DNA of 64,000 nucleotides from an uncultured bacterium (GTDB taxonomy: Bacteria > Actinomycetota > Acidimicrobiia > Spongiisociales > ZC4RG35), in contig CAWATW010000004.1 in assembly GCA_963785075.1 (NCBI GenBank), positions 338,516 to 402,515 on the forward strand, in the 5' to 3' direction. The notes under the pieces are model-generated. The model made no database searches. It saw only the letters and a list, made by a program, of their open reading frames with translations, and was not told the DNA's origin. The translations under genes and the position numbers were made by a program. Of the stretch, positions 1-64,000 are shown one piece after another. How positions within the stretch are numbered: the stretch's first letter is position 1; every line of letters starts with the position of its first letter.

Positions 1-150
1 GCCACCGAAGCACGCATCGTCACGCTGCTCACGCAGACCGAGGAAGCGATGGCCGCCCTGGCACAACGCAAGGCAGAGATCCGGCAGGAGATGGATCACA
101 TGGGCCGTCTCCGCTCCGCAGGCGCCGGATACATCCGCTACGACACCTGA
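1..150 (+). CDS. 3' end of an unidentified CDS that continues upstream of the window
   Basis: Frame 1 is open from the window edge to TGA at 148-150 (..EARIVTLLTQTEEAMAALAQRKAEIRQEMDHMGRLRSAGAGYIRYDT*). No family recognised. Confidence 0.35.
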   Translation, partial: ATEARIVTLLTQTEEAMAALAQRKAEIRQEMDHMGRLRSAGAGYIRYDT

Positions 151-194
151 CCGGCCACCCGCCTTGTGGCGGATCACGTCGAGCGTGCGTGGAC

Positions 195-222
195 CGTACG
201 ACGTAGGACGTTCAACGTCCCG
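195..222. repeat. 4 tandem heptamers CGTNNNA (cgtacga cgtagga cgttcaa cgtcccg) upstream of flgB
   Basis: Direct reading of the sequence; followed by ggacg. Confidence 0.5.
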
Positions 223-260
223 GACGACACCATCCGTCACGGCGCGCGATCGCAGCCACT

Positions 261-288
261 CGTTCTACGTTCGACGTTCTACCTTCTA
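261..288. repeat. 4 tandem heptamers CGTTCKA (cgttcta cgttcga cgttcta ccttcta) followed by cggaccc, upstream of flgB
   Basis: Direct reading of the sequence. Confidence 0.55.
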
Positions 289-482
289 CGGACCCCAGGC
301 GGCGAGCCAATCCCCTCCCCCCGTCGAACGCTTCGCGTGAAAAGCGTCCTCACCCTTAACCGCGGGCTTGGTCAGTCGACAGGCGTACTCGACAACCGAA
401 TACATGGAAGATTCAACGGCGACAGGGACGAGCGCACGGCGTTCGCCCCTGTCGTTTTCTCGTTTTGGAGGAGCCCAAGTCA

Positions 483-836
483 ATGATCACGAGTACCGAC
501 CTCACCACACAGGCCATCGAATGGGCGCTGTCTGGCCTCGAGCGTCGCTCCGAGGTCATCGCCAACAACGTGGCCAACGCCGAGGTCCCCAACTTCCGGG
601 CACAGCGGGTCGAGTTCGAAGGTCAGCTCTCCGCGGCCCTCGGCACAGGACAGACCGATCGGAGCGTCGAGGCAACGGTCGTCAGCACGGGAACGGCACC
701 CGGTGCCAACGGCAACAACGTCCAGATGGAGGACGAGCTGGTCGGGATGCTGGAAACCAACCTCATGAAGACCGCAATGATCGAAGCCTTCAACTACAAG
801 GCCAGCCTCATCAGGCTGGCGGTCGGGAGCCGCTGA
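483..836 (+). CDS. flgB: flagellar basal-body rod protein FlgB
   Basis: N-term ...AIEWALSGLERRSEVIANNVANAEVPNFRA.. matches the rod-protein N-terminal motif. GGAGG RBS at 468-472. Alternative ATG at 465. The stop overlaps the flgC start. Confidence 0.85.
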   Translation: MITSTDLTTQAIEWALSGLERRSEVIANNVANAEVPNFRAQRVEFEGQLSAALGTGQTDRSVEATVVSTGTAPGANGNNVQMEDELVGMLETNLMKTAMIEAFNYKASLIRLAVGSR

Positions 837-1228
837 TGAGCGTGTTCGGGTCCATCGACATCGCACGAACGGGCGCCGGCCTCAGCCGAACCTGGCTGGA
901 CGCCATCGCCCACAACATCGCCAACGTCAACACCATCAACCCGGCCGAGGACGAACCGTTCAGGGCAAAGGTCGTGGTCGCCGCAGCCCGCACCGACGGC
1001 ACCGGCGTGGACGTCGCAGGCGTACGCGAAGCGCCGGGTGATGCGCCCATGGCCTACGACCCCACGCATCCGCTGGCGGACGAGGACGGCTACGTGAATC
1101 GTCCAGTCGTTGATCTCGCCGGCCAGATGGCCGATCTGATCGCTGCACAACGGAGCTATCAGGCGAATCTGTCGGTTGTGAAGTCGGGCCGCGAGGCGTA
1201 CGAAGCAGCGCTGAGGCTCGGGCGATGA
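836..1228 (+). CDS. flgC: flagellar basal-body rod protein FlgC
   Basis: MSVFGSIDIARTGAGLSRTWLDAIAHNIANVNT.. and C-term ..VDLAGQMADLIAAQRSYQANLSVVKSGREAYEAAL (rod C-terminal motif). ATG overlaps the flgB TGA. Confidence 0.85.
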   Translation: MSVFGSIDIARTGAGLSRTWLDAIAHNIANVNTINPAEDEPFRAKVVVAAARTDGTGVDVAGVREAPGDAPMAYDPTHPLADEDGYVNRPVVDLAGQMADLIAAQRSYQANLSVVKSGREAYEAALRLGR

Positions 1229-1527
1229 CGTCTCCAATCGGACCCATCTCGGGAATCACCTCCATCGTCCGCCCGGCGACGGAGCGGATCACGCCCGCGG
1301 CGGACGGCGCCAACTTCGCCGACAAGATCGGAAGCGCGCTGCAGTCGGTCTCCGACGGGGAGCGCACTGCCGACCTGATGGCCCAAGACGTCGCCGCAGG
1401 CGGCGACACGCCCGTCCATGAACTGATGATCGCGACCACCAAGGCGACGCTCGGCGTGGAAACGCTTGTCCAGGTGCGCAACAAGGCGGTCGAGGCGTAC
1501 CAAGAAATAATGCGGATGCAGGTCTGA
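1225..1527 (+). CDS. fliE: flagellar hook-basal body complex protein FliE
   Basis: About 100 aa, conserved fliE position after flgC. ATGA overlap with the flgC stop. Confidence 0.75.
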   Translation: MTSPIGPISGITSIVRPATERITPAADGANFADKIGSALQSVSDGERTADLMAQDVAAGGDTPVHELMIATTKATLGVETLVQVRNKAVEAYQEIMRMQV

Positions 1528-1528
1528 C

Positions 1529-3055
1529 ATGGCGGCCACCGAAACCTTGAAGCGTCTCCTTCGGGACCTGACCGCCTCCCAGAAGTCCGTGATGGCGGCA
1601 GCAACCGTCGTCGTCCTGATCGCGTCGGCGGCGTTCTTCACCTGGGTGACGCAGCCTTCGTACACTGTTCTCTATTCGGGGATCGACGAGACCCAGCTCA
1701 GCCAGGTCGTGGACTCATTGGAGGCTGCGGGCGTGCCGTATCGGCTCGAAGGCGGTGGATCGAGGGTCCTCGTGCCGCAGGACTCGGTGTACCGGGTTCG
1801 AGCCGACCTCGCCGCCGACGGGATCCAGGCCTCGGTGGTCCCTCAGGGTTACGAACTGCTCGACGAGCAGGGGCTTTCGGTGTCGGACTTTCGCCAGCGC
1901 GTCGACTACCAACGAGCTCTCGAGGGTGAACTCGCCCGAACTCTCACAGCGATGGGGTCGGTCGACAGCTCGACAGTGCATCTGGTCATCCCCGAAGAGG
2001 CGCTCTTCGTGGAGAACCAAGAGCCGGTGACGGCTTCGGTGCTCGTCGATCCGAATGGTTCCCTCGCCGACTCGGACATCGAAGCGATCGTGATGCTTGT
2101 CGCATCCTCGGTCGAAGGCCTCGAACCCAGCCAGGTCACAGTCGCCTCGACCGATGGGGTCGTTCTCCATGCCGCCGGAGAGGACGGCGCCACTGCGCTC
2201 GGCAATCGCCAGCTCAGGCTGACGTCGGACTTCGAGACTGCACTCTCCACCGACATCAACGAGATGCTGGCATCGGTCCTCGGGGCTGGGCGCGCATCGG
2301 TCGTCGTCCGCGCCGAGCTCGACTTCGACGAGCGCTCGACCGAGAGCGAGACCTATTCCCCCGAGTCGGCGACCGCCCTCCGTAGCCAGGTGATCGAAGA
2401 GACCTTCACCGGAGCAGGCGCAGCGCCGGTCGGGTCGGTCGGTGTCGACGGCGCCGCCATCGACACCGGTGACGGGGCGTACGACTACTCCCGGAACGAG
2501 GACACCACCGAGTTCGGCATCGATCGAGTCGTGGTCAAGACCACCGAGGCGCCCGGAACGGTCGAACGTCTCTCGGTGGCCGTGGTCGTGGACGACGGCA
2601 GCCTCACCGGGGCGACCGCGCCCGACGTGACGGCGATCGAGTCCCTCGTCACGGCTGCGATCGGCGCACAACAGCAACGCGGCGATACGGTCGAGGTGTC
2701 GGCCGTGCCATTCCCCGCATTGCCCGAAGCAATCGAAGGAGCGCCCTTGGAAGAGGGCGGGATCATGACGTTGATCCCGACGATCATCGGCGCGCTCGTC
2801 CTCCTGCTCGTCACGGTGGCACTGTTCCTGATGAGCCGGGGCAGCAAGAAGAAGGCGAGGAAGGGCGAGATCATCGAGCTCGCGCAGGCATTGCCGGGTG
2901 GCGACGGATCCGCGATCGACGCCAACGACATGGCCAATCAGAACGCCGTTCTCGGCCTCACCGACGACGTGATCCAACTCGTGGAACGTCAGCCGGAGGA
3001 GATCGCCACCCTGCTCAGGTCTTGGCTCGCCGACCGCCGTGAGACGGTGGGCTGA
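1529..3055 (+). CDS. fliF: flagellar MS-ring protein FliF
   Basis: 508 aa with an N-terminal TM segment, a periplasmic ring region (..YRLEGGGSRVLVPQDSVYRVRADLA..), a C-terminal TM segment and a charged tail. Confidence 0.9.
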   Translation: MAATETLKRLLRDLTASQKSVMAAATVVVLIASAAFFTWVTQPSYTVLYSGIDETQLSQVVDSLEAAGVPYRLEGGGSRVLVPQDSVYRVRADLAADGIQASVVPQGYELLDEQGLSVSDFRQRVDYQRALEGELARTLTAMGSVDSSTVHLVIPEEALFVENQEPVTASVLVDPNGSLADSDIEAIVMLVASSVEGLEPSQVTVASTDGVVLHAAGEDGATALGNRQLRLTSDFETALSTDINEMLASVLGAGRASVVVRAELDFDERSTESETYSPESATALRSQVIEETFTGAGAAPVGSVGVDGAAIDTGDGAYDYSRNEDTTEFGIDRVVVKTTEAPGTVERLSVAVVVDDGSLTGATAPDVTAIESLVTAAIGAQQQRGDTVEVSAVPFPALPEAIEGAPLEEGGIMTLIPTIIGALVLLLVTVALFLMSRGSKKKARKGEIIELAQALPGGDGSAIDANDMANQNAVLGLTDDVIQLVERQPEEIATLLRSWLADRRETVG

Positions 3056-4083
3056 TGGCAAACGGCTCTGCGCTTCCTGTCCCGACCGGCCCCCGAGGGG
3101 TGGCCGTCCCCGCACCTCGCCAGCGAGCGGCGGCTCTCGTGCTGGCGATCGGGTCGGGCAAAGCAGCCAACATCCTCGAGCATCTCAGTCCCGACGAGAT
3201 AGCACTCCTCGCGGAGGAGGTCTCCAGCCTCGGCGACATCGACTCGGCGACGCGCAATTCGCTCATGGCGCGCACGCTCAACCACATGATGTCCATCGAT
3301 CCGAGCGAGGAGGCACGACTGCTGAGGATGCGTGCCGATGCCATGAGGGCTGCGGCAGAGCTGGATGAGCTCGGACACTTCGACCCGCACCAGCCCTTTC
3401 GATTCCTCCAGAAGGTGGAGCTCGACCAGGCGGTTCAGTTCCTCGCCAACGAGCACCCTCAGACCGCCGCCGTGATCCTCGCAGCGCAGCCGCCTACCTT
3501 CGCAGCCAAGGTGTTGTCCCACTTCGATCCGACCGAGGCAGGCGACATCTCGCTTCGCATCGCCACCATCGGCAAGACGCCGACCGAGGTCATCCAACGG
3601 ATCGAGCAGGCGATGCGAAAGAACCTCAGCGAAAGCAACGAAGGCGAGGGCGAAACGCGAGACGGACCAAAGGAGCTGGCCGCAATCCTCAACAACGCAG
3701 ATCGCGACATAGAGGAGAAGGTGCTCGCCCATCTCACCTCGTTCGACCAGGAACTCGCCGAACGAGTTCGATCGCTCATGTTCGTCTTCGAGGATGTTCA
3801 GACGCTCGAAGACCGGGCCATCCAGCAGGTACTGCAACAGGTGAACACGAACTCGCTGGCACTTGCCCTGAAAGGCGTCGACGAGGCCGTACGCGACAAG
3901 ATCCTCAACAACCTGTCGGAGCGGGCACGCGAGTCGCTCCTGGAGGAATTCGATCTCCTCGGCGCCGTCCGCAAACAGGACGTCATGGAGGCTCGGACCG
4001 CAATCGTCGCCACCATCCGCTCGCTCGAGGCGAGCGGCCAGATCGTGATCGCAAGAGGAGACGACAGTGAGTTCATCGAATAG
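3055..4083 (+). CDS. fliG: flagellar motor switch protein FliG
   Basis: 342 aa, ..AALVLAIGSGKAANILEHLSPDEIALLAEEV.. and a FliG C-terminal domain. ATG overlaps the fliF TGA. Confidence 0.9.
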   Translation: MANGSALPVPTGPRGVAVPAPRQRAAALVLAIGSGKAANILEHLSPDEIALLAEEVSSLGDIDSATRNSLMARTLNHMMSIDPSEEARLLRMRADAMRAAAELDELGHFDPHQPFRFLQKVELDQAVQFLANEHPQTAAVILAAQPPTFAAKVLSHFDPTEAGDISLRIATIGKTPTEVIQRIEQAMRKNLSESNEGEGETRDGPKELAAILNNADRDIEEKVLAHLTSFDQELAERVRSLMFVFEDVQTLEDRAIQQVLQQVNTNSLALALKGVDEAVRDKILNNLSERARESLLEEFDLLGAVRKQDVMEARTAIVATIRSLEASGQIVIARGDDSEFIE

Positions 4084-4651
4084 CGGTGTCCTTCGTCAGC
4101 CGTTCCTGGCGACCGATCCGCATGTCATGGGGAACGCACACGCCGGGTTCCTCGATCCGACGTTCCTCGAGCACATCGATGAAGCGCGTAGCTCTGGATA
4201 CGACCAGGGCTTCGCAGATGGAGCGAAGGCGGCCGAGGCCGCGGCTCGCCGGTCCGCCGAGGCGGCGGCTCAACGGCTCAGGACTGCCGCCACCGACGCC
4301 GTCGCCCACCTCGCATCCGCGACCGTCGACTTGGTCCCGCAACTGCTCGACGTGGCGATTGCGATCGCACGCAACATCGTCGCCGAGGTGCCGGAGCAGG
4401 TCAGTGCCTCTCTCGGCGATCGGATCGCCGTGGCGCTCTCCCAGATCGACGATGACCGACTGACGATTTCCGTCTCGCCGGGAGATCTCGGCGAGGTGTC
4501 CGCCGGATTCGGGTCGGTTCCCGGACTTACCGTCGTACCCGACGAGGCGCTCGGAGCCGGCGAAGCTCGCATCGACGGTGTCTGGGCCCACGCCGATCTG
4601 ACCATTCCGATGGCGTGGGCCATCGTGGAGGAGAACCTCCGTGGCCGATGA
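4067..4651 (+). CDS. fliH: flagellar export/assembly protein FliH
   Basis: GTG start 7 nt after an AAGAGGAG RBS. FliH-like Ala/Glu-rich coiled region. Sits between fliG and fliI. Confidence 0.7.
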   Translation: MSSSNSGVLRQPFLATDPHVMGNAHAGFLDPTFLEHIDEARSSGYDQGFADGAKAAEAAARRSAEAAAQRLRTAATDAVAHLASATVDLVPQLLDVAIAIARNIVAEVPEQVSASLGDRIAVALSQIDDDRLTISVSPGDLGEVSAGFGSVPGLTVVPDEALGAGEARIDGVWAHADLTIPMAWAIVEENLRGR

Positions 4652-5933
4652 GCTCCGCAGCCTGCCGCTTCTCGTCCAAGGGTCCCTCGCGCGGGTCGTC
4701 GGGCACGAGCTGGAGGTACGCGGGCTCCGACTCCGACTGGGAGACGCTCTGGAAGTGACGGGCGTCGACGGATCCAGGCTGGCCGAGGTCGTCGCCGTCG
4801 AGCCGGAAGGCGCCACCGCCCTGGTATACGGCGACACCACGGGTTTGGGTCGCGGCGACCGCGTCACACGCCTCGACAGCGTGCCGGGTGCGGTCGTCGG
4901 ACCGGCACTCGTGGGAAGGGTCGTGGATGCACTGGGGCAGCCGATGGACGGGAAGGGACCGATTCTCGGCGAAGCCGTCAGGCTCGACTCCAACACCCCG
5001 GCCGCCATGGAGCGGCGTCGCATCGACACTCCGATCACCACCGGTGTGCGCCTCATCGACACCCTCTGCACCATCGGGAAGGGCCAGAGGGTCGGCATCT
5101 TCGGCGGATCGGGGGTCGGCAAGTCCACCCTGCTGGGAATGCTCGCGAAGGGGCAGCAAGCCGACGTCGCGGTGATCGGGCTCATCGGTGAGCGCGGCCG
5201 CGAAGTTCGTGAGTTCATCGAAGACGAACTCGGTCCCGAAGGAATGGCCCGGTCGATCGTCATCGTCGCAACGTCGGATCAACCGGCCCTGCTCCGACTC
5301 CGAGCCGCCCTCTACGCGACCCGGGCGGCGGAGTGGTTCGCCGATCGCGGAAACGACGTTGTGCTGATGATGGACTCGATCACCCGTCTCGCAATGGCCC
5401 AGCGCGAGGTCGGCCTCGCTGCGGGCGAGCCTCCGACCGCACGTGGCTACACCCCCTCCGTGTTCTCCATGCTGCCGAAGATCCTCGAGCGGTCGGGACC
5501 GCGGGTCCATGGCACCATCACGGCCCTCTACACCGTGCTCGTCGACGGCGACGACATGAACGATCCCGTGGCAGATGCCGTTCGAGGAATCCTCGACGGA
5601 CACCTGGTTCTGGACCGCAACCTCGCGGTTCAGGGTCGATATCCCGCCATCGATCCCCTCGCTTCGCTCAGTCGTCTCGCCCAGAAACTGTGGAACGAGC
5701 GCCAGGCACGGGTGGCTTCCGCCACACGCGATGCGCTCGCTGCCGCGACCGAGGTCCAGGAATTGGTCGAAGTCGGCGCGTACGTGTCGGGATCGAACCC
5801 TCGGGCGGACAAGGGCCTACGGGTCGCGCCGCAGCTCGTGGAGTTTCTCAGACAGCGGCCGTCCGACCTGACACCGGCGGAGAGGTCATGGCAGGCGCTG
5901 TCAGAGATCTGCACGAGAGGTGAGCTCATATGA
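4641..5933 (+). CDS. fliI: flagellum-specific ATP synthase FliI
   Basis: Walker A GGSGVGKSTLLGM, Walker B VVLMMDSITRLA, F1/T3SS ATPase fold. Confidence 0.92.
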   Translation: MADELRSLPLLVQGSLARVVGHELEVRGLRLRLGDALEVTGVDGSRLAEVVAVEPEGATALVYGDTTGLGRGDRVTRLDSVPGAVVGPALVGRVVDALGQPMDGKGPILGEAVRLDSNTPAAMERRRIDTPITTGVRLIDTLCTIGKGQRVGIFGGSGVGKSTLLGMLAKGQQADVAVIGLIGERGREVREFIEDELGPEGMARSIVIVATSDQPALLRLRAALYATRAAEWFADRGNDVVLMMDSITRLAMAQREVGLAAGEPPTARGYTPSVFSMLPKILERSGPRVHGTITALYTVLVDGDDMNDPVADAVRGILDGHLVLDRNLAVQGRYPAIDPLASLSRLAQKLWNERQARVASATRDALAAATEVQELVEVGAYVSGSNPRADKGLRVAPQLVEFLRQRPSDLTPAERSWQALSEICTRGELI

Positions 5934-6346
5934 AAGACATGTCCCGCCTCCTCCGGGTCCGCAAGATCTGGGAGAAGCAGGCCCGCTCACAACTGGGCGA
6001 GGCCACCACCGAACTGAACGAAGCGGAGACCCAGGCGGTCAAGTCTCTCGAGGAGCATCGGACCACGACCTCGGCCCCTCCTACGGGAACCCGGCTCGAC
6101 GACCTGACGGTCCGCCGTATCGCCGGCATGGCTACTCACGAGAGGTACACGGCGGCCGAGCTGGTCCGCCAGCAGGCCGATCACCGGGCCCGGGCTGCAC
6201 ACGGCGCGTGGCGCCGGAGCGCTCAGGACCTCGAGGTCACCGACAAGCTCGAAGAGCGCAGAAAGCAGGCGCTCGCCTATCTCGCACGCCGATCCGCCGA
6301 AGCGACCCTCGACGAGCTGATGGCGATGAGGAAGAGAACGAAGTGA
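5930..6346 (+). CDS. fliJ: flagellar export chaperone FliJ-like coiled-coil protein
   Basis: 138 aa, predicted coiled coil. Conserved position after fliI. ATGA overlap with fliI. Confidence 0.6.
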   Translation: MKDMSRLLRVRKIWEKQARSQLGEATTELNEAETQAVKSLEEHRTTTSAPPTGTRLDDLTVRRIAGMATHERYTAAELVRQQADHRARAAHGAWRRSAQDLEVTDKLEERRKQALAYLARRSAEATLDELMAMRKRTK

Positions 6347-6942
6347 GCGGGATTGCATCGGTGATGGCGCGAATCAGCCAGATTCAATCGATGGCGACAC
6401 ACGTCTCTGGCGGGTCCGGGCCCACGTTCGAGGCCGCGCTCGCAGAGGCAGCGTCGAGTTCGAACGCCGCCGCCACCAGCTCTCCGTCGACTCGAACCCG
6501 CACGAGCGGAGTCGGCTCGACGGATCTACCCGTCGACACGCTCCCGACCGGCGCTGCCCGCTGGAAGGCGTCGATCGAGCGGGCGGCCCGCGCCAACGGG
6601 ATCGATCCCAAGCTCCTGACCGCCCTGGTGTGGGTGGAGTCGGGGTTCGATCCCAGTGCCGTGTCACACGCCGGTGCGATCGGGCTCGCCCAGCTCATGC
6701 CCGCCACCGCCGAAGGTTTGAAGGTGGATCCGTACGACCCCGAGCAGAACCTCGACGGGGGCGCCCGTTTCCTCGCTGCCATGGTCGATCGCTTCGGAAG
6801 CACCGAGCTCGGCCTGGCCGCGTACAACGTCGGACCCGCACGAGTCGGGTCCCTCCTCAACGACCAACCCGGCGTTCCCGTGGCCGAAGGCTACGTGAAC
6901 GCAGTACTCGACCGATTCCGACAACTTGGAGGAACCGAGTGA
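6343..6942 (+). CDS. flagellar-locus lytic transglycosylase (SLT domain, FlgJ/SltF-like peptidoglycan hydrolase)
   Basis: ..LVWVESGFDPSAVSHAGAIGLAQLMPATAEGL..NLDGGARFLAAMVDRFGSTELGLAAYNVGP.. is an SLT catalytic-domain signature. GTG at 6343 overlaps the fliJ stop. Alternative ATG at 6364. Confidence 0.7.
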   Translation: MSGIASVMARISQIQSMATHVSGGSGPTFEAALAEAASSSNAAATSSPSTRTRTSGVGSTDLPVDTLPTGAARWKASIERAARANGIDPKLLTALVWVESGFDPSAVSHAGAIGLAQLMPATAEGLKVDPYDPEQNLDGGARFLAAMVDRFGSTELGLAAYNVGPARVGSLLNDQPGVPVAEGYVNAVLDRFRQLGGTE

Positions 6943-8174
6943 TGATCCCTCCCTTGATGGGCTCGACCCCCGTCCCAGAGAGCACCGACCAGCCCGGCGA
7001 GGGGTTCGCGAACGCGATGGCCGCGGCCTTGGTCATGGTGACGCCGCCTCCCGCCGCTCCGCCGGCTACGTCGGTTGCGTCGGCCCCGTCGACCGGCCAG
7101 GACGGGGCGTCCGCCCCGGCGCCTGCGATTCCCCCCGGTTCCAGGCTCACCGTCCCCGCCCCTGCACCCTTCACGACGATGCCGGACCAGATCGCCCGTC
7201 TGGCGACGCCGACCTCGCCTGAACACGACGCGGATCTGGGCCAGGCCGCCGGTTCGATGGTTGCTTCCGCCGGAAACCCGACGCGGCTCGCGACCGCCGG
7301 AAGCACGACACCCGTCGTGACCCCCGCGGACCCGGTGCCGTCCCCACCGACGGACCTAGAGATGATCGAGCGGCCGCCAGGACACGTCGAGTTGGTCGAG
7401 CCGCCCGCTGCGCCCACGGAGGAACCGGCCGAAGTGGTGACCCCCGATGTGATCACCGAGCTCACGACGGCGGAAGCAACCGCAGAGGTGCCCCGCCCGG
7501 CCGTGGTCACATCGCCGACGGCTCCGCCCCGCGTCGAATCCCCGATGCCCCTCACACGCCCCGCAGGCGAACCAACGGCGCCTGCGGTCATGCCATCGAA
7601 CGGTCCACGGCCCGAGGTTCCGGTCGCCGCGGAAGCCGTCACACCGCACGTCGGTGCCGACCCTGCTCCGGCCACGACCCCGACGAGCAGCGAGAGCGTC
7701 TCGGTCCCCGACGCCGGTCCCGTTGAACCCGCCCGCCAGGCGGAACTCCCCGGACGCGAACCGGTCGAGACGACCACGTCCGTCGCAGCTGCCGAGCCCG
7801 CACCCGGCCACACCTCGGGCGTTTCCTCATCCGAGCCTCAGGCCGCTCCCTCGTCGGCGTTGCGCAGGGTGGAAGAAGCCGTACGGCGTCTCGAGAACGC
7901 TGCTCCGCCGCGGACGATCACCGTCACCGTCGACGACCACGGACTGCATCGTGTGACCGTGAGCCTGATGTCCGATGGGGTCAGGCTCACGGTTCCAGAC
8001 GGCGCAACCACCGATCCCCAGTTGGTCGCCGACATGGAGCGTGCACTCGAGAGCCGTGGTTTCGACATGAGCGGTCGCCGGCGCGGCGGGAGCCCCGACC
8101 AGACCGATGATGCCGGCGACTTCGTTCCGACCCAGGCGCAGACACGCCGTACCGACGCCGGATACCGGCTTTGA
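6942..8174 (+). CDS. fliK: flagellar hook-length control protein FliK (Pro/Ala-rich)
   Basis: Extended P/A/T-rich linker and a C-terminal ..TITVTVDDHGLHRVTVSLMSDGVRLTV.. hook-length-control-like domain. GGAGG RBS 9 nt upstream. The start overlaps the SLT gene stop. Confidence 0.65.
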   Translation: MIPPLMGSTPVPESTDQPGEGFANAMAAALVMVTPPPAAPPATSVASAPSTGQDGASAPAPAIPPGSRLTVPAPAPFTTMPDQIARLATPTSPEHDADLGQAAGSMVASAGNPTRLATAGSTTPVVTPADPVPSPPTDLEMIERPPGHVELVEPPAAPTEEPAEVVTPDVITELTTAEATAEVPRPAVVTSPTAPPRVESPMPLTRPAGEPTAPAVMPSNGPRPEVPVAAEAVTPHVGADPAPATTPTSSESVSVPDAGPVEPARQAELPGREPVETTTSVAAAEPAPGHTSGVSSSEPQAAPSSALRRVEEAVRRLENAAPPRTITVTVDDHGLHRVTVSLMSDGVRLTVPDGATTDPQLVADMERALESRGFDMSGRRRGGSPDQTDDAGDFVPTQAQTRRTDAGYRL

Positions 8175-8184
8175 AGGAGATGCC

Positions 8185-8589
8185 ATGACCGATGCAGTCA
8201 ATGCAATTGCCGCACAGACGCAGGCCCAGCCCACTTCGCTCGGTGGTCTCGGCGGCGAGGCATTCCTCCAACTGCTCGTCGCCCAGCTGCGATACCAGAA
8301 CCCCATGGACCCGAGCGACGGGACCGAGTTCCTCCAGCAAACCGCGCAGTTCACCCAGGTCGAGACCCTGCAAACACTCGCCGACACCCAGGCCCAACTC
8401 ATGAATCTCACCCAGTTTTCGCTTGCCGTCGGCCTGAGCGGAAAGACGATCGAGGCCATCGGCACAGATGGTTCTCGGGTGACCGGGCAGGTGGCCGGCG
8501 TGCGGTTCACCGCCGACGGCCCCGAGCTCGAGGTCGACACGCAATGGATTCCGATCGCCAACGTACTGGAGGTGGAGCCGGGCACCTGA
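8185..8589 (+). CDS. flgD: flagellar hook capping/assembly protein FlgD
   Basis: ..FLQLLVAQLRYQNPMDPSDGTEFLQQTAQFTQVE.. is the FlgD signature. AGGAGA RBS. Confidence 0.8.
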   Translation: MTDAVNAIAAQTQAQPTSLGGLGGEAFLQLLVAQLRYQNPMDPSDGTEFLQQTAQFTQVETLQTLADTQAQLMNLTQFSLAVGLSGKTIEAIGTDGSRVTGQVAGVRFTADGPELEVDTQWIPIANVLEVEPGT

Positions 8590-8802
8590 GTTCGCAGGCG
8601 ACGAGGCCTGCCATGGCCACTTCACGCGACCGCCTTCGCCCGGCATCGACGGAGGCCGCGCCCGCCGACCCACCCGGGGCGGCCGGCATTTCACCACACC
8701 ACTGAAGTCAACCGACAAACAGACGACGAGAAGAGAAGCGGGCCGACGGATCGGCCGGCACCACACCCACGGATGGGCCTCTACAAGGAGGACCACTCCA
8801 CC

Positions 8803-10029
8803 ATGATGCGCTCGATGTTCGCCGGGATCTCCGGCCTCCGTTCGCACCAGACGATGATGGACGTCGTCGGTAACAACATCGCCAACGTGAACACCGCCGG
8901 GTACAAGGCCTCGGTCGTCACCTTTCAAGAAGCCTTGACCCAGACGCTGCAGGGCCCGTCGGCCGGCGGCGCCAACCAGGGCGGCTCCAACCCGATCACA
9001 ATCGGGCTCGGCACCAAGGTCGCCACCATCGACGGCGTGTTCACACAGGGTGCGAGTCAGGTGACGGGCCGCAACACGGACCTAGCGATTCAGGGCGATG
9101 GATTCTTCGTGATGGAGAACGCGGGCTCTCGCTTCTACACGCGAGCCGGCAACTTCAGCTTCGATTCCGCGGGCAACTTGACCGGACCGGGGGGAGCCCG
9201 GGTGATGGGATGGACCGCGGACACAACCGGCGCCATCGATTTCTCACGACCGCTCTCGGCGATCCAGCTCCCGCTCACGCAGGTGATCGATCCCATCGTG
9301 ACGACCAGTGTGTCGCTCGGCGGGAACCTGCCGGCCGATGCTGCCGTGGGTAACACCCAGGTCACGACCATCAGTGTGTACGACTCGGTCGGGAACTCCC
9401 ACGAAATGGTGGCGACCTTCACGAAGACCGGAACCAACACGTGGTCGGTGTCCGCCGCGGTCGACGGAGCCGCTGCGACTCTGTCGAGCAGCACTGTGAC
9501 GTTCGATACGAGCGGAGCGCTGACCTCTGCAAGCCCGATCACGTTGACCGGCGTCACACCCGCCGGAGCAGCTCCACTGAACATCGACATCGACCTCTCG
9601 ACCGACACGCCGCTCGTGCAGTTCGGAGGTTCGCCCACGATGGCCGCCTTCTCCCAGAACGGCAACGAAATCGGCTTCATGCGGAGCTTCGTGATCAGCG
9701 ACGACGGCACCATCGTGGGCCAGTTCTCCAACGGCTGGACCAAGACGCTCGGCACGGTCGCCACTGCGACGTTCACGAACCCGGCAGGCTTGATGCGCAG
9801 CGGCGAATCGCGTTTCCAGGAGAGCATCAACTCCGGCCAGCCGATCGTCGGGACGCCCGGCTCCGGAAACCGGGGTCTGCTGTCGGCCGGCACGCTCGAG
9901 ATGTCGAACGTCGATCTCGCCGCCGAATTCACGAACATGATCATCGCCCAGCGTGGTTTCCAGGCGAACAGCCGTGTGATCACCGCCGCCGACGAAATCC
10001 TGTCGGACCTGGTCAATCTGAAGCGTTGA
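8803..10029 (+). CDS. flgE: flagellar hook protein FlgE
   Basis: MMRSMFAGISGLRSHQTMMDVVGNNIANVNTAGYK.. and C-term ..LEMSNVDLAAEFTNMIIAQRGFQANSRVITAADEIL.. AAGGAGGA RBS. Confidence 0.9.
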   Translation: MMRSMFAGISGLRSHQTMMDVVGNNIANVNTAGYKASVVTFQEALTQTLQGPSAGGANQGGSNPITIGLGTKVATIDGVFTQGASQVTGRNTDLAIQGDGFFVMENAGSRFYTRAGNFSFDSAGNLTGPGGARVMGWTADTTGAIDFSRPLSAIQLPLTQVIDPIVTTSVSLGGNLPADAAVGNTQVTTISVYDSVGNSHEMVATFTKTGTNTWSVSAAVDGAAATLSSSTVTFDTSGALTSASPITLTGVTPAGAAPLNIDIDLSTDTPLVQFGGSPTMAAFSQNGNEIGFMRSFVISDDGTIVGQFSNGWTKTLGTVATATFTNPAGLMRSGESRFQESINSGQPIVGTPGSGNRGLLSAGTLEMSNVDLAAEFTNMIIAQRGFQANSRVITAADEILSDLVNLKR

Positions 10030-10037
10030 TGCATGAC

Positions 10038-10066
10038 GGTCCTCGGGCCCACAGGGCCCGAGGACC
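10038..10066 (+). terminator. perfect 13-bp stem/3-nt loop hairpin immediately after the flgE stop
   Basis: ggtcctcgggccc-aca-gggcccgaggacc. No U-tract, which is usual for high-GC genomes. Confidence 0.45.
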
Positions 10067-10067
10067 G

Positions 10068-10088
10068 GCGAGGAGCGAGGAGCGAGGA
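10068..10088. repeat. (GCGAGGA)x3 tandem heptamers directly 3' of the hairpin
   Basis: gcgagga gcgagga gcgagga. Confidence 0.5.
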
Positions 10089-10371
10089 GCCAGACCCCCG
10101 CCCCTTCCTCGTCGACACCCTTCCCCATCGGCACAGAAGGGGTCGCCCACCCGTCTCAGCACTCACACCGTGGCCCGAAAGGCGGTTTGGCTCCTCGCAG
10201 CGAGCGAAGCGAGCGGCCTCGCCCCTGGCTTTTCGCACTCCAGCCAATGTCCTTACGCGGCTCTAGGACGCGCCGACGGGATCTTTGCAGGGTCGATGGA
10301 CGACCCCGACAGACACACGGAGGTGTCGAAGTGCCTACGCGCACCAGGACAAACAAGAGTGGGGGCTCCCG

Positions 10372-11160
10372 ATGTTGACCATTGGCGGAGTCGTTCTGGT
10401 CCTCGTCGCCATCGTCGTGTCGACGTTGATGGACGGAAACTCATTCGGACCGCTCATCGGGCCCTCTTCTCTCGTGCTCGTGTTCTTCGGTGCGGTCGGC
10501 GCAGGCATGACCGCTTTCGAGATCCCACATCTCGCCGGTATGCCCAAGGCCATGATCAAGGCGTTCACCGGCAAGCCCGCCAACGGCGACCAAGCCGTGA
10601 ACACCATGATGAAGATGGCGGAGGTCGCCCGCCGGGAGGGGGTTCTCGCTCTCGAGGAGAAGCTGAAGGACATCGAGGATCCGTTCCTGCAGCAAGGCCT
10701 GCAACTGGTGGTCGACGGCATGGACACCGAGAACGCTCGGGCGATTCTCGAGACGATGGTCGACTCGGTGGATGCCAGGCACACCACGCAGATCGGATTG
10801 TGGAAGGCGATCGGTGGCTACTGCCCGACGCTCGGGATGATGGGAACCGTCATCGGGCTCATCAACATGCTCGGGAACCTGTCCGACCCCTCTCAGCTCG
10901 GCATCGGCATGTCCCTGGCTCTGCTGACGACTCTGTACGGCGTGTTCTTCTCGAACGTGATCTTCATCCCCGTGGCCAACAAGCTCGAGCAACTCAACAC
11001 TGCCGAGATATCCACCATGAGTCTCATCATCGACGGTGTCCTCGCCATCCAAGCAGGGGCGAGCCCACGCATGCTGGTCGAGCGCCTGGAGGCGTTCCTC
11101 GAGCCGGCGCAGCGCATCGGGCACCACGCCCGGGCGAAAGGCGGGGCGGAGGCCGCCTGA
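10372..11160 (+). CDS. motA: flagellar stator protein MotA
   Basis: 4-TM MotA/TolQ/ExbB fold, ..CPTLGMMGTVIGLINMLGNL.. Confidence 0.85.
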   Translation: MLTIGGVVLVLVAIVVSTLMDGNSFGPLIGPSSLVLVFFGAVGAGMTAFEIPHLAGMPKAMIKAFTGKPANGDQAVNTMMKMAEVARREGVLALEEKLKDIEDPFLQQGLQLVVDGMDTENARAILETMVDSVDARHTTQIGLWKAIGGYCPTLGMMGTVIGLINMLGNLSDPSQLGIGMSLALLTTLYGVFFSNVIFIPVANKLEQLNTAEISTMSLIIDGVLAIQAGASPRMLVERLEAFLEPAQRIGHHARAKGGAEAA

Positions 11161-11990
11161 TGGCTAGGAAGGAAAAAGGCCCAGACACCGCATCGATGGA
11201 GGCCGAACTCAGGTTCATGGGAACATACGGGGATGCGATCACCCTCCTGATGGCGTTCTTCGTGATGCTGTACGCCATCTCGCAGGTCGACACCCAGAAG
11301 TTTCAACTGTTGGTCTCCGGGCTCGCCGACCCTTTCAAGAACACGGCCGCCGAGGAGGGCCTACTCGATTCTGGGACGGGCATCGTCGGACCGCAGTTCA
11401 AGGATCCTGCCATCGAGGAGACCACCCAGGGTATCGAGGGCATCGAATTGATCCCCGACCCGCACCCGATGACGGCCGCCTCGTCCGACGAGGAAGACGA
11501 CGGTGTCTTCCTCGCGAGCGCCGAGGAGCTGGCGGACGTGCGGGACTCGCTCGTCGAGGCGCTCCAGGCCTTCGGGCTGGAGCCTGAAGTCTCGCTGAGA
11601 CTCGACAGCCGCGGGCTCGTCGTATCGATCGCCACCGACGACGTGCTCTTCGCGAGCGGGTCGCCCGTCCTGTCACCGGCCGGGCGTGACATCATCGACG
11701 CCCTCACGCCGATCCTCACCGAGTTCGACAACGAGATCCTCATCGAGGGCCACACCGACACGGTTCCGCTCAACGAGAACGGCTACACGAACTGGAACCT
11801 GTCGGCCGACCGGGCGCTCGCGGTCCTGGAGATCCTGGCGTCCGGAGACGTAAACCCGCGCCGACTTTCGGCGACAGGGTATGGAGAGTTCCGACCGATC
11901 TCCGACAACAGCACCGAAGAGGGCCGGGCGGCGAACCGCCGGGTCGAGATGGTGATCGTTGCCGGAGCTCCCGCACCAACGGAGAATTGA
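11160..11990 (+). CDS. motB: flagellar stator protein MotB (OmpA-like C-terminal domain)
   Basis: N-terminal TM with the plug region, OmpA_C motifs ..ILIEGHTDTVPL..NWNLSADRALAVLEIL..GYGEFRPI..NRRVEM.. ATG overlaps the motA TGA. Confidence 0.85.
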   Translation: MARKEKGPDTASMEAELRFMGTYGDAITLLMAFFVMLYAISQVDTQKFQLLVSGLADPFKNTAAEEGLLDSGTGIVGPQFKDPAIEETTQGIEGIELIPDPHPMTAASSDEEDDGVFLASAEELADVRDSLVEALQAFGLEPEVSLRLDSRGLVVSIATDDVLFASGSPVLSPAGRDIIDALTPILTEFDNEILIEGHTDTVPLNENGYTNWNLSADRALAVLEILASGDVNPRRLSATGYGEFRPISDNSTEEGRAANRRVEMVIVAGAPAPTEN

Positions 11991-11991
11991 G

Positions 11992-12474
11992 ATGGCGAAG
12001 GAAAAGAAGGAAAAGACGCCGAAGGAAGAGGGCGAAGAAGGCGGCAGCGGCAAGCTGAAGAAGATCATTCTGATGGTCGTGCCCGCACTGGCCGTCGGCG
12101 CCGGCCTGTTCTTCTTTCTCGGTGGTGGCGGTGACGCCGAAGCGGCCGCGCCGACGACCACGCTTCCGCCCGTCGAAGGCGAAGTCATCGAAGTCGACAC
12201 CCTCACGGTCAACCTCGTTGGAGAGGAGGGTCGCTACGCACGGGTCGGATTCGCCGTGGTGCTCACCGACCTCGCCGACTCCGGGGCGGTGGCCGGCAAG
12301 ATCCCGCTCATGCGCGACGCCGCGCTCAGCATCATGACCGGTTTCACGTCCACGGAGTTGCAGTCGGCGGAGGGCATGGAGCGGCTCCGTCAAGAGCTGT
12401 CCGATGCCCTCGTGGCCCTGTTCCCCGACGGTGAGGTCCTCCGGGCTGTGCTCACGGAGCTCATCGTCCAGTGA
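11992..12474 (+). CDS. fliL: flagellar basal body-associated protein FliL
   Basis: Lys-rich N-terminus, single TM, ..TLTVNLVGEEGRYARVGFAVVL.. FliL domain. Confidence 0.7.
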   Translation: MAKEKKEKTPKEEGEEGGSGKLKKIILMVVPALAVGAGLFFFLGGGGDAEAAAPTTTLPPVEGEVIEVDTLTVNLVGEEGRYARVGFAVVLTDLADSGAVAGKIPLMRDAALSIMTGFTSTELQSAEGMERLRQELSDALVALFPDGEVLRAVLTELIVQ

Positions 12475-12486
12475 CGGGCGACGATA

Positions 12487-12516
12487 CGTAGTAGGTAGAA
12501 CGGAACACCTACTACG
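12487..12516 (+). terminator. 10-bp inverted repeat cgtagtaggt-N10-acctactacg just after fliL
   Basis: Directly read. An AT-richer island that contains the tacgtagta motif. Confidence 0.35.
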
Positions 12517-12685
12517 GAGGGCGCATACGCGTACCGCCAGGGGATCCTCCGCACCTTCTCCGCCGAGTCCACCAGCGACCCGTGTCCCTCGTGCAGCGAC
12601 CCCGGCACAGCCGCTCCTCCGCATTCACTGAACCGCCCCCACCATCGGCCGACAGGCCTCACGTGGCACGAAACAGGACCTTCGC

Positions 12686-13000
12686 ATGACTCACTCGGTG
12701 GTATCACCGATCGTCGTCCCTGAGCTCACGGACACGTCGAGCGGCATGGCGCAGCGATCCGTCGAAGTGCTCGGTGCCGTCCCCGCCCAGGTCACCGTGG
12801 TGGCCGGGAGGGCCGAGATGACCCTGCGACAGATGCGTGACCTCGATGTCGGCGACATCGTCACGCTGGACCGCAGCCCCGACGCCACAGTGGACATCTA
12901 CGTCAACGGATGCCACATCGCCCGAGGTGACATCATCGTGCTCGACGAGCACATAGCCACCCGGGTCTCAGAACTCGATCCCGACCCGCGAGCGACCTGA
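12686..13000 (+). CDS. fliN: flagellar motor switch protein FliN (SpoA domain)
   Basis: 104 aa, ..VTVVAGRAEMTLRQMRDLDVGDIVTLDRSPDATVDIYVNGCHIARGDIIVLDEHIATRV.. No fliM gene lies between fliL and fliN. Confidence 0.8.
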   Translation: MTHSVVSPIVVPELTDTSSGMAQRSVEVLGAVPAQVTVVAGRAEMTLRQMRDLDVGDIVTLDRSPDATVDIYVNGCHIARGDIIVLDEHIATRVSELDPDPRAT

Positions 13001-13002
13001 CC

Positions 13003-13413
13003 ATGTGGACGTCGACGGTTTCGACCCTTCTGGTGTTCGTGGGTGCCCCGCTGGTGATCTGGTGGATCCGACGGACCAAGGTTGGTGGTCTCGGAGGAGG
13101 TCTCCGAGTCGCCTCCCGCACTGCCCTGACTCGCAACGGGGTCGTGGCGGTGATCGAGACCGATGGGCGCCGCTTCCTCGTTGGTGCCACCGACCACGGA
13201 ATCAATCTCCTGACCGAGCTCGATCGCGACCTCGACGACGAGGATGTCGTCGTGCCGATGGAGCCGATGTCGTTCATGGACGAGGAACAGCCGATGGTGC
13301 CATTGACCCCATCGCACGCAGGGCCAGGGAAGAGCCCGATCGAAACGCTGCGAGCCATGACGGTTCGCAAGCCAACCCGCTCGACCTTCCCTCATGTCCG
13401 CCCTCCGTCCTGA
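13003..13413 (+). CDS. fliO: flagellar biosynthesis protein FliO/FliZ
   Basis: Single N-terminal TM plus ..VVAVIETDGRRFLVGATDHGINLL.. Sits directly before fliP. Confidence 0.6.
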   Translation: MWTSTVSTLLVFVGAPLVIWWIRRTKVGGLGGGLRVASRTALTRNGVVAVIETDGRRFLVGATDHGINLLTELDRDLDDEDVVVPMEPMSFMDEEQPMVPLTPSHAGPGKSPIETLRAMTVRKPTRSTFPHVRPPS

Positions 13414-14236
13414 GCCAACCCGCGCACTGCGGCTCTTGATCGCCATCACGGCGGTGTGCTCTGTGCTCGCGTCTGCGCTCCCCGCGTCGGCTCAGACGCT
13501 GACGACCCCGGAAGTGACCGTGCCGGCCGTGACCGTACCCGAGCCGGGAGCAGTACCCGAGGTGCCTTCGATCGCTGTTCAGGTCAACGGTGTCGAGGGA
13601 GGTCTCACGCAAACGGTCTCTCTGGTCTTGCTCATGACGATGGGATCGCTCCTCCCGGGCCTCCTGCTGCTGGCGACGAGCTTCACACGATTCATCGTGG
13701 TGCTCGGCCTCACCCGAAACGCGGTAGGAATCCAGACCGCTCCCCCTGCACCGGTGCTGATCGGGATCGCCCTGTTCCTCACATTGTTCGTCATGAAACC
13801 GGTGCTGACACAGGTGTGGGACGACGCCGCCCAACCGCTCATCGACCAGGAGATCTCGATCGATGAGGCCTACGACAGGGGCTACGCGCCACTCCGTGAG
13901 TTCATGCTTGCACAGACCCGCGAGGAGGATCTCCGACTCTTCCTGGACCTGGCCGAAGGGCCGCAGCCCGAGTCGCCGGAAGAGATCGGCGCCACCGTGC
14001 TCATTCCCGCCTACATCGTCTCGGAACTCCGGACCGCGTTCATCATCGGCTTCGTGGTGTTCGTCCCATTCCTCATCATCGACCTCATCGTGTCGACCGT
14101 CCTCATGGCGCTCGGAATGGTGATGCTGCCGCCAACCTTCATCTCGCTTCCCCTGAAGCTCCTGCTGTTCGTCCTCGCCGACGGGTGGGTGCTGTTGATC
14201 GGGTCACTCGTCTCGTCGGTGCAGGGTGGGGGTTAG
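13394..14236 (+). CDS. fliP: flagellar export apparatus protein FliP
   Basis: Signal peptide, ..FTRFIVVLGLTRNAVGIQTAPP.. and ..GFVVFVPFLIIDLIVSTVLMALGMVMLPP.. FliP signatures. Confidence 0.9.
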   Translation: MSALRPEPTRALRLLIAITAVCSVLASALPASAQTLTTPEVTVPAVTVPEPGAVPEVPSIAVQVNGVEGGLTQTVSLVLLMTMGSLLPGLLLLATSFTRFIVVLGLTRNAVGIQTAPPAPVLIGIALFLTLFVMKPVLTQVWDDAAQPLIDQEISIDEAYDRGYAPLREFMLAQTREEDLRLFLDLAEGPQPESPEEIGATVLIPAYIVSELRTAFIIGFVVFVPFLIIDLIVSTVLMALGMVMLPPTFISLPLKLLLFVLADGWVLLIGSLVSSVQGGG

Positions 14237-14239
14237 CTC

Positions 14240-14503
14240 GTGAGCGACGTCGAAGTGATCGAGATCCTCCTCGGGGCCCTCGACCTGGTGACCCGGCTCG
14301 CCGGACCGATGCTGGCGGCAACCCTCATCATCGGTGTGGGCGTTTCGATCCTCCAGACGGTCACGCAGATCCAGGAAATGACACTGACCTTCGTGCCCAA
14401 GCTCATCGCAGCGGGAGCGATCCTGGTCTTCGGTGGCAACTGGATGCTACGGGAGCTGGTGAGCTGGACCACACTCCTGTGGGAACGCATCGGGTCGATG
14501 TGA
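14240..14503 (+). CDS. fliQ: flagellar export apparatus protein FliQ
   Basis: 87 aa, 2 TM, GTG start. Confidence 0.85.
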   Translation: MSDVEVIEILLGALDLVTRLAGPMLAATLIIGVGVSILQTVTQIQEMTLTFVPKLIAAGAILVFGGNWMLRELVSWTTLLWERIGSM

Positions 14504-14504
14504 C

Positions 14505-15266
14505 ATGGAGGCTGTGATCGACGTCGCCGGGATGACCGGCATCGTCCTCGCCATCACACGGGTGGGTGCCTTCTCAGTCGCCTCGCCCGTACTCAAAGCG
14601 TTTCCGGCGACCGGACGCAGCGCGTTCGCGTTGGCGGTCGGCCTCGCGTTGGCCCGCCCCACTCCCATGCCGACCTCCCTGTCCGGTTTCATCGTGGTGA
14701 TGGCCACCAACATCGGCGTCGGCGTAACGCTCGGCTTCCTGACCGGCATCCTCCTACACGCCTTCGAGGTAGCGGGTTCGATCATCGACCTGAACTCGGG
14801 GCTCAACGCCAGCCAGATCTTCGACCCGCTCAGCGGTCAATCCGTCTCGGTGTTCGGTCGCGCATTCAACCTGGCGGCAATCACGTTGTGGCTCGTCATG
14901 GGCGGCGACCGGCTCGCCGTCGAGGCTCTCGCCGCAACCGTGGAGATGATTCCGCTGAACGGTGCGTTGTCCTTCGCTCCCGGCATCGCCGAGACTGCCG
15001 TGGCCCTGGTTGCGCAGATGCTGCTGGCGGCGGTGCAGCTCACCATTCCTGCGCTTGCTGCCCTCATGGTGGTCGAGGTCGCACTTGGCGTGGCCGCCCG
15101 CTTCGCTCCGCAGGCGAACGTCTTTGCTCTGGGCCTCCCTGCCAAGCTGGCCGCTGCCCTTGCAACGGTGTCTCTGGTCGTGATGGCCTTTCCCGGCGCG
15201 ATCGGCACCTCGATGGACGCCACCAGAGATGTGGTGGTGACCACCATCCGCGGGCTGGGTGGCTAG
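14505..15266 (+). CDS. fliR: flagellar export apparatus protein FliR
   Basis: 253 aa polytopic protein in the conserved position. Confidence 0.85.
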   Translation: MEAVIDVAGMTGIVLAITRVGAFSVASPVLKAFPATGRSAFALAVGLALARPTPMPTSLSGFIVVMATNIGVGVTLGFLTGILLHAFEVAGSIIDLNSGLNASQIFDPLSGQSVSVFGRAFNLAAITLWLVMGGDRLAVEALAATVEMIPLNGALSFAPGIAETAVALVAQMLLAAVQLTIPALAALMVVEVALGVAARFAPQANVFALGLPAKLAAALATVSLVVMAFPGAIGTSMDATRDVVVTTIRGLGG

Positions 15267-15426
15267 CGCTCGACCAGGTACACGGGTGTCGGTGTCCGTG
15301 CCGACAGCCGACGACCGGCATGGGCACGAGGGGACTCGAGGGCCATAGGCGTCTTCCGTTGTCCACCAAGCACGTCCGAGAAACCTCGGGGCTGGAACTG
15401 TCACACCACTTCGCGATAATCGACGA

Positions 15427-16665
15427 GTGGGAGCAGTTGCAGAGATCCTCCATCTCGACCTCGATGCGTTCTATGCATCGGTCGAGCAGCTCCTACGCCC
15501 CGAGCTCCGGGGCAGACCAGTCGTGGTAGGAGGCGGCGTGGTACTCGCCGCCTCCTACGAGGCCAGGGCCTTCGGTATATCGGCCCCCATGAACATCAGG
15601 CGGGCGAGAGAACTGTGCCCGCACGTCATCTCGGTGGGCGGGTCATTCGAGAAGTACTCCGAGCTCTCGCAACAGGTGATGGACATCTGCCGTGACGCCA
15701 CTCCCCTGGTGGAACAGATCTCGATCGACGAGGCGTTTCTCGACGTGTCAGGCTCCATCCACCTGCTCGGTGCCCCCGCCGACATCGGGGCCGACCTCAG
15801 AGCACGGATCCGGGCCGAGGTCGGCCTTCCCATCTCGGTGGGTGTGGCATCGACCAAGTTCCTCGCCAAGGTGGCCTCGGGCCAGGCCAAACCCGACGGC
15901 ATGCTCGTCATCGACCCCGCTCGTGAGCTCGAGTGGTTGCACGCGCTCCCCGTACGCGTGATCTGGGGTGTCGGACCGGTCACGGAGACCAACCTCATCG
16001 CCCACGGGATAGAACGGGTCGGACAGATCGCCGAGGCGCCTCCCGAGGCGCTCGCACGGTGGTTGGGACCTGGCGCCGGTCGACACCTCCACGCACTCGC
16101 CTGGAATCGTGACCCCCGATCCGTCAAGGTTGGAGGGCGGGCGGGTTCCGTCGGTGCCCAGAGCGCCCTCGGTCGCGGCCTCACCGCCGACTCGGACCTC
16201 GGCCGCGTCGTGCTGGGGCTCGCAGATCGAGTCTCGGGACGTATGCGCAAGAAGGAACGAGCGGGTCGCACGATCACCGTGCGGGTTCGCTTTGCCGACA
16301 TGGCCAGCGTGACACGGTCCGTCACCCTCCCGGCCGCAGTGTCGACCACGGCAGCGCTTCATCATGCGGGCCTCGAGCTGTTGGCCTCGGCTCGCGCCGA
16401 TCGACCAGGGATCGTGACGCTGGTTGGCATCAGCGTCTCTCATCTCGAGCAGGGCGAAACCCTCCAACTCGAGCTGCCCTTCGACCAGGGTGACCCGACC
16501 CGTGCAGGCAGCCCTCGTGGGGCGGCGCACCTCATGATCGACGAACAGGTCGACGCAGCCAGGGAACGTTTTGGGAAGGATGCGGTCGGCCGAGCATCGG
16601 TGATGCTCGATCGGAACGCGAGGGGCGTTCCCGACGGCTTCCGCGAGTTGGCCGAGAAGGAGTAG
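15427..16665 (+). CDS. dinB: DNA polymerase IV (Y-family, DinB)
   Basis: ILHLDLDAFYASVEQ, RPVVVGGG, AASYEARAFGI, SIDEAFLDVSG and VGVASTKFLAKVASGQAKPDG are all DinB motifs. GTG start. Confidence 0.85.
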   Translation: MGAVAEILHLDLDAFYASVEQLLRPELRGRPVVVGGGVVLAASYEARAFGISAPMNIRRARELCPHVISVGGSFEKYSELSQQVMDICRDATPLVEQISIDEAFLDVSGSIHLLGAPADIGADLRARIRAEVGLPISVGVASTKFLAKVASGQAKPDGMLVIDPARELEWLHALPVRVIWGVGPVTETNLIAHGIERVGQIAEAPPEALARWLGPGAGRHLHALAWNRDPRSVKVGGRAGSVGAQSALGRGLTADSDLGRVVLGLADRVSGRMRKKERAGRTITVRVRFADMASVTRSVTLPAAVSTTAALHHAGLELLASARADRPGIVTLVGISVSHLEQGETLQLELPFDQGDPTRAGSPRGAAHLMIDEQVDAARERFGKDAVGRASVMLDRNARGVPDGFRELAEKE

Positions 16666-16765
16666 AAGCGACCGGACGCGAGCAGGCGGATTTCCGCCCG
16701 ACGCCGAACGCCCGACGGAACCCGCAAACCACAACACGGGGGCCGGGCAGGCATAGGCTGGAACG

Positions 16766-17512
16766 ATGCGGCTGACGGTCATCGGGTCTGCGGGCGGATA
16801 TCCGGCACCGGGTGTTGCCACCTCCGGCTACCTCATCGACCACGGCGAAACCAGGATCTGGTGTGACATCGGTCCGGGCACGGTGGTCGGGTTCCCAGAC
16901 CGGTTGGACACTGTGGACGCGGTCGTCGTCTCCCACGAGCACCCGGATCACTGCCTCGACCTGATCGCGCTGTTCCACGCCCTGGCGTACCGCTTGGGGC
17001 CACCACCAGGGCCTCTGGCGGTGTATGCCCCGCGCCCGGCGATCGACAAGGTCAGAGCCTTCGTGACTCCCGACCAGACGGAACTCATCGACCGAACGTT
17101 CTCGTTCCATCCCATCGAGGTCGATTCGATCGTGGAGGTCGGATCGATTCGGGCCACCTTCGCCGAGACCACACACCCCGTGCAGACGGTGGCGATGCGA
17201 TTCACGGCCGACGGCCACAGTATCGCCTACACCGGCGACACCGGCCCCGCCGGCGACTGGACGAGGGTCGCCGTCGACGCCGACCTACTCCTGTGTGAGG
17301 CGACGTTCGTGGGCACACGAGACGACTACCCCTACCCGTATCACCTCAACGCCTTCGAAGCCGGGCGCATCGCAGCCGCGAGCGGCGTCGACCGGTTGGT
17401 ACTGACGCACATCCCGATGCATTGGGACCCGGCACGATCGCTGATCGAGGCGGGGACCCACTTCGACGGGGATCTGCGCCTCGCCGAGCCCGGTGCCTCC
17501 TGCTCGATCTGA
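16766..17512 (+). CDS. MBL-fold metallo-hydrolase
   Basis: VVVSHEHPDHCLDL (HxHxDH motif) plus downstream His/Asp ligands. Confidence 0.75.
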   Translation: MRLTVIGSAGGYPAPGVATSGYLIDHGETRIWCDIGPGTVVGFPDRLDTVDAVVVSHEHPDHCLDLIALFHALAYRLGPPPGPLAVYAPRPAIDKVRAFVTPDQTELIDRTFSFHPIEVDSIVEVGSIRATFAETTHPVQTVAMRFTADGHSIAYTGDTGPAGDWTRVAVDADLLLCEATFVGTRDDYPYPYHLNAFEAGRIAAASGVDRLVLTHIPMHWDPARSLIEAGTHFDGDLRLAEPGASCSI

Positions 17513-17615
17513 TTCCGACGGCTTACGCGATCGGTCCCCAGGCCGACTGGAATCCTGATCAGGGACGAGAGAACGACGCCCAGGGACGTGGCGGCCACCC
17601 TCCATTTGGGATGCC

Positions 17616-18665
17616 GTGAGCGAAGACAAGTCCCAGAAAACCGAAAAGGCGACATCGAAGCGCCGCCGTGACTCCCGTCGCAAGGGTCAGATCCCCAAGT
17701 CGGCGGAGATCGGCGTGGCCGCCTCATTCGTCACCGCTCTCATCGCCCTGCGAGCATTTGGCCCGGCCACCGTGCGGGTCTTGTTCGAGGACGCCCGGCA
17801 CATCATCGGCTCGGCCGGCTCGAATCCCAGTCTCGGTACGGTTGCAGGGCTTGCGGGCACCATGTTTCTCGTAGGTGTCGCACCGTTCCTCGGGATCGCA
17901 GCGATCGCCGGAACCGCCGGCGCCGTCGCCCAGGTGGGCTTCGTCCTCACGCCAGAGGCCGCCAAGCCCAAACTGTCCAACCTCAATCCCAAACGCGGTC
18001 TCGACAAGCTCAAGCCCGCCACCGCAACATGGGAACTCGCTCGCACGGCCTTGAAGCTGGGGCTCTTCGTCGCCCTCGCCTGGGGCCCCGTTGTAGAAGG
18101 CATCACCGAGCTCGCCGGCGTCCGGACCCTCGACCGGGCGATCGCCGACGTCTCGGCAGTCACCTGGGACGTTCTCGTGAGAGCAGCGATGTTGGCACTG
18201 CTCATCGGTCTGTCCGACTACGCGTTCAATCGTTGGAAGACGGCGAAGGGGATGCGCATGTCGAAAGAGGAGATCAAGCAGGAGTACAAGACCAGCGAAG
18301 GCGACCCCCTCGTCAAGGGCCAGCGGCGTCGCCGTGCCGCCGAAACGAACCGGAATCGGCTCATCAACGTTGCATCCGCCGACGTGGTCGTGACCAACCC
18401 GACACACTTCGCCGTCGCGCTGAAGTACGACCGCGCCGAACCCGCACCGCGGGTGGTTGCAAAGGGAACGGATCGACATGCCAAGAAGATCCGCAGGATG
18501 GCGGCACGACATGGAGTACCGATGGTCGAGAACCGTCCCCTCGCCCGCAGCTTGTTCCGGCGCGTGAAGGTCGGCGGGTTCGTTCCCACCGCCCTATTCG
18601 AAGCCACCGCCGTCGTGTTGGCCGAGGGGTACCGCCGCCGGGGTAGAAGGCCGAGCGCAGCATGA
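17616..18665 (+). CDS. flhB: flagellar export apparatus protein FlhB
   Basis: ..SQKTEKATSKRRRDSRRKGQIPKS.. N-terminus, 4 TM, NPTHFAVAL autocleavage site. Confidence 0.9.
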   Translation: MSEDKSQKTEKATSKRRRDSRRKGQIPKSAEIGVAASFVTALIALRAFGPATVRVLFEDARHIIGSAGSNPSLGTVAGLAGTMFLVGVAPFLGIAAIAGTAGAVAQVGFVLTPEAAKPKLSNLNPKRGLDKLKPATATWELARTALKLGLFVALAWGPVVEGITELAGVRTLDRAIADVSAVTWDVLVRAAMLALLIGLSDYAFNRWKTAKGMRMSKEEIKQEYKTSEGDPLVKGQRRRRAAETNRNRLINVASADVVVTNPTHFAVALKYDRAEPAPRVVAKGTDRHAKKIRRMAARHGVPMVENRPLARSLFRRVKVGGFVPTALFEATAVVLAEGYRRRGRRPSAA

Positions 18666-20716
18666 GGCGCGGAGCGGGAGCCCAGATGTTGACGCCACTG
18701 CTGCTCGTGGGCGTGGTCCTCATGATGGTGGTGCCAATGCCACCTGTGATGCTCGACGTGATGCTGGCGGCGAACTTCACGCTGGCAATCCTTGCACTGC
18801 TTGCCGCCATGCTGCTGAAGGACTCGCTCGAACTGTCGGTGTTCCCGTCGTTCCTTCTCGTCGCCACCCTCACACGGCTTGCCCTCAACGTGTCGTCGAC
18901 GCGGCTCATCCTGCTCAACGGCTACGCCGGCAAGGTGATCGACGCATTCGGGACGTTCGTCATCGGCGGATCCGTCGTGGTCGGCCTGGTCGTGTTCCTG
19001 ATCCTGGTGATCATCCAATTCGTCGTCATCACGAACGGTGCCGGCCGGGTGGCCGAGGTCGCGGCTCGATTCACCCTCGACGCCATGCCCGGCAAGCAGA
19101 TGGCGATCGATGCCGATCTCGGGTCGGGTCTGATCAACGAGGCGCAGGCGAGGGAGATGCGGGCCAAGATCGCCAAGGAGGCCGACTTCTACGGCGCCAT
19201 GGATGGTGCGTCCAAGTTCGTCAAGGGTGATGCCATCGCCGGCGTCATCATCACGTCGATCAACCTGATCGGTGGGATGGCGATCGGGCTCGGATCGGCC
19301 GGGCTGGGTTTTGGGGAGGCGGTCGACACCTACTCACGCCTCTCGGTCGGCGACGGCCTCGTCTCGCAGATCCCGGCGTTGCTGATCTCGATCGCCACCG
19401 GTCTGCTGGTGACGAGGGTCGGCTCGGACAACGCCATGGGTTCCGACCTCGCCCGTCAGGTATTCGGCAACCCCGACGCCCTCAGGATCGGATCCATCGT
19501 CCTCACCGGGATGGGCCTGCTGCCCGGGCTTCCAAAAGTCCCCTTCTTCGGGATCGCTGCACTGCTGTTCTTCCTATCCACACGGGCCGCCGGCACCAAA
19601 GCCGACGACGAGATTCCCCTCGACGGCGAGCCAGAGATCCGCACCAGCCCCGACGACCCTGAAGCGCTCATCGAACGGATGCGCCTCGAGCCGTTGGAGC
19701 TGCACCTCTCCCACGAAATCCTCGATCTGGTGGACCCCGAGCGCGGCGGCGACCTCATGGAGCGAGTCAGATCGCTCCGCCGGCAGATCGCCGACGAGCT
19801 CGGAGTAGTCATCCCACTGCTGCGCGTGCGAGACGACGCCACGCTCCCCGAGTCGGCCTACAACATCCTCTTGCGGGGGATCGAAGTCGGCTCCGGTGTG
19901 GCACCCCGTGACCAACTCCTGGCTCTACCCATGGGCGACGGGTCGGACTTGCGAGCGATGGGTGGGTCGCCGACCACTGAGCCGGTCTTCGGACTCGAGG
20001 CGTTCTGGGTGCCGGACTCTGCCCGCAGCGCAGCCGCCGCCACCGGCGCCACGGTCGTCGATCGCTCATCTGCCGTGGTCACCCACCTCGCCGAGGTGGT
20101 CCGGACCAACGCCTCCCAGCTCCTGAGCCGGCAGGACGTGTCGATGCTGCTCGAAGGGCTTCGATACGACGAGCCCATCCTCGCCAACGAGGTCGGAACC
20201 GACCAGCTTCCGCTCCAGACCCTGCACGCGGTCCTCCGGGCACTCCTCGACGAACGGGTGTCCATTCGCGACATCGGCCGGATCATCGAAGCGGTGGCAT
20301 CCAAGGCGACCGAAACGAGGTCGGTCGAGGCGCTGGTGGCTGCGGCCAGGGTGTCACTGGGATCGGCCATCGTCGGCAAGATCGCACCGGGTGGCCGGCT
20401 CAAGCTCATCACACTCGAGCCCACCCTCGAAGCTGCATATCACGAGGCGATCCGCGAAGTCGACGGGACATCGCATCTGGTGCTCGACCCGGGAAAGCTG
20501 GAACGCCTGAGAGCGGACACGACGGCAGCGCTGTCGGCGGTGTCCGGTGAACCGTTGGCTCTCGTCTGCAGCCTGGCGCTGCGCAAGCCCCTCCACAGAA
20601 CCCTCACATCACTCGGCGTCGACCTCCCCGTGGTGGCCTACCCCGAGCTTCCCGCACACCTGGAACTCATCCCGATCGGAGTGATCGAACATGGCGAACC
20701 AACCCACGCTGTCTGA
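18662..20716 (+). CDS. flhA: flagellar export apparatus protein FlhA
   Basis: 684 aa with an FHIPEP-type N-terminal membrane domain and a cytoplasmic domain. ATGA overlap with flhB. Confidence 0.92.
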   Translation: MRRGAGAQMLTPLLLVGVVLMMVVPMPPVMLDVMLAANFTLAILALLAAMLLKDSLELSVFPSFLLVATLTRLALNVSSTRLILLNGYAGKVIDAFGTFVIGGSVVVGLVVFLILVIIQFVVITNGAGRVAEVAARFTLDAMPGKQMAIDADLGSGLINEAQAREMRAKIAKEADFYGAMDGASKFVKGDAIAGVIITSINLIGGMAIGLGSAGLGFGEAVDTYSRLSVGDGLVSQIPALLISIATGLLVTRVGSDNAMGSDLARQVFGNPDALRIGSIVLTGMGLLPGLPKVPFFGIAALLFFLSTRAAGTKADDEIPLDGEPEIRTSPDDPEALIERMRLEPLELHLSHEILDLVDPERGGDLMERVRSLRRQIADELGVVIPLLRVRDDATLPESAYNILLRGIEVGSGVAPRDQLLALPMGDGSDLRAMGGSPTTEPVFGLEAFWVPDSARSAAAATGATVVDRSSAVVTHLAEVVRTNASQLLSRQDVSMLLEGLRYDEPILANEVGTDQLPLQTLHAVLRALLDERVSIRDIGRIIEAVASKATETRSVEALVAAARVSLGSAIVGKIAPGGRLKLITLEPTLEAAYHEAIREVDGTSHLVLDPGKLERLRADTTAALSAVSGEPLALVCSLALRKPLHRTLTSLGVDLPVVAYPELPAHLELIPIGVIEHGEPTHAV

Positions 20717-21482
20717 CACACCAACCGTCACCATCGAGGCCGCCACGGTCGAAGAGGCACTTGGTCGCCTGACCGAGGAAGTCGGCCCCGGAGCCCGGAT
20801 ACTGCGAGCCGACCGAGTCCGGCGCGGCGGGATCGCCGGGTTCTTCGCCCGCGAGATGGTTGAGATCGAAGCAGAGGCTCCCGGCGGCGAGGGCGTCGCC
20901 GGCGCCTTCGATCGAATGCTGGAAGCCGCCGAGAGCGCAGACGAGCGCCCTGTGCTCGACGACTCTCTCACCCGCCCCACCCTCGAGTCGGGGCCGCCGG
21001 CGGCGCTCACTTCACGGCGGCGACCGGTCACCACCACCGTGTGGGACAGCGCCAAGATGCTCGAACTGGGCCTTCCGGGTGCCTTGGTGCAAGCCGTGGC
21101 CTCCCTCGACCCCTCCGACGACCTCGGTCACCTCACGGCGCTCGTAGAGGTTCTCACGCCCGTTTGCGGGTCGCTGCCCCCCCAACCCATGCGGCTGGTC
21201 GGCGAACGCGCCGAGCGGCTCCGCTCAGCGGTCGCCATCGATGAGGGCGACACCGGTCTCATCCATCTCGTCGTGGGTGACGAGCTGCCCGCAACGCTGC
21301 CCGGGGTTCCGGCCGTTGTGTCGTGGGTCAGTGACGGCGGCGTCGCCAGAGCCATCAGTCTGGCCCTGGGCACAGGAGCCTTGCTGGGCTACGGAATCGG
21401 AAGCTCCTTCGGCGCACCGGTTCGTCGGATCGCTCCCCTCGACGCCGCGATCTCGATTCGCGAGCTCATGGACCGGACATGA
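20691..21482 (+). CDS. FlhF-like protein: N-terminal B-domain only, SRP-GTPase (NG) motifs not detectable
   Basis: ..TVTIEAATVEEALGRLTEEVGPGARILRADRVRRGGIAGFFAREMVEIEAEA.. parallels B. subtilis FlhF ..TAATMQEAMKLVREELGEDAVILNSKKVKTGGFLGFFKKKNFEVIAA.. No GxxGxGKT/DTAGR motifs in the rest of the protein. 26-nt overlap with flhA. Confidence 0.5.
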   Translation: MANQPTLSDTPTVTIEAATVEEALGRLTEEVGPGARILRADRVRRGGIAGFFAREMVEIEAEAPGGEGVAGAFDRMLEAAESADERPVLDDSLTRPTLESGPPAALTSRRRPVTTTVWDSAKMLELGLPGALVQAVASLDPSDDLGHLTALVEVLTPVCGSLPPQPMRLVGERAERLRSAVAIDEGDTGLIHLVVGDELPATLPGVPAVVSWVSDGGVARAISLALGTGALLGYGIGSSFGAPVRRIAPLDAAISIRELMDRT

Positions 21483-21718
21483 ACGGACCTCAATACCTCA
21501 AGCGGCTCATCGCCATCATCGGGCTCTTGCTGATGCTGCCCATCGGGTACCAGCTGATCATGGCCACGGTGACACCGAGGGATGCGGCAATACGGGCAGG
21601 CGCTTTGTTCGTCGGCGTGGTCATGGCTCGCAAGGCGGCCGACCTCGCTCCCAGCGGCCGGACCGTGCTGATTCCCCTCCAGGACGAGCGCCCAGTCGAG
21701 ACACCGGTCGAGGGCTGA
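21479..21718 (+). CDS. small predicted membrane protein (79 aa), terminal gene of the flhBA unit
   Basis: ATGA overlap with the preceding stop, one hydrophobic segment. Confidence 0.35.
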   Translation: MNGPQYLKRLIAIIGLLLMLPIGYQLIMATVTPRDAAIRAGALFVGVVMARKAADLAPSGRTVLIPLQDERPVETPVEG

Positions 21719-21905
21719 TCGGCGCATCGATCCGCGCGCATGAGAATCCGACCGCGGGTATCGTCGGCCCGGTCTCTCCCGACAGCCTCGCCGGAAACGT
21801 CTCGAGGGTACGGGGTCGACCGAGCGTCGCACGGCGACGACAAGCCACGGGCTCGCCTCACGAGGCCATTGCCCGTCCGGTGGGCACCCCCCTTCGCACC
21901 GGTTC

Positions 21906-21946
21906 GAGAGGAGACCCGTCAGAAGGGTCTCAGTGGTCTCTCATCG
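21906..21946. terminator. nested hairpin gagag-gagaccc-gtcagaa-gggtctc-agtggt-ctctc in the convergent gap (flagellar + unit / HDOD - unit)
   Basis: Directly read; candidate bidirectional terminator. Confidence 0.3.
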
Positions 21947-22079
21947 CATCGCGATCCATCGTGGGACTTCTCGAGCGTCCTCGATGGGGATGAGCTCTGC
22001 TGAGTCGCTCGGAGCCGAGATTCCCCACCGCGACCGACGGGTCCACCGACCACGTAGGACATGGGTCGGCGCGAGGTCT

Positions 22080-22886
22080 TCACCCGGCGAGCGGATCGGC
22101 TTCCAGTTCCGACTCCGGCAGGGTCGCAAACACTTGCGCCGTGGCTTCGGCGAAGAGGCGGGACTCCGTCTCGACGAACCCAACGTGGCCATCGAGGTCG
22201 AGACGCTTCATAGCGATCCGGAGTGGTATGTCCAGACATCGTGTGGGGGACTCGTCTTCGACCGCGCACATCGCTGCGGCGAGCGCCCGCTCCATCTCGG
22301 TGACGGGCTCGTGATGGGCGGCGACGGCCGCCACGATGTCGGTGGGGAGATTCCACTCGGCGAGCATCTTGGTGCCCATCTCGAGATGATCGGTTTCGTA
22401 CGCCATTCGCTCGCGACGCAACATCTGCTGGTCCTGGTACCCCCGCATCCACTGCTTCCGACGCCATGCCAGGAAGCCTTCGTCCGTCGTGAGCAGTCCG
22501 GCCGTGCCGGCGGCGGAGAACAGCCCCGCCACGAACAACTGCTCGTTCTCGGCCCGGGAGAAGCCGAGGAGGCGTCCGATCAGCTTGGCGGCACGGCCCA
22601 CGACGAGAGACTCCTCCCACAGCTCAGGGGCACCCCAGGTGTCGACCAGCTCGCGGTTCAACGACGCCATGGCGAGAGCACCCACCGAGCGGCAGCCGAC
22701 TCGGATCACAGCCTCCATCACCGTTCCCACGGGATACACGGCGCCGACGTACGCAGAGTTGGCATACCGCACGACCGCTGCTGCCGTGTCGGGGATCGTC
22801 GCCACGCGGGCAGCTACCTCATACAGGTCCGGATCGTTGGCCATAGCCGCCGTCCAGAGCTCTACCTTGCGCGAGCCGAGGTCCAT
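22080..22886 (-). CDS. HDOD-domain protein (paralog 2)
   Basis: ..VYPVGTVMEAVIRVGCRSVGALAMASLNREL.., ..LFVAGLFSAAG.., ..AHHEP.. are HD-related output domain signatures. About 65% identical to the adjacent paralog. Confidence 0.7.
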   Translation of the reverse strand: MDLGSRKVELWTAAMANDPDLYEVAARVATIPDTAAAVVRYANSAYVGAVYPVGTVMEAVIRVGCRSVGALAMASLNRELVDTWGAPELWEESLVVGRAAKLIGRLLGFSRAENEQLFVAGLFSAAGTAGLLTTDEGFLAWRRKQWMRGYQDQQMLRRERMAYETDHLEMGTKMLAEWNLPTDIVAAVAAHHEPVTEMERALAAAMCAVEDESPTRCLDIPLRIAMKRLDLDGHVGFVETESRLFAEATAQVFATLPESELEADPLAG

Positions 22887-22998
22887 GATGCGTCAATATC
22901 TCCTTGGAGGACCGGTCGGCCGTTTCGGACGCTGGAAAAGACCTCGGGAGGCGTTGATCGGGCCTGTACGCCGATTCCGGCGCCCAGGCGTGGATCTG

Positions 22999-23811
22999 TC
23001 AGGCGACTCGTTCGGCGACACGCTTCGACGCCACTGCGGCTCCGGGTGAGTCGCCCTCTCCGAACACGGCCTCCACGTACCGAAGCGCCTCGACGCGCAC
23101 GGAATCCACGTGCTTCGACAGTCCGATCTCGTCCATCGCTGCGGTGAACGGAGTGTCATGACACCTCGTTGCCGATCGTGAATCCGGGATGGTCATCCCC
23201 GCCCACAAGGCGAGGTCGAACCGATTCCGGGGCTCGTGATGCGACGCGACCGCATCGATGATCGAGGTGGGCATGTTCCACTCGTCGAGCAGGCGAGACG
23301 CGGCGACCACGTGATCGAACTCATAAGCCATCCGCTCACGATGCAGCATCTGATCCTCGCCAAGCCCCTTCACCCATTGGTTGGCTCGCCACGAGAGGTA
23401 GCCGGCGTCCTGGGCGCTGAGCGCAGCGGCACCTGCACTCGAGAAGAGACCAGCGACGAACAGGGACTCGGATTCGCGGCGGGGGAAGCCGTGGAGCCGA
23501 CCGATCATTCGAGCTGCACGGCCCACAGCAAGGGCGTCTGATGCCAACTCGGGGATGTCCCACCGATCGGCCAACTCACGATTCAGCGAGGCGAGCGCTA
23601 TCGCTCCGACCTGCCGACCACCGATCCGCACGACTGCGTCGAGCACACTCGCGACGGGGTACACCGCACCGACGTAGGAGGAGTTGGCGAAACGGATGAC
23701 CGCGCTCACCGTATCGGGGATCGTGCCGAGCAGTGCAGCGATCCCGAACACATCGGGCTCATCATCCGAGGCCAATCGCCACAATTCGAGTTTGCGCTCA
23801 ACGACATCCAT
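22999..23811 (-). CDS. HDOD-domain protein (paralog 1)
   Basis: Start chosen at MDVVERKLELW by alignment with paralog 2 (MDLGSRKVELW). Carries ..ASHHEP.. Confidence 0.7.
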   Translation of the reverse strand: MDVVERKLELWRLASDDEPDVFGIAALLGTIPDTVSAVIRFANSSYVGAVYPVASVLDAVVRIGGRQVGAIALASLNRELADRWDIPELASDALAVGRAARMIGRLHGFPRRESESLFVAGLFSSAGAAALSAQDAGYLSWRANQWVKGLGEDQMLHRERMAYEFDHVVAASRLLDEWNMPTSIIDAVASHHEPRNRFDLALWAGMTIPDSRSATRCHDTPFTAAMDEIGLSKHVDSVRVEALRYVEAVFGEGDSPGAAVASKRVAERVA

Positions 23812-23867
23812 CACGTCACGCTCCCCCGTCGACCAGGTCGGTGCGACCAAAAGCGCTTGGCAGCGGA

Positions 23868-24740
23868 TCAGCCCGCTTCGTACAGACGAGCGTTGCCGGT
23901 GGTGGCGGACTCGAGCAGCGACTCTGCATCGAGTCGGGTGCGCCAGTTCGATTGATCGGCCATGCGAGCGACGTAGGCGGCTCGTGCGCGCTTCCCGGGC
24001 GCAGAATCCGGGGAAGGCTCGACGCCCTCGTATTGGGTCGAGAAGAACGAGCGCATGGCCATCAGCGCCTCCGACCGGATCTGACTGACCCGGGCCTCGG
24101 TGAGACCGAGATCGTCGGCGATGTCCTGTAGGAGCTCCCCTTCCAGGTAGTAGCGGGAGATCACCTCGGCCTGAACGGTCGGAAGATGGCGAACGGCGTC
24201 CACGAGCGACCCCCGAAGCTCGCGCTGCTCGAGCGCCACCTCGGGGAGCGTCTCCACCCGCTCTTCTTCCACGCGGTCGGCAAGCGAGGTTTCGTCGGTC
24301 TCACTCGGTTGGTCGAGGTGGAGCAGTGTGCTGGTGGCGGCGTGGGCCTGCCGGCTGTTGAGCTCGGCGACGGAGATACCCAGGAAGGCGGCGATCTCGT
24401 CGGTGGTGGGGGGACGTCCGTGCTGCTCCTCGAGCCCGGTCTGGGTCTCCTGGATCTCGCGGAGCCGGCGGCGAACGGATCGGCTGGCCCAGTCCCGGGT
24501 CCGTGTGGAGTCGATGATGGCACCGCGAATCCGGATTGCGGCGTAGCGGGCGAACGGTATCCCGGATTCGGGGTCGTACCGCCGGCTGGCCTCCACGAGA
24601 CCGAGTGCGCCGGCGTTCCAGAGTTCGGAACGATCGACATGACGCGGATACCGCGCCGACACTTCACTGACGATGTGGCCTACGAGATCGAGGGTTTCCG
24701 AGACGAGCTCGTTCTGCTCCTCCGCCGTCAACGCTGCCAT
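23868..24740 (-). CDS. fliA: flagellar sigma factor sigma-28 (FliA/WhiG family) with a ~55-aa C-terminal extension
   Basis: ..RYPRHVDRSELWNAGALGLVEASRRYDPESGIPFARYAAIRIRGAIIDSTRTRDW.. is region 2; ..LLQDIADDLGLTEARVSQIRSEALMAMR.. is region 4. Start set at MAALTAEEQ (24740) so as not to overlap the divergent gene at 24880; the upstream in-frame ATG at 24818 (MALKDQ..) and the ORF-track start at 24905 would run into that gene. Confidence 0.8.
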   Translation of the reverse strand: MAALTAEEQNELVSETLDLVGHIVSEVSARYPRHVDRSELWNAGALGLVEASRRYDPESGIPFARYAAIRIRGAIIDSTRTRDWASRSVRRRLREIQETQTGLEEQHGRPPTTDEIAAFLGISVAELNSRQAHAATSTLLHLDQPSETDETSLADRVEEERVETLPEVALEQRELRGSLVDAVRHLPTVQAEVISRYYLEGELLQDIADDLGLTEARVSQIRSEALMAMRSFFSTQYEGVEPSPDSAPGKRARAAYVARMADQSNWRTRLDAESLLESATTGNARLYEAG

Positions 24741-24879
24741 GATGTGGACCCCCAAATGCGTGCCGAATGCCTTACGTTTCAGGGATCGGACAATCGGGGG
24801 CTGATCCTTGAGGGCCATATTTGCATAGTCACTCGCCCGAATCACGAAACCTCGGCGCGATCGGCCGACAGGTCCCTCG

Positions 24880-25329
24880 ATGACAACGGCACTGGCCTCT
24901 CCCACGTACTACGACCTGATCGGTCTCCTCGCCAACGAACGCCGACTCCTCGAGCGGCTTCTGTTCCGCCACGCAGAGATCTCGATGCTGATCGCCGCGG
25001 GCGAGCACCGATTCGTCGGCCGCGCCGTCGACGAGGCCCTCGAAGTCGAGGCCGAGCTCGCCGCATGTGACCTCACCAGGGCGATGATGCTCGTAGGCCT
25101 CACGCCTCACGGTGACGACATGTCGATGGCCGAGCTCATCTCCGAGGCACCCGCCGAGTTCGAGACGCCGCTCGGCGATCTGACCCGCGACATGAAGCGA
25201 ATCATGGCCCAGGTGGATCGATATCGTCGCGAGGCGGCAGCTTGGGCCGGGGAACGAGCCGAGCAGGTTCGGCAGGCCATCGAGCGCTTCGGCGCCGAGA
25301 CCTACTTGGACGGCCGGTTGGGGTCCTGA
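24880..25329 (+). CDS. FlgN-family-like protein (paralog of the flgN at 28332-28844)
   Basis: LLANERRLLERLLFRHAEISMLIAAGEHRFVGRAVDEALEVEAEL aligns with LHAERQLLEHLLFKLIEARLVLAADEARFLPQAMREVEAIVDRV of the other copy. 3' end overlaps csrA convergently by 28 nt. Confidence 0.5.
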   Translation: MTTALASPTYYDLIGLLANERRLLERLLFRHAEISMLIAAGEHRFVGRAVDEALEVEAELAACDLTRAMMLVGLTPHGDDMSMAELISEAPAEFETPLGDLTRDMKRIMAQVDRYRREAAAWAGERAEQVRQAIERFGAETYLDGRLGS

Positions 25330-25562
25330 AGCTTGAGTCCCGTCGCCTTCGTCGACAACAAGCTGGACTTCAGGTCGGTGGACGCAGCGGCTGCACGGTT
25401 CTCAGCCAGCACCTGCTCGTATATCTCCGCACGATGAACCGCGAGACTCCGCGGTGCATCGACGCCCACTCGTATCTGACCGCCTCGAACCTCGAGGATG
25501 GTGATCACAACATCGTTCCCGATGACGATGGACTCGCCGGCTCGTCTGCTCAGCACCAGCAT
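25302..25562 (-). CDS. csrA: carbon storage regulator CsrA
   Basis: MLVLSRRAGESIVIGNDVVITILEVRGGQIRVGVDAPRSLAVHRAEIYEQV is canonical CsrA. 1-nt TGATG overlap with fliW. Confidence 0.88.
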   Translation of the reverse strand: MLVLSRRAGESIVIGNDVVITILEVRGGQIRVGVDAPRSLAVHRAEIYEQVLAENRAAAASTDLKSSLLSTKATGLKLQDPNRPSK

Positions 25563-25954
25563 CAGCCGGCGCTCACAGGCAGCAGCGCCCTGATCGGGTA
25601 GTCCTGGTCGGTGAGTACGACCTGACGCCCCATCCGGGTCTTCACGTTGACGATGAATGGTCCCAACAGATTCATGTGTGCACTCTTGCGGTCGGAGTCC
25701 AGCGTAACGGCGCAGAACACGACCGCATCCTGTTCCTGCTCGATACCCAGCCCCGCCTGGTCGACGTCGGTGAGCTCGGGGGCATAGTCGGGAAAGAACA
25801 GCCACGGCACGCCAACGACGATCGCCAAGTCGGGATCATCGACGTTCTGGAGCAGCTGGAACGCTCCGTCGTCGACGAGTTCGACGAGTTGGAAGCGATG
25901 GGCATCCGGAAACCCGGGAATCCCATCGTCGAACTCCAGATACTGCTCATCCAT
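25562..25954 (-). CDS. fliW: flagellar assembly factor FliW
   Basis: 130 aa, ..GIPGFPDAHRFQLVEL..DPDLAIVVGVPW.. Forms a fliW-csrA pair as in Bacillus. Confidence 0.8.
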   Translation of the reverse strand: MDEQYLEFDDGIPGFPDAHRFQLVELVDDGAFQLLQNVDDPDLAIVVGVPWLFFPDYAPELTDVDQAGLGIEQEQDAVVFCAVTLDSDRKSAHMNLLGPFIVNVKTRMGRQVVLTDQDYPIRALLPVSAG

Positions 25955-26061
25955 CGGCGGCTACTTCCTCGATCGGCTCGTGCAGGGAATGAGGGTAGTG
26001 GCCCGGACCCCCGGTGGCCGGTAGGGACGGTGTCTCGGTCGATCGGGCGGGTGGAGGCAGG

Positions 26062-26955
26062 TCAGCGGAGGAACGATGCCAGTGACGGCTGCAGGGACTT
26101 GGCAAGGGCGCTCTGTGCCGCCTGATAGGCCGTCTCCTGGATCTGAAGCTCCATGATGGCCCTGGCCATGTCTGTGTCCTCCGTCTCGGACAGCGCGGTT
26201 CTCATGCTGACCTCGTCGGCCTGGGCCCGGAACGCAGCCTTCTCGATCCGGTTTGCCGCCGCGCCAACCGTGGCGCGGGCCGTGAGCATCCGGTTCATCG
26301 ACCGATCGATCCGATCGATGGCCGCTCCGATGCCCGCTCTGTCCTGGCTCCTGAACGCAGTCTCCAGATCGTCGAGCATGGTGAAGACGTCCTCACCGGC
26401 AGTGAAGCCGAAGACCTCGTCACCGGTCACATTCACCTTGACCACGTCATTCTCCGACACCCGACGTGTCACCTCACCCGTGTCGCCCTCGTAGGTCCAG
26501 GCGCCGGCGACCTTGGCGACGGCATCGCCGGGTCGGAAGCCCGAAAACAGAGGGCGGCCGTTGAGCTTGGCGTTGGCGAGAGACTGCACCGACTCTCGGA
26601 TTTCGGCGATCTCGACCGCCATTGCTTCCATCTCGACCGATCCTGCGGTGCCATTGCCTCCGAGGACCGCGAGCTCGCGCACGCGCTGGAGCTGTTCGAC
26701 CATGGTCCCCATGCGGGAGTCCGCGAGTTCGGTCCAGAGCATCCCGTCGTCGGCGTTGCGCTGTGCCTGGGCATTCGCCGCCAGCGCCGCGCGCATGCCG
26801 AGCGCGGTGTTCATACCTGCGACATCGTCACTGGCGACGTGGATGCGACGCCCGGTGGCAAGATCGCGCTGCGATCGCTCGAATTCGCCGATGCGAGTGT
26901 TCATTCGCTGGACCGCGAGGTCGACCATCATTCGGTTGGTGATCCGCATGTTCAT
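26062..26955 (-). CDS. flgL: flagellar hook-associated protein 3 FlgL
   Basis: MNMRITNRMM..GRRIHVASDDVAGMNTALGMRAALAANAQAQRNADDGMLWTELADSRM..LQRVRELAVLGGNGT has the FlgL pattern rather than the flagellin N-terminus. Confidence 0.75.
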   Translation of the reverse strand: MNMRITNRMMVDLAVQRMNTRIGEFERSQRDLATGRRIHVASDDVAGMNTALGMRAALAANAQAQRNADDGMLWTELADSRMGTMVEQLQRVRELAVLGGNGTAGSVEMEAMAVEIAEIRESVQSLANAKLNGRPLFSGFRPGDAVAKVAGAWTYEGDTGEVTRRVSENDVVKVNVTGDEVFGFTAGEDVFTMLDDLETAFRSQDRAGIGAAIDRIDRSMNRMLTARATVGAAANRIEKAAFRAQADEVSMRTALSETEDTDMARAIMELQIQETAYQAAQSALAKSLQPSLASFLR

Positions 26956-26961
26956 CTCTCA

Positions 26962-28332
26962 TTACCTCCCGACGATGCCCATTCGATTGATCACAGTGTC
27001 GAGCGCCTGATCGACGGTCGTGATGACCCTCGCCGCCGCCTCGTACATCCTCTGGAATTCGATGAGACTCACCATTTCTTCATCAACTGACACGGCGTGA
27101 CTCGAGGACCGGGCGAGGTCGGCGGCCGACGAGAGACCGGCCTGAGTCTCCGACGACATGCGGGCTGTCGCCGATTCCTGTCCCAAGGCCGTCACGAACG
27201 TTCGATACGACTCGAGCAACGACTGCGTGCCTCCGGACGCAGCGAGCGTCGATCGAAGATCGGACAGTCTCTGGGCGTTGGAGCCGTCGAAGGTGGGATA
27301 CGGCGGTCCGGCCGACGATGCCGTCGCCAGATCGGCGGGAGCGGCGATGACCACCCTGAAGGTGGTGGCCGGCGAACCGGCGTCGAACGTCACAAGCGGA
27401 CCACCTGGGGCGCCGGCAGCCGTGAACCCGGCGGCGTGCGTGGTGTTCAAGGCATCGGTGAGATCTCTCACGAAGTCGTCGAGCCGCGTCTTCATCGCCG
27501 GGATGTCCTCGGTGACCGAAAGCTGCAATCCGCGCAGCTCACCGCCGGGGACCAGTGCAACGCCACTGGCGTGAAGCACTTGCCCCGTGCCCTCGTCGTA
27601 GGAGAGTGGACGGGAGGTCGACCCGTTCACGAGTGAGATACCGCCGATCATCACCCTGGCATTGCCGTTGTCTTCGATGGCGACGCTGACGCCGGCGAGC
27701 TCTGACAACCGGTCGAGCAGCATGTCCCGCTGATCCATCAGGTCGTTCGGCGAGCCTGGGGCGGTGGACGCGTCGAGGATCGCCACGTTCAGCTTCGCCA
27801 CCTGATCCAAGGCGTTGTTGATCTCTTGGACGGTCGAACGGATCGAGACCACACCGTCCTGTCGAAGGGAGTCCAGCCCAGTACCCACAGCCGCTACGCG
27901 CCCGGTGAGTGCACCGAGTTGTTCGATCACGGCCACACGGGAGGCTTCGTCGGAGGGGTTGAGGGCGAGATCTTCGAAGGCGTCGAACACCGATCCGAGT
28001 TCCGCGGTGACGCCCATCTCAGGCTCGGCCAAGATCTGTTCGGCCCGGTCGAAGAACGAGGCACGCGCCTCGATGTTGTGCCGTGCCGAGACACTCGACC
28101 GATACCGTGCGTCCAGAAAGGTGTCACGCACCCGGTTGATGTCAGTCACCTTCACTCCCAATCCGACCTGACCGTTGGGGGTCATTCGGGGATACCTCGA
28201 CGCCATGTCGACACGCTGGCGGGTGTATCCGGCAGTGTTGGCGTTCGACACATTGTGGCTGGCGGTGTCCATGGCGAGCTGGGCCGCTCGCAGTCCGCTG
28301 AGCGCAACATGCAGCGCCGAGAAGTCTGCCAT
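26962..28332 (-). CDS. flgK: flagellar hook-associated protein 1 FlgK
   Basis: MADFSALHVALSGLRAAQLAMDTASHNVSNANTAGYTRQRV.. and C-term ..SVDEEMVSLIEFQRMYEAAARVITTVDQALDTVINRMG. Confidence 0.85.
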   Translation of the reverse strand: MADFSALHVALSGLRAAQLAMDTASHNVSNANTAGYTRQRVDMASRYPRMTPNGQVGLGVKVTDINRVRDTFLDARYRSSVSARHNIEARASFFDRAEQILAEPEMGVTAELGSVFDAFEDLALNPSDEASRVAVIEQLGALTGRVAAVGTGLDSLRQDGVVSIRSTVQEINNALDQVAKLNVAILDASTAPGSPNDLMDQRDMLLDRLSELAGVSVAIEDNGNARVMIGGISLVNGSTSRPLSYDEGTGQVLHASGVALVPGGELRGLQLSVTEDIPAMKTRLDDFVRDLTDALNTTHAAGFTAAGAPGGPLVTFDAGSPATTFRVVIAAPADLATASSAGPPYPTFDGSNAQRLSDLRSTLAASGGTQSLLESYRTFVTALGQESATARMSSETQAGLSSAADLARSSSHAVSVDEEMVSLIEFQRMYEAAARVITTVDQALDTVINRMGIVGR

Positions 28333-28844
28333 CAGAGCACCTCATCGATGTGGGTGGGAAGAACGGCAGTCTGGCGACCACGAGTTCCGCTTGGTGTGTA
28401 CGTGCCTGCGTCCTGGGTCCCCAGCAACGTTCCGAGCGTGTCTGAGAGGCTCTGTACTGCAAGCCCGGCAAGACGTCGATTGTCGAGCGAGGCCTGTTCG
28501 ATCTCGGTCGTGAGACGTCGGAAGTGATCCTGATGCTCCTGGAACATGGTTCGAAAGGGCTCGGGTGACCAACCGACGAGGAACTTCATGGTGATTCGGT
28601 CTTCTGGTTCGCCGATGGCATCCGCCAGTCGTTGCACCGCAACCCGACGATGACCCTCTCCGAACCGCACGCGGTCGACGATCGCTTCCACCTCGCGCAT
28701 CGCCTGCGGAAGGAAACGCGCCTCGTCAGCCGCAAGTACGAGGCGCGCCTCGATCAGCTTGAAGAGAAGATGCTCGAGCAGCTGACGCTCGGCGTGAAGC
28801 GTCTCAGCGAGCTCGGCCAGCTGTTGGCGGTAGGCGATGCTCAT
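28332..28844 (-). CDS. flgN: flagellar export chaperone FlgN-family protein
   Basis: Position upstream of flgK as in B. subtilis, FlgN-like helical sequence. Alternative start at 28853. Confidence 0.6.
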   Translation of the reverse strand: MSIAYRQQLAELAETLHAERQLLEHLLFKLIEARLVLAADEARFLPQAMREVEAIVDRVRFGEGHRRVAVQRLADAIGEPEDRITMKFLVGWSPEPFRTMFQEHQDHFRRLTTEIEQASLDNRRLAGLAVQSLSDTLGTLLGTQDAGTYTPSGTRGRQTAVLPTHIDEVL

Positions 28845-28901
28845 CGTCAGCATCCTGTCGGCTCTCGAATTGGTGAATAAAGGCTTCGAGAGGGTTTCTG
28901 T

Positions 28902-29525
28902 ATGACCCGAGGATGGTCACTTCCCCTCGCCGACTGCACAGCTATCGTCGGGGGGGTGACGCGCGTTCTTCCCGATGACCCGGTGGAGCTCAAGAACCTG
29001 CTGGATGCAGCTCTCGACGAGCTCGAACGACTGAAACTCACCTTGGAGGTTGTCGGCACCACCGATCTCGATGCAGGGATCCTCAACCGAACGGGTGTCC
29101 TGGAGTCATTGGAACGGGGTCGAAGATGGATGGCGCGCCGCGGCGACATCTACGGGTTGGTCGTCGTGCGGTTCCCCATGCTCCGGCGACTGGATCCCAC
29201 CGACGCCGGCGACCTCGACTTGATCCAGCACCTCGCAGCGACGATCGGGGCCGGCGTCCGCGAGGTCGACGAAGTGGGGCGCATCGACGACCTCACCTAC
29301 GCGGCCACCCTGCAAGACCTGAAGCCAGGCACGATTCGGGTCGTGGTCGATCGCGTCCAGACCCTGCTCTCCAAGACACTCATGTCGATGCCGGATCTCG
29401 GCCATTTCAAGCTGGGTGCGGTCGAAGTGCTCAACGCCGGCCACACATCGGGCACGGTCCTCGAGGCGGCCATTCGGATATCGGACCAGGCGTCCATCGA
29501 CAATCACCGAGTCGGTCAGCTGTAG
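28902..29525 (+). CDS. degenerate GGDEF-domain protein (GGEEF replaced by RIDDL), probably catalytically inactive
   Basis: ..DAGILNRTGV..GLVVVRFPMLRRLD..LDLIQHLAATIG..EVGRIDDLTYAATLQD..VVDRVQTLL..KLGAVEVLN.. follows the GGDEF domain architecture with a degenerate active site. Confidence 0.45.
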   Translation: MTRGWSLPLADCTAIVGGVTRVLPDDPVELKNLLDAALDELERLKLTLEVVGTTDLDAGILNRTGVLESLERGRRWMARRGDIYGLVVVRFPMLRRLDPTDAGDLDLIQHLAATIGAGVREVDEVGRIDDLTYAATLQDLKPGTIRVVVDRVQTLLSKTLMSMPDLGHFKLGAVEVLNAGHTSGTVLEAAIRISDQASIDNHRVGQL

Positions 29526-29613
29526 GTCCAGGACCGGCCGGCGCCCTTCGCCGGCACCGGCACGAAGATGTGGCCACTTCAGCGTCGGCCGCCGCGGCCG
29601 ACAGGAAGCCTCG

Positions 29614-29859
29614 ATGATCAGATTGCATCGCATCCGTGGCGAGGAGTTCTTCCTCAATGCCGACCTGGTCGAGAGCGTGGAAAACACGCCCGACACGGTC
29701 CTCACGCTCTTCGACGGGCGCAAGATCGTGGTCCACGAAAGCGCCGAAGAGGTGGCTGAACTCATCACCACATACCGGGCATCGGTGCTACGACTCGCAG
29801 ACGCCGTTCGAAGTGGTGAGCGGAACCTGGTGGCGTTCCCCGGCGGGCGCGAAGACTGA
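29614..29859 (+). CDS. flbD: flagellar protein FlbD
   Basis: MIRLHRIRGEEFFLNADLVESVENTPDTVLTLFDGRKIVVHESAEEVAELITTYRASVL, compare Bacillus/Borrelia FlbD MIKLTRLNGQEFYLNPDLIE..TPDTVITL.NGKK..V.ES..E.. Confidence 0.7.
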   Translation: MIRLHRIRGEEFFLNADLVESVENTPDTVLTLFDGRKIVVHESAEEVAELITTYRASVLRLADAVRSGERNLVAFPGGRED

Positions 29860-29915
29860 CCTCGAATTCGAACACCTCGCCCCCTGAGATGTCGCGGCCA
29901 GTCGCAGGCCGGGTG

Positions 29916-31427
29916 TCAGTGCTCTTCAGGTCGCATGGTCGGAAACAGGATCACGTCGCGGATGTGCGACTGGTCGGTGAGAAGCATCACCACCCGGTCG
30001 ATTCCGATCCCGAGACCGCCTGTGGGTGGCATCCCGTATTCGAGAGCCCGCAGAAAGGCTTCATCCACGACATGCGCCTCTTCGTCGCCGGCGTCCTTGG
30101 CTGCCGCCTGAGCCACGAATCGCTCCCGCTGGTCGATGGGATCGTTGAGCTCGGAATATGCATTGCCGTACTCCGATCCTGCGATGAACAGCTCGAAGCG
30201 CTCGGTCAGCGACGGGTCGTCCCGGTGGCGACGCGCCAGTGGTGAGACCTCGACCGGATGGTCCAGCACGAACACCGGATCCCAGATCGTGTGCTCCACC
30301 AGGTGGTCGAACATGGCCTCGACGATCTTCCCAGGTCCCCAGACGGGGTCGACCTCGACACCGTGACGTTCGGCCAGATCGGCCAGCCCATCACCGGGCG
30401 GCCAGATCGGCTCCCCGATCACCTCTGACACCAGGTCGACGAGTCGAGCCCGCCGGAACGGCGGCGTGAGGTCGATCATCCGGCCCTGATACTCGAAGGT
30501 GGTGGAACCGTGGATGGTGGTGGCGATCGCAGCGAAGATCTCCTCGACCATCGTCATGATGTCGTGGTAGTCGGCGTAGGCCTCGTACGACTCGAGCATC
30601 GTGAACTCCGGATTGTGGGTCCCATCGACGCCTTCGTTGCGGAAGATCCTGCCGATCTCGAACACCTTCTCGAGGCCGCCGACGATCAGCATCTTGAGCG
30701 GGAGCTCGGTGGCGATTCGGAGGTACATGTCGAGATCGAGTGCGTTGTGATGGGTCTCGAACGGCTTGGCGAGCGCTCCACCCGCCTCGGCGAGCAACAC
30801 CGGGGTTTCGACTTCGATGTACCCCCTCGACTCGAACTGCCGCCTCATCTCCGAGACGATCCGCGATCGGGCGACAGCTACATCCCGCGATTGCGGGTTG
30901 ACGATGAGATCCAGATATCGACGCCGCGAGCGCGTCTCGACGTCCGCCAGGCCATGCCACTTCTCGGGTAGCGGGCGCAGGCCTTTGGCAAGCAGAAGGA
31001 AGTCCGTCACGCGCACGCTGAGCTCTCCCTTGCGGGTGGTGACCACCTCCCCGGTCGCACCGACCGTGTCGCCGACGTCGAGGGCATCGAACTCGTCGAG
31101 GCGATCGGACAGCGTGTCTCGCTGGGCCATCAGCTGGATGCGACCCGACCCGTCCTGGATCGTGGCGAACACGAGCTTTCCGAAGCTCCGATGGAGCATG
31201 ATCCGCCCTGCCACCGTGACCTCCAAACCGGTGGAGGCACCTGCGTCCAGGCTCGCGAATCGTTCCCGCACATCGGCGGTCAGATCGGTTCGCCGGAACC
31301 CGACGGGATATGGGTCGACACCCGAAGCCTCGAGCTCACTCACCTTGTCGAGCCGCCGGGCGGTGAGGATGTGCTCTTCGAGGCCTGAACCTTCGTGATC
31401 GGATTCTGACGCTTCGGTGTCTGACAT
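29916..31427 (-). CDS. lysS: lysine--tRNA ligase (class II)
   Basis: N-terminal OB-fold anticodon-binding domain, class II motifs (..FRNEGVDGTHNPEFTMLE.., ..GGLGIGIDRVVMLL..). Confidence 0.92.
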   Translation of the reverse strand: MSDTEASESDHEGSGLEEHILTARRLDKVSELEASGVDPYPVGFRRTDLTADVRERFASLDAGASTGLEVTVAGRIMLHRSFGKLVFATIQDGSGRIQLMAQRDTLSDRLDEFDALDVGDTVGATGEVVTTRKGELSVRVTDFLLLAKGLRPLPEKWHGLADVETRSRRRYLDLIVNPQSRDVAVARSRIVSEMRRQFESRGYIEVETPVLLAEAGGALAKPFETHHNALDLDMYLRIATELPLKMLIVGGLEKVFEIGRIFRNEGVDGTHNPEFTMLESYEAYADYHDIMTMVEEIFAAIATTIHGSTTFEYQGRMIDLTPPFRRARLVDLVSEVIGEPIWPPGDGLADLAERHGVEVDPVWGPGKIVEAMFDHLVEHTIWDPVFVLDHPVEVSPLARRHRDDPSLTERFELFIAGSEYGNAYSELNDPIDQRERFVAQAAAKDAGDEEAHVVDEAFLRALEYGMPPTGGLGIGIDRVVMLLTDQSHIRDVILFPTMRPEEH

Positions 31428-31463
31428 GCGTGGCTGGCACTTTGGACGGTCGGCCGCCGCGGT

Positions 31464-32228
31464 TCAAGTCGAATTGCGTTCGTAGATGAGCCGCAGACCT
31501 CTCAATGTCAGATCCTCGTCGACCTGGGACACCGACTCGACGAGCGGAGCGATGACATCGGCCAGCCCACCGGTCGCAACTATCGGGGTCTCCGGCGGCA
31601 GCTCGTGTTCGGCGCAGAAGCGCCTCACGAGACCATCGACGAGACCGGCGAATCCGTAGGTGAGACCAGCCTGCATCGCCTCGACCGTGCTCCGGCCGAC
31701 GGCGTGACGCGGGACCGCCAGCTCAACGCGTCTGAGCGCCGACGTCGCCTCGACCAACGCCTCAGCGGCGACGCGAACTCCGGGAGCGATTGCGCCACCC
31801 TGGTAGGCGCCGGAAGACCCGACGAGATCCACCGTGGTGGCCGTTCCGAAGTCCACCGTTATCACCGGTGCCCCATACCGCTCGATGGCGCCAACGGCGT
31901 TGGCGATTCGATCTGCCCCCACCTCCCGTGGATTGTCGACCGAGATCTGCAAACCCGTCTTCGTGCCAGGCCCCACCACGACGACTTCGTCGCCGATCAT
32001 GCGCCGCAATGTGGCCCGCAACACCTCGGTCGTGGCCGGGACCACACTTGCGACGGCGGCGCCTGTCACGGCGGGAGCGTCACCGGCGACCAGGCCGTCG
32101 AGCATCAACTCGAACTCGTCGGTGGTGCGATCGACGGTTGTGATCCTCCAACGACGAATCAGACGCTGGTCGTCGAACATCCCGAACACGGAGGTGCTGT
32201 TCCCGATGTCGGCGACCAGAAGCATCAC
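31464..32228 (-). CDS. coaX: type III pantothenate kinase
   Basis: MMLLVADIGNSTSVFGMF.. and ..PVITVDFGTATTVDLV.. ASKHA fold. Confidence 0.85.
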   Translation of the reverse strand: MMLLVADIGNSTSVFGMFDDQRLIRRWRITTVDRTTDEFELMLDGLVAGDAPAVTGAAVASVVPATTEVLRATLRRMIGDEVVVVGPGTKTGLQISVDNPREVGADRIANAVGAIERYGAPVITVDFGTATTVDLVGSSGAYQGGAIAPGVRVAAEALVEATSALRRVELAVPRHAVGRSTVEAMQAGLTYGFAGLVDGLVRRFCAEHELPPETPIVATGGLADVIAPLVESVSQVDEDLTLRGLRLIYERNST

Positions 32229-33097
32229 TCCGCGTCCTTCGGGAAGATGCCGCGGTCTGGCCGGAACCGTCCCTCGACGACGTCGAAGGCCACGTTGTCG
32301 ATCAGTCTCGTCGCCCCGACCCGGGCGGCGACGGCCAGGAAGGCGGGGCGATCGAGATGGTCGAGTTTCGAGGCGTCCGACTGTGATGCCAGCTCGACAT
32401 AGTCGACCGCATCCACCTCGTGCAGGTGGGCTCGAGCTGCCGATTCGAGCGCGCTCGCCGTTCGCTCGCCGCCATCGACGAGGTCGGCGGCCGCCATCAG
32501 GCCACGCGAAAGACCCAGCGCATGGCGGCGCTCCTCGTCGGACAGGAAGACGTTGCGGCTGCTCAGCGCCAATCCGTCGGCATCACGAACCGTCGAACAC
32601 GGCACCACCTCGACCGGGAAGTCGAGATCGGCGACCATCGTCGAAATCACCGCCACCTGCTGGGCATCCTTCCGGCCGAAGAAGGCCAGGTCGGGCTGGA
32701 GCCCTGCCAGCAGCTTCGCAACCACGGTGGCCACGCCGGAGAAATGGCCTGGACGGTTGGGGCCTTCCATGCGATCAACGACCCCGCTCACCGACACCGT
32801 CGTCCTCGGGGATCGCGGATACATCACCTCGACCGCGGGCACGAACGCCACGTCCACCCCCGCCTGCCGGCACATCTCCAGATCGGCCTCGACGGGCCGC
32901 GGGTATCGGTCGAGGTCTCCCGAGTCGTCGAACTGGAGCGGATTGACGAAGATCGACACCGTCAAGGTGTCGACCCGTGCTCTGGCGGCATCGAGCAGCG
33001 ACCGGTGTCCGGCGTGAAGGGCACCCATCGTCGGCACCAGGCCCACCGTTCCCCGGTGCTCGGCCCGGGCTTCGTCGAACGTCCCGACCAACATCAC
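32225..33097 (-). CDS. panC: pantoate--beta-alanine ligase
   Basis: ..GLVPTMGALHAGHRSLL.. HIGH-type motif, ..FVNPLQF.. Confidence 0.9.
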   Translation of the reverse strand: MMLVGTFDEARAEHRGTVGLVPTMGALHAGHRSLLDAARARVDTLTVSIFVNPLQFDDSGDLDRYPRPVEADLEMCRQAGVDVAFVPAVEVMYPRSPRTTVSVSGVVDRMEGPNRPGHFSGVATVVAKLLAGLQPDLAFFGRKDAQQVAVISTMVADLDFPVEVVPCSTVRDADGLALSSRNVFLSDEERRHALGLSRGLMAAADLVDGGERTASALESAARAHLHEVDAVDYVELASQSDASKLDHLDRPAFLAVAARVGATRLIDNVAFDVVEGRFRPDRGIFPKDAE

Positions 33098-33915
33098 GAT
33101 CGGGACCTGAGCAACAGGTCGAACACCTCGTAGTGGCGCGTGAGGCGGGCTGTGGCATCCACCATCGATGCGTAGACGGGTGCCAGAACCGGTGATGCTG
33201 CCTCGACGGCATCGAGCTGGCCCGCAACCGTGCCGACATCTCCCCGGGCGATGGGACCGGTCAGCGCGTCCATGGCGCCCAGCTCGTAGCCGTTGGCAAC
33301 CGACGTGTTCGTGAGGGCACGATATGCCTCGGGTGGCACGCCGGCCAAGGAGCCGAGCTGCGAAGCAAGGACGAGTGAGGCGTTCACGAAGTTGGATGCG
33401 GCCGCGGCGGCGGCGTGATGCAACGGTTTCAGGCTGTCTTCGAGGTCGAGCGGGGTCATGCCGATCGACGTGGCCAGACCCCGGAGGACTTCCAGGGTCG
33501 ACGGATCACCCGTGAGCGCCGCGAACGAACCACGCAGTGACCACGACCCTGAGTCCGGATCCGGCAGACTCTGCACCGGGTGAAACGATCCGATGCCCAG
33601 GTCCGTGGATCGAAGCGGCGAGAGAGCTTCGACCGTTGTGAAACCGCTGAGATGACAAACGTGCCGCACCGACTCGATCCTGCCGACGAGCTCTTGGCCA
33701 ACCGACTCGATTGCGTCGTCACGGACCGCCACGAGAACCAGATCTGCGGATGGGAGCGGCCCGCTCACCAGCGGAATCTCGCCGAGTGGCGCCGGAACGA
33801 AGCCCGAGGGGCCGACGACGATTCCGACGAGTTCGTGTCCCGCTCGCTGTGCGGCGAGGGCGAGTGACCCTCCAGCCCGCCCGGGCCCGACTACCACTAT
33901 CCGCAGCGCTCTCAT
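33094..33915 (-). CDS. Rossmann-fold protein, DUF2520-like, commonly next to panC in Actinobacteria
   Basis: MRALRIVVVGPGRAGGSL.. dinucleotide-binding N-terminus. Start set at 33915. Confidence 0.5.
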   Translation of the reverse strand: MRALRIVVVGPGRAGGSLALAAQRAGHELVGIVVGPSGFVPAPLGEIPLVSGPLPSADLVLVAVRDDAIESVGQELVGRIESVRHVCHLSGFTTVEALSPLRSTDLGIGSFHPVQSLPDPDSGSWSLRGSFAALTGDPSTLEVLRGLATSIGMTPLDLEDSLKPLHHAAAAAASNFVNASLVLASQLGSLAGVPPEAYRALTNTSVANGYELGAMDALTGPIARGDVGTVAGQLDAVEAASPVLAPVYASMVDATARLTRHYEVFDLLLRSRS

Positions 33916-33941
33916 ATCTTCGCACGAGCGTAGTGAGCGCA

Positions 33942-34634
33942 ATGCAACCGGAGGTAGTCGTGGACATCGAGGGCAGGAGCTTCCTCATCGCGGGCGCATC
34001 AGGCGGGCTCGGTGGCGCCATTGCAACCGAGCTCGAGGGGCGAGGCGCCCACCTCGTGCTCACCGGTCGCGATCGAGAACGGCTGGCAACGGTCCCGGTC
34101 GAGGCAGAACGGTTCACCATCGATCTACGGCTCCCGGAAGCGGCCGCTCAGGCCGTCGGACGGGCACATGCCGTCCACGGGCGCCTCGATGGCGTGATCA
34201 ATGCGGCGGGAGTCGTCGCCTTCGGGTGGTCCGCCGCCACCGACCCGGACACCGTCGAGGAGCTCTTCCTCACGAACACGTTCCTCCCGATCTTCCTGTT
34301 CGACGCTGCCGCGAGCGCGATGTCGGGGGGCGGGGTGCTCGTGAACCTCAGCGGCGTCGTCGCAGAGCGTCCGACGGCCGGCATGGCCGCCTATTCCGCA
34401 TCGAAGGCGGCGATCGCCGCCCACCTGGTGGCACTGCGCAAGGAACTCAGACGACGGAACATCGCCGTCGTCGATGCCCGTCCCGGGCACACCGAAACCG
34501 ACTTGTCACGCCACCCGATCGCCGGGTCCGCTCCCCGACTGGGCGACGGCATCGACCCGGCCGCGGTGGCGCGTCGTATCGCCGATGCCATCGTGGCCGA
34601 CGAGGAAGACCTGGGTCCAGACGCCTTCGGGTGA
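33942..34634 (+). CDS. short-chain dehydrogenase/reductase (SDR)
   Basis: ..FLIAGASGGLGGAIA.. is the TGxxxGxG motif. ..AYSASKAAIAAH.. is the YxxxK motif. Confidence 0.8.
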   Translation: MQPEVVVDIEGRSFLIAGASGGLGGAIATELEGRGAHLVLTGRDRERLATVPVEAERFTIDLRLPEAAAQAVGRAHAVHGRLDGVINAAGVVAFGWSAATDPDTVEELFLTNTFLPIFLFDAAASAMSGGGVLVNLSGVVAERPTAGMAAYSASKAAIAAHLVALRKELRRRNIAVVDARPGHTETDLSRHPIAGSAPRLGDGIDPAAVARRIADAIVADEEDLGPDAFG

Positions 34635-34654
34635 ACGGCGCCGTCAACCGGCCG

Positions 34655-34984
34655 TCACCACTCCTCCACGGGCTCCTGCTGCTCCAGCCACTGCGCATCC
34701 ATGCGCGCACGCATGTCGCGGTAGGAGTCGCGTCGCTTCCAGAACTTCGTCTTCCACACCTTGAACCGACGGCTCTGCACGGGCACCTGTTCGAGCGGTT
34801 CGTGTTCGTGCGTCCGCTTCACCTGCGGCAATGGGTCGAGCTCATCGGGATCCGCAAGAGTATGCAACATCTGGTTTGCGGTGTGGCGAGCACGACGGTG
34901 CTCGAGCCTGCGCTCTTCACGGCTGGGACGGACGTCGTCGTAGCCGCGGTTGACGGTGCGGTTTTCACGGGATCGGCGGGCCAT
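34655..34984 (-). CDS. hypothetical highly charged small protein
   Basis: ORF only (MARRSRENRTV..FKVWKTKFWKRRDSYRDMRARMDAQWLEQQEPVEEW). No family recognised. Confidence 0.25.
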   Translation of the reverse strand: MARRSRENRTVNRGYDDVRPSREERRLEHRRARHTANQMLHTLADPDELDPLPQVKRTHEHEPLEQVPVQSRRFKVWKTKFWKRRDSYRDMRARMDAQWLEQQEPVEEW

Positions 34985-35106
34985 GGACACTCCTGGGATC
35001 GACGTTGGTGGACCTGGTCGACGGTCACTCGATCGGAGGAGCTCGCTCCATCTCTGACAACGTACCACCTCCGGTCACCGTATGAAGGGTCCATCGTCAC
35101 CGACTA

Positions 35107-35180
35107 CCCCCGGACGGGTTTTCGCGCACAAAAGGTGCGCTATTCACGCATTTCGTGCGCGAAAACACGATCCCGTCTCC
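35107..35180. repeat. copy 1 of a ~70-bp hairpin-containing direct repeat (17-bp arm gacgggttttcgcgcac ... gtgcgcgaaaac[acgat]cccgtc)
   Basis: About 97% identical to 36575-36643. The right arm is interrupted by a 5-nt insertion. Inner palindrome gcgcac-aaaag-gtgcgc. Confidence 0.7.
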
Positions 35181-35193
35181 TGCTGATACCGTG

Positions 35194-35207
35194 GTACTAC
35201 GTAGTAC
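35194..35207. promoter_or_regulatory. perfect 14-bp palindrome GTACTACGTAGTAC 42 bp upstream of padR, nested in the ccgtggt..accacgg inverted repeat; candidate PadR operator
   Basis: Directly read. PadR-family proteins autoregulate through palindromic operators. Confidence 0.4.
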
Positions 35208-35248
35208 GTATTACACTCCAGACCACGGTAGACAACCCGGGAGGAGAG

Positions 35249-35572
35249 ATGGATACGACCCAGGTACTCAAAGGGGTGCTGGACACCGCCGTGCTTGCAG
35301 TTCTGGCGAAGGCGAGCACATATGGCTACGACCTCGTCCGCCAGCTGCGTGAAGCGGGGCTCGAGGATGTTGGGGATGCATCCGTCTACGGGACGCTGCG
35401 ACGACTCTTCTCAGGTGGCTACCTGACGTCCGAGATCGTTCCCTCGGACGAGGGGCCTGCCCGCAAGTACTACGGCATCAACGCCGCCGGCCGCGACCTG
35501 CTCGCTCGCTCGACCAAGACGTGGAACCACCTGTCGAGTGTGATGAACGATCTGTTGGAGGAAGTCGCATGA
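35249..35572 (+). CDS. PadR-family transcriptional regulator
   Basis: ..LKGVLDTAVLAVLAKASTYGYDLVRQLREAGL..DASVYGTLRRLFSGGYLTSEIVPSDEGPARKYYGINAAGRDLL.. is the winged-HTH PadR signature. GGGAGGAG RBS. Confidence 0.85.
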   Translation: MDTTQVLKGVLDTAVLAVLAKASTYGYDLVRQLREAGLEDVGDASVYGTLRRLFSGGYLTSEIVPSDEGPARKYYGINAAGRDLLARSTKTWNHLSSVMNDLLEEVA

Positions 35573-36574
35573 GCACTACCACTCTCTTCCCCGCCGCCGT
35601 CGCATTCCTCGATCAGGTTCGCGAGCTGCTCGGCGACCTCACCGACGAGGACCGCGAGGAGGTGATCCAGGACCTCGAGGCGCACCTTGAGGATCTCGGC
35701 GTCACCAGCATCGAGCAGTCACTCGGCACCGCGGAGGCCTTCGTCGACGAGTTCCGCGCCAGCGCTGGGTTGTCCGCCGACAGCACCAAGCCTCGGGGAA
35801 GGGTGTCGACGCTCGTCGATGGGGTCGTAGATCGATGGATGGCAAGCTGGGAGCATCCTGTGATTGCGCAGCTGAACAAATTGACCGAGCCATTGAGGCC
35901 GGCATGGCCCTGGATCAGGGCGTGGCTCGCGCTGATGCTCGTCGCCTTCGGCACAGCGTGGGACGGAGTCGTGTTCCGGCGATTCCCCATTCCGAGTGTG
36001 AATGGGAGCGCGGTGACCGGTCTCGCGGCACTGGCGCTGGTCACCTGGATCTCGGTCACCGCCCAGCGCCGAGGACACCGGACTCGTCGCTTGACCGGCG
36101 GCATCCTCAATCTCGCCGCTGCGATCGCAATCCTGATCGGGGTGTTCGCACCATATGCCTTGATGACGTCGTGGGCGGCAAACAGCTACCAGCATCAGGA
36201 CACCGTTACCGCCTACGGAGGACTGGTCGGACCGTACGGCGACATCTCGAACATCCACGCATACGACCGTGACGGAAACCCGGTGGAAGTGTTGCTCTAC
36301 GACCAGGACGGCAACCCGCTGAGCAGTGTCCCAGGACGTGTACTTCATCGACGTCGGACAGATGGGCGACTCGTGGGGCGCCGTCAGATTCGGCACCGAC
36401 GCCTACGGCCAGCCGATCACCAACCTCTTTCCGCTCGAACGATTGGGCGAGATCTGGACCAACGGGACGGTGAGCTACGACGAGTTGCCTCCTCCGCGCG
36501 TCGCCCTGCCAGATCTCGGGGTACAAAGGGCCAATACGGTTCCGTCGACGATCGTCATCCCACCCGTCGACTGA
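35569..36574 (+). CDS. PadR-associated membrane protein (DUF1700-like N-terminus), apparently interrupted by a +1 frameshift near 36320-36330
   Basis: ATG overlaps the padR stop. Frame 1 reads plausibly up to ..LLYDQDGNPLSSVP. Frame 2 then reads plausibly (..DVYFIDVGQMGDSWGAVRFGTDAYGQPITNLFPLERLGEIW..) as far as the TGA at 36572-74. Confidence 0.45.
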
Positions 36575-36643
36575 CCCCCGGACGGGTTTTCGCGCACAAA
36601 AGGTGCGCTATTCACGCACTTTGTGCGCGAAAACCCGTCTCTG
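36575..36643. repeat. copy 2 of the ~70-bp repeat with an intact perfect 17-bp inverted repeat gacgggttttcgcgcac-N25-gtgcgcgaaaacccgtc, between convergent stops
   Basis: Directly read. Lies exactly between the + gene stop (36574) and the folK-fusion stop (36646). Confidence 0.7.
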
Positions 36644-36645
36644 GG

Positions 36646-37599
36646 TCACCAGATGACGGGGATGAATCGGCGCGGGACACGGACCCGGTATGACGAGTAC
36701 TCGGGATGGGCGAGCGTGAGGGCACGTTCCTCCATGCCCGACTTGTAGCGGAACAGCACAGCCAGCGCGATCAGCGGCACCAGCGCCCACGACGACGACA
36801 AGGTGATCGAGGCACCGACACCTCCGAGCAGGAGTCCGCCGTAGATGGGATGTCGCACCATCCCGAACACGCCACGCTGCACGAGGTTGGCGCCGGGACG
36901 GGGATCCGGCAGTGCCGAAAGGTCCTTTCCCAGAGCCAGCAGGGCGCCGACCGCGAGGAATCCGCCGAGCGCAGCCACAGCCACGCCCAACGTGAGCCGC
37001 CATGCCACCGGCTCGAGGTCGCCCGTGAACACCGCAATGGAGGCAAAGACGAGAAACAGGACGAACTGCAGACCCACGAGAACATGACCGAGCGTTCCAA
37101 GCCGGGGCTGATCGACAACCCAATGACCGGCCCAGCGGAACACCCCGCCCGGCGGTACCGCGGCCAGCGCTGCGGCCGCCGACAGACCGGACGAGACCAT
37201 CACGTCGGGTGCGATCTCGGCAACCGGTTCGAGCACGAAGCGGCGCTCGATCGCCCTGGGGTGCGGCACTACGAGCGCGGGCTCCTCGATGACCTCGTCG
37301 CCATGGCAGATCAAGTCGATGTCCAGCGTTCGCGGTCCCCACTGGATGTCCCGTACACGCCCGGCCTCTCGTTCGATCGCCAATACCGCATCGAGAAGAC
37401 GACGCGCCGACAGTTCCGTATCGATCAAGACGGCAGCATTCAGGAAACGGCCTTGGACAGGGCCACCCACCGGGTCGGTCTCGTAGAGCGACGACACCGC
37501 GACGACCGAACCGAGTTCGCCGATGCGCAACACCGCGGTCCGCATGTGCTCGAGGCGATCTCCGATGTTCGAGCCCAGCGCCAGGATCGACCTCGTCAT
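36646..37599 (-). CDS. folK: HPPK (FolK) fused to a C-terminal ICMT/PEMT-like membrane methyltransferase-family domain
   Basis: N-term MTRSILALGSNIGDRL..LYETDPVGGP..PRTLDIDLI is the HPPK signature. C-term ..RHPIYGGLLLGGVGASITL..EERALTLAHPEYSSYRVRVPRRFIP resembles the isoprenylcysteine carboxyl methyltransferase / phospholipid methyltransferase family. Single continuous ORF. Confidence 0.7.
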   Translation of the reverse strand: MTRSILALGSNIGDRLEHMRTAVLRIGELGSVVAVSSLYETDPVGGPVQGRFLNAAVLIDTELSARRLLDAVLAIEREAGRVRDIQWGPRTLDIDLICHGDEVIEEPALVVPHPRAIERRFVLEPVAEIAPDVMVSSGLSAAAALAAVPPGGVFRWAGHWVVDQPRLGTLGHVLVGLQFVLFLVFASIAVFTGDLEPVAWRLTLGVAVAALGGFLAVGALLALGKDLSALPDPRPGANLVQRGVFGMVRHPIYGGLLLGGVGASITLSSSWALVPLIALAVLFRYKSGMEERALTLAHPEYSSYRVRVPRRFIPVIW

Positions 37600-37958
37600 C
37601 GGGAACGACTGATCTGGACGGCCACGTCCCTGAACGGCATCCCGATCGGCGCTCGCGGCTTGTGAACAGCCACGTCGACCGATCGACAGAGACGGAATTC
37701 GTCCAGCACCGTCTCGGCGACGCGCTCGGCAACCCGTTCGATGAGCTGCCACCGCTCGCCGCCAACCACCGCGTGCACGCGATGGGTCAGATCGGCATAG
37801 TCGACGGTGGCCGTCAGATCATCGGTGCGCCCAGCCTCGCCCAGATCCAGGTGAAGGGTCAGATCGACCACGAAGGGCTGCGGGAATTCGGCCTCGTGCG
37901 GGCTGCAGCCGTGTGTTCCGTACACCTCGATGCCAAAGACAGAAAGCGAGTCGCTCAC
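37596..37958 (-). CDS. folB: dihydroneopterin aldolase
   Basis: ..FGIEVYGTHGCSPHEAEFPQPFVVDLTLHLDL..TDDLTATVDYADL.. ATGA overlap with folK. Confidence 0.85.
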   Translation of the reverse strand: MSDSLSVFGIEVYGTHGCSPHEAEFPQPFVVDLTLHLDLGEAGRTDDLTATVDYADLTHRVHAVVGGERWQLIERVAERVAETVLDEFRLCRSVDVAVHKPRAPIGMPFRDVAVQISRSR

Positions 37959-38440
37959 GAGTCGCCCACGGGGCCGGGTATGAGCGCCCGTCCCTCCGGG
38001 CCGAGCGGACGCCCGAGGATCTCCTGGATGATGGCTGCTGCCAGGATTCGATCGTCCAGCAGGCCGGAGACGATCAGATACCCACCGAGCAGGCCGGCCA
38101 GGACGTCGTCGATGACCTCACGATGAACCAGGACGCGGGCGTGAGGATCGGACAGCGCCTCGTCCAGAGCTGCGTAGAGCTTGGCCGGGAAGGACTTGTC
38201 CATGTCTGTCATCGGCACCGAGATCGTCCGGATGCCGGCCGCAGCGTACGCTCCGACGTTCTGATTACCGGGCAGCAGGTTCACGACACAGGTGATCCTG
38301 GCCTCCGATACGAGCCAGGTGATCTCCTCCTCGCGCCTCACACGCCGATGCTGGAAACCATTACCCCCGATACGTTCCGACACGGCGAGCCGGTCGGAGA
38401 TGATCCAAGTGAATCCTCTGGGTTTGAGTCCGGTGATCAT
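37955..38440 (-). CDS. conserved hypothetical protein between folP and folB
   Basis: 161-aa ORF translationally coupled on both sides. No confident family. There is a weak resemblance to the tyrosine/dual-specificity phosphatase fold, but no CX5R P-loop. Confidence 0.35.
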   Translation of the reverse strand: MITGLKPRGFTWIISDRLAVSERIGGNGFQHRRVRREEEITWLVSEARITCVVNLLPGNQNVGAYAAAGIRTISVPMTDMDKSFPAKLYAALDEALSDPHARVLVHREVIDDVLAGLLGGYLIVSGLLDDRILAAAIIQEILGRPLGPEGRALIPGPVGDS

Positions 38441-39309
38441 GTACTGCTGTCTGGGGAGTTTGCGCGAGCGTCAACGATAGCCCGGGCGAGCAGCGCGGCA
38501 TGGCGTGACGCCAAGGGATCATGAACTCTCACTGCGGCCGCCCCCCGTTCGATTGCGAGCGCGGTGGTGACCGCAGTGGCGCCGTCTCTCATGCGAGGAT
38601 CCGGAAGATCCAACAGGGTTCCGAGGAAGCTCTTTCGAGACGTTCCGACCATCACCGGCCATCCCAGGGCCGTGATCTCCTCGAGGCGCGCCAGGAGTGC
38701 CAGGTTGTGTGCCGTGGTCTTGCCGAACCCGATGCCAGGGTCGAGGCAGATGCGATCAGAGCTCATGCCCTCTGCCAAACACAGCTCCGCCTGAGCTTCG
38801 AGGTACGACACCACCTCTCCAACCACATCGTCGTACTCGGGAGCTTCCTGCATGGTGCGGGGAAGGCCGCGCATGTGCATGACCACCACCCCCGCCCCCC
38901 GATCGATCGCCACTCGACGCATCTCGGGGTCGCGGAGCCCGCTGACGTCATTGATGATTTCGGCGCCCGCTTCGAGGGCGGCCGCCGCCACCTCTGCCTT
39001 CATCGTGTCGATCGAAACGATCGCGCCGGTTGATGCCAGTTCCTCGACGAGGGGAATCACACGACCGAGTTCGACATCGACGCTCACAGATTCGGCGCCG
39101 GGTCTCGTCGACTCGCCCCCGATGTCGACGATGTCAGCGCCGGCGGCCACCAACGCACGGCCGAACGGGATCGCCTCCGCCGGATCGACGTGATCCCCCC
39201 CATCGGAAAAGCTGTCGGGCGTGACGTTGAGGATCCCCATGATCACGGGGCTCGACAGATCCAATGTGCGCGACCTGAGCCGCCACGCCCGGTCCGTTGC
39301 GTCGACCAT
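38437..39309 (-). CDS. folP: dihydropteroate synthase
   Basis: ..VIMGILNVTPDSFSDGG.., ..DIVDIGGESTRPGA.., ..DPGIGFGKT.. Start at MVDATDRA (39309). Confidence 0.88.
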   Translation of the reverse strand: MVDATDRAWRLRSRTLDLSSPVIMGILNVTPDSFSDGGDHVDPAEAIPFGRALVAAGADIVDIGGESTRPGAESVSVDVELGRVIPLVEELASTGAIVSIDTMKAEVAAAALEAGAEIINDVSGLRDPEMRRVAIDRGAGVVVMHMRGLPRTMQEAPEYDDVVGEVVSYLEAQAELCLAEGMSSDRICLDPGIGFGKTTAHNLALLARLEEITALGWPVMVGTSRKSFLGTLLDLPDPRMRDGATAVTTALAIERGAAAVRVHDPLASRHAALLARAIVDARANSPDSST

Positions 39310-39322
39310 GCGGGCTGCCCGG

Positions 39323-41251
39323 TCAGTGGGTCGAGCGTGTGGGCTCGGTCTGTTGGGCGGCTGCGATCCCGCCGTTCGACGGGGCCGACGCCGATGGACG
39401 GCGAATCCGCAGCTCGCCACCGGCTGCATGCTCCCACTTGGGGACATCGTGGAAGACGCTGGCGACCTCGTCTCGATCGAGGGTCTCCCGCTCGATCAAC
39501 TCCACCGACAGCCGATGGAGAGCGTCGAGGTGGGACGAAATGATCTCGCGCGCCTCGTCGTGCGCAGCGCTGATGAGCGCACGCACTTCTTCGTCGATCC
39601 AGGCCGCCACCTCGTCGGAATAGTCGGCTTGACGGGTGTAGTCACGTCCCAGGAAGACCTCGCCGCTGGCATGGCCGTATTTCATCGGACCGAGCCGATC
39701 GCTCATTCCGAACTCCATCACCATGCGCCGGGCCAGGGCGGTCGCCTTCTCGATGTCGTTGGAGGCGCCGGTCGAGGGGTCCCCGAACACGATCTCCTCG
39801 GCGGTACGGCCACCAAGGGCGTAGGCCAGCTCGTCCACCATCTCGCTCCGGCGCTTGTAGTACCGGTCCTCGGTGGGCAGCGCCAGCGTGTATCCGCCGG
39901 CGCGGCCCCGCGGGATGATGGTCACCTTGTGGATCGGGTCGAGGTGCGGCAATGCGAAGCCCACCAGCGCATGTCCACCCTCGTGATACGCGGTGAGCTT
40001 CTTCTCGTCCTCGGACATCACTCGCGTCTTGCGCTCTGGTCCGGCCATCACCCGGTCGATGGCCTCTTCCAGCTCGTCCATGCCGATCTTCGTCTTCCGC
40101 CGACGCGCCGTGAGCAGCGCGGCCTCGTTGATGAGGTTGGCGAGATCGGCGCCGGTGAAACCGGGCGTGCGGCGAGCCAGCACTGCGAGCTCGACGTCGG
40201 TGTCGAATGGCTTGCCACGAGCGTGCACACCGAGGATGCCTTCACGGCCTCTGATGTCAGGGGCGTCGATGATGATCTGCCGGTCGAAACGTCCGGGCCG
40301 GAGCAGGGCCGGATCGAGGATGTCGGGCCGGTTCGTGGCAGCCATGACGATCACACCCGTGTTGCCTTCGAACCCGTCCAGCTCGACCAAGAGCTGGTTC
40401 AGCGTCTGTTCACGCTCGTCGTGTCCGCCGCCGAGACCGGCTCCACGATGCCGGCCGACAGCGTCGATCTCGTCGATGAACACGATCGCCGGTGCGTTCT
40501 GCTTGGCCTGATCGAAGAGGTCGCGAACGCGGCTGGCGCCGACACCCACGAACATCTCGACGAAGTCCGATCCGGAGATCGACAGGAACGGAACGCCTGC
40601 CTCTCCTGCGATGGCGCGGGCCAAGAGGGTTTTTCCGGTACCGGGCGGTCCGAACAGGAGCACACCTTTGGGGATCTTGGCTCCCAGGGCCCGGTACTTG
40701 TCGGGGTGGGACAGGAAGTCTTTGATCTCTTCGAGTTCTTCGATGGCCTCGTCGATGCCGGCCACGTCCTTGAAGGTGACTTTGGGCTGGTCCTTGCTGA
40801 TGGTCTTCGCCTTGGCCTTCCCGAATTGCATGACTCGGTTTCCCGATCCCTGCATCTGCATGAAGATGAAGACCATGAATCCGATCAGGAAGAGCCACGG
40901 GAGGAACCCGATCAGGATCTCGAAGAAGCTCGGCGGTTCGACGTCGTCTTCGACCTCCACACCGGCTGCGAGCACCTTGGCGGTGATGTCTCCCTCGTAC
41001 TGCTCGGGATACTTCACCACGAAGTCGTACGCATCCTCGGCCGCACTGGAGTCGACGAAGCGGCCGCGGATCCGGTCGCTCCGCTCGAGGATGACCACCT
41101 CTGCGATCTCGCCGGCCTCGAGCCGGTTCTCGAAGTCGGAGAGGACGATTTCGGTCGGCGCCGAGATCTGGTCGAACCACTGCTGGGCTACGACTGCGAG
41201 TACGGCGAAGACCAAGCCGTAGATGAGCAGCGTACGGAAGGTGCGGTTCAA
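39323..41251 (-). CDS. ftsH: ATP-dependent zinc metalloprotease FtsH
   Basis: N-terminal TM pair, AAA+ Walker [17 protein letters not shown] region, HEGGHALVG zinc site. Confidence 0.95.
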
Positions 41252-41459
41252 GGTCGGCCTCTGGTCGGTTGAGTCATGGGGTTGTCAGCGAGGAACGGCG
41301 GGACTTCACACGGAGTCGGAGACGCTCACGGTCGCACCGCTCACGCGGCGAGTGGCAGGCGACACCGAGCACCGGCCGTTCCTCCGAGACCACATGGTAC
41401 GGGACGATCCCGTCTAAGGGAACCTGAAGCGGTCGACAACCGGATCGCGACGTGCTGAC

Positions 41460-42044
41460 TCACTCCGGGTCACCCTCCATGACACCCACGTACGGGAGGT
41501 TCCGGTATCGCCCGGCGTAGTCGAGCCCGTATCCGATCACGAACTCAGGACCGATCTCGAAGCACGGATACCTGACGTCGATCGGCACCCGTTGAATGCC
41601 ACGCTTGACGAGCAGCGCAGCGATTTCGATCGACTCGGGCTTCCGTACCCGAAGGGATTTCATCAGATAGTTGAGGGTGAGTCCCGAGTCGATGATGTCC
41701 TCGACGATGAGGACGTGGCGGTCGGCGATCTCCTGGTCGAGATCCTTGAGGATGCGCACGACGCCGGACGTCTGAGTCGATGCGCCGTACGAGCTCACCG
41801 CCATGAAGTCGAACTCGACGGGAAGGTCGATGTGTCGCGCCAGGTCGGCCATCACCATGAAGGCCCCCTTGAGCACGCCGACGACCAGGAGGTCCCGGTC
41901 GCGATAGTCGGCAGTGATCTGAGCACCGACCTCGGTGAGCTTTGCGTCGATCTCATCGGCCGAAATGAGCGTTCGAATGCTTCCCAACGAAGATCCTCTG
42001 TCGCGAGGTTGCCAAGGTAGTTCACCGGCCGCGTCGGAGCACAA
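41460..42044 (-). CDS. hpt: hypoxanthine-guanine phosphoribosyltransferase
   Basis: ..LLVVGVLKGAFMVMADL.. and the PRPP-binding motif ..VLIVEDIIDSGLTL.. Exact start uncertain. Confidence 0.85.
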   Translation of the reverse strand: MCSDAAGELPWQPRDRGSSLGSIRTLISADEIDAKLTEVGAQITADYRDRDLLVVGVLKGAFMVMADLARHIDLPVEFDFMAVSSYGASTQTSGVVRILKDLDQEIADRHVLIVEDIIDSGLTLNYLMKSLRVRKPESIEIAALLVKRGIQRVPIDVRYPCFEIGPEFVIGYGLDYAGRYRNLPYVGVMEGDPE

Positions 42045-42065
42045 CCGAAACGGTGCTCGTTGTGC

Positions 42066-43010
42066 TCAGGACGTTCCGACACCCATCGTGAACAGGAGCC
42101 AACCACCATCGACGTCGACCGTGAGCCGGCCGATCTCGGCGCGCCTCACCCGCCGATGGGCGACATCCAGTGCCGTGTCGACCACCCGCAGCGGTGGCGG
42201 ATACGGTGGCTCGAGTGCCCTGATCGCCTGGCGCACCGCCCTCGCTGCGATCCCGGGATGAGCCGTCAGCAGCCCGCTGAGCGACAACCTGATCGCATCC
42301 GAGGTCACGACCCTGTCGATCTCGGAAGCGAGATCTTCGAGAACTGAGACATCCCTTCGGATCACCTCTGCCGACCGATGCAACGTGGTCGACAGACCAG
42401 CACCGAACGTCGATTCGATCACCGGCAGAAGATCGTTCCGGATCCTGTTCCGGAGATGACTCCGATCGAGGTTGGCAGGGTCATCGAACCAGGGCATCCC
42501 GGTGATCGCCGCCAACTCGCGTGCGTCCGACCTGCTCGAGTCGAGGAGCGGACGGACATAGGGAGGTTCGCAGTGTCCCATGCCCGCAAGCCCATCGAGC
42601 CCTGAACCCCGAACGAGGCGCATGAGCACGGTCTCGACCTGATCGTCACGGGTGTGGCCGACCACAAGCCATTCTGCGGGCCCCAGTGTTCGCGTCAGCG
42701 CCTCATGACGAACCGTCCGCGCTCGGGCCTCGTAGCTCGGACCCGCCGGAACCTCGACCCGCTCGAAAGTGAGTGGGATCGAAAGTCGGTTGGCGATCGA
42801 CACCGCGGCCACCTCCAGCCGATCGGCCGCCACCGATCCATGATGGACGTGGATCGCCCGCACGCTCCGGCCGGAGTCCACGGACAACCAGGCTGCCGCC
42901 GCCGAATCTGCCCCACCAGACAGCCCGACGACCAGATCGCCTCCCGGGCAATCGTTGAGAACGGAACGCGATTGGGCGGCGAGCTGGGTCAGCCGACGCG
43001 GTTCAGCCAT
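42066..43010 (-). CDS. tilS: tRNA(Ile)-lysidine synthetase
   Basis: PP-loop LVVGLSGGADSAAAAWL. Start at MAEPRRL (43010). Confidence 0.85.
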   Translation of the reverse strand: MAEPRRLTQLAAQSRSVLNDCPGGDLVVGLSGGADSAAAAWLSVDSGRSVRAIHVHHGSVAADRLEVAAVSIANRLSIPLTFERVEVPAGPSYEARARTVRHEALTRTLGPAEWLVVGHTRDDQVETVLMRLVRGSGLDGLAGMGHCEPPYVRPLLDSSRSDARELAAITGMPWFDDPANLDRSHLRNRIRNDLLPVIESTFGAGLSTTLHRSAEVIRRDVSVLEDLASEIDRVVTSDAIRLSLSGLLTAHPGIAARAVRQAIRALEPPYPPPLRVVDTALDVAHRRVRRAEIGRLTVDVDGGWLLFTMGVGTS

Positions 43011-44035
43011 GACTGTGGATCTTCGATCTCGGCGATCGTAGGAACGGCATCTGGTCCAGTCCACGCCCGATCGAGCGCCGACCAACCGGCTGCGGCTTCG
43101 ACCCCTTTCACGAACCGCTCGCCCGCTTCGTACTGACGCATCTTCATCTCCATGCCGGTGAGGCGAAAGAACCAGGCGGCCTTCGGATCGGTGCGACGCG
43201 CCTTGAGCATGGCGGACATCCGTGCCTGTCCCGGAAGAATCCGCTCACCGACCCGATCCATCACCACGTGGCCGTGACCCTCCAAGAGTGACATCAGCGC
43301 CTGAACCCGATCGAGGGCCGCTCCTCGCTTCGGCGAGGCGAGGAGACCCATCAGACCTCGTTCGTCGATCAGCGGTTCACCTGCCCGACGCGCCGATCGG
43401 TAGCGGGAGACGATGGTCCTGAGCCGGGAGTCTTCGGGCGTCGAAGTGTCGACGAGTTCGTGGACCAGGCTCATGAAGTACTCGCGGAGCCACGGAACCC
43501 CGACGAACTGCGCTCGATGGGCAGCCTCGTGAAGCGAGATCCACATGCGGAACTCGGCAGGTCGGAACTGGCGAGCACGCTCCATCTGCAGGATGTTCGC
43601 GCCCACGAATGCGATCGAGTCGGCGTCGTCACCGGAAGGTACGACCAGTTCGTACTGGCCCAGGACCCGACGCGAGAGGAAACCGAGCAGCGCTCCGACC
43701 TCGGCACCCATCATCTTGTGCGCCAGAAGTCGGGCTGTGTCGTCGTCGAGACCCTCCATCCGCTCGACCAGCCTGCGTTCTGCAGGTTCGATCAGCTGCG
43801 AGAACCCCGCGATGTTGCGCTCGGCCCACTCGCGCCGATCCACGATGATGACATCGGGCCGACCCGGTAGGGGGAGACCAGTCTCGGTGGACACCATCTC
43901 GTTGGCCGCCGCCACGATCGGTGGCATCTCGGCCACGAGATGATCGAAGTGATAGGAGTCGGCGAGATCGTACGTGCGGCCGACGAGTCCGGCGATGCGA
44001 CCGGCGAAGGGCCACGGGCCTTCGTCGGTGGTCAC
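42989..44035 (-). CDS. zinc-dependent metalloprotease-like conserved actinobacterial protein (HExxH)
   Basis: ..WISLHEAAHRAQFVGVPWL.. HExxH motif. About 350 aa. Occupies the position upstream of tilS that conserved hypotheticals hold in actinomycetes. Confidence 0.55.
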   Translation of the reverse strand: MTTDEGPWPFAGRIAGLVGRTYDLADSYHFDHLVAEMPPIVAAANEMVSTETGLPLPGRPDVIIVDRREWAERNIAGFSQLIEPAERRLVERMEGLDDDTARLLAHKMMGAEVGALLGFLSRRVLGQYELVVPSGDDADSIAFVGANILQMERARQFRPAEFRMWISLHEAAHRAQFVGVPWLREYFMSLVHELVDTSTPEDSRLRTIVSRYRSARRAGEPLIDERGLMGLLASPKRGAALDRVQALMSLLEGHGHVVMDRVGERILPGQARMSAMLKARRTDPKAAWFFRLTGMEMKMRQYEAGERFVKGVEAAAGWSALDRAWTGPDAVPTIAEIEDPQSWLNRVG

Positions 44036-44340
44036 TCGACCGTCTTGTACCTGGTCCGAACGACCTTGACGAAATACTGCACGACGGTTCCGAACACCAG
44101 GAGACCGGCGATCACGATCGAGGTCGGGATGAGATACCTGATCGTCCAGGGCTGGAGAACCTCCGGCTCAGGGGTCTCGACGATCGAAACCGCCGGGGGC
44201 CTTGCCGGCGCGGTCTCCTCGGCCACCGTGGTCTCGGTCGCCACGGTCGTCTCGGTTTCGGCGGCTCCGGCAATCGCCGGCAACATCATCGACAACAGGA
44301 TTCCGATCAGGATGGCGATGGGGAACAAGCGGTTTCGCAT
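44032..44340 (-). CDS. small secreted/membrane protein (signal peptide, acidic Thr/Glu repeats, C-terminal TM)
   Basis: ORF with an N-terminal hydrophobic segment ..LPAIAGAAETETTVATETTVAEE.. and a C-terminal TM. ATGA overlap with the upstream gene. Confidence 0.4.
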   Translation of the reverse strand: MRNRLFPIAILIGILLSMMLPAIAGAAETETTVATETTVAEETAPARPPAVSIVETPEPEVLQPWTIRYLIPTSIVIAGLLVFGTVVQYFVKVVRTRYKTVE

Positions 44341-44410
44341 GGCGCCGTGCAGCCTACCCCGCCCGGTGATGACCAGCGAACCATCGTCGCCGGCCGGACT
44401 CGGCGTCCGG

Positions 44411-44650
44411 TCAGGCGTCGCGGTGATCCGACAGGTGCGCCCGCAGCCGTTCCAGCATCTCAGGGGGCACCTCTTCTCGGAGCTTGGTCCTCACCACCAC
44501 GCGCAGTCGCTCTTCGAAGACGAAGGCACCGCCGCACGGCGGGCAGTCGTCGAGATGGAACCGGATCCGCTCCGCCACCTGCTCGTCATCGAGTTCGTGA
44601 TCGAGATACGTGTAGAGGTTGGCGAGGGCCTCATCACAATGGTCAGACAT
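44411..44650 (-). CDS. zinc-binding anti-sigma factor (ZAS family, RsrA/RshA-like)
   Basis: ..[37 protein letters not shown].. gives the H-x3-C-x2-C ZAS motif. Overlaps the 3' end of the ECF sigma gene. Confidence 0.8.
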
Positions 44651-45290
44651 CGGTCACCTCATCGGGGAGCAGGCCGCGTTCTCTTGCGAACTCCCACAAC
44701 GCTCGCTGGAGCGCTTTTCTTCCCCGATGGAGCCGCGACATCACGGTTCCGATCGGGATGTCCAAGATCTCGGCGATCTCCTTGTACGCAAAACCTTCGA
44801 GGTCGGCCAACAGGACCGGGATTCGGAAGTTCTCGGGCAGCGCCTCGACGGCCCGTTTGATGTCGCTCTCGACCAACCCGTCGAGCACCTGGTCTTCGAC
44901 GCTGCGGGCCGCCTCGGCCGACTGCTCGGATCCGAGGCGCCGATAGAGATACAGATCTTCGACCTCACCGAGATCGGTCTCGGTGGGACGACGCGTGTCC
45001 CGTCGGTACTTGTTGATGTAGGTGTTGGTCAGGATGCGATAGAGCCATGCCTTCAGGTTCGTGCCCGCCTCGAACGTGTTGTATGCCCGATAGGCCTTGA
45101 GGTACGTCTCCTGGACGAGGTCCTCGGCATCTGCCGGATTACGAGTCATCCGCATGGCCGCGCTGAACAGCTGCGGTGCATATTCCATCGCATCTCGTTC
45201 GAAGTCGGCCTGGTCTGCCACGGCCGAAACGGTAGCAAGCCCGACATGGCACCAAACCTGGACACTTGGCGCCGGGGGCGCGGGCGCCAT
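44643..45290 (-). CDS. sigH: ECF sigma factor, SigH/SigR-like
   Basis: ..[67 protein letters not shown].. is near-identical in pattern to mycobacterial SigH. Start uncertain (ATG 45290, or downstream in-frame GTGs near 45245/45230). Confidence 0.85.
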
Positions 45291-45299
45291 CGTGGCACC

Positions 45300-45327
45300 A
45301 GGTCCGGAGTCCGAGGTCCGACGTCCG
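45300..45327 (-). repeat. 4 tandem heptamers (reading the - strand: cggacgt cggacct cggactc cggacct) immediately upstream of the sigH ATG at 45290
   Basis: Directly read. Same unit family as the array at 63644-63671. Confidence 0.55.
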
Positions 45328-45419
45328 TCCCGGACCGCCCGCCTGTGCGGCGCCAAGAAGCTCTGGACCGCGGGTTGAGAGGGGTCGGGCGGCGCCCGCT
45401 CATGACCGAATACTGGCTA

Positions 45420-45431
45420 CTGAGTGCTCAG
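45420..45431. promoter_or_regulatory. near-palindrome ctgagtgctcag 20 bp from the tRNA-Thr 3' end
   Basis: Related to the perfect palindrome at 45594-45605. Confidence 0.3.
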
Positions 45432-45452
45432 CGCTGCCGGACGAAGTCCGGC

Positions 45453-45527
45453 TGGAGCCGAGGGGGGGATTTGAACCCCCGACCTACGCATTACGAGTGC
45501 GTTGCTCTACCCCTGAGCTACCCCGGC
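45453..45527 (-). tRNA. tRNA-Thr (anticodon CGU)
   Basis: Reverse complement GCCGGGGTAGCTCAGGGGTAGAGCAACGCACTCGTAATGCGTAGGTCGGGGGTTCAAATCCCCCCCTCGGCTCCA. 7-bp acceptor stem (one G-U pair), D/anticodon/T arms, GTTCAAATC T-loop, genomically encoded CCA. Confidence 0.85.
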
Positions 45528-45589
45528 AGTCGGCCCGCAAGGTTAGTGGGTCCCGACGCCTCGGGAACCAAGGTGTGGTACTCCGCACC

Positions 45590-45605
45590 AGTACTGAGTA
45601 CTCAG
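45590..45605. promoter_or_regulatory. agtactgagtactcag containing the perfect 12-bp palindrome CTGAGTACTCAG, upstream (sense side) of tRNA-Thr
   Basis: Directly read. The 12-mer GTACTGAGTACT recurs at 63479-63490. Confidence 0.35.
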
Positions 45606-45623
45606 CACCAAGTCCTGAGCGTT

Positions 45624-45641
45624 GAAGCGCTCTAGCGCTTC
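45624..45641. terminator. perfect 18-bp palindrome gaagcgctctagcgcttc overlapping the holB stop codon
   Basis: Directly read. Confidence 0.3.
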
Positions 45642-46686
45642 ACGCGTTGGCCAGGTCAGCGAACAGGTCGGCCAGCAGGAGCTGGGGGCGGAGATTGGCC
45701 TCGAGGTCGATGACCGCACCCATGACGCGCTCGGCGCGTTCCACCGCGAGCCGGGGCGTGACCGTGGTGAGCGTGGCCACGGGGATGTCCCGGTTGCGCA
45801 TCGGACCTCCGAGCTGCACTGCCGCTGCGTCCAGGTACCACGATGCGATCAGCTCCAGCCCTGTCGAGAGCAACGACTGGCGGGCCCGGCGTCGAGCCCG
45901 CTCGGTCTCCTCCTTCGAGAGATCGGCGCCGACGCCTTCGAGCAACGGGTCGACCGACTCGATCATTTCGGCGGCAAGCCGAAACGCCTCGCCGGGACGG
46001 GCCGATGCCCGCAGCGGCACCGACAACCATGCCCTTCTGAACCCCGAGATCTCAGGGCTGGCCAGCACTGAGAAGGCCAGCCCCGGCCGGCCTCCGGCGA
46101 GCCCGGCCAGAACCTCGGCATGGGTCCCGTCGACGCCACGTTCGGTGAGCGCGGCCGTGAGCACGTGGTCGGCCACTCGCCCGAAGTGGACGGTGCGGCA
46201 ACGGCTCGCGACCGTCGACGGCAGCTGGTCCTCGAACTCGACGACGAGGATGAACACGGTGCTGACGGTCGGCTCTTCGAGCGTCTTCAGCAGGGCGTTC
46301 GCCGCCTGATCGGTCATCGAGCCCGCATCCTCGATCAAGAACACCTTCCGCGCCGCCTCGACAGGGCTCATCGAAGCCTGATGGATCGTGGCACGCGCCT
46401 GATCGACTCCGAGACTCTGGCGGCCTTCGGGCGCCACCAGGATGATGTCCGGATGGGCGCCGGAGAGCACCCGTCGACACGATCGACACTCGTCCTCGTG
46501 CACTCCGCCATCGGGACACAGCAACATCGCCGCAAAACGTCGTGCAACAACGGCCTTGCCCACACCTGCCGCCCCCGTGAAGAGGTAGGCGTTTGCGGGT
46601 GCCGGAGCCTCTCTCACCAGCAACTCCAGAACTCGCTCGTGACCGACGACGTCCCCAAACAGCTTCAACTGCGCAGACTCGATCAT
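45640..46686 (-). CDS. holB: DNA polymerase III subunit delta'
   Basis: ..AYLFTGAAGVGKAVVARRFAAMLLCPDGGVHEDECRSCRRVLSGAHPDI.. shows AAA+ clamp-loader motifs and a zinc module. Start at MIESAQ (46686). The ORF-track extension to 47103 is a shadow of tmk. Confidence 0.8.
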   Translation of the reverse strand: MIESAQLKLFGDVVGHERVLELLVREAPAPANAYLFTGAAGVGKAVVARRFAAMLLCPDGGVHEDECRSCRRVLSGAHPDIILVAPEGRQSLGVDQARATIHQASMSPVEAARKVFLIEDAGSMTDQAANALLKTLEEPTVSTVFILVVEFEDQLPSTVASRCRTVHFGRVADHVLTAALTERGVDGTHAEVLAGLAGGRPGLAFSVLASPEISGFRRAWLSVPLRASARPGEAFRLAAEMIESVDPLLEGVGADLSKEETERARRRARQSLLSTGLELIASWYLDAAAVQLGGPMRNRDIPVATLTTVTPRLAVERAERVMGAVIDLEANLRPQLLLADLFADLANA

Positions 46687-47282
46687 CGTTGCACCGCCGC
46701 CAGCTCCAACACCCTTCGAGCGGTCTCGTCGACCGATCCGTCCGCCGCCACCAGCTTCACCCGATCCGGCTCCGACAGCGCCAGAGACCGGTACGCGTCC
46801 GCCACCTGCTCTTGAAACCGCACTCCGGTCGAGCCGATACGGTCGGGATCCATCTGGCGGGCCAAGGCGACCTCCGGTTCCAGTTCCAGAACGGCGACGA
46901 GATCGGGAATCACTCCGTCGAGAACTGCCTCGTTCAGGGCGCGGACTGCCTCTACGCCGAGGCCGCGGGCGGCGCCCTGGTAGGCGAGCGACGAGTAGTA
47001 CGAACGGTCGGAGATGACAAAAGCCCCCCGCTCGAGGGCCGGGCCGACCACTTCTGACGCCAGCTGGGCTCGCTGGGCTGCGAACAGCGCAGCCTCGGCC
47101 CAAGGTGTCATCTCGTCCGAATGCAGCAGCAACCGACGTACCTCCTCACCGAGATTCGTCCCGCCGGGCTCACGAACCACAACCACTTCGTGCCCCTCGG
47201 ATTCGAGCCGGCGCGCCATCGCGCGTGCGACTGTGGTCTTCCCCGATCCGTCGACGCCTTCGAGAGCGATGTACCGACTCAC
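46683..47282 (-). CDS. tmk: thymidylate kinase
   Basis: MSRYIALEGVDGSGKTT P-loop, ..ISDRSYYSSLAYQG.. Confidence 0.9.
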   Translation of the reverse strand: MSRYIALEGVDGSGKTTVARAMARRLESEGHEVVVVREPGGTNLGEEVRRLLLHSDEMTPWAEAALFAAQRAQLASEVVGPALERGAFVISDRSYYSSLAYQGAARGLGVEAVRALNEAVLDGVIPDLVAVLELEPEVALARQMDPDRIGSTGVRFQEQVADAYRSLALSEPDRVKLVAADGSVDETARRVLELAAVQR

Positions 47283-48676
47283 TCTCCGTGCCGATCACCG
47301 CGAACCCATCCGGCGGCGCGACTGGCGTCCTGCAGTGTCCGATAGGCGGACTCATCCATGGGCTCACCACGCAGCTGGTGACGAACCGACCACATCGTCC
47401 CTCCACCCGAGGCGAAGATGACTGCCCCACTCAAGACGATGACCACACGAACGCCGCTCCCCAGGAAACCCGGGAGCACCCCGTCGAGCGCTGCAGCCCC
47501 CACTCCCGCCAATCCGAAGGAGATGAGTAGGGCGAGTCGGGCAGATGCGAACAGGGCGGCGAACGTTCTGCCGCGAATCTCGTCGGTGACGACCGCATGG
47601 AGGTGCGTGAAGCCGGTGACGTACGCGATTCCCGTACACAACCCGGCAGTCAGAACCCACCCGGCGGCGCCCCACACCGTCGATGTGAGACCGGCGAAGA
47701 CGATGGAAAGGCCGGCGAACACGAGCGCCAGCGCGAACACCGGCTCTCGTCGTTCGATCTTCTGACCGAAGAATGTCACGGCCCCCATACCCAACCCTGC
47801 GCCCACGCCCAAGGCCGTCACCACGATGCCATAACCCGAGTTGCTTCCCTTCAGAACCTGTTCCGAGAAGGGCTGACCGAGGACGAACAACGCTCCCCCG
47901 CCGAACAATCCGGCTGCCATCCCGGACACGAGGCGCCGAACCGAGGGATACGAGCCGACAAACCGGAACCCCTCGAGCATGTCCCGGAGCGGAGCCTTCA
48001 CGTCCAGCTTGCCCCGAGCCTTGCGCTCGCGGCTCAACACGGTCGCCGGGATCGCGATGGTGAGCATCATCAGACCCGACGCCACGAACGTGAAAGCGTC
48101 GAACACGAAGGCTGCCGCCACGCCGGGATTCGACACGGAATCGGGAAGCAGCCGCTCCCCGGACACGGCGAAGAGGGCGAAGAGGGCCGAGCCGACGGGC
48201 GCCGTGCCATAGCTGGCGATGAGATTCAAACCGTTGGCTGCCATGAGATGACGGCTGGGGATGAGCTGAGGAACAACCGACTCACGAGCCGGCTGACGGA
48301 TCAGCGAGAGCACTTCGATGAAGAACGTCACGACGAAGAGGTCCCGGTAGTTCCCCACGAACACGAGCACGAGCACGAGCACGGCTCGCCCGAAGTCCGC
48401 AACGATCATCGTCTTCTTGCGGTCGAGACGATCGGCGAGTACGCCACCGATGACACCGATCAACAACCCTGGAAGAATCCGGGCCACCAGCGCGACCAGA
48501 ATCCCAATCGGCGCCGCCCGCCCGCCGCCGGCGATGTGGGCGGCCAACGAGAAGGTTGCGAAGAGGGTTACCCAGTCGCCGAGGCTCGAGATGAGCTGTG
48601 ACCACCACAGGCGGGCAAACGGACCGCGCCGAATCAGTTCACGGCCGGTGATACGTTCGATCGACACGTCCACCAT
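47279..48676 (-). CDS. MFS transporter
   Basis: 12-14 TM, ..WWSQLISSLGDWVTLFA.., ..VLADRLDRKKTM.. MFS motif A-like. Start set at MVDVSIER to avoid overlap with the HK gene. Confidence 0.75.
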   Translation of the reverse strand: MVDVSIERITGRELIRRGPFARLWWSQLISSLGDWVTLFATFSLAAHIAGGGRAAPIGILVALVARILPGLLIGVIGGVLADRLDRKKTMIVADFGRAVLVLVLVFVGNYRDLFVVTFFIEVLSLIRQPARESVVPQLIPSRHLMAANGLNLIASYGTAPVGSALFALFAVSGERLLPDSVSNPGVAAAFVFDAFTFVASGLMMLTIAIPATVLSRERKARGKLDVKAPLRDMLEGFRFVGSYPSVRRLVSGMAAGLFGGGALFVLGQPFSEQVLKGSNSGYGIVVTALGVGAGLGMGAVTFFGQKIERREPVFALALVFAGLSIVFAGLTSTVWGAAGWVLTAGLCTGIAYVTGFTHLHAVVTDEIRGRTFAALFASARLALLISFGLAGVGAAALDGVLPGFLGSGVRVVIVLSGAVIFASGGGTMWSVRHQLRGEPMDESAYRTLQDASRAAGWVRGDRHGE

Positions 48677-48683
48677 GGCAAGG

Positions 48684-50321
48684 CTACTCGCCACTCCGGC
48701 CGACGTCGGTGTTCGGTCCGGTGTGAGTCGCATCATCGTCGGACGCCGGGAGTGTCAGCACGGCCGCGGTTCCGGCGCCGCGACCAGCGCTCTCGAGGGT
48801 CAGCGTGCCACCCATGGCCTCTGCGAGGCGGCGACTGATCACCAACCCGAGCCCGGTTCCTGTCCGCTCGCCCGATGACGACCGACCACTGAACGGCTTG
48901 AACAATTCCGCCATCTCCTCGCGGTCGATACCCTCACCTTCGTCTCGCACGGTCAGCACGACATTCTCACCGGAGCGCTCGGCGGCGATCGACACCGAGG
49001 CGTCGGCAGTGAACTTGACCGCATTCGACAACAGGTTGATCAGGATCTGGCGGAGTCGCACCGCATCTCCGAGCGCTGCGATTCCGGTCGACACGGAGGA
49101 TTCGACCGTCACCCGGCGATCCGTGGCCTGGGGCCCAACCAGACCGATCACCTCGTTCACGATGGGTGAGACGTCGATCCTCTGGTCGGTGGCGACCGTG
49201 AGCCGGCCCGCGTCGGAGCGAGCCACATCGAGCACGTCGCCGATCAGTTCGAGCACGTGGCGTGCGCTGTCACGGATGGCGGTCGCGAACTCGGCGCGTT
49301 CGTCCACCCCCAGATTCTCGCCGTTCTCCACCAGGATCTCTGCGTACCCGGCGATTGCCGTCATCGGGGTCCGAAGCTCGTGACTGAGCGACGAGATGAA
49401 GTCGCCTCTCGCACGATGAGCGTCGATGAGCGACTGTTCGAGGGCGGTGCGCTGGAGGCAGGCCACCGTGTGCGCGGCGATTGCCGCCAACGCCGCGGTT
49501 CGGGAGTGGGCGGTGTCGACCGCCGATGCCGCTCCCACCACACCTCCCTTCAGGTCGCCGGCGACCGGTAGGGGAACCACGAGCAGATCGGCTCCGGTCG
49601 GGTCGGGTACGACGGCGGTGGAGAACCCCGCATACCGCTCGGCGTACTCCAGCACCTCGGCGACCTCCGGTGGCGAACCGGTACCCGATTGCCTCCATGC
49701 GACGGTGATCGGTTCTGCGTCGGCTCGTGGCACGACGATCCTGCCGGCCGTCAGGCCGGCGACTCGTGCCACGAGCCTCAAGGCGTATTCGGCCACCAAG
49801 TCGGATTCGGTGAGCGTCACCATGGTCACCAACGAACGGGCGACGTCCCCGCTCGGATTCAACATCGCGGTCGTTCGGACCTTTCGAACCACACGCTTGG
49901 CGAAGTGCTCGAGCGCTCCCACGAGATCGTCGTCGGGGGCCTGTGCCAGCTCCACACTGAAAACGTGATCTCCAATCGGAGTCGCGACCTGAGACGGCAA
50001 CCCGACGGCCGCCGGAACCCAATCCCGGTCGTCGGGCCCGTGCACGACCCTCTGCACTTCGCCCGTGCGGAATGCCCGTCCGATGACCCCGAACTCGGCG
50101 ACGATGCCATCGAAGACCGTCTGGTAGCCGGCTTGGGCGATCAGCCACAACCGGCCTTCCCAATGCCGATACAGGGACGCCGCCACCGCCCCGGCGCTCA
50201 GCTCGCGTAGCCGACTCACTGCGAGTTGTGCAGCTTCGGGGCCAGACTCGTCGTCGAGAGCGGTTTCGACCCGTGTGAGCGCCGCGATCACGGAGGTGTT
50301 TTCGGTCTGCACAAGGCACAT
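48684..50321 (-). CDS. cytoplasmic GAF-domain sensor histidine kinase
   Basis: H-box ..FISSLSHELRTPMTAIAGYAEIL.., N/G boxes ..ILINLLSNAVKF.., ..DEGEGIDREEMAELFKPF.., ..GTGLGLVISRRLAEAMGG.. Start placed at MCLVQTEN (50321) because of the divergent topA promoter. Longer starts are possible. Confidence 0.75.
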   Translation of the reverse strand: MCLVQTENTSVIAALTRVETALDDESGPEAAQLAVSRLRELSAGAVAASLYRHWEGRLWLIAQAGYQTVFDGIVAEFGVIGRAFRTGEVQRVVHGPDDRDWVPAAVGLPSQVATPIGDHVFSVELAQAPDDDLVGALEHFAKRVVRKVRTTAMLNPSGDVARSLVTMVTLTESDLVAEYALRLVARVAGLTAGRIVVPRADAEPITVAWRQSGTGSPPEVAEVLEYAERYAGFSTAVVPDPTGADLLVVPLPVAGDLKGGVVGAASAVDTAHSRTAALAAIAAHTVACLQRTALEQSLIDAHRARGDFISSLSHELRTPMTAIAGYAEILVENGENLGVDERAEFATAIRDSARHVLELIGDVLDVARSDAGRLTVATDQRIDVSPIVNEVIGLVGPQATDRRVTVESSVSTGIAALGDAVRLRQILINLLSNAVKFTADASVSIAAERSGENVVLTVRDEGEGIDREEMAELFKPFSGRSSSGERTGTGLGLVISRRLAEAMGGTLTLESAGRGAGTAAVLTLPASDDDATHTGPNTDVGRSGE

Positions 50322-50359
50322 ATTGCCTTGTCGAGCGACGTTCGCCCATATGTGCGCCC

Positions 50360-50389
50360 TTGACACCAGGTCGATCCCTGGCGTAGCTT
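50360..50389 (+). promoter_or_regulatory. candidate sigma-70-type promoter TTGACA-N18-TAGCTT that positions the TSS at or near the topA GTG (leaderless)
   Basis: Perfect -35 hexamer, acceptable extended -10, GTG start codon at 50398 about 8 nt downstream. Confidence 0.4.
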
Positions 50390-50397
50390 GCCCATCC

Positions 50398-52971
50398 GTG
50401 TCCGGTCCTCTCGTGATCGTCGAGTCCCCCACCAAGGCCAAATCCATTGGTCGGTTTCTGCGCGCCCTGGACCCAGATATCAAGGTCGAGGCGTCGATCG
50501 GTCACATCCGCGACCTGCCCGAAGGCGCCAAGGCCCTGCCCGAGCGGTACAAGAAGGAGAAGTGGGCGTATCTCGGAGTCAACGTGGACGAGGGGTTCGA
50601 ACCGGTCTACGTCATCTCGACCCGATCCAAGTCCCAGATCAAGAAGTTGAAAGACCTGCTGGCCGACGCCGACGAGCTCTATCTCGCGACCGACGAAGAC
50701 CGCGAAGGCGAGGCGATCGCCTGGCACCTGGCCGAGGTGCTCAAGCCCAAGGTGCCGGTCAAACGAATGGTCTTCCACGAGATCACCGAACAGGCGATCC
50801 GAGAAGCATTTGCGTCACCACGCGATATCGACGAGAACCTGGTGGACGCCCAGGAGACACGCCGGATACTCGATCGGATCGTCGGGTACGACATCTCCCC
50901 GGTGGCCTGGAAGAAGGTCCGTCCTCGTCTTTCGGTCGGTCGGGTGCAGTCGGTGGCCGTTCGCATCGTCGTCGAACGTGAGCGCGAGCGAATGGCGTTT
51001 CGCTCCGCTTCCTACTGGGACATCGAGGGCGAATTCGCCACCGACGACGGCGAGTTCACGGGGTCGCTCGTTGCAGTCGACGGTGTCCGGGTAGCGGCCG
51101 GCCGTGACTTCTCTTCGCTGGGCGAGCTCACAACGTCCGATGTGGTGGCTCTCGATCAACCCGACGCCGAAGCGTTGGTCGGAGCACTCGACGGCGCCGA
51201 GTTCACGGTTCGGTCGACCGAGACGAAGCCATACACGCGCCGGCCCTACCCGCCATTCCGCACGTCGACCCTGCAACAGGAGTCCGGCCGCAAGCTGAAG
51301 TTCTCGTCGACTCGCACCATGAGCGTCGCTCAACGCCTGTACGAGAACGGCTTCATCACCTACATGCGAACCGACTCGACGTCGCTCTCCGAGGCTGCGA
51401 TCACTGCGGCACGTGGTGAGATCCACAAGCTGTACGGCGATGACTACGTGCCCGACAAGCCGCGCACCTACTCCGGCAAGGCCAAGAACGCCCAGGAGGC
51501 GCACGAGGCGATCCGTCCTGCCGGAGAAGCATGGAGGACGCCGGCTCAGGTCGGCAGAGAGCTCGGTGCGTCGAGCGACGAAGCCAGGCTGTACGACCTG
51601 ATCTGGAAGCGGACCCTCGCTTCGCAGATGCCGGATGCCAAAGGTGAGTCGCTGTCCGTGAGACTCGGAGCGACGGCCTCTGACGACCGGGACGCCGAGT
51701 TCTCGACCTCCGGGCGTGTCATCCAGTTCCCCGGCTTCCTCAAGGTCTATGTCGAATCGATCGACGACCCCGACGCCGACACCGACGACACCGAACGCCG
51801 ACTTCCGCCCCTGGCCGTGGATGACCCTCTCGAAGTCAGGTCTCTCGAAGCATCCGGTCACGAGACGAAACCACCCCGTCGCTACACCGAAGCCTCCCTG
51901 GTGCAGAAATTGGAGGAGCTCGGCGTCGGGCGACCATCGACCTACGCATCGATCATCGAGAAGATCCTCGACCGTCACTACGTGTGGAAGAAGAGCGGAG
52001 CGCTGGTCCCCTCGTTCACGGCGTTCGCTGTCGTCGCTCTGCTCGAACAGCACTTCCCTGACCTCGTGGACTATGCGTTCACAGCACGGATGGAGGAGGA
52101 CCTCGACCTCATCGCATCAGGCGAAGAGCAGCGAGTCGACTGGCTGAGCGGCTTCTACCTGGGCGAGACCGGGCTCCGACAGAGGATCGCCGACAACCTG
52201 GAGCACATCGATGCCCGCGAGATCAACTCGATTCCGATCGGGACCGACGTCCAGGGTCGCGAGATCGTGGCCAGGGTCGGGCGATACGGCCCCTATCTGG
52301 AGAGGCACGAAGATCGCGCTTCGATCCCCGACGACCTCGCGCCCGACGAGCTCGACGTGGCGAGAGCTACCGAGCTGATCGACGACCAGTCGAAGGGCGA
52401 CAAGATCCTCGGGACCGACCCGGACTCGGGTCTGGTGGTTTTGGGACGGACCGGCCGGTTCGGCCCCTATGTGCAGTTGGGCGAGCAGGAAGAAGGCAGC
52501 AAGGACAAGCCGAAACGAGCGAGCCTCCTCAAAGGGATGGAGCTCGACGAGTTGGGTCTCGACGGGGCCTTGAGACTGCTGTCGCTTCCTCGCCTCGTGG
52601 GAACCGACCCCGATGGCAGCGAGATTCGCGCCTTCAACGGGAAGTACGGGCCCTACATCAAACGCAGGGACGACTCGAGAAGCCTCGAATCCGAGGACCA
52701 GTTGTTCACCGTCACCGTGGAAGAGGCGATGGCGCTGCTCGCCGAACCCCCTCGGCGACGTGGCCAGCAAGCGGCTCCCGGCCCACTCCGCGAACTGGGT
52801 GAAGACCCCGTTTCGAAGAAGCCGGTCACCGTCCGCAAGGGCCGCTACGGACCCTACGTGACCGACGGCGACGTGAACGCATCGCTGCGCAAGGGCGACG
52901 ACCCGGAGAAGATCACCCTCGAACGCGCCGCCGAGCTGCTGGCCGACCGCCGATCCCGACTGGGGAAGTGA
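50398..52971 (+). CDS. topA: DNA topoisomerase I
   Basis: ..LVIVESPTKAKSIGRFL.. Toprim N-terminus, ..YMRTDSTSLSEAAI.. active-site Tyr region, Lys/Arg-rich C-terminal repeats typical of actinobacterial TopA. Alternative ATG at 50350. Confidence 0.92.
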   Translation: MSGPLVIVESPTKAKSIGRFLRALDPDIKVEASIGHIRDLPEGAKALPERYKKEKWAYLGVNVDEGFEPVYVISTRSKSQIKKLKDLLADADELYLATDEDREGEAIAWHLAEVLKPKVPVKRMVFHEITEQAIREAFASPRDIDENLVDAQETRRILDRIVGYDISPVAWKKVRPRLSVGRVQSVAVRIVVERERERMAFRSASYWDIEGEFATDDGEFTGSLVAVDGVRVAAGRDFSSLGELTTSDVVALDQPDAEALVGALDGAEFTVRSTETKPYTRRPYPPFRTSTLQQESGRKLKFSSTRTMSVAQRLYENGFITYMRTDSTSLSEAAITAARGEIHKLYGDDYVPDKPRTYSGKAKNAQEAHEAIRPAGEAWRTPAQVGRELGASSDEARLYDLIWKRTLASQMPDAKGESLSVRLGATASDDRDAEFSTSGRVIQFPGFLKVYVESIDDPDADTDDTERRLPPLAVDDPLEVRSLEASGHETKPPRRYTEASLVQKLEELGVGRPSTYASIIEKILDRHYVWKKSGALVPSFTAFAVVALLEQHFPDLVDYAFTARMEEDLDLIASGEEQRVDWLSGFYLGETGLRQRIADNLEHIDAREINSIPIGTDVQGREIVARVGRYGPYLERHEDRASIPDDLAPDELDVARATELIDDQSKGDKILGTDPDSGLVVLGRTGRFGPYVQLGEQEEGSKDKPKRASLLKGMELDELGLDGALRLLSLPRLVGTDPDGSEIRAFNGKYGPYIKRRDDSRSLESEDQLFTVTVEEAMALLAEPPRRRGQQAAPGPLRELGEDPVSKKPVTVRKGRYGPYVTDGDVNASLRKGDDPEKITLERAAELLADRRSRLGK

Positions 52972-52992
52972 GCTCGGCGCATGCGTGTCGAG

Positions 52993-53027
52993 TAATACGT
53001 AATACGTAATACGTAATACGTAATACG
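52993..53027. repeat. (TAATACG)x5 perfect tandem heptamer array in the topA / protease intergenic region
   Basis: Directly read. AT-rich island in a roughly 70% GC background, flanked by cgcatgcg and gtggcg..cgccac palindromes. Confidence 0.8.
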
Positions 53028-53142
53028 TGTGGCGGTTCGCTGTGCGCCACGCACGCATCTCACGGTCTGACGCTCAAGTTTTGACGCCGTCGGGGCCGAT
53101 GCACTTCCCAGAGGTACTCGTCTCACAAAAGGTGCACTTGAC

Positions 53143-54855
53143 GTGTTCGGGGGAATGCGACTGACCGATCGGAGCCGAAGCCGGAGCCGGCTCGCACCGA
53201 TCGTGGCGATCATCGGAATGCTCATCGCGGTGGTTCCCGCCTCGGCACCGCGGGTTGAAACGATGCATCAGGTGATCGTGCGTGCCGACTCTGCGATGCT
53301 CGATGTCGTCCGTCGCAACGTGGAGTCGCTGGGCGGCGTCATCGTCCGCGACCTTTCGATCATCAACGGTTTCGCAGCACGAGTGCCGGCGGGACTCGAT
53401 GCCGCATCGTTGCCCGGAGTCACCGAGGTGACCACCGACGGTCGCATCGAGCTGTCCTCGTCTCGAGCCGGGGGCGGGTACACGTCGATGCGGACCCTGA
53501 CCGACCGCGTGCTCGATGTCGATCGGCTCTGGGCGCGAGGGATCACGGGTGCCGGCGTGGGTGTCGCCCTGATCGACACGGGTGTGACGCCTGTGGGCGG
53601 GCTCGACGGAGACGGAAAGATCGTGAACGGTCCCGACCTGTCCTTCGACGCCGAATTCGAGAACCTCAGGTGGCTCGACATGTACGGGCACGGAACCCAC
53701 CTGGCGGGCATCATCGCGGGCGAGGACCCTCAGTTCTCACCACGCAGCAGCCGCCGCAACGTGTTCGCCGGGGTGGCACCTGAGGCCCAGATCGTCAACG
53801 TCAAAGTGGCAGACGCCACCGGGACCGCCGACGTCTCGCAGGTCATAGCCGGAATCCAGTGGGTTGTGGACCACAAGGACGACGGTCCGGTCGACATCAG
53901 GGTGTTGACGCTGGCGTTCGGAACCGATGGCACGCAGGCCTACACACTCGATCCGCTCGCTCACGCCGCCGAAGTGGCGTGGCACGAGGGCATCGTGGTC
54001 GTTGTCGCCGCCGGCAACGACGCTGCCGCACGGCCACTCCGCAACCCGGCCACGGACCCCTACGTGATCGCGGTGGGAGCGCTGGACCCCGCCAACAGCT
54101 CGAAGGTGTCGGATGATCGGCTGTTGGCGTTCTCGAACTGCGGCACCGCCGAACGCTCCGTGGATGTTCTTGCGCCGGGTAGATCCATCGCCAGTCTCCG
54201 AGTCGGAGGCTCCTTCATCGACGATCAGTACCCGGAGGCACGCACAGGTCGCCGGTACTTCCGGGGCACAGGAACGTCACAGGCCGCGGCGGTCGTGTCT
54301 GGAGCAGCAGCATTGTTGATCGACCAACGGCCCGATCTGACTCCAGATCAGGTCAAGGAGTTGCTGACCGAATCGGCACGCACCGTTGCGAGCGCCGGCG
54401 GAGCCTGCGCGCAAGCCGGATCTCTCGACGTTCGCCGAGCGTCGGCGAGTCCCACGCCCACCGTGGCTCAGGACTTCGACCGGTCTGACGGATCGGGATC
54501 ATTGGAGGCCGCTCGAGGGTCGTACCACGTGTCACACGACGGCATCGTTCTCGAAGGCGAGATCGACGTCACTGGAGGCACCTGGAGCGGAGGCACCTGG
54601 TCCGGAGGCACCTGGTCAGGAGGCACCTGGTCCGGAGGCACCTGGCGGAGGCCCTCAGGAGGCACCTGGTCCGGAGGCACCTGGAGCGGAGGCACCTGGT
54701 CCGGAGGCACCTGGTCCGGAGGCACCTGGTCCGGAGGCACCTGGAGCGGAGGCACCTGGTCCGGAGGCACCTGGTCCGGAGGCACCTGGAGCGGAGGCAC
54801 GTGGTCCGGAGGCACCTGGTCAGGGAGCACCTGGTCGGGTGCCCGATGGCGGTGA
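53143..54855 (+). CDS. secreted subtilisin-like serine protease (S8) with a C-terminal array of about 18 GGTWS pentapeptide repeats
   Basis: Signal peptide, catalytic triad contexts ..GVGVALIDTGV.. (Asp), ..HGTHLAGIIAG.. (His), ..GTGTSQAAAVVSGAAALL.. (Ser). C-term TGGTWSGGTWSGGTWS..WRRPSGGTWS(x12)..GSTWSGARWR. Confidence 0.85.
   Translation: MFGGMRLTDRSRSRSRLAPIVAIIGMLIAVVPASAPRVETMHQVIVRADSAMLDVVRRNVESLGGVIVRDLSIINGFAARVPAGLDAASLPGVTEVTTDGRIELSSSRAGGGYTSMRTLTDRVLDVDRLWARGITGAGVGVALIDTGVTPVGGLDGDGKIVNGPDLSFDAEFENLRWLDMYGHGTHLAGIIAGEDPQFSPRSSRRNVFAGVAPEAQIVNVKVADATGTADVSQVIAGIQWVVDHKDDGPVDIRVLTLAFGTDGTQAYTLDPLAHAAEVAWHEGIVVVVAAGNDAAARPLRNPATDPYVIAVGALDPANSSKVSDDRLLAFSNCGTAERSVDVLAPGRSIASLRVGGSFIDDQYPEARTGRRYFRGTGTSQAAAVVSGAAALLIDQRPDLTPDQVKELLTESARTVASAGGACAQAGSLDVRRASASPTPTVAQDFDRSDGSGSLEAARGSYHVSHDGIVLEGEIDVTGGTWSGGTWSGGTWSGGTWSGGTWRRPSGGTWSGGTWSGGTWSGGTWSGGTWSGGTWSGGTWSGGTWSGGTWSGGTWSGGTWSGSTWSGARWR
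54574..54837 (+). repeat. about 17.6 tandem copies of a 15-bp unit ggaggcacctggwsc encoding GGTWS, in two blocks (5 + 12) separated by a variant unit
   Basis: Directly read. The long antisense ORF 54468-56204 (PDQVPP repeats) is its shadow. Confidence 0.9.
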
Positions 54856-57359
54856 GCCGACTTTCGCTGCGGAGGATGACCAGCGGTCACACCCGCGTTT
54901 GGTGGCTCACCTCCGCCATCATCCTGGCGACCGCGCCGCTCGTGGCGCTCGCAGTCGATATACCTGCGCCCGACAGCCCGATCAGGATGCCGTGGTGGCT
55001 CCTGACCGTCTTCTACTACGTGGCCGAGATCACCGTGGTGCACGTGCGATTCCGGCGCGACGCCCATTCCTTCTCGATGAGCGAGTTCCCCCTCGTGATG
55101 TCGCTCTTCTTTGCATCGCCGATCACGATCATCGCTGCTCAGATGATCGGATCCGCAGCCGCGCTCGGGATCACCAGACGGCAGCGGCCGGTGAAACTCA
55201 TCTTCAACCTCGCGCAGCTGAGCCTGCAGACCACCGTCATGACGTCTGTGTTCTGGGCGATCACGGGGAACGGCGATCCCCTCGGACCTCGCGGCTGGTA
55301 CGCAGTGGGTAGCGGCATCGCCTGCACCCTGGTCATATCGAACGCTCTGATCTCCGGCGCGATCGTCCTGTCGGGCGGATCGATCAGCCGTTCCGAACGA
55401 ACGACGATGTACATGCTGACAGGCGGGGCGGGTCTCATGAACGCCACCCTTGGGCTCGTCGCAGCCACGATCTTGTGGGCTCGGCCCCAGTCCTCCTGGA
55501 TCGCTGCCGCTCCCCCCCTCGTGCTGTTCTTCGCATACCGGGCCTACTTGTCCCAGCGGCTGGAACGTGAGCGCGTGCAAGCCCTCTACGAGGTCAGCGA
55601 GGAGCTCCATCGACTTCCACACATCGAAGACGCGCTGGAGGCCGCCGTCGATCGCGCCCGCGTGATGTTCGATGCGGAGACCGCCGAGATCCTGCTCTAC
55701 CCCGAGGGCCTCGATTTCGAGGGCATATCGACCACGGCACGAATCGACGAAGAGATCGACGTGATGGCTGTGGCTCCGCCGGCAACCGACGATGAGCGAC
55801 TGGTGGAGATCGCGAAGTCGGGCACCGGGCGACTGATCTCCGACGCCGGGAGGGTGGTCGGGATGATCGTCCCCATCCCGGGGACCGGCGGCGTGTTGCG
55901 GGTGACCATTCCAAAGAGCGACATCGGAGGCTTCGGTGAGCGCGATCTCCAGTTGCTCAGCACTCTGGCCGGCCACGTCGGGATCTCCCTCGAAAACGGA
56001 CGTCTCGAGGACTCCCTCACGAAGCTCACCCAGCTCAAGGACCAGTTGCGGCATCAGGCCCTGCACGACGGGCTGACAGGTCTCGCCAACCGCAGCCTCC
56101 TGCTCGACCGATTGATCGACGCCACGTCCCTGCCTTCGGGATCTGCGGCCGTACTGTTCCTCGACCTCGATGACTTCAAGGGAGTGAACGATGGTCATGG
56201 CCACGAAGCCGGCGACGCTCTCCTCGTCCAGGTGGCACGGCGCCTAGAGGCATGTTGCCGCCCAACCGACACCGTGGCGAGATTGGGAGGTGACGAGTTC
56301 GCCCTGCTGGTGACCGATCTCGCCAACCCCGATCACGTGGTGACCGTTGCGCGTAGAGTGATCGAAGAGCTCGGCGAACCGTTCCAGGTGGCGGGCACCA
56401 CGCTCGAGATCCATGCCTCCATCGGCGTGGCGGTCATCGACCGCGGGACACCGCCGGACGAAGTCCTCAAGGCTGCCGATGAAGCGATGTACGTCGCGAA
56501 GGGTGAAGGCAAAGGCACCTACCGCGTGTACAGCCCGGGCCTGCGTTCGACACACAGCCGGGAACTCAGCGCGCTGGCCGAGCTTCGCGCCGCGATCCGA
56601 GAAGAGCGCCTCGTGCTGCACTACCAACCGATCTTCGACCTGTCGACAGGACGCATCGACGGCGTCGAAGCCCTCGTGCGATGGGATCATCCAGAACGCG
56701 GACTGATCTCGCCGGACGAATTCGTCCCGTTGGCCGAGCGTCGCGGTGTCGTCGAGGAGATCGGGGACTGGGTCCTGAGAAAGGCTGCGGACGCCCTCCG
56801 AAGCTGGCGGCTCAGCTTCGGAGCAGACGCCCCTTACATGTCGGTCAATTTCTCGGCCGCGGAGATCGCCGAGCCCGCACTCCTCAGGACCGTGCTCGAC
56901 GTGCTGGCCGTCCGCGATCTCGATCCCGCGTCGCTCCAGATCGAGATCACAGAGGGTGCGATGATGGACAGCGGGACCTCTGTGCTCGACGGGCTCCGCA
57001 GATCGGGCGTACGTGTGGCTCTCGACGACTTCGGGACCGGATACTCATCGCTCGCCTACCTCGATCAGCTGCCGGTGGACACCATCAAGCTCGCCCGGGG
57101 CTTCGTCGACCGCATCGGCGACCCCCGGGTCCGCACGATCATCGAGATGATGGTGGGCGTGGGCGAGACACTGGGCTTCACGACCATCGCCGAAGGGATC
57201 GAGCGACAGGATCAACTCGAGATACTGCGGGCGATCGGCTGCGAGCAGGCACAGGGATACCACCTGGCTCGACCGATGCCCGAGGCCGATCTGATGGAGA
57301 TCCTCGCCGCCAACGCGGAGCCGAACGCACGAGGACATCTGCGGATCGCCACGGCGTGA
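54846..57359 (+). CDS. membrane sensor - GAF - GGDEF - EAL protein (c-di-GMP turnover)
   Basis: Multi-TM N-terminus; ..LHDGLTGLANRSLLLDRL..VLFLDLDDFKGVNDGHGHEAGDALL..RLGGDEFALLV.. (GGDEF intact); EAL domain ..YQPIFDLSTGRIDGVEALVRW.., ..QIEITEGAMM.., ..VALDDFGTGYSSLAYL.., ..IAEGIERQDQ.. The ATG overlaps the protease stop by 10 nt. Confidence 0.85.
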   Translation: MAVSRLSLRRMTSGHTRVWWLTSAIILATAPLVALAVDIPAPDSPIRMPWWLLTVFYYVAEITVVHVRFRRDAHSFSMSEFPLVMSLFFASPITIIAAQMIGSAAALGITRRQRPVKLIFNLAQLSLQTTVMTSVFWAITGNGDPLGPRGWYAVGSGIACTLVISNALISGAIVLSGGSISRSERTTMYMLTGGAGLMNATLGLVAATILWARPQSSWIAAAPPLVLFFAYRAYLSQRLERERVQALYEVSEELHRLPHIEDALEAAVDRARVMFDAETAEILLYPEGLDFEGISTTARIDEEIDVMAVAPPATDDERLVEIAKSGTGRLISDAGRVVGMIVPIPGTGGVLRVTIPKSDIGGFGERDLQLLSTLAGHVGISLENGRLEDSLTKLTQLKDQLRHQALHDGLTGLANRSLLLDRLIDATSLPSGSAAVLFLDLDDFKGVNDGHGHEAGDALLVQVARRLEACCRPTDTVARLGGDEFALLVTDLANPDHVVTVARRVIEELGEPFQVAGTTLEIHASIGVAVIDRGTPPDEVLKAADEAMYVAKGEGKGTYRVYSPGLRSTHSRELSALAELRAAIREERLVLHYQPIFDLSTGRIDGVEALVRWDHPERGLISPDEFVPLAERRGVVEEIGDWVLRKAADALRSWRLSFGADAPYMSVNFSAAEIAEPALLRTVLDVLAVRDLDPASLQIEITEGAMMDSGTSVLDGLRRSGVRVALDDFGTGYSSLAYLDQLPVDTIKLARGFVDRIGDPRVRTIIEMMVGVGETLGFTTIAEGIERQDQLEILRAIGCEQAQGYHLARPMPEADLMEILAANAEPNARGHLRIATA

Positions 57360-57399
57360 GCGGATCCAGCGCTCTGGAACGCCTCGACTGGTACCGGCG

Positions 57400-58926
57400 T
57401 CAGCCGCCTGCGGCCCGGCCCGAATTCGGGTCGACGATCAGCCCCGACACGTCGACCGCCTCGAAGGACGAGCCCGGAATCGTCTTCAGCTCATCGAGGA
57501 TGTCATTGTCCCAACGGTCGTCGGGTGCACCGGAGATGTACCAGGCCGAACCATTGTCCGCCAGGATGATCCCGTACTCCTGGAAGGCGCGGAGAATCAC
57601 CTGCACATCGGTGGAGAATCCCGAGATGTCGAAGGACCCGGACAGTCGGAATCGTTGACCCATGGGGGGAACGTCGAGATCGGTGTTCGACGATGCGAAA
57701 TGACGGGCGGGCCAAACGTATGCCTGCTGGGTGACAGGAGCAGTGAAGCGAATGGCATGATCGATCTCCCCGGATGCGACCTCGTCGAAGCGCACCAGAC
57801 CCGGGTAGATGGGCAGACCGGCGGCGTCGGCCGAAGTCCACCCCGCCGGTCGAAGCGCGTTCGAGGTGAGGTCATATCGGGCGGCTGAATCGGCAGACCA
57901 CACGGCGCCCCCATTCAGCGGGAACGCTCGGTACATCTCGTAGAGCACGCAATCTCCGGTATCGAGAACCAGGACGTGGCGATCCCCGTCCGAGTTCGGC
58001 CCTCCTTCGATCGGCGCATCGGACGGCACCGGGTAGGGGCCAGGGTCGCTCTCATCCCCGTAGGCCGTGAACACGATGGGCACCTCGGGCTGATCGGCGT
58101 CCACTTCGACGTATGGGATCCCGATCGGTGCGCCCTCCCAGAGGCCCGAGCCAAAGTCGGGATGGAGGTTCGACGATCCGATCGAAGCCACGTATGCAGC
58201 CGACCGAACGTGGAGAGGTAGGTCGTCCACGCGACTGTTCCAGATGTTGTCGTCGGGAAGCACCGGACAGCGCTCGGGGACGACGACGGGCGCGAGACCC
58301 TCCGCACGACCGAGGAATGACGCCATCTGATCTCGACGCACCGGGTCGTCGGGGCAGAACCGATCGTTGTCGGGCGGGTTGCATCCAAGCGTGACCCCCG
58401 CCACGGCGAGTCGTTCGATGTCGTTCTCGAACACCGAGTCGTCATCGTCTCCGAAGAGGTCCCCGGTTGCGGGCGGATAGGCGTACGCCCTCACGAGGAA
58501 CGCCGCCATCTGACCCCGCGAGACAGGGTCGTCCGGACAGAATCGAGTGTTCTGCGGAGGATCGCACCCTCGTGTCACACCGGCTTCGGCCAGGGCTTCG
58601 ATGTCGTCCTCGAACACCGTCCCGTCATCGTCTCCGAAACTGTCCGAGCCGGACGAGGCCGGGAGGCCGAGCGCCCGAACGAGGAACGCCGCCATCTGCC
58701 CCCGTGTGACCACGTCAGAAGGGCAGTACCGATCGTTGGCCGGTGGATTGCACCCTCTCGTTATCCCCGCAGCTGCGACCGCCTCGATCATCCCTTCATG
58801 GACGTTGCCGTCGTCGTCGACGAACGTGCCGCCGGGCTCAGCCGCCCACGAGGGGCTCATGAGCACGATCGAAGCGACCAGCGCGACGACGAGCGCCACG
58901 GGACCACGAATCCTGGCGATGATCAC
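57400..58926 (-). CDS. secreted protein with three SLH-like repeats (F.DDDG.VFE.DIE.LA.AGVTRGC.PP.N.RFCPDDPV.R.QMAAFLVRA) and a ~330-aa C-terminal domain of unknown function
   Basis: Signal peptide ..IIARIRGPVALVVALVASIVLMSPSWA. Three ~60-aa repeats. Probable GTG start (58926). The ORF-track N-terminal extension is junk. Confidence 0.55.
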   Translation of the reverse strand: MIIARIRGPVALVVALVASIVLMSPSWAAEPGGTFVDDDGNVHEGMIEAVAAAGITRGCNPPANDRYCPSDVVTRGQMAAFLVRALGLPASSGSDSFGDDDGTVFEDDIEALAEAGVTRGCDPPQNTRFCPDDPVSRGQMAAFLVRAYAYPPATGDLFGDDDDSVFENDIERLAVAGVTLGCNPPDNDRFCPDDPVRRDQMASFLGRAEGLAPVVVPERCPVLPDDNIWNSRVDDLPLHVRSAAYVASIGSSNLHPDFGSGLWEGAPIGIPYVEVDADQPEVPIVFTAYGDESDPGPYPVPSDAPIEGGPNSDGDRHVLVLDTGDCVLYEMYRAFPLNGGAVWSADSAARYDLTSNALRPAGWTSADAAGLPIYPGLVRFDEVASGEIDHAIRFTAPVTQQAYVWPARHFASSNTDLDVPPMGQRFRLSGSFDISGFSTDVQVILRAFQEYGIILADNGSAWYISGAPDDRWDNDILDELKTIPGSSFEAVDVSGLIVDPNSGRAAGG

Positions 58927-59411
58927 ACTCTCCCGATCATGGCACTCGTGCGGCCGAGAATCTGCCTCATGACGTCGATGGACCCCATGGGATCGCCCGG
59001 GATCTCGAAGTACCGATCGACACGTGCGAGGTGCAGCACCTCGAACTGGCGGAGCCGCGCCGCCGAGGCCCGATCCCACCCGTCATCGGAGAGGCTCCCG
59101 ACGATGAGACCCGGGCCCTTGGCAATGGAGAGCGCGGTAGCAGTGTCCGGATCGGCGAAGTTGGGTGACAGCCATACGCCGAGCTCGACATCGGCTGCAC
59201 GTGTGCAACCGGCACCGAATGCCACCACCAGCCCGACATCGTGCAAGGAATCGGTCACTTGGGCAACGACACAGTCATGCCCGGCCTTGGCGATCAACCC
59301 ACGGACGTAGTGAAGGAGCGGCAGCCCTGCCGCTTCTTCCGTGGGGATGACGACGCACTTCGCCACAGACCTCCGAGTATCGACCTGCTCACGGTACCGG
59401 TCGGATCGCAC
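58923..59411 (-). CDS. hypothetical protein between phoH2 and the SLH-repeat gene
   Basis: ORF with plausible composition, co-directional and tightly spaced. No family recognised. Confidence 0.3.
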   Translation of the reverse strand: MRSDRYREQVDTRRSVAKCVVIPTEEAAGLPLLHYVRGLIAKAGHDCVVAQVTDSLHDVGLVVAFGAGCTRAADVELGVWLSPNFADPDTATALSIAKGPGLIVGSLSDDGWDRASAARLRQFEVLHLARVDRYFEIPGDPMGSIDVMRQILGRTSAMIGRV

Positions 59412-59441
59412 CGGCGTTGGCCCAGGCCAACTCCTTTGCGA

Positions 59442-60785
59442 TCAGAGGATCCGCGCCGCCATCTCGGCCAGCGGGCTCCGGATCGATTTCTCGAGTATCA
59501 CATGCCCGAACAGCGGCGAGTCCTTGAACTTCTCGATCAACGCCGCCATGCCGCCGTAGGGCGATACATACGGATTGTCGACCTGGGAGAGATCGCCGCA
59601 GAAGACGACTTTCGAATCCTTGCCCAACCGGGTGAGGATGACCTTCAACGTCGGAAGCTCGAGGTTCTGGGCTTCGTCGATGATCACGAACTCGCCGGTG
59701 ATCGACCGGCCGCGGAGATACGTGACGGCGGCCATCTCGAGCTCACCGCGCTCCAGCAGCTCGGTGACGGCAGCGTTGGCTCCCTCGGCCCCGCTGTCCT
59801 GGAACAGGGCGTGGAGGTTGTCATGGACGGCGGCCATCCAGGGCGCCAGCTTCTCGTCGAGGTCGCCAGGAAGATATCCAACTTCCTGACGCCCCACCGC
59901 CACCAGAGGCCGGTAGACCGACACCTTGCGGTACCGCTGTTGCTCGAGCACCTGTTCGAGGCCGGCGGCGAGAGCGAGAAACGTCTTGCCCGAACCCGCG
60001 GTTCCCATCATCGAGACGGCAGGGATGTCCGGATCGAGCAGATGGGTCATGGCCACCGTTTGCCGGAGGTTCTTGGGTTCGACGCCGAATGCCCTCGGGT
60101 GGTTGGTGACCCGTTCGACGGTCACGTGTGGGTTGGATTCGATGACGCGGGCCAGACCCGATCGTGAGATGTCGGCTTTCAAGGTCACGAAGTCGTTCAC
60201 GTCGGCTTCGACGCCGTCCAGCACGATCTTGCCCTCTTCGAAGAGTCTGTCGATCGTGTCACCTGTCGTCGTGACCTCGATCACCCCGGTGCGCAGTTCG
60301 GAGGCCTGCACCGTATCGGCGCGATAGTCCTCCACTTCGACACCGAGCTGCGCACCTTTGATCCGCAGCGAGGCGTCCTTGGTGACGAGGACAGGATCGC
60401 CGCCGACATCGGCGAGATTGAGGCAGGTGGCAAGGATCCTGTGGTCCGGGCTGTGCGGGTCGAGCACCTGCGGGAGGCGCTCCGACACGACGCCGTTCAG
60501 CTCGATACGGAGGCTTCCGCCGCCGGGGAGCGCCACCGGATCTCGAAGCCCTCCCGGTCGCGAGGCGCCGAGTTCCTCCAATGACCGGATCGCCATCCGG
60601 GCATTGGCGCCCACCTCGTCCATGCGGGTCTTCTTGCGATCCAGTTCCTCGATCACCACCAGTGGCAGAACCACCTGGTGCTCGTCGAACCGCAACGTGG
60701 CGTGCGGATCGGCGAGCAGAACACACGTGTCGAGGACGTAGGTGCGTGACACCTGATCGACTCCTTCAATCGGCCGGCGGTGCAT
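59442..60785 (-). CDS. PhoH2 (N-terminal PIN domain fused to a PhoH-like ATPase)
   Basis: PIN: ..TYVLDTCVLLADPHAT..VVLPLVVIEELD.. PhoH: ..MMGTAGSGKTFLALAAG.. Walker A, ..FVIIDEAQNL.. Walker B. Start at MHRRPIEG (60785). Confidence 0.85.
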   Translation of the reverse strand: MHRRPIEGVDQVSRTYVLDTCVLLADPHATLRFDEHQVVLPLVVIEELDRKKTRMDEVGANARMAIRSLEELGASRPGGLRDPVALPGGGSLRIELNGVVSERLPQVLDPHSPDHRILATCLNLADVGGDPVLVTKDASLRIKGAQLGVEVEDYRADTVQASELRTGVIEVTTTGDTIDRLFEEGKIVLDGVEADVNDFVTLKADISRSGLARVIESNPHVTVERVTNHPRAFGVEPKNLRQTVAMTHLLDPDIPAVSMMGTAGSGKTFLALAAGLEQVLEQQRYRKVSVYRPLVAVGRQEVGYLPGDLDEKLAPWMAAVHDNLHALFQDSGAEGANAAVTELLERGELEMAAVTYLRGRSITGEFVIIDEAQNLELPTLKVILTRLGKDSKVVFCGDLSQVDNPYVSPYGGMAALIEKFKDSPLFGHVILEKSIRSPLAEMAARIL

Positions 60786-60837
60786 CAGTATCCCCGACCA
60801 TTGGACGAAAAACGAGGACCAAAACGGTTGCCGCGAT

Positions 60838-61560
60838 GTGAATGAACCAGAGGACCTATGTCCGGGGTCGCCACGCCGGGCCGACGGTCCCGTGCGGGCC
60901 GTGAGCGTCCGCACCTTGCCGGGGCCCGCACGTTGGTCCAGAATCCGCACAGTGCCCGTCGACGTCGCCCTCGACCAACTCACTGCTCTGTTGCCGCTGG
61001 CGGATCGTCAGGCTGCGCTCGACTCACGCCTCCGGTCGGTGCATCGGAAGGTCCTCCGAGGATTCCTCGAGCATGCCGCGCCGCCGGAGGTGGATCCCGC
61101 CGATGCCATGGCGCTCGCCGGGGTCGACCTCGTCGTGACCGGCGCCGACGGAGCGATCACGGGGGCATACCCGTTCACTTTGGAGCACACTCCGCACGCC
61201 GTCCAAACGGGAGCCACCCACGTACACGTCATGTGCTCGCTGGATGCCCTCGCGGTCGCTCCCATGTACGGGGTGAGCACACGGGTGATCTCGAAATGCG
61301 CCATGTCCGGCGGTGCCATCGAAGTCCACCAGCGGGACGACGACCTGGTCTCGAATCGACCACCCGCACCGTGGATCGGCATCCGCTGGCAAGCGCCAGG
61401 CGAACATGCCGCCACGTCGCTGTGTCGGGAGATGGTGTTCCTCTCCGATGAGGAGGTTGCAGTGCGATGGCGGGGCGCCGACCCCCACTCGGCCGCGATC
61501 CTGCCGCTGCCCGAAGCGATCGAGCTCGCAGCCGCGTTCTTCGGTCCTCTCGCCGGCTGA
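60838..61560 (+). CDS. hypothetical protein, possibly organomercurial lyase (MerB)-like
   Basis: ..ATHVHVMCSLDALAV.. and ..ISKCAMSGGAIEV.. resemble the MerB Cys/Asp/Cys catalytic arrangement. Weak. Start uncertain. Confidence 0.3.
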   Translation: MNEPEDLCPGSPRRADGPVRAVSVRTLPGPARWSRIRTVPVDVALDQLTALLPLADRQAALDSRLRSVHRKVLRGFLEHAAPPEVDPADAMALAGVDLVVTGADGAITGAYPFTLEHTPHAVQTGATHVHVMCSLDALAVAPMYGVSTRVISKCAMSGGAIEVHQRDDDLVSNRPPAPWIGIRWQAPGEHAATSLCREMVFLSDEEVAVRWRGADPHSAAILPLPEAIELAAAFFGPLAG

Positions 61561-61587
61561 GCCACTGCGCCAGACGCCGGCGGCCCA

Positions 61588-62172
61588 TCACATCCGTTCG
61601 ACGAGCGTCACGAACTGTGGGCTCGAAAGCAGATTGAACTCGGAGTGGAGATGCCGAAACCCGCGTCCCTCCGTCATTCGCCGAACCTTCGACGGCCACA
61701 ACCACTGGCAGTGCACCTGACGGGCCCTCAGCGGGTTCTTGTGGAGGAGCACGGCCGTCGGCACCGCCCAGATCCCCTGGATGGGTTCTGCCGGATAGAT
61801 GAACATCGCTCGGGCCGAAGGCTTGAGGACCCGAGCCATCTCGTCGAACGCCTCCTCGAGCGCCGGGATGTGCTCGATTGCATGGACCGAGACGATCTTG
61901 TCGAAGGTCGAGTCGGGGAAATCCAGCCGCTCGGCATACATGTGACGAACCTTTTCGGACACCGCAACCTCTCCCGCCCGGGGGTTGGCATCGATTCCCG
62001 TGACATCGACACCCCAGTCGTCGAGCACTCTGGTGAGGTGCCCCCTGCCGCAACCGACCTCCAGGACACGCTCTCCCGGTCGAGGATCCAGGACGCGTCG
62101 GACCGTCGCCTCATGCCGCCGGTCCCAGCGATTGACGAGGGCGTATCTGGTCGAGTCGTAGTCGGTTCCCAC
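61588..62172 (-). CDS. class I SAM-dependent methyltransferase
   Basis: ..RVLEVGCGRGHLTRVL.. motif I, ..FDKIVSVHAIEHI.. GTG start 1 nt after the upstream gene's stop. Confidence 0.7.
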   Translation of the reverse strand: MGTDYDSTRYALVNRWDRRHEATVRRVLDPRPGERVLEVGCGRGHLTRVLDDWGVDVTGIDANPRAGEVAVSEKVRHMYAERLDFPDSTFDKIVSVHAIEHIPALEEAFDEMARVLKPSARAMFIYPAEPIQGIWAVPTAVLLHKNPLRARQVHCQWLWPSKVRRMTEGRGFRHLHSEFNLLSSPQFVTLVERM

Positions 62173-62173
62173 G

Positions 62174-63400
62174 TCAAGCCCTTTCGAGGTGAGGCGCCAG
62201 CGAATAATCGGCGAGCATCGGTCCGGTCGGCGGGAGCGCAATGTGGGTGACCGAGCTGTTGAGCGCCACTCCCAGATCGCGGTTGATGTCGTTCCCACGC
62301 TGTTGGAACCCGGCGATGGTGGCACGGATCGCCGCTCCGTGCGACACCACGATCGTTCGGTCGGCGGCCTCGAACTGAAGCGCCCGGAGGAACCGGGTCA
62401 TTCGCTCCGCCACCTCGGCAAAGGACTCCCCGGTGTGTCCGCGACGAAGGTCTTCGCCGTCCCGATAGATCCTGACTGCCTCCTCCTGATCGGAGAACTC
62501 CGATCCCTTGAGGCCCTCCCACTCGCCAAAGGCCATTTCCATGACCTCGGGAGCGGGCTCGACGTGACGGCCGAAGGCCGCGGCCGTTTCCATCGCCCGC
62601 TGAAGCGGCGACGAGATGAGGCGGTCCGGTCTCGGATACCACGTGGCCAGGCCGACGGCCTGAGCGTGGCCTTCCTCGTCGAGACCCCAGCAACTCTGCC
62701 CTTGGACCCGGCCCTCCTTGTTCGCCGTCGTGACCCCGTGCCGAACGAAGGCCACGACGGGGATGCCGTCCGAGCGCATCCGGCCCAGGAACCCGACATC
62801 CACGCCGAGATGGGTGGCATCGTTGAAGACGGCGAGTCGCATCGTATCCGGCGTGCCTTCGAGCACCGTGAGCGATGTGTTCGTGACGATGGGAAACGTC
62901 CTCCGGTCCGGAAGCCGGCCGAGAAACCGGCCGACGATCGAATCGATCACACCCCCGTGAGTGGCGACCAAGGCGCTCTCTCCGTCACCAAGCCGATGCA
63001 CGAGGGCGTCGAACGCATCGAGCGACCGACGCTCGAAATCGGCGATCGTCTCGCCCGAGGCGCCAAACGCCACGGCCTCGCCAGACCGGATCGCCTGGAG
63101 GAGATCGGGGTGCTTGGCCACCACCTGTTCGAAACGTTGCCCTTCCCACTCCCCGAGATCCATCTCCCGCCATGCGTGATCGACCTCAGGGTCCCCATCG
63201 ATGGCCTGCGCCGTCTCGAGGGCCCGATCGAGGTCGGAGGACAACACGACGTCGAAGCTACGACCGTTCAGGCGGACGCCGACGGCCTCTGCTTGCCTTC
63301 GGCCCTCTGCGGACAGAGGAGCGTTGCCCTGCCCCTGCCATATGTTCGCCTCGTTGGCCTCTGAGCGCCCGTGACGTACAAGCGTGATACGGATCGACAT
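62174..63400 (-). CDS. tandem histidine-phosphatase (phosphoglycerate mutase family) two-domain protein
   Basis: Two RHG motifs: ..ITLVRHGRSEAN.. and ..VVAFVRHGVTTAN.. Start at MSIRITL (63400). Confidence 0.75.
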   Translation of the reverse strand: MSIRITLVRHGRSEANEANIWQGQGNAPLSAEGRRQAEAVGVRLNGRSFDVVLSSDLDRALETAQAIDGDPEVDHAWREMDLGEWEGQRFEQVVAKHPDLLQAIRSGEAVAFGASGETIADFERRSLDAFDALVHRLGDGESALVATHGGVIDSIVGRFLGRLPDRRTFPIVTNTSLTVLEGTPDTMRLAVFNDATHLGVDVGFLGRMRSDGIPVVAFVRHGVTTANKEGRVQGQSCWGLDEEGHAQAVGLATWYPRPDRLISSPLQRAMETAAAFGRHVEPAPEVMEMAFGEWEGLKGSEFSDQEEAVRIYRDGEDLRRGHTGESFAEVAERMTRFLRALQFEAADRTIVVSHGAAIRATIAGFQQRGNDINRDLGVALNSSVTHIALPPTGPMLADYSLAPHLERA

Positions 63401-63478
63401 GAGGGCCTGAGGATATGACCTTTGCGAGCGTGCGCAGCTCAAACTCACCGGGCGGCGGAGTTACCGGTACCGAGTCTC

Positions 63479-63493
63479 GTACTGAGTACTGAG
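63479..63493. promoter_or_regulatory. gtactgagtactgag motif (shares the 12-mer GTACTGAGTACT with 45591-45602)
   Basis: Directly read. Confidence 0.3.
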
Positions 63494-63643
63494 ATCCGGA
63501 CCGGAGCGGAGAAGCCGGGGCTCATTCGGCCCCGGTCCCGAGCAACAATCCTGCCGTCCGACGCCGCGTCCGACGTCCGGACCACCCCACCCACGGTCCG
63601 TCCAACGCCTGCCGCCCGACCCCGGGTCCGACGTCCGCACGCG

Positions 63644-63671
63644 TCGGACCTCGGACCTCGGACTTCGGACC
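63644..63671 (+). repeat. 4 tandem heptamers tcggacc tcggacc tcggact tcggacc, preceded by a 9-bp-stem inverted repeat ggtccgacg-N8-cgtcggacc
   Basis: Directly read. The whole 63540-63675 region is built from GTCCGAC/GTCGGAC units in both orientations. Confidence 0.6.
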
Positions 63672-63699
63672 CGAGACGATGCCTTTCGCTACCAGATTG

Positions 63700-64000
63700 T
63701 CAGCCGATGAAGGCCGAGGCGAAGATCAGCGACACGATCGTCATCACCTTGATGACGATGTTCATCGACGGACCGGACGTGTCCTTGAACGGGTCACCGA
63801 CGGTGTCGCCGATCACAGCGGCCTTGTGCGGGTCCGAGCCTTTGCCGCCGTGATGTCCGCTCTCGATGTACTTCTTGGCGTTGTCCCATGCGCCACCGGC
63901 GTTGGCCATGTAGATGGCCAGAAGGAAGCCCGTGACGAGGGCACCGGCCAGGAAGCCTCCGAGGGCTTCCACGTCGATGAATCCGATCACGAGTGGGAAG
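63700..64000 (-). CDS. hppA: K+/Na+-insensitive type H+-translocating pyrophosphatase, C-terminal part (the gene continues past the window end)
   Basis: ..[12 protein letters not shown].., ..[19 protein letters not shown].. conserved V-PPase C-terminal motifs. Confidence 0.85.

Follow-up and report, generated by a model that had tools for sequence, protein, structure and literature searches.

A predicted SLH-anchored surface protein carrying a member of a very large unnamed domain family, encoded near phoH2 in an uncultured member of the Acidimicrobiia

Surface-layer homology (SLH) domains (PF00395; PROSITE PS51272) are known from surface proteins and exoenzymes of Firmicutes, in which three tandem SLH repeats lie by the signal peptide and the passenger is placed C-terminal to this anchor. 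Some examples are Sap from B. anthracis (3PYW), SbsB from G. stearothermophilus (4AQ1) and SpaA from P. alvei (6CWC). [quoted passage not shown] The domain is also found outside the Firmicutes, and a review places the Actinobacteria among the three phyla with the most Pfam SLH matches (PMC6801904). A second described system that is relevant here is PhoH2, a fusion of PIN and PhoH domains. In the accounts given by PMC5499597 and PMC4826407, which cite Andrews & Arcus 2015, the mycobacterial and Thermobispora PhoH2 proteins are RNA helicases/RNases, and mycobacterial PhoH2 is accompanied by a partner antitoxin (PMC4826407), PhoAT, encoded upstream of it and co-transcribed with it.

The locus described here lies in a 64-kb stretch of DNA (the window) from an uncultured member of the Acidimicrobiia. 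According to the list of open reading frames (ORFs), it consists of three genes on the minus strand, encoding PhoH2, a hypothetical protein of 147-162 aa and a secreted SLH protein of about 508 aa, which is the same-strand trio described by the original prediction. The SLH gene (positions 57400-58926, minus strand) encodes 508 aa when read from the GTG at 58926, which is preceded within a few bases by a Shine-Dalgarno-like GGGAGA motif; the longest ORF extends to 59079, and the database copies P0001 (499 aa, 100% identical) and P0121 (506 aa) start 2-9 codons later. The translation, inspected by eye, begins with a predicted Sec signal peptide, VIIARIRGPVALVVALVASIVLMSPSWA (58843-58926, minus strand), with cleavage before AEPGG, and from this N-terminus the product looks like a Sec-exported protein. 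The mature protein contains eight Cys residues with paired spacing.

Three tandem repeats of 61 aa, about 65-70% identical to each other when counted pairwise in register, share the motif G[IV]T.GC-x9-[FY]CP-x4-5-R.Q. The whole protein matches Pfam SLH (PF00395) with 30 bits (E=5e-7; cut-off 20.8), and phmmer aligns it with two solved SLH trimers, those of Sap (3PYW; E=8.8e-6, query residues 38-180, covering the end of repeat 1 and repeats 2 and 3) and SbsB (4AQ1; E=0.004, query residues 17-181); the Pfam and Sap matches are much stronger than chance would give. When scanned individually, repeat 1 (58645-58827, minus strand; GITRGC-x9-YCP...TRGQ) scores 14.7 bits, below the cut-off, and is assigned by its motif; repeat 2 (58462-58644, minus strand; GVTRGC-x9-FCP...SRGQ) scores 22.6 bits, above the cut-off, and aligns with Sap SLH2; repeat 3 (58279-58461, minus strand; GVTLGC-x9-FCP...RRDQ) gives no Pfam match on its own, is 66% identical to repeat 2 and aligns with Sap SLH3. 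The repeats thus belong to the SLH family, as had been proposed, and not to another known family.

As in Sap, SbsB and SpaA, the Gly and Arg of the ligand-contacting motifs are kept. The counterparts of GIIxG are GITRG, GVTRG and GVTLG in repeats 1 to 3, and those of TRAE are TRGQ, SRGQ and RRDQ, with the Arg in three of three; SLH-Gly29 and SLH-Arg43 are therefore present three times. The terminal Gln of these motifs is also that of TRAQ in SpaA SLH3. On the other hand, the window repeats differ from the Firmicutes proteins in several respects: the motif ends in Gln; the Trp of Sap at SLH-Trp13 aligns with Val, next to a Phe in repeats 2 and 3 or a His in repeat 1; and a pair of Cys residues brackets a four-residue insertion, relative to the Pfam consensus, in the loop after GIIxG. 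The host is also different, being a member of the Acidimicrobiia, and so is the passenger, which is not an S-layer lattice domain and matches no known enzyme.

The Cys-bracketed insertion sets these repeats apart from the Pfam consensus, and to that extent the description of the variant as atypical is accurate; it is nevertheless a recurrent type, found in 16 of 21 related loci, Acidobacteriota and Thermoanaerobaculia among them. In Acidimicrobiia metagenome-assembled genomes (MAGs), the same Cys-type triple module carries passengers as different as CAP, SpoIID, GSDH, PD40 and DUF1800 domains, and in Acidobacteriota a domain of the type found at the C-terminus of the window protein occurs with SLH in the reversed order. 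Cys-type SLH is the usual surface anchor in Acidimicrobiia and is also present in Acidobacteriota, and because of this the characterization of the module as rare or atypical was overstated; the view that SLH repeats are rare in Actinobacteria is likewise not borne out by the phylum ranking cited above or by the many passengers of the module in these MAGs.

The passenger itself, a putative catalytic module, occupies positions 57403-58278 (minus strand) and measures about 290 aa, shorter than the 330 aa first attributed to it. It has no recognized family, as anticipated: no Pfam, NCBIfam or PDB match was obtained by sequence search, either as a single sequence or as a profile, and a Foldseek search against the PDB was empty. 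One weak PDB match, to an intradiol dioxygenase (E 0.68 over 36 residues), was judged to be due to chance. Despite lacking a name, the domain belongs to a family of at least 9,400 clusters at 50% identity. Its identity to hundreds of proteins is 57-76% over 98-100% of its length, and the core remains 57-72% identical across Actinomycetota, Desulfobacterota, Chloroflexota, Acidobacteriota and Calditrichota. Invariant residues, in domain numbering, are S71, D72, E85, D93, H95, E108, R137, W141, T142, S143, D145, H168, R171, H187, R205, D235 and G237, and the window protein retains the full polar set. Fusion partners of the core are SLH, dockerin, CWB2, CBM4_9, CBM96, Laminin_G_3, Fn3 and Ig-like domains; another catalytic Pfam domain is never among them. 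Five stand-alone homologues located on long contigs share no recurrent neighbour gene.

The same domain is found in viruses. Foldseek detected full-length structural matches to the minor tail protein of Gordonia phage Guillaume (E 8.8e-14, TM 0.74) and to a phage beta-helix protein, and tblastn and PHROG matches were likewise to minor tail proteins of Gordonia phages. The proteins of phages Guillaume, Trax, Annalisa and Bunnybear (PHROG 17388) share the whole fold of about 290 aa with the window protein, but in the phages it is embedded in virion proteins of 560-985 aa with no signal peptide, no SLH repeats and no Cys pair. In the viral-contig homologues tested, which are 33-54% identical, the approximately 17 invariant residues (including three His, six acidic residues and three Arg) are kept, as they are in the window protein. 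On one viral contig the carrier gene immediately follows the tape-measure gene; no Dit- or Tal-like parts were found in two phage carrier proteins compared by sequence with the PDB. Placement on the phage tail is equally compatible with receptor binding and with catalysis.

The reading that best accounts for these observations, to which a probability of roughly 0.55 can be given, is that the SLH protein is an exported, wall-anchored surface protein with a putative polymer-cleaving passenger, and that phoH2 is functionally separate from it. The protein would be exported by Sec, stabilized by disulfides and displayed on the cell surface, where its three SLH repeats are expected to fold as the usual pseudo-threefold trimer. 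By homology with the solved SLH proteins, this trimer would hold on non-covalently to a secondary polymer of the cell wall, anionic and probably pyruvylated. A Pfam scan of the approximately 51 ORFs of the 64-kb window found no csaB (PS_pyruv_trans, PF04230). The C-terminal domain would be an enzyme, probably dependent on a metal or on acid/base catalysis, which may cleave an envelope or extracellular polymer such as peptidoglycan, a wall polysaccharide or exopolysaccharide, or a phosphodiester-linked glycopolymer, and phages would carry the same module on their tails. Inside the cell, the small protein encoded upstream is probably cytoplasmic and translationally coupled to the SLH gene, and PhoH2, of the RNA helicase/RNase kind, would have no functional tie to the surface protein. 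Several results weigh against this reading: the lack of csaB among the ORFs scanned, the replacement of SLH-Trp13, the failure of repeat 3 to match Pfam by itself, the very low hhalign probability with MltA given below, the missing shared neighbour genes of stand-alone homologues that might have pointed to a substrate, and the ambiguity of the tail position. A more ambitious version, which can be put forward tentatively at most, holds that the domain founds a new enzyme class acting outside the cell, common to bacteria of many phyla and to phage tails, whose fold would be unrelated to any solved structure and whose active site would be rich in His, Asp and Arg.

It is also conceivable, if unlikely, that the domain is a non-catalytic lectin or adhesin, displayed by SLH repeats in bacteria and used for receptor binding by phages. 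Minor tail proteins, in one case encoded beside the tape-measure gene, are where receptor-binding proteins or evolved distal-tail proteins are typically found; FG-GAP, Ig-like and Fn3 domains are frequent adhesin-like partners of the domain, and no catalytic family was detected for it. However, invariants that are mostly charged and persist down to 33% identity resemble an active site more than a sugar-binding face, the partners CBM4_9, CBM96, dockerin, SLH and CWB2 are usually added to catalytic cores, and the conservation of the core across phyla would be unusual for a lectin. A catalytic alternative, that the domain is an MltA-like (double-psi beta-barrel) lytic transglycosylase working as an SLH-tethered autolysin to remodel the cell's own peptidoglycan, is decidedly improbable, given that whatever structural similarity exists to a solved member, among MltA, GH45 and expansin double-psi beta-barrel proteins, is below significance, with no profile similarity and no common catalytic motif established. 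Alignment of the family profile with E. coli MltA by hhalign gave a probability of 0.15%, and 78 family members yielded no Pfam MltA, 3D or DPBB match.

The putative polymer-cleaving surface protein is best considered apart from phoH2, and this separation can be followed in the gene layout. The gene between the two (58923-59366, minus strand) encodes 147 aa from the GTG at 59366, or 162 aa from 59411 as the longest ORF. Its stop codon and the SLH start codon fall within a 4-nt overlap, GTGA at 58923-58926, and 30-75 nt separate it from phoH2; no terminator-like site was seen between the three genes. The protein gave no Pfam, NCBIfam or PDB match, its sole PDB profile-search match (to a dihydroorotate dehydrogenase) being at chance level, and its AF2 model is an alpha/beta fold (pLDDT 74, pTM 0.73). 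Only six close homologues were found, the syntenic copies in three of four related Acidimicrobiia MAGs (L002-L004) are 41-44% identical, and matches to its HMM are confined to the clade of L001-L004, which dismisses it as a general partner of the C-terminal domain. It is a cytoplasmic protein restricted to a lineage, namely this Acidimicrobiia clade.

phoH2 (59442-60785, minus strand) starts with the ATG at 60785 and encodes 447 aa. As predicted originally, it is a PIN-PhoH fusion of the PhoH2 type, with PIN_4 (95.6 bits, aa 82-221) and PhoH (158.3 bits, aa 301-509) domains recognized by Pfam on a single polypeptide, both well over threshold, and it shares this two-domain architecture with the mycobacterial and Thermobispora proteins. 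Its score against NCBIfam NF053827, "RNA 5'-3' helicase PhoH2", is 380.9 bits, under the equivalog cut-off of 680, and it is therefore a member of the PhoH2 family by architecture and not a curated equivalog. It is 85-98% identical in the four syntenic MAGs. In contrast with the mycobacterial gene, no conserved PhoAT-like antitoxin ORF was found 5' of phoH2 in the window or in L001-L004. The only upstream ORF, a 48-aa Arg/Pro/Gly-rich one at 60785-60931, is kept in L001, which is 93% identical, and is absent from L002-L004. Calling this protein toxin-like is accurate as a statement about a known family but goes too far in the absence of such an antitoxin ORF.

The adjacency of the hypothetical and SLH genes is kept in all four MAGs, and L001 and L004 also keep the complete order with phoH2, while in L002 and L003 an SLH-CAP gene on the opposite strand lies between phoH2 and the hypothetical gene. 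The description of the trio as an operon thus holds for the hypothetical and SLH genes, tightly coupled through their overlap, and does not extend to phoH2. That the three genes form one module, for instance a defence or toxin-antitoxin unit with the 147-aa protein as neutralizer of PhoH2 and the surface protein acting as sensor or effector, is highly improbable and largely refuted by synteny, even though the shared strand, the short gaps, the gene order of L001 and L004 and the partner antitoxin of mycobacterial PhoH2 would suit it, since the SLH-CAP gene splits off phoH2 and leaves the hypothetical gene with the SLH gene, the mycobacterial antitoxin is upstream, where the window has no conserved ORF, and the surface-protein family is overwhelmingly found with neither phoH2 nor the hypothetical protein. 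phoH2 is an ordinary conserved neighbour and not an obligatory part of the SLH-protein unit.

The SLH anchor and PhoH2 are ordinary, and the point of interest is the passenger domain. Its family is widespread, secreted, borne on wall-anchoring and carbohydrate-binding modules and reused by phages, yet neither Pfam nor NCBIfam has a model for it, and it has no relative of solved structure. Assigning an activity to it would annotate thousands of environmental proteins, and the domain could prove to be a new enzyme that degrades wall polymers or exopolymers and might serve as a lysin or depolymerase. If the domain does found an enzyme class of its own, this could mean, for example, a new activity cleaving cell-envelope glycopolymers or peptidoglycan, in what is among the larger families without functional or structural annotation. 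Additionally, the use of a Cys-stapled SLH module as a surface-display anchor in Acidimicrobiia implies the presence of a wall polymer, possibly pyruvylated, in that uncultured class.

On the minus strand of 57400-60985, three successive ORFs were listed, encoding a PhoH2 protein (59442-60785), a small protein of 147-162 aa (58923-59366) and a repeat protein (57400-58926). The repeat protein noticed in the original prediction is real: three 61-aa repeats (58645-58827, 58462-58644 and 58279-58461 for repeats 1, 2 and 3) come after a signal-peptide-like N-terminus, and each bears the motif G[IV]T.GC-x9-[FY]CP-x4-5-R.Q. The longest form of this ORF extends to 59079; a plausible start is GTG 58926, which overlaps the stop codon of the preceding gene (GTGA) and has a GGGAGA motif upstream, and the database versions of the protein have 499 and 506 aa. 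The N-terminus (VIIARIRGPVALVVALVASIVLMSPSWA followed by AEP) resembles a Sec signal peptide, and the mature form is acidic, with a pI of 4.1 and eight Cys residues in four apparent pairs. Repeats 2 and 3 share 66% identity and repeat 1, counted by eye in register, is about as close to the others.

The repeats are of the SLH type, as had been proposed, scoring 30 bits with Pfam SLH against a cut-off of 20.8. Scanned singly, repeat 2 passes (22.6 bits), repeat 1 is sub-threshold (14.7) and repeat 3 has no Pfam SLH match. Among PDB sequences, phmmer relates the repeat region to the solved SLH trimers of Bacillus anthracis Sap (3PYW, E=8.8e-6) and SbsB (4AQ1, E=0.004). In the Sap alignment GVTRG-C-DPPQNTRF-C-P lies opposite GVIKG-T-G----NGF-E-P; the repeat thus differs from Sap by a four-residue loop insertion flanked by two Cys, which presumably pair as a disulfide staple. 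All three repeats retain the residues that contact the ligand in SpaA and Sap (PMC6081394): the GIIxG motif reads GITRG, GVTRG and GVTLG, and the TRAE motif TRGQ, SRGQ and RRDQ, with the arginine always present and the final Gln as in the TRAQ of SpaA. In contrast, SLH-Trp13 is lost, with Phe or His instead.

A genome scan found 21 related loci, the four closest of which (72-93% identity) come from uncultured or Acidimicrobiia MAGs, which assigns the window to an Acidimicrobiia as well. The Cys-type SLH motif is present in 16 of the 21, Acidobacteriota and Thermoanaerobaculia among them, and the Cys-type triple module carries CAP/SCP, glucose/sorbosone dehydrogenase, SpoIID and PD40 propeller passengers in Acidimicrobiia and DUF1800 in one Acidobacteriota locus. 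Moreover, Actinobacteria are one of the three phyla richest in Pfam SLH matches according to a review (PMC6801904), and some of them have kept SLH/CsaB according to a survey (bioRxiv 10.1101/2021.05.31.446380). Given this motif count, these varied passengers and these surveys, the earlier descriptions of SLH repeats as rare in Actinobacteria and of the Cys variant as atypical were overstated; the Cys-type SLH module is the standard surface-display anchor of Acidimicrobiia. Its passengers in related Acidimicrobiia include a peptidoglycan lytic enzyme of the SpoIID type (L010 6459-8459) and a member of the CAP/SCP family (L002 3808-5493), a hint that the SLH surface proteome of the class is sizeable. 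No CsaB (PS_pyruv_trans) gene was found among the ~51 window ORFs scanned against Pfam. In four Acidobacteriota/Thermoanaerobaculia loci (L013, L015, L016 and L021) the order is reversed, with the passenger domain N-terminal and the Cys-type SLH repeats C-terminal, and the pairing of passenger and anchor was therefore assembled at least twice. A divergent neighbour gene at these loci also has SLH-type repeats, and its domains in L013 are TIG, SLH and DUF1800.

The passenger domain itself, the C-terminal ~290 aa (57403-58278), was originally said to have no recognisable family, and it still has none: Pfam, NCBIfam and PDB sequence searches by single sequence and by profile returned no relative, and a Pfam match on the core was found in 0 of 78 diverse family members. 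A word-indexed search gave at least 8000 matches, the best 120 of which are 66-100% identical across the whole domain, and an exhaustive search gave 9425 50%-identity clusters at E<=1e-3 and 2117 at E<=1e-30, with named sources that include Acidimicrobiia, Desulfobacterales, Vicinamibacteria, Chloroflexota, Desulfobulbus, Calditrichaceae and Thermoanaerobaculia. Comparison of the window's domain with those of loci L005-L009, L013-L016 and L021 gave 57-72% identity across Acidimicrobiia, Desulfobacterota, Chloroflexota and Calditrichota, and about 40-45% in Acidobacteriota. For a secreted protein, 57-72% is unusually high; either strong constraint or horizontal spread in the recent past could lie behind it. 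Accessory modules found on the core are SLH, dockerin, CWB2, CBM4_9, CBM96, Laminin_G_3, beta-helix, Fn3, PKD, TIG, Ig-like and FG-GAP, and in some proteins the core stands in two or three tandem copies; the family architecture is that of a putatively catalytic core plus anchoring or binding appendages. The gene neighbourhoods of five stand-alone homologues had nothing in common.

Structure prediction, originally proposed as a check on this domain, gave a confident, mostly beta AlphaFold2 model (48 sequences; pLDDT 92.5, pTM 0.91). Foldseek found nothing for it in the PDB, and its full-length matches in BFVD are an unnamed 985-aa protein (1.7e-14), the minor tail protein of Gordonia phage Guillaume (8.8e-14, TM 0.74), a "parallel beta-helix repeat" phage protein (5e-11) and two ~330-aa phage proteins. 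The domain also matches PHROG 17388 (minor tail protein; 4e-6) and, by tblastn, minor tail proteins from the Gordonia phages Trax, Annalisa and Bunnybear, and relatives occur in eight IMG/VR contigs (33-54% identity), in one of which an 840-aa carrier directly follows the tape-measure gene. When viral copies were aligned with the most divergent bacterial ones, S71, D72, E85, D93, H95, E108, R137, W141, T142, S143, D145, H168, R171, H187, R205, D235 and G237 (domain numbering) were invariant, while a Cys pair (an upstream Cys and C104) and H33/D35 are mostly restricted to secreted bacterial forms. A non-catalytic binding module is a rival reading of the domain; the three His, six acidic residues and three Arg that are conserved so deeply resemble an active site, which might depend on metal and would suit an anionic substrate. 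A strict MltA-like autolysin is a further alternative, and the MltA resemblance is a lead without membership because hhalign of the family profile against Escherichia coli MltA gave 0.15% probability.

The small protein matches no family in Pfam, NCBIfam or PHROG, and its homologues are confined to the clade of the four closest MAGs (L001-L004), where its gene is always directly upstream of the SLH gene. Its AlphaFold2 model is moderately confident (pLDDT 74) and alpha/beta, with alternating strands and helices, and a PDB profile search gave chance-level matches only. It carries no signal peptide and is presumed to be cytoplasmic; it may assist folding or export, or act as a regulator or as an inhibitor.

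The predicted PIN-PhoH fusion was confirmed (Pfam PIN_4, 95.6 bits; PhoH, 158.3 bits); its NCBIfam PhoH2 score of 381 bits is under the equivalog cut-off of 680, and its start is likely ATG 60785, as originally assumed. About 60 nt upstream (60786-60850 and the L001-L004 equivalents) are conserved at the nucleotide level (…GGTCCTCGYGTTTCTC…GGGSRATACTG…) and end in GATACT, a -10-like hexamer located directly at the annotated ATG; this points to a promoter and possibly to a leaderless transcript or a later start. A MerB-like gene (alkylmercury lyase, Pfam 90.7 bits; 60838-61560, plus strand) diverges from phoH2, a position kept in the four MAGs, whose gene order is PGM, methyltransferase, merB-like (opposite strand), phoH2, hypothetical, SLH and GGDEF/EAL (opposite strand). 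The gap of 30-75 nt between phoH2 and the small-protein gene in the window holds no terminator-like site, and co-transcription of the three genes is possible there. The proposed three-gene operon is nevertheless overstated: L002 and L003 have an SLH-CAP gene on the opposite strand between phoH2 and the small-protein gene, and it is the latter and the SLH gene that make up the functional unit, with phoH2 as a neighbour. PhoH2 proteins are sequence-specific RNA helicase/RNases, and in mycobacteria their partner is a PhoAT antitoxin encoded upstream (PMC5499597, PMC4826407), whereas the sole ORF upstream of phoH2 here (48 aa) is conserved only to a 93%-identical relative; a three-gene toxin or defence module fits this arrangement poorly.

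Elsewhere in the window, a subtilase (Peptidase_S8, 134 bits; 53143-54855, plus strand) ends in an unusual tail of ~17 tandem GGTWS pentapeptides, encoded by a 15-nt repeat (54574-54836, 17.9 copies, 86% matches). A large flagellar cluster at ~1500-29000 includes FliF, FliG, FliI, an SLT-domain protein, FlgE, MotA, FliP, FliR, FlhB, FlhA, a FliA-like sigma factor, flagellin and FlgK, with a DinB-type polymerase (15349-16665) and a metallo-beta-lactamase-fold gene (16757-17512) between fliR and flhB, and two HDOD-domain genes lie at 22080-23850.

With the homology, retained motifs, architecture and phage relatives of the SLH protein in hand, we infer its wall binding, ligand, catalysis and substrate as follows. 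The protein would be exported by Sec and its signal peptide cleaved, and oxidative folding would then form three SLH-loop disulfides and one in the passenger. The SLH trimer would dock via three Arg/Gly grooves on a secondary wall polymer that is anionic and probably pyruvylated, and the tethered C-terminal putative enzyme would cleave wall or extracellular polymer. The anchor type and PhoH2 are already known and the locus is mostly ordinary; its product is an SLH-anchored exoprotein with an uncharacterised passenger, and the point of interest is that this passenger is a very large, strongly conserved and phage-shared family of extracellular domains without annotation or solved relative.

Follow-up and report, generated by a model that had tools for sequence, protein, structure and literature searches.

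The intergenic spacer between the genes for a membrane pyrophosphatase (hppA) and a tandem histidine phosphatase carries a dense cluster of short repeats at 63461-63675, which raises the question of whether these repeats make up a defined element, present in a second copy near a sigma factor gene, or belong to a repeat class already known from bacteria. We addressed this question in a 64-kb stretch of DNA (the window, whose coordinates are used unless another locus is named) and in about 80 kb of sequence from relatives; the recurrence of repeats was judged from these two sets, and statements about whole genomes are extrapolations from them. The window has a G+C content of 65%, and the closest named relatives of its proteins come from Acidimicrobiia MAGs. 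We consider it likely that the region represents clustered heptanucleotide simple-sequence repeats, of the long SSR or STRR-like class, situated in the hppA/phosphatase spacer and with the origin proposed below. The flagged cluster is no new kind of element; it adds a case to a class of repeats that has long been known from bacteria.

Repeat architecture of the hppA/phosphatase spacer

The flagged region lies inside a 298-bp spacer that extends from the stop codon of hppA to the start codon of the phosphatase gene, both genes being on the minus strand, and Pfam assigns H_PPase and His_Phos_1 domains to orthologues of their products. Read along the transcribed strand, the hppA stop is followed by 25-29 nt of unrelated sequence, a (GGTCCGA)x4 array that pairs with an inverted copy, and a G-rich segment of GTCGGAC units; then come a G+C hairpin, a block containing CTCAGTACTCAGTAC, about 60 nt of unrelated sequence and the phosphatase ATG. 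The closest comparison is with L127 and L128, the hppA-phosphatase loci of two assemblies whose phosphatase is 95% identical to that of the window. The features of the spacer are as follows.

63700-63702, minus strand: stop codon of hppA (membrane pyrophosphatase)
63644-63671, minus strand: four-unit heptamer array (TRF period 7, 4.0 copies, 90% matches, score 49; repeat family D3)
63623-63673, minus strand: long imperfect hairpin in which the array pairs with an inverted GTCCGAC GTCCG copy (inverted repeats I1 and I10)
63625-63633 and 63642-63650: perfect 9-bp stem GGTCCGACG/CGTCGGACC with an 8-nt loop, the core of the 63623-63673 hairpin
63550-63582 and 63608-63640: 33-nt direct repeat of GTCCGAC units in two copies, 88% identical (family D1)
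63568-63641, minus strand: 74-nt core, G-rich on this strand and unusually conserved between strains
63555-63579: (CGTCCGA)x3.9 (TRF)
63515-63535, minus strand: G+C hairpin CCGGGGC/GCCCCGG (inverted repeat I19), kept in the alignment with L127 and L128
63467-63493, plus strand: degenerate four-unit GTACTGA array (GTACCGA GT-CTC GTACTGA GTACTGA G)
63462-63515: 54-nt strain-specific block with GTACTGA units (alignment columns 241-294, all gaps in L127 and L128)
63400-63398, minus strand: ATG of the histidine phosphatase, a 408-aa protein with two histidine-phosphatase domains

The four-unit array begins 29 nt past the hppA stop, and its unit reads TCGGACC on the plus strand and GGTCCGA on the transcribed minus strand. 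The last two units of the degenerate GTACTGA array (63479-63493) form the 15-mer GTACTGAGTACTGAG, for which we found 3 matches with up to 2 mismatches, against 0.04 expected. This 15-mer, the (TCGGACC)x4 array and the 9-bp stem are all present in the spacer where the first-pass annotation had placed them. Its description of the region as built almost entirely from GTCCGAC/GTCGGAC units holds for 63550-63675, where GTCCGA/TCGGAC-like units (at most 1 mismatch) cover 60% of the sequence, but overstates the case for 63461-63549, where they cover 20% against a window background of 10%.

Strain variation and the heptamer repeat class

Over the phosphatase gene, the window differs from L127 and L128 by about 9% in DNA and by 21% at third codon positions. 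The spacer is homologous in all three and has lengths of 298, 261 and 280 bp (window, L127 and L128, respectively), with indels on the scale of the repeat unit. In L127 and L128, a single GTCCGAG unit and some shorter indels set the array behind the hppA stop apart from that of the window, and both loci lack the 54-nt block at 63462-63515 while retaining GTCCGA arrays; they also carry a further array, (CGGACCT)x4.7. L127 and L128 have different arrays although the gene is 99.9% identical between them, a difference that may be a sequencing error in L128. This locus and L130 lie on contig_23858 of ENA ERZ25039603, where many genes are split, topA falling into three pieces and holB being cut short; such breaks suggest indel errors, so repeat lengths in L128 and L130 are to be read cautiously. 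In relatives at 68-72% identity, the orthologous spacer measures 69-97 bp and contains a plain hairpin and no arrays. Because the arrays vary among the 95% strains and are missing at 68-72%, the repeat cluster is, judging from these alignments, a recent gain of one species-level clade that is still changing. The hppA spacer offers a natural series, from no arrays (68-72%) through variable unit number (95%) to one strain with an inserted module.

Further arrays of 7-nt units occur elsewhere in the window, with unrelated units (CGTTCTA, GCGAGGA and GTAATAC):

261-290, plus strand: (CGTTCTA)x4.3, intergenic (TRF)
10068-10090, plus strand: (GCGAGGA)x3.3, intergenic, after a hairpin; the unit is also found in L131, a relative with 88% identical holB
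52992-53028, plus strand: (GTAATAC)x5.3, 21 nt past the topA stop (TRF); of the same class as the hppA-spacer repeats, expanded only in the window

At the topA-downstream site, the (GTAATAC)x5.3 array of the window contrasts with a single ACGTATT and one inverted GTAATAC in L129 and L130, the sigma/tRNA-side loci of the 95% relatives. Counting arrays of 2.8 copies or more, the window contains 5 of period 7 and a sixth that was scored as period 14, compared with a mean of 0.42 in 40 dinucleotide-preserving shuffles, and its 64 kb contain no such array of period 5 or period 8. All of these period-7 arrays lie between ORFs. In the window and its relatives (a small sample), arrays often sit 6-40 nt past stop codons, and arrays at related Acidimicrobiia loci are mostly of period 7.

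The same preference extends well beyond this lineage. A scan for GTCCGNN x4 in one genome per species gave at least 120 loci (L007-L126), and the matches listed come from Verrucomicrobia, Planctomycetes, Acidobacteria, Chloroflexi, Streptomyces, Anabaena, Acidimicrobiia and others. Among the matches listed, many adjoin other heptamer arrays, and about 15 consist of an array and an inverted array, the architecture seen in the hppA spacer. The listed loci (853 kb) hold 232 period-7 arrays, compared with 17 of period 8 and 4 of period 6.

Bacterial heptamer repeats have been on record since 1990, and work from 2007 showed them to be the favoured class of long SSRs. In that survey, heptamers were over-represented above all other long SSRs in many bacteria and were the most abundant long SSR in most genomes, with polymerase slippage proposed as the cause (Mrazek, Guo & Shah 2007, as cited in PMC4679880 and PMC4692102). 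In Xanthomonas, inverted heptamer pairs have been described, together with length differences between close strains (Rehm et al. 2015, PMC4692102). The arrays described here share with heptanucleotide long SSRs and cyanobacterial STRRs their tandem 7-nt units in 2-6 or more copies, their intergenic position, the favouring of period 7, the presence of several units per genome and strain-variable arrays. They consist of head-to-tail copies of 7-nt units (4.0, 3.9 and a degenerate 4 copies in the hppA spacer), show the period-7 excess across 64 kb, lie between genes and are polymorphic between strains (with L128 and L130 being error-prone); between strains about 9% diverged in DNA, they differ in unit number, in presence and in type of unit. 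They differ from the described systems in their Acidimicrobiia host and in their units, namely GTCCGAN, AGTACTG, TAATACG, GCGAGGA and CGTTCTA; the literature that we searched yielded no description of these five units or of heptamer repeats in Acidimicrobiia. The GGGAATC/GGGGAYT repeats of Xanthomonas and Nostoc (PMC4692102) are likewise intergenic heptamers, with some inverted pairs capable of forming stem-loops, and they also vary in length and sequence at the same locus in close relatives. Those units were chosen for their quadruplex potential and are G-tract repeats, whereas the units here are not, and the 74-nt core alone is G-rich.

We propose that replication slippage, favoured when the unit is 7 nt long, would create and alter arrays of this class, and that the inverted copies would come from template switching. 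The same few units would then be re-seeded at different spacers, possibly by ectopic recombination, and most repeat change would be tolerated because it falls in a 3′ flank or spacer. The array hairpins, together with the conserved G+C stem-loop, would provide a candidate 3′-end structure for the hppA transcript.

Conservation and predicted structure of the spacer RNA

The 74-nt core behaves differently from its surroundings: 71 of its 74 positions (96%) are identical to those of L127, compared with differences of 12-21% at third codon positions of the flanking genes and 75-82% identity in the neighbouring spacer. Conservation above that of synonymous sites hints at selection on the core. The core was seen only in the hppA spacer of the close clade, and among the sequences compared we found neither a second copy of it nor a source copy of the 54-nt block beyond array-level matches. 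Its minus strand carries a series of G-runs (GGGG..GGG..GGG.GGGG), and it may form a quadruplex or a structured RNA.

RNA structure prediction for an hppA terminator, proposed in the first-pass annotation as a check, gave a divided answer: the hairpins fold weakly better than shuffled sequences (z -1.5 to -3.1), but they do not form a U-tract terminator. The 63623-63673 hairpin has a predicted folding energy of -34.1 kcal/mol (z -1.95), and its equivalent in L127 reaches z -3.06; the G+C hairpin at 63515-63535 scores z -1.5 in the window and -2.9 in L127. The spacer as a whole folds no better than shuffles (z -1.38), and neither does the 74-nt core alone (z -0.56). A scan of 63300-63800 returned 0 sites for a consensus sigma-70 promoter or a U-tract terminator, and stems are present with no T run after them. 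Actinobacterial terminators often lack a U tract, so a terminator function of the hairpins is still possible: the G+C hairpin is a candidate 3′-end or terminator stem-loop of hppA of the kind without a U tract, and a hairpin or terminator role for the hppA transcript is possible on these fold predictions.

A stronger reading would make the spacer the seat of a selected structured RNA, such as a stabiliser or terminator in the hppA 3′ UTR, or a small RNA with the 74-nt core at its centre, for which the repeats merely supplied building material. The conservation of the core relative to synonymous sites fits such a reading, as do the retention in L127 of both the outer stem of the array hairpin and the G+C hairpin, and the common position of arrays shortly past stop codons in the window and its relatives. 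Nonetheless, we regard a selected RNA as unlikely: Rfam matched nothing in 63350-63750 at E<=1 (its one match in the window is a tRNA-Thr), the core folds no better than its shuffles, the structure is missing from the orthologous spacers of the 68-72% relatives, and the comparison covers three near-identical sequences.

The sigma/tRNA locus and the recurrence of heptamer modules

A second locus, flanked by holB and by an ECF sigma gene with a zf-HC2 anti-sigma gene after it, carries units of the same two types and had led the first-pass annotation to describe the hppA spacer as a second copy of one composite element that mirrors it. Its features are as follows.

45300-45327, plus strand: (AGGTCCG)x4, upstream of the ECF sigma gene (TRF); the second GTCCGAN array in the window
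45418-45432: near-palindromic copy TACTGAGTGCTCAGC, across tRNA-Thr from the GTACT block, with the core CTGAGTGCTCAG at 45420-45431 (family D1, inverted repeat I1)
45453-45527, minus strand: tRNA-Thr(CGT) (Rfam match)
45578-45622: GTACT block downstream of holB, containing GTACTGAGTACTCAG (45591-45605) and the perfect 12-bp palindrome CTGAGTACTCAG (45594-45605)

The likeness between the two loci is real in that GTCCGAN and GTACTGA units are present at both, in opposite order and orientation, but their similarity is short. Pairwise comparison of the spacers aligned 32 nt of array (87.5% identity between the 45300-45327 array and 63640-63671) and about 38 nt around the GTACT motif (76%), and nothing longer. 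Each module has counterparts in other genomes. The 45300-45327 array and its flank are 94% identical over 54 nt to L131 3021-3074, and the GTACTGA array at 63467-63493 is 80% identical over 40 nt to the (AGTACTG)x4.3 array and flank of L131 and 95% identical over 22-23 nt to three metagenome loci (L135-L137). In L131, holB is followed by (AGTACTG)x4.3, 50 nt and (AGGTCCG)x4; this locus also has a GTACTNG array, an AGCGAGG array and, at the contig end, a second AGGTCCG array. The short-read contig of L131 ends inside this second (AGGTCCG)x4 module (3254-3297). Heptamer repeats would, as the data suggest, break short-read assemblies and could hide arrays in many MAGs.

The mirror-image orientation of the two loci is explained by an inversion of about 315 bp. 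The tRNA-Thr gene is on the strand opposite to holB in L129, L130 and L132 and co-oriented with holB in the window. In BLAST comparisons, L129 and L130 match 45455-45579 in the opposite orientation, and L131 does so for 45285-45338 and 45434-45454, while the holB and sigma flanks of the inverted segment stay collinear with the relatives. Judged by these alignments, the window carries a strain-specific inversion (roughly 45261-45579), and a short imperfect inverted repeat, ACACTTGG/CCAAGGTGT, lies at its borders. The inverted cassette comprises the promoter region, the tRNA-Thr(CGT) gene, a terminator hairpin and the AGGTCCG array, and its comparison sites are L129 11109-11233, L130 10746-10872 and L132 6425-6497. 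GTACT palindromes lie at or near the inversion junctions. At this locus the 95% relatives have neither module and carry a (TAATACG) array instead. In L129, (TAATACG)x4.7 at 11035-11073 overlaps the holB stop, and the window has no array there; the C-terminus of holB in L129 is altered by the array, ending in …LATNT* as opposed to …LANA*, and the protein is one residue longer.

The series in the hppA spacer is accompanied in the same lineage by an array that grew out of one proto-unit (downstream of topA) and by a tRNA cassette that is inverted and has repeats at its borders. The birth, expansion and re-seeding of heptamer arrays can be compared within one lineage, and no new kind of system is revealed by them.

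Local slippage alone does not account for every observation. Similarity in the flanks, together with units that recur at several loci, is not predicted by pure local slippage, and some copying of modules between spacers has likely taken place, as far as these similarities indicate. In the flanks, the spacing between CATCGT and the GTCCG array is constant across both window loci and L131, and AGA(T)CCGGA follows the GTACTGA array at the hppA locus and in L131. A bolder proposal is that heptamer modules (AGTACTG, GTCCGAN, TAATACG and GCGAGGA) are actively propagated in this Acidimicrobiia lineage by a sequence-specific process, such as a binding protein, a recombinase or templated synthesis, that they act as 3′-end or 5′-UTR elements and that they drive rearrangements such as the inversion of the tRNA-Thr cassette. 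We hold this to be distinctly unlikely; if true, active propagation would place these modules beside the unexplained TAACTGA and STRR networks as their high-G+C equivalent.

The TAACTGA network also suggests a narrower model. Dispersed TAACTGA direct repeats have been described in marine Beggiatoaceae, cyanobacteria and Bacteroidetes, and a function in translation control has been proposed for them (MacGregor 2015, PMC4679880). The arrays of the window could, by analogy, be binding sites of a sequence-specific protein, acting as operators or post-transcriptionally, and form an actinobacterial analogue of the TAACTGA repeats. The ACTGA core common to GTACTGA and TAACTGA, the perfect palindrome CTGAGTACTCAG and the recurrence of the same units across loci are in keeping with a binding site, and one metagenome locus (L134) has an AGTACT array close to rplX in a ribosomal protein operon, a parallel to the arrangement reported in PMC4679880. 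The likeness to TAACTGA repeats further includes intergenic arrays of 2-6 units, occurrence at many loci, ribosomal protein operons among them (L134), and unexplained dispersal. However, the unit here is GTACTGA or AGTACTG, which PMC4679880 does not mention, and the GTACTGA units of the window stand in reverse orientation about 78 nt from the phosphatase ATG; a TAACTGA-like forward array just upstream of a start codon is found in 1 of the 5 metagenome matches (L134), orientation and distance to the gene vary among these matches, and the GTACTGA block is dispensable in close strains. Moreover, these genomes contain numerous unrelated heptamer units side by side, a diversity that speaks against a single dedicated binder. 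We therefore view the protein-binding model as highly doubtful. In L134 itself, the AGTACT-type array (4241-4290, minus strand) ends 17 nt before the start of rplX (L24), directly before a GGAGG ribosome-binding site. In two other metagenome loci, L133 (3872-4075) and L137 (3149-3682), pairs of opposed AGTACTG arrays bracket 150-420 bp of non-coding sequence, which in L137 includes (AGCCGAA)x5.9.

Equally small is the chance that both window loci represent copies of a single small composite mobile element (MITE, REP or BIME-like) that combines a GTACT with a GTCCGA module and relies for its movement on a transposase whose gene lies elsewhere. Both modules are present at both window loci and in L131, slight similarity continues beyond the arrays into the flanks, the GTACT block at the hppA locus is a clean 54-nt indel relative to the close strains, and a module GTACTNAGTACTGAGA(N)CCGGA occurs in 5 unrelated metagenome contigs compared with about 0.3 chance matches by our own estimate. 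Yet the homology between the loci is limited to the two short stretches given above, and the two loci show no terminal inverted repeats or target-site duplications that would delimit a unit, nor the shared ends and several full-length copies expected of a MITE. The modules are also present or absent independently: the hppA spacer of the 95% clade keeps GTCCGA without GTACT, and the sigma/tRNA locus of that clade has neither. Furthermore, GTACTSAGTACT has 0 occurrences among the at least 120 GTCCG-array loci listed, a general coupling of GTACT with GTCCG arrays is absent from the 126 loci compared, and the five metagenome contigs with AGTACTG arrays (L133-L137) have other heptamer arrays and no GTCCG array nearby. 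Since GTACT and GTCCGA modules are gained and lost independently, the spacer is not a second copy of one composite element, contrary to the first-pass annotation.

REP and BIME (REPIN) sequences of enterobacteria and pseudomonads resemble the arrays in being short intergenic palindromic or inverted modules that form mosaic clusters downstream of genes, with hairpins that may stabilise the upstream mRNA and with variation between strains. Palindromes of this general kind are present in the window (CTGAGTACTCAG and the GTCCGAC hairpins). REPs, however, are defined imperfect palindromes of 20-40 nt linked to a RAYT, in contrast to the 7-nt tandem arrays here, and the sequence examined contained no RAYT gene and no defined unit; Pfam calls over about 60 kb of syntenic sequence from relatives returned no transposase or integrase. 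A composite transposon or island bounded by the two loci was rejected, as the intervening 18 kb consists of core genes (holB, tmk, topA, GGDEF-EAL, PhoH and others), has the same gene order as in L127 and L129 and contains no integrase or transposase. A CRISPR array was likewise rejected, the units being 7 nt long and contiguous rather than repeats of 23-50 nt with unique spacers.

Finally, a chance artefact of low complexity or composition has practically no likelihood, even though G+C makes up 65% of the genome and words resembling GTCCG are frequent in it, given that GTCCG/CGGAC reaches a local density of 11 per 120 bp compared with a window mean of 0.47, that shuffle tests exclude chance, and that the arrays are reproduced in independent assemblies, one of them short-read. 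The first-pass annotation had named a low-complexity artefact lacking recurrence as the outcome that would undo its claim; both unit types recur in relatives and are therefore no artefact of composition, and both belong to the recurring repertoire of the lineage.

Apart from the heptamers, the window contains at 54574-54836 an array of a 15-bp unit, GGAGGCACCTGGTCC x17.9, near the 3′ end of an S8 peptidase gene and upstream of the GGDEF-EAL gene, and a period-15 array is also present in L127-L130.
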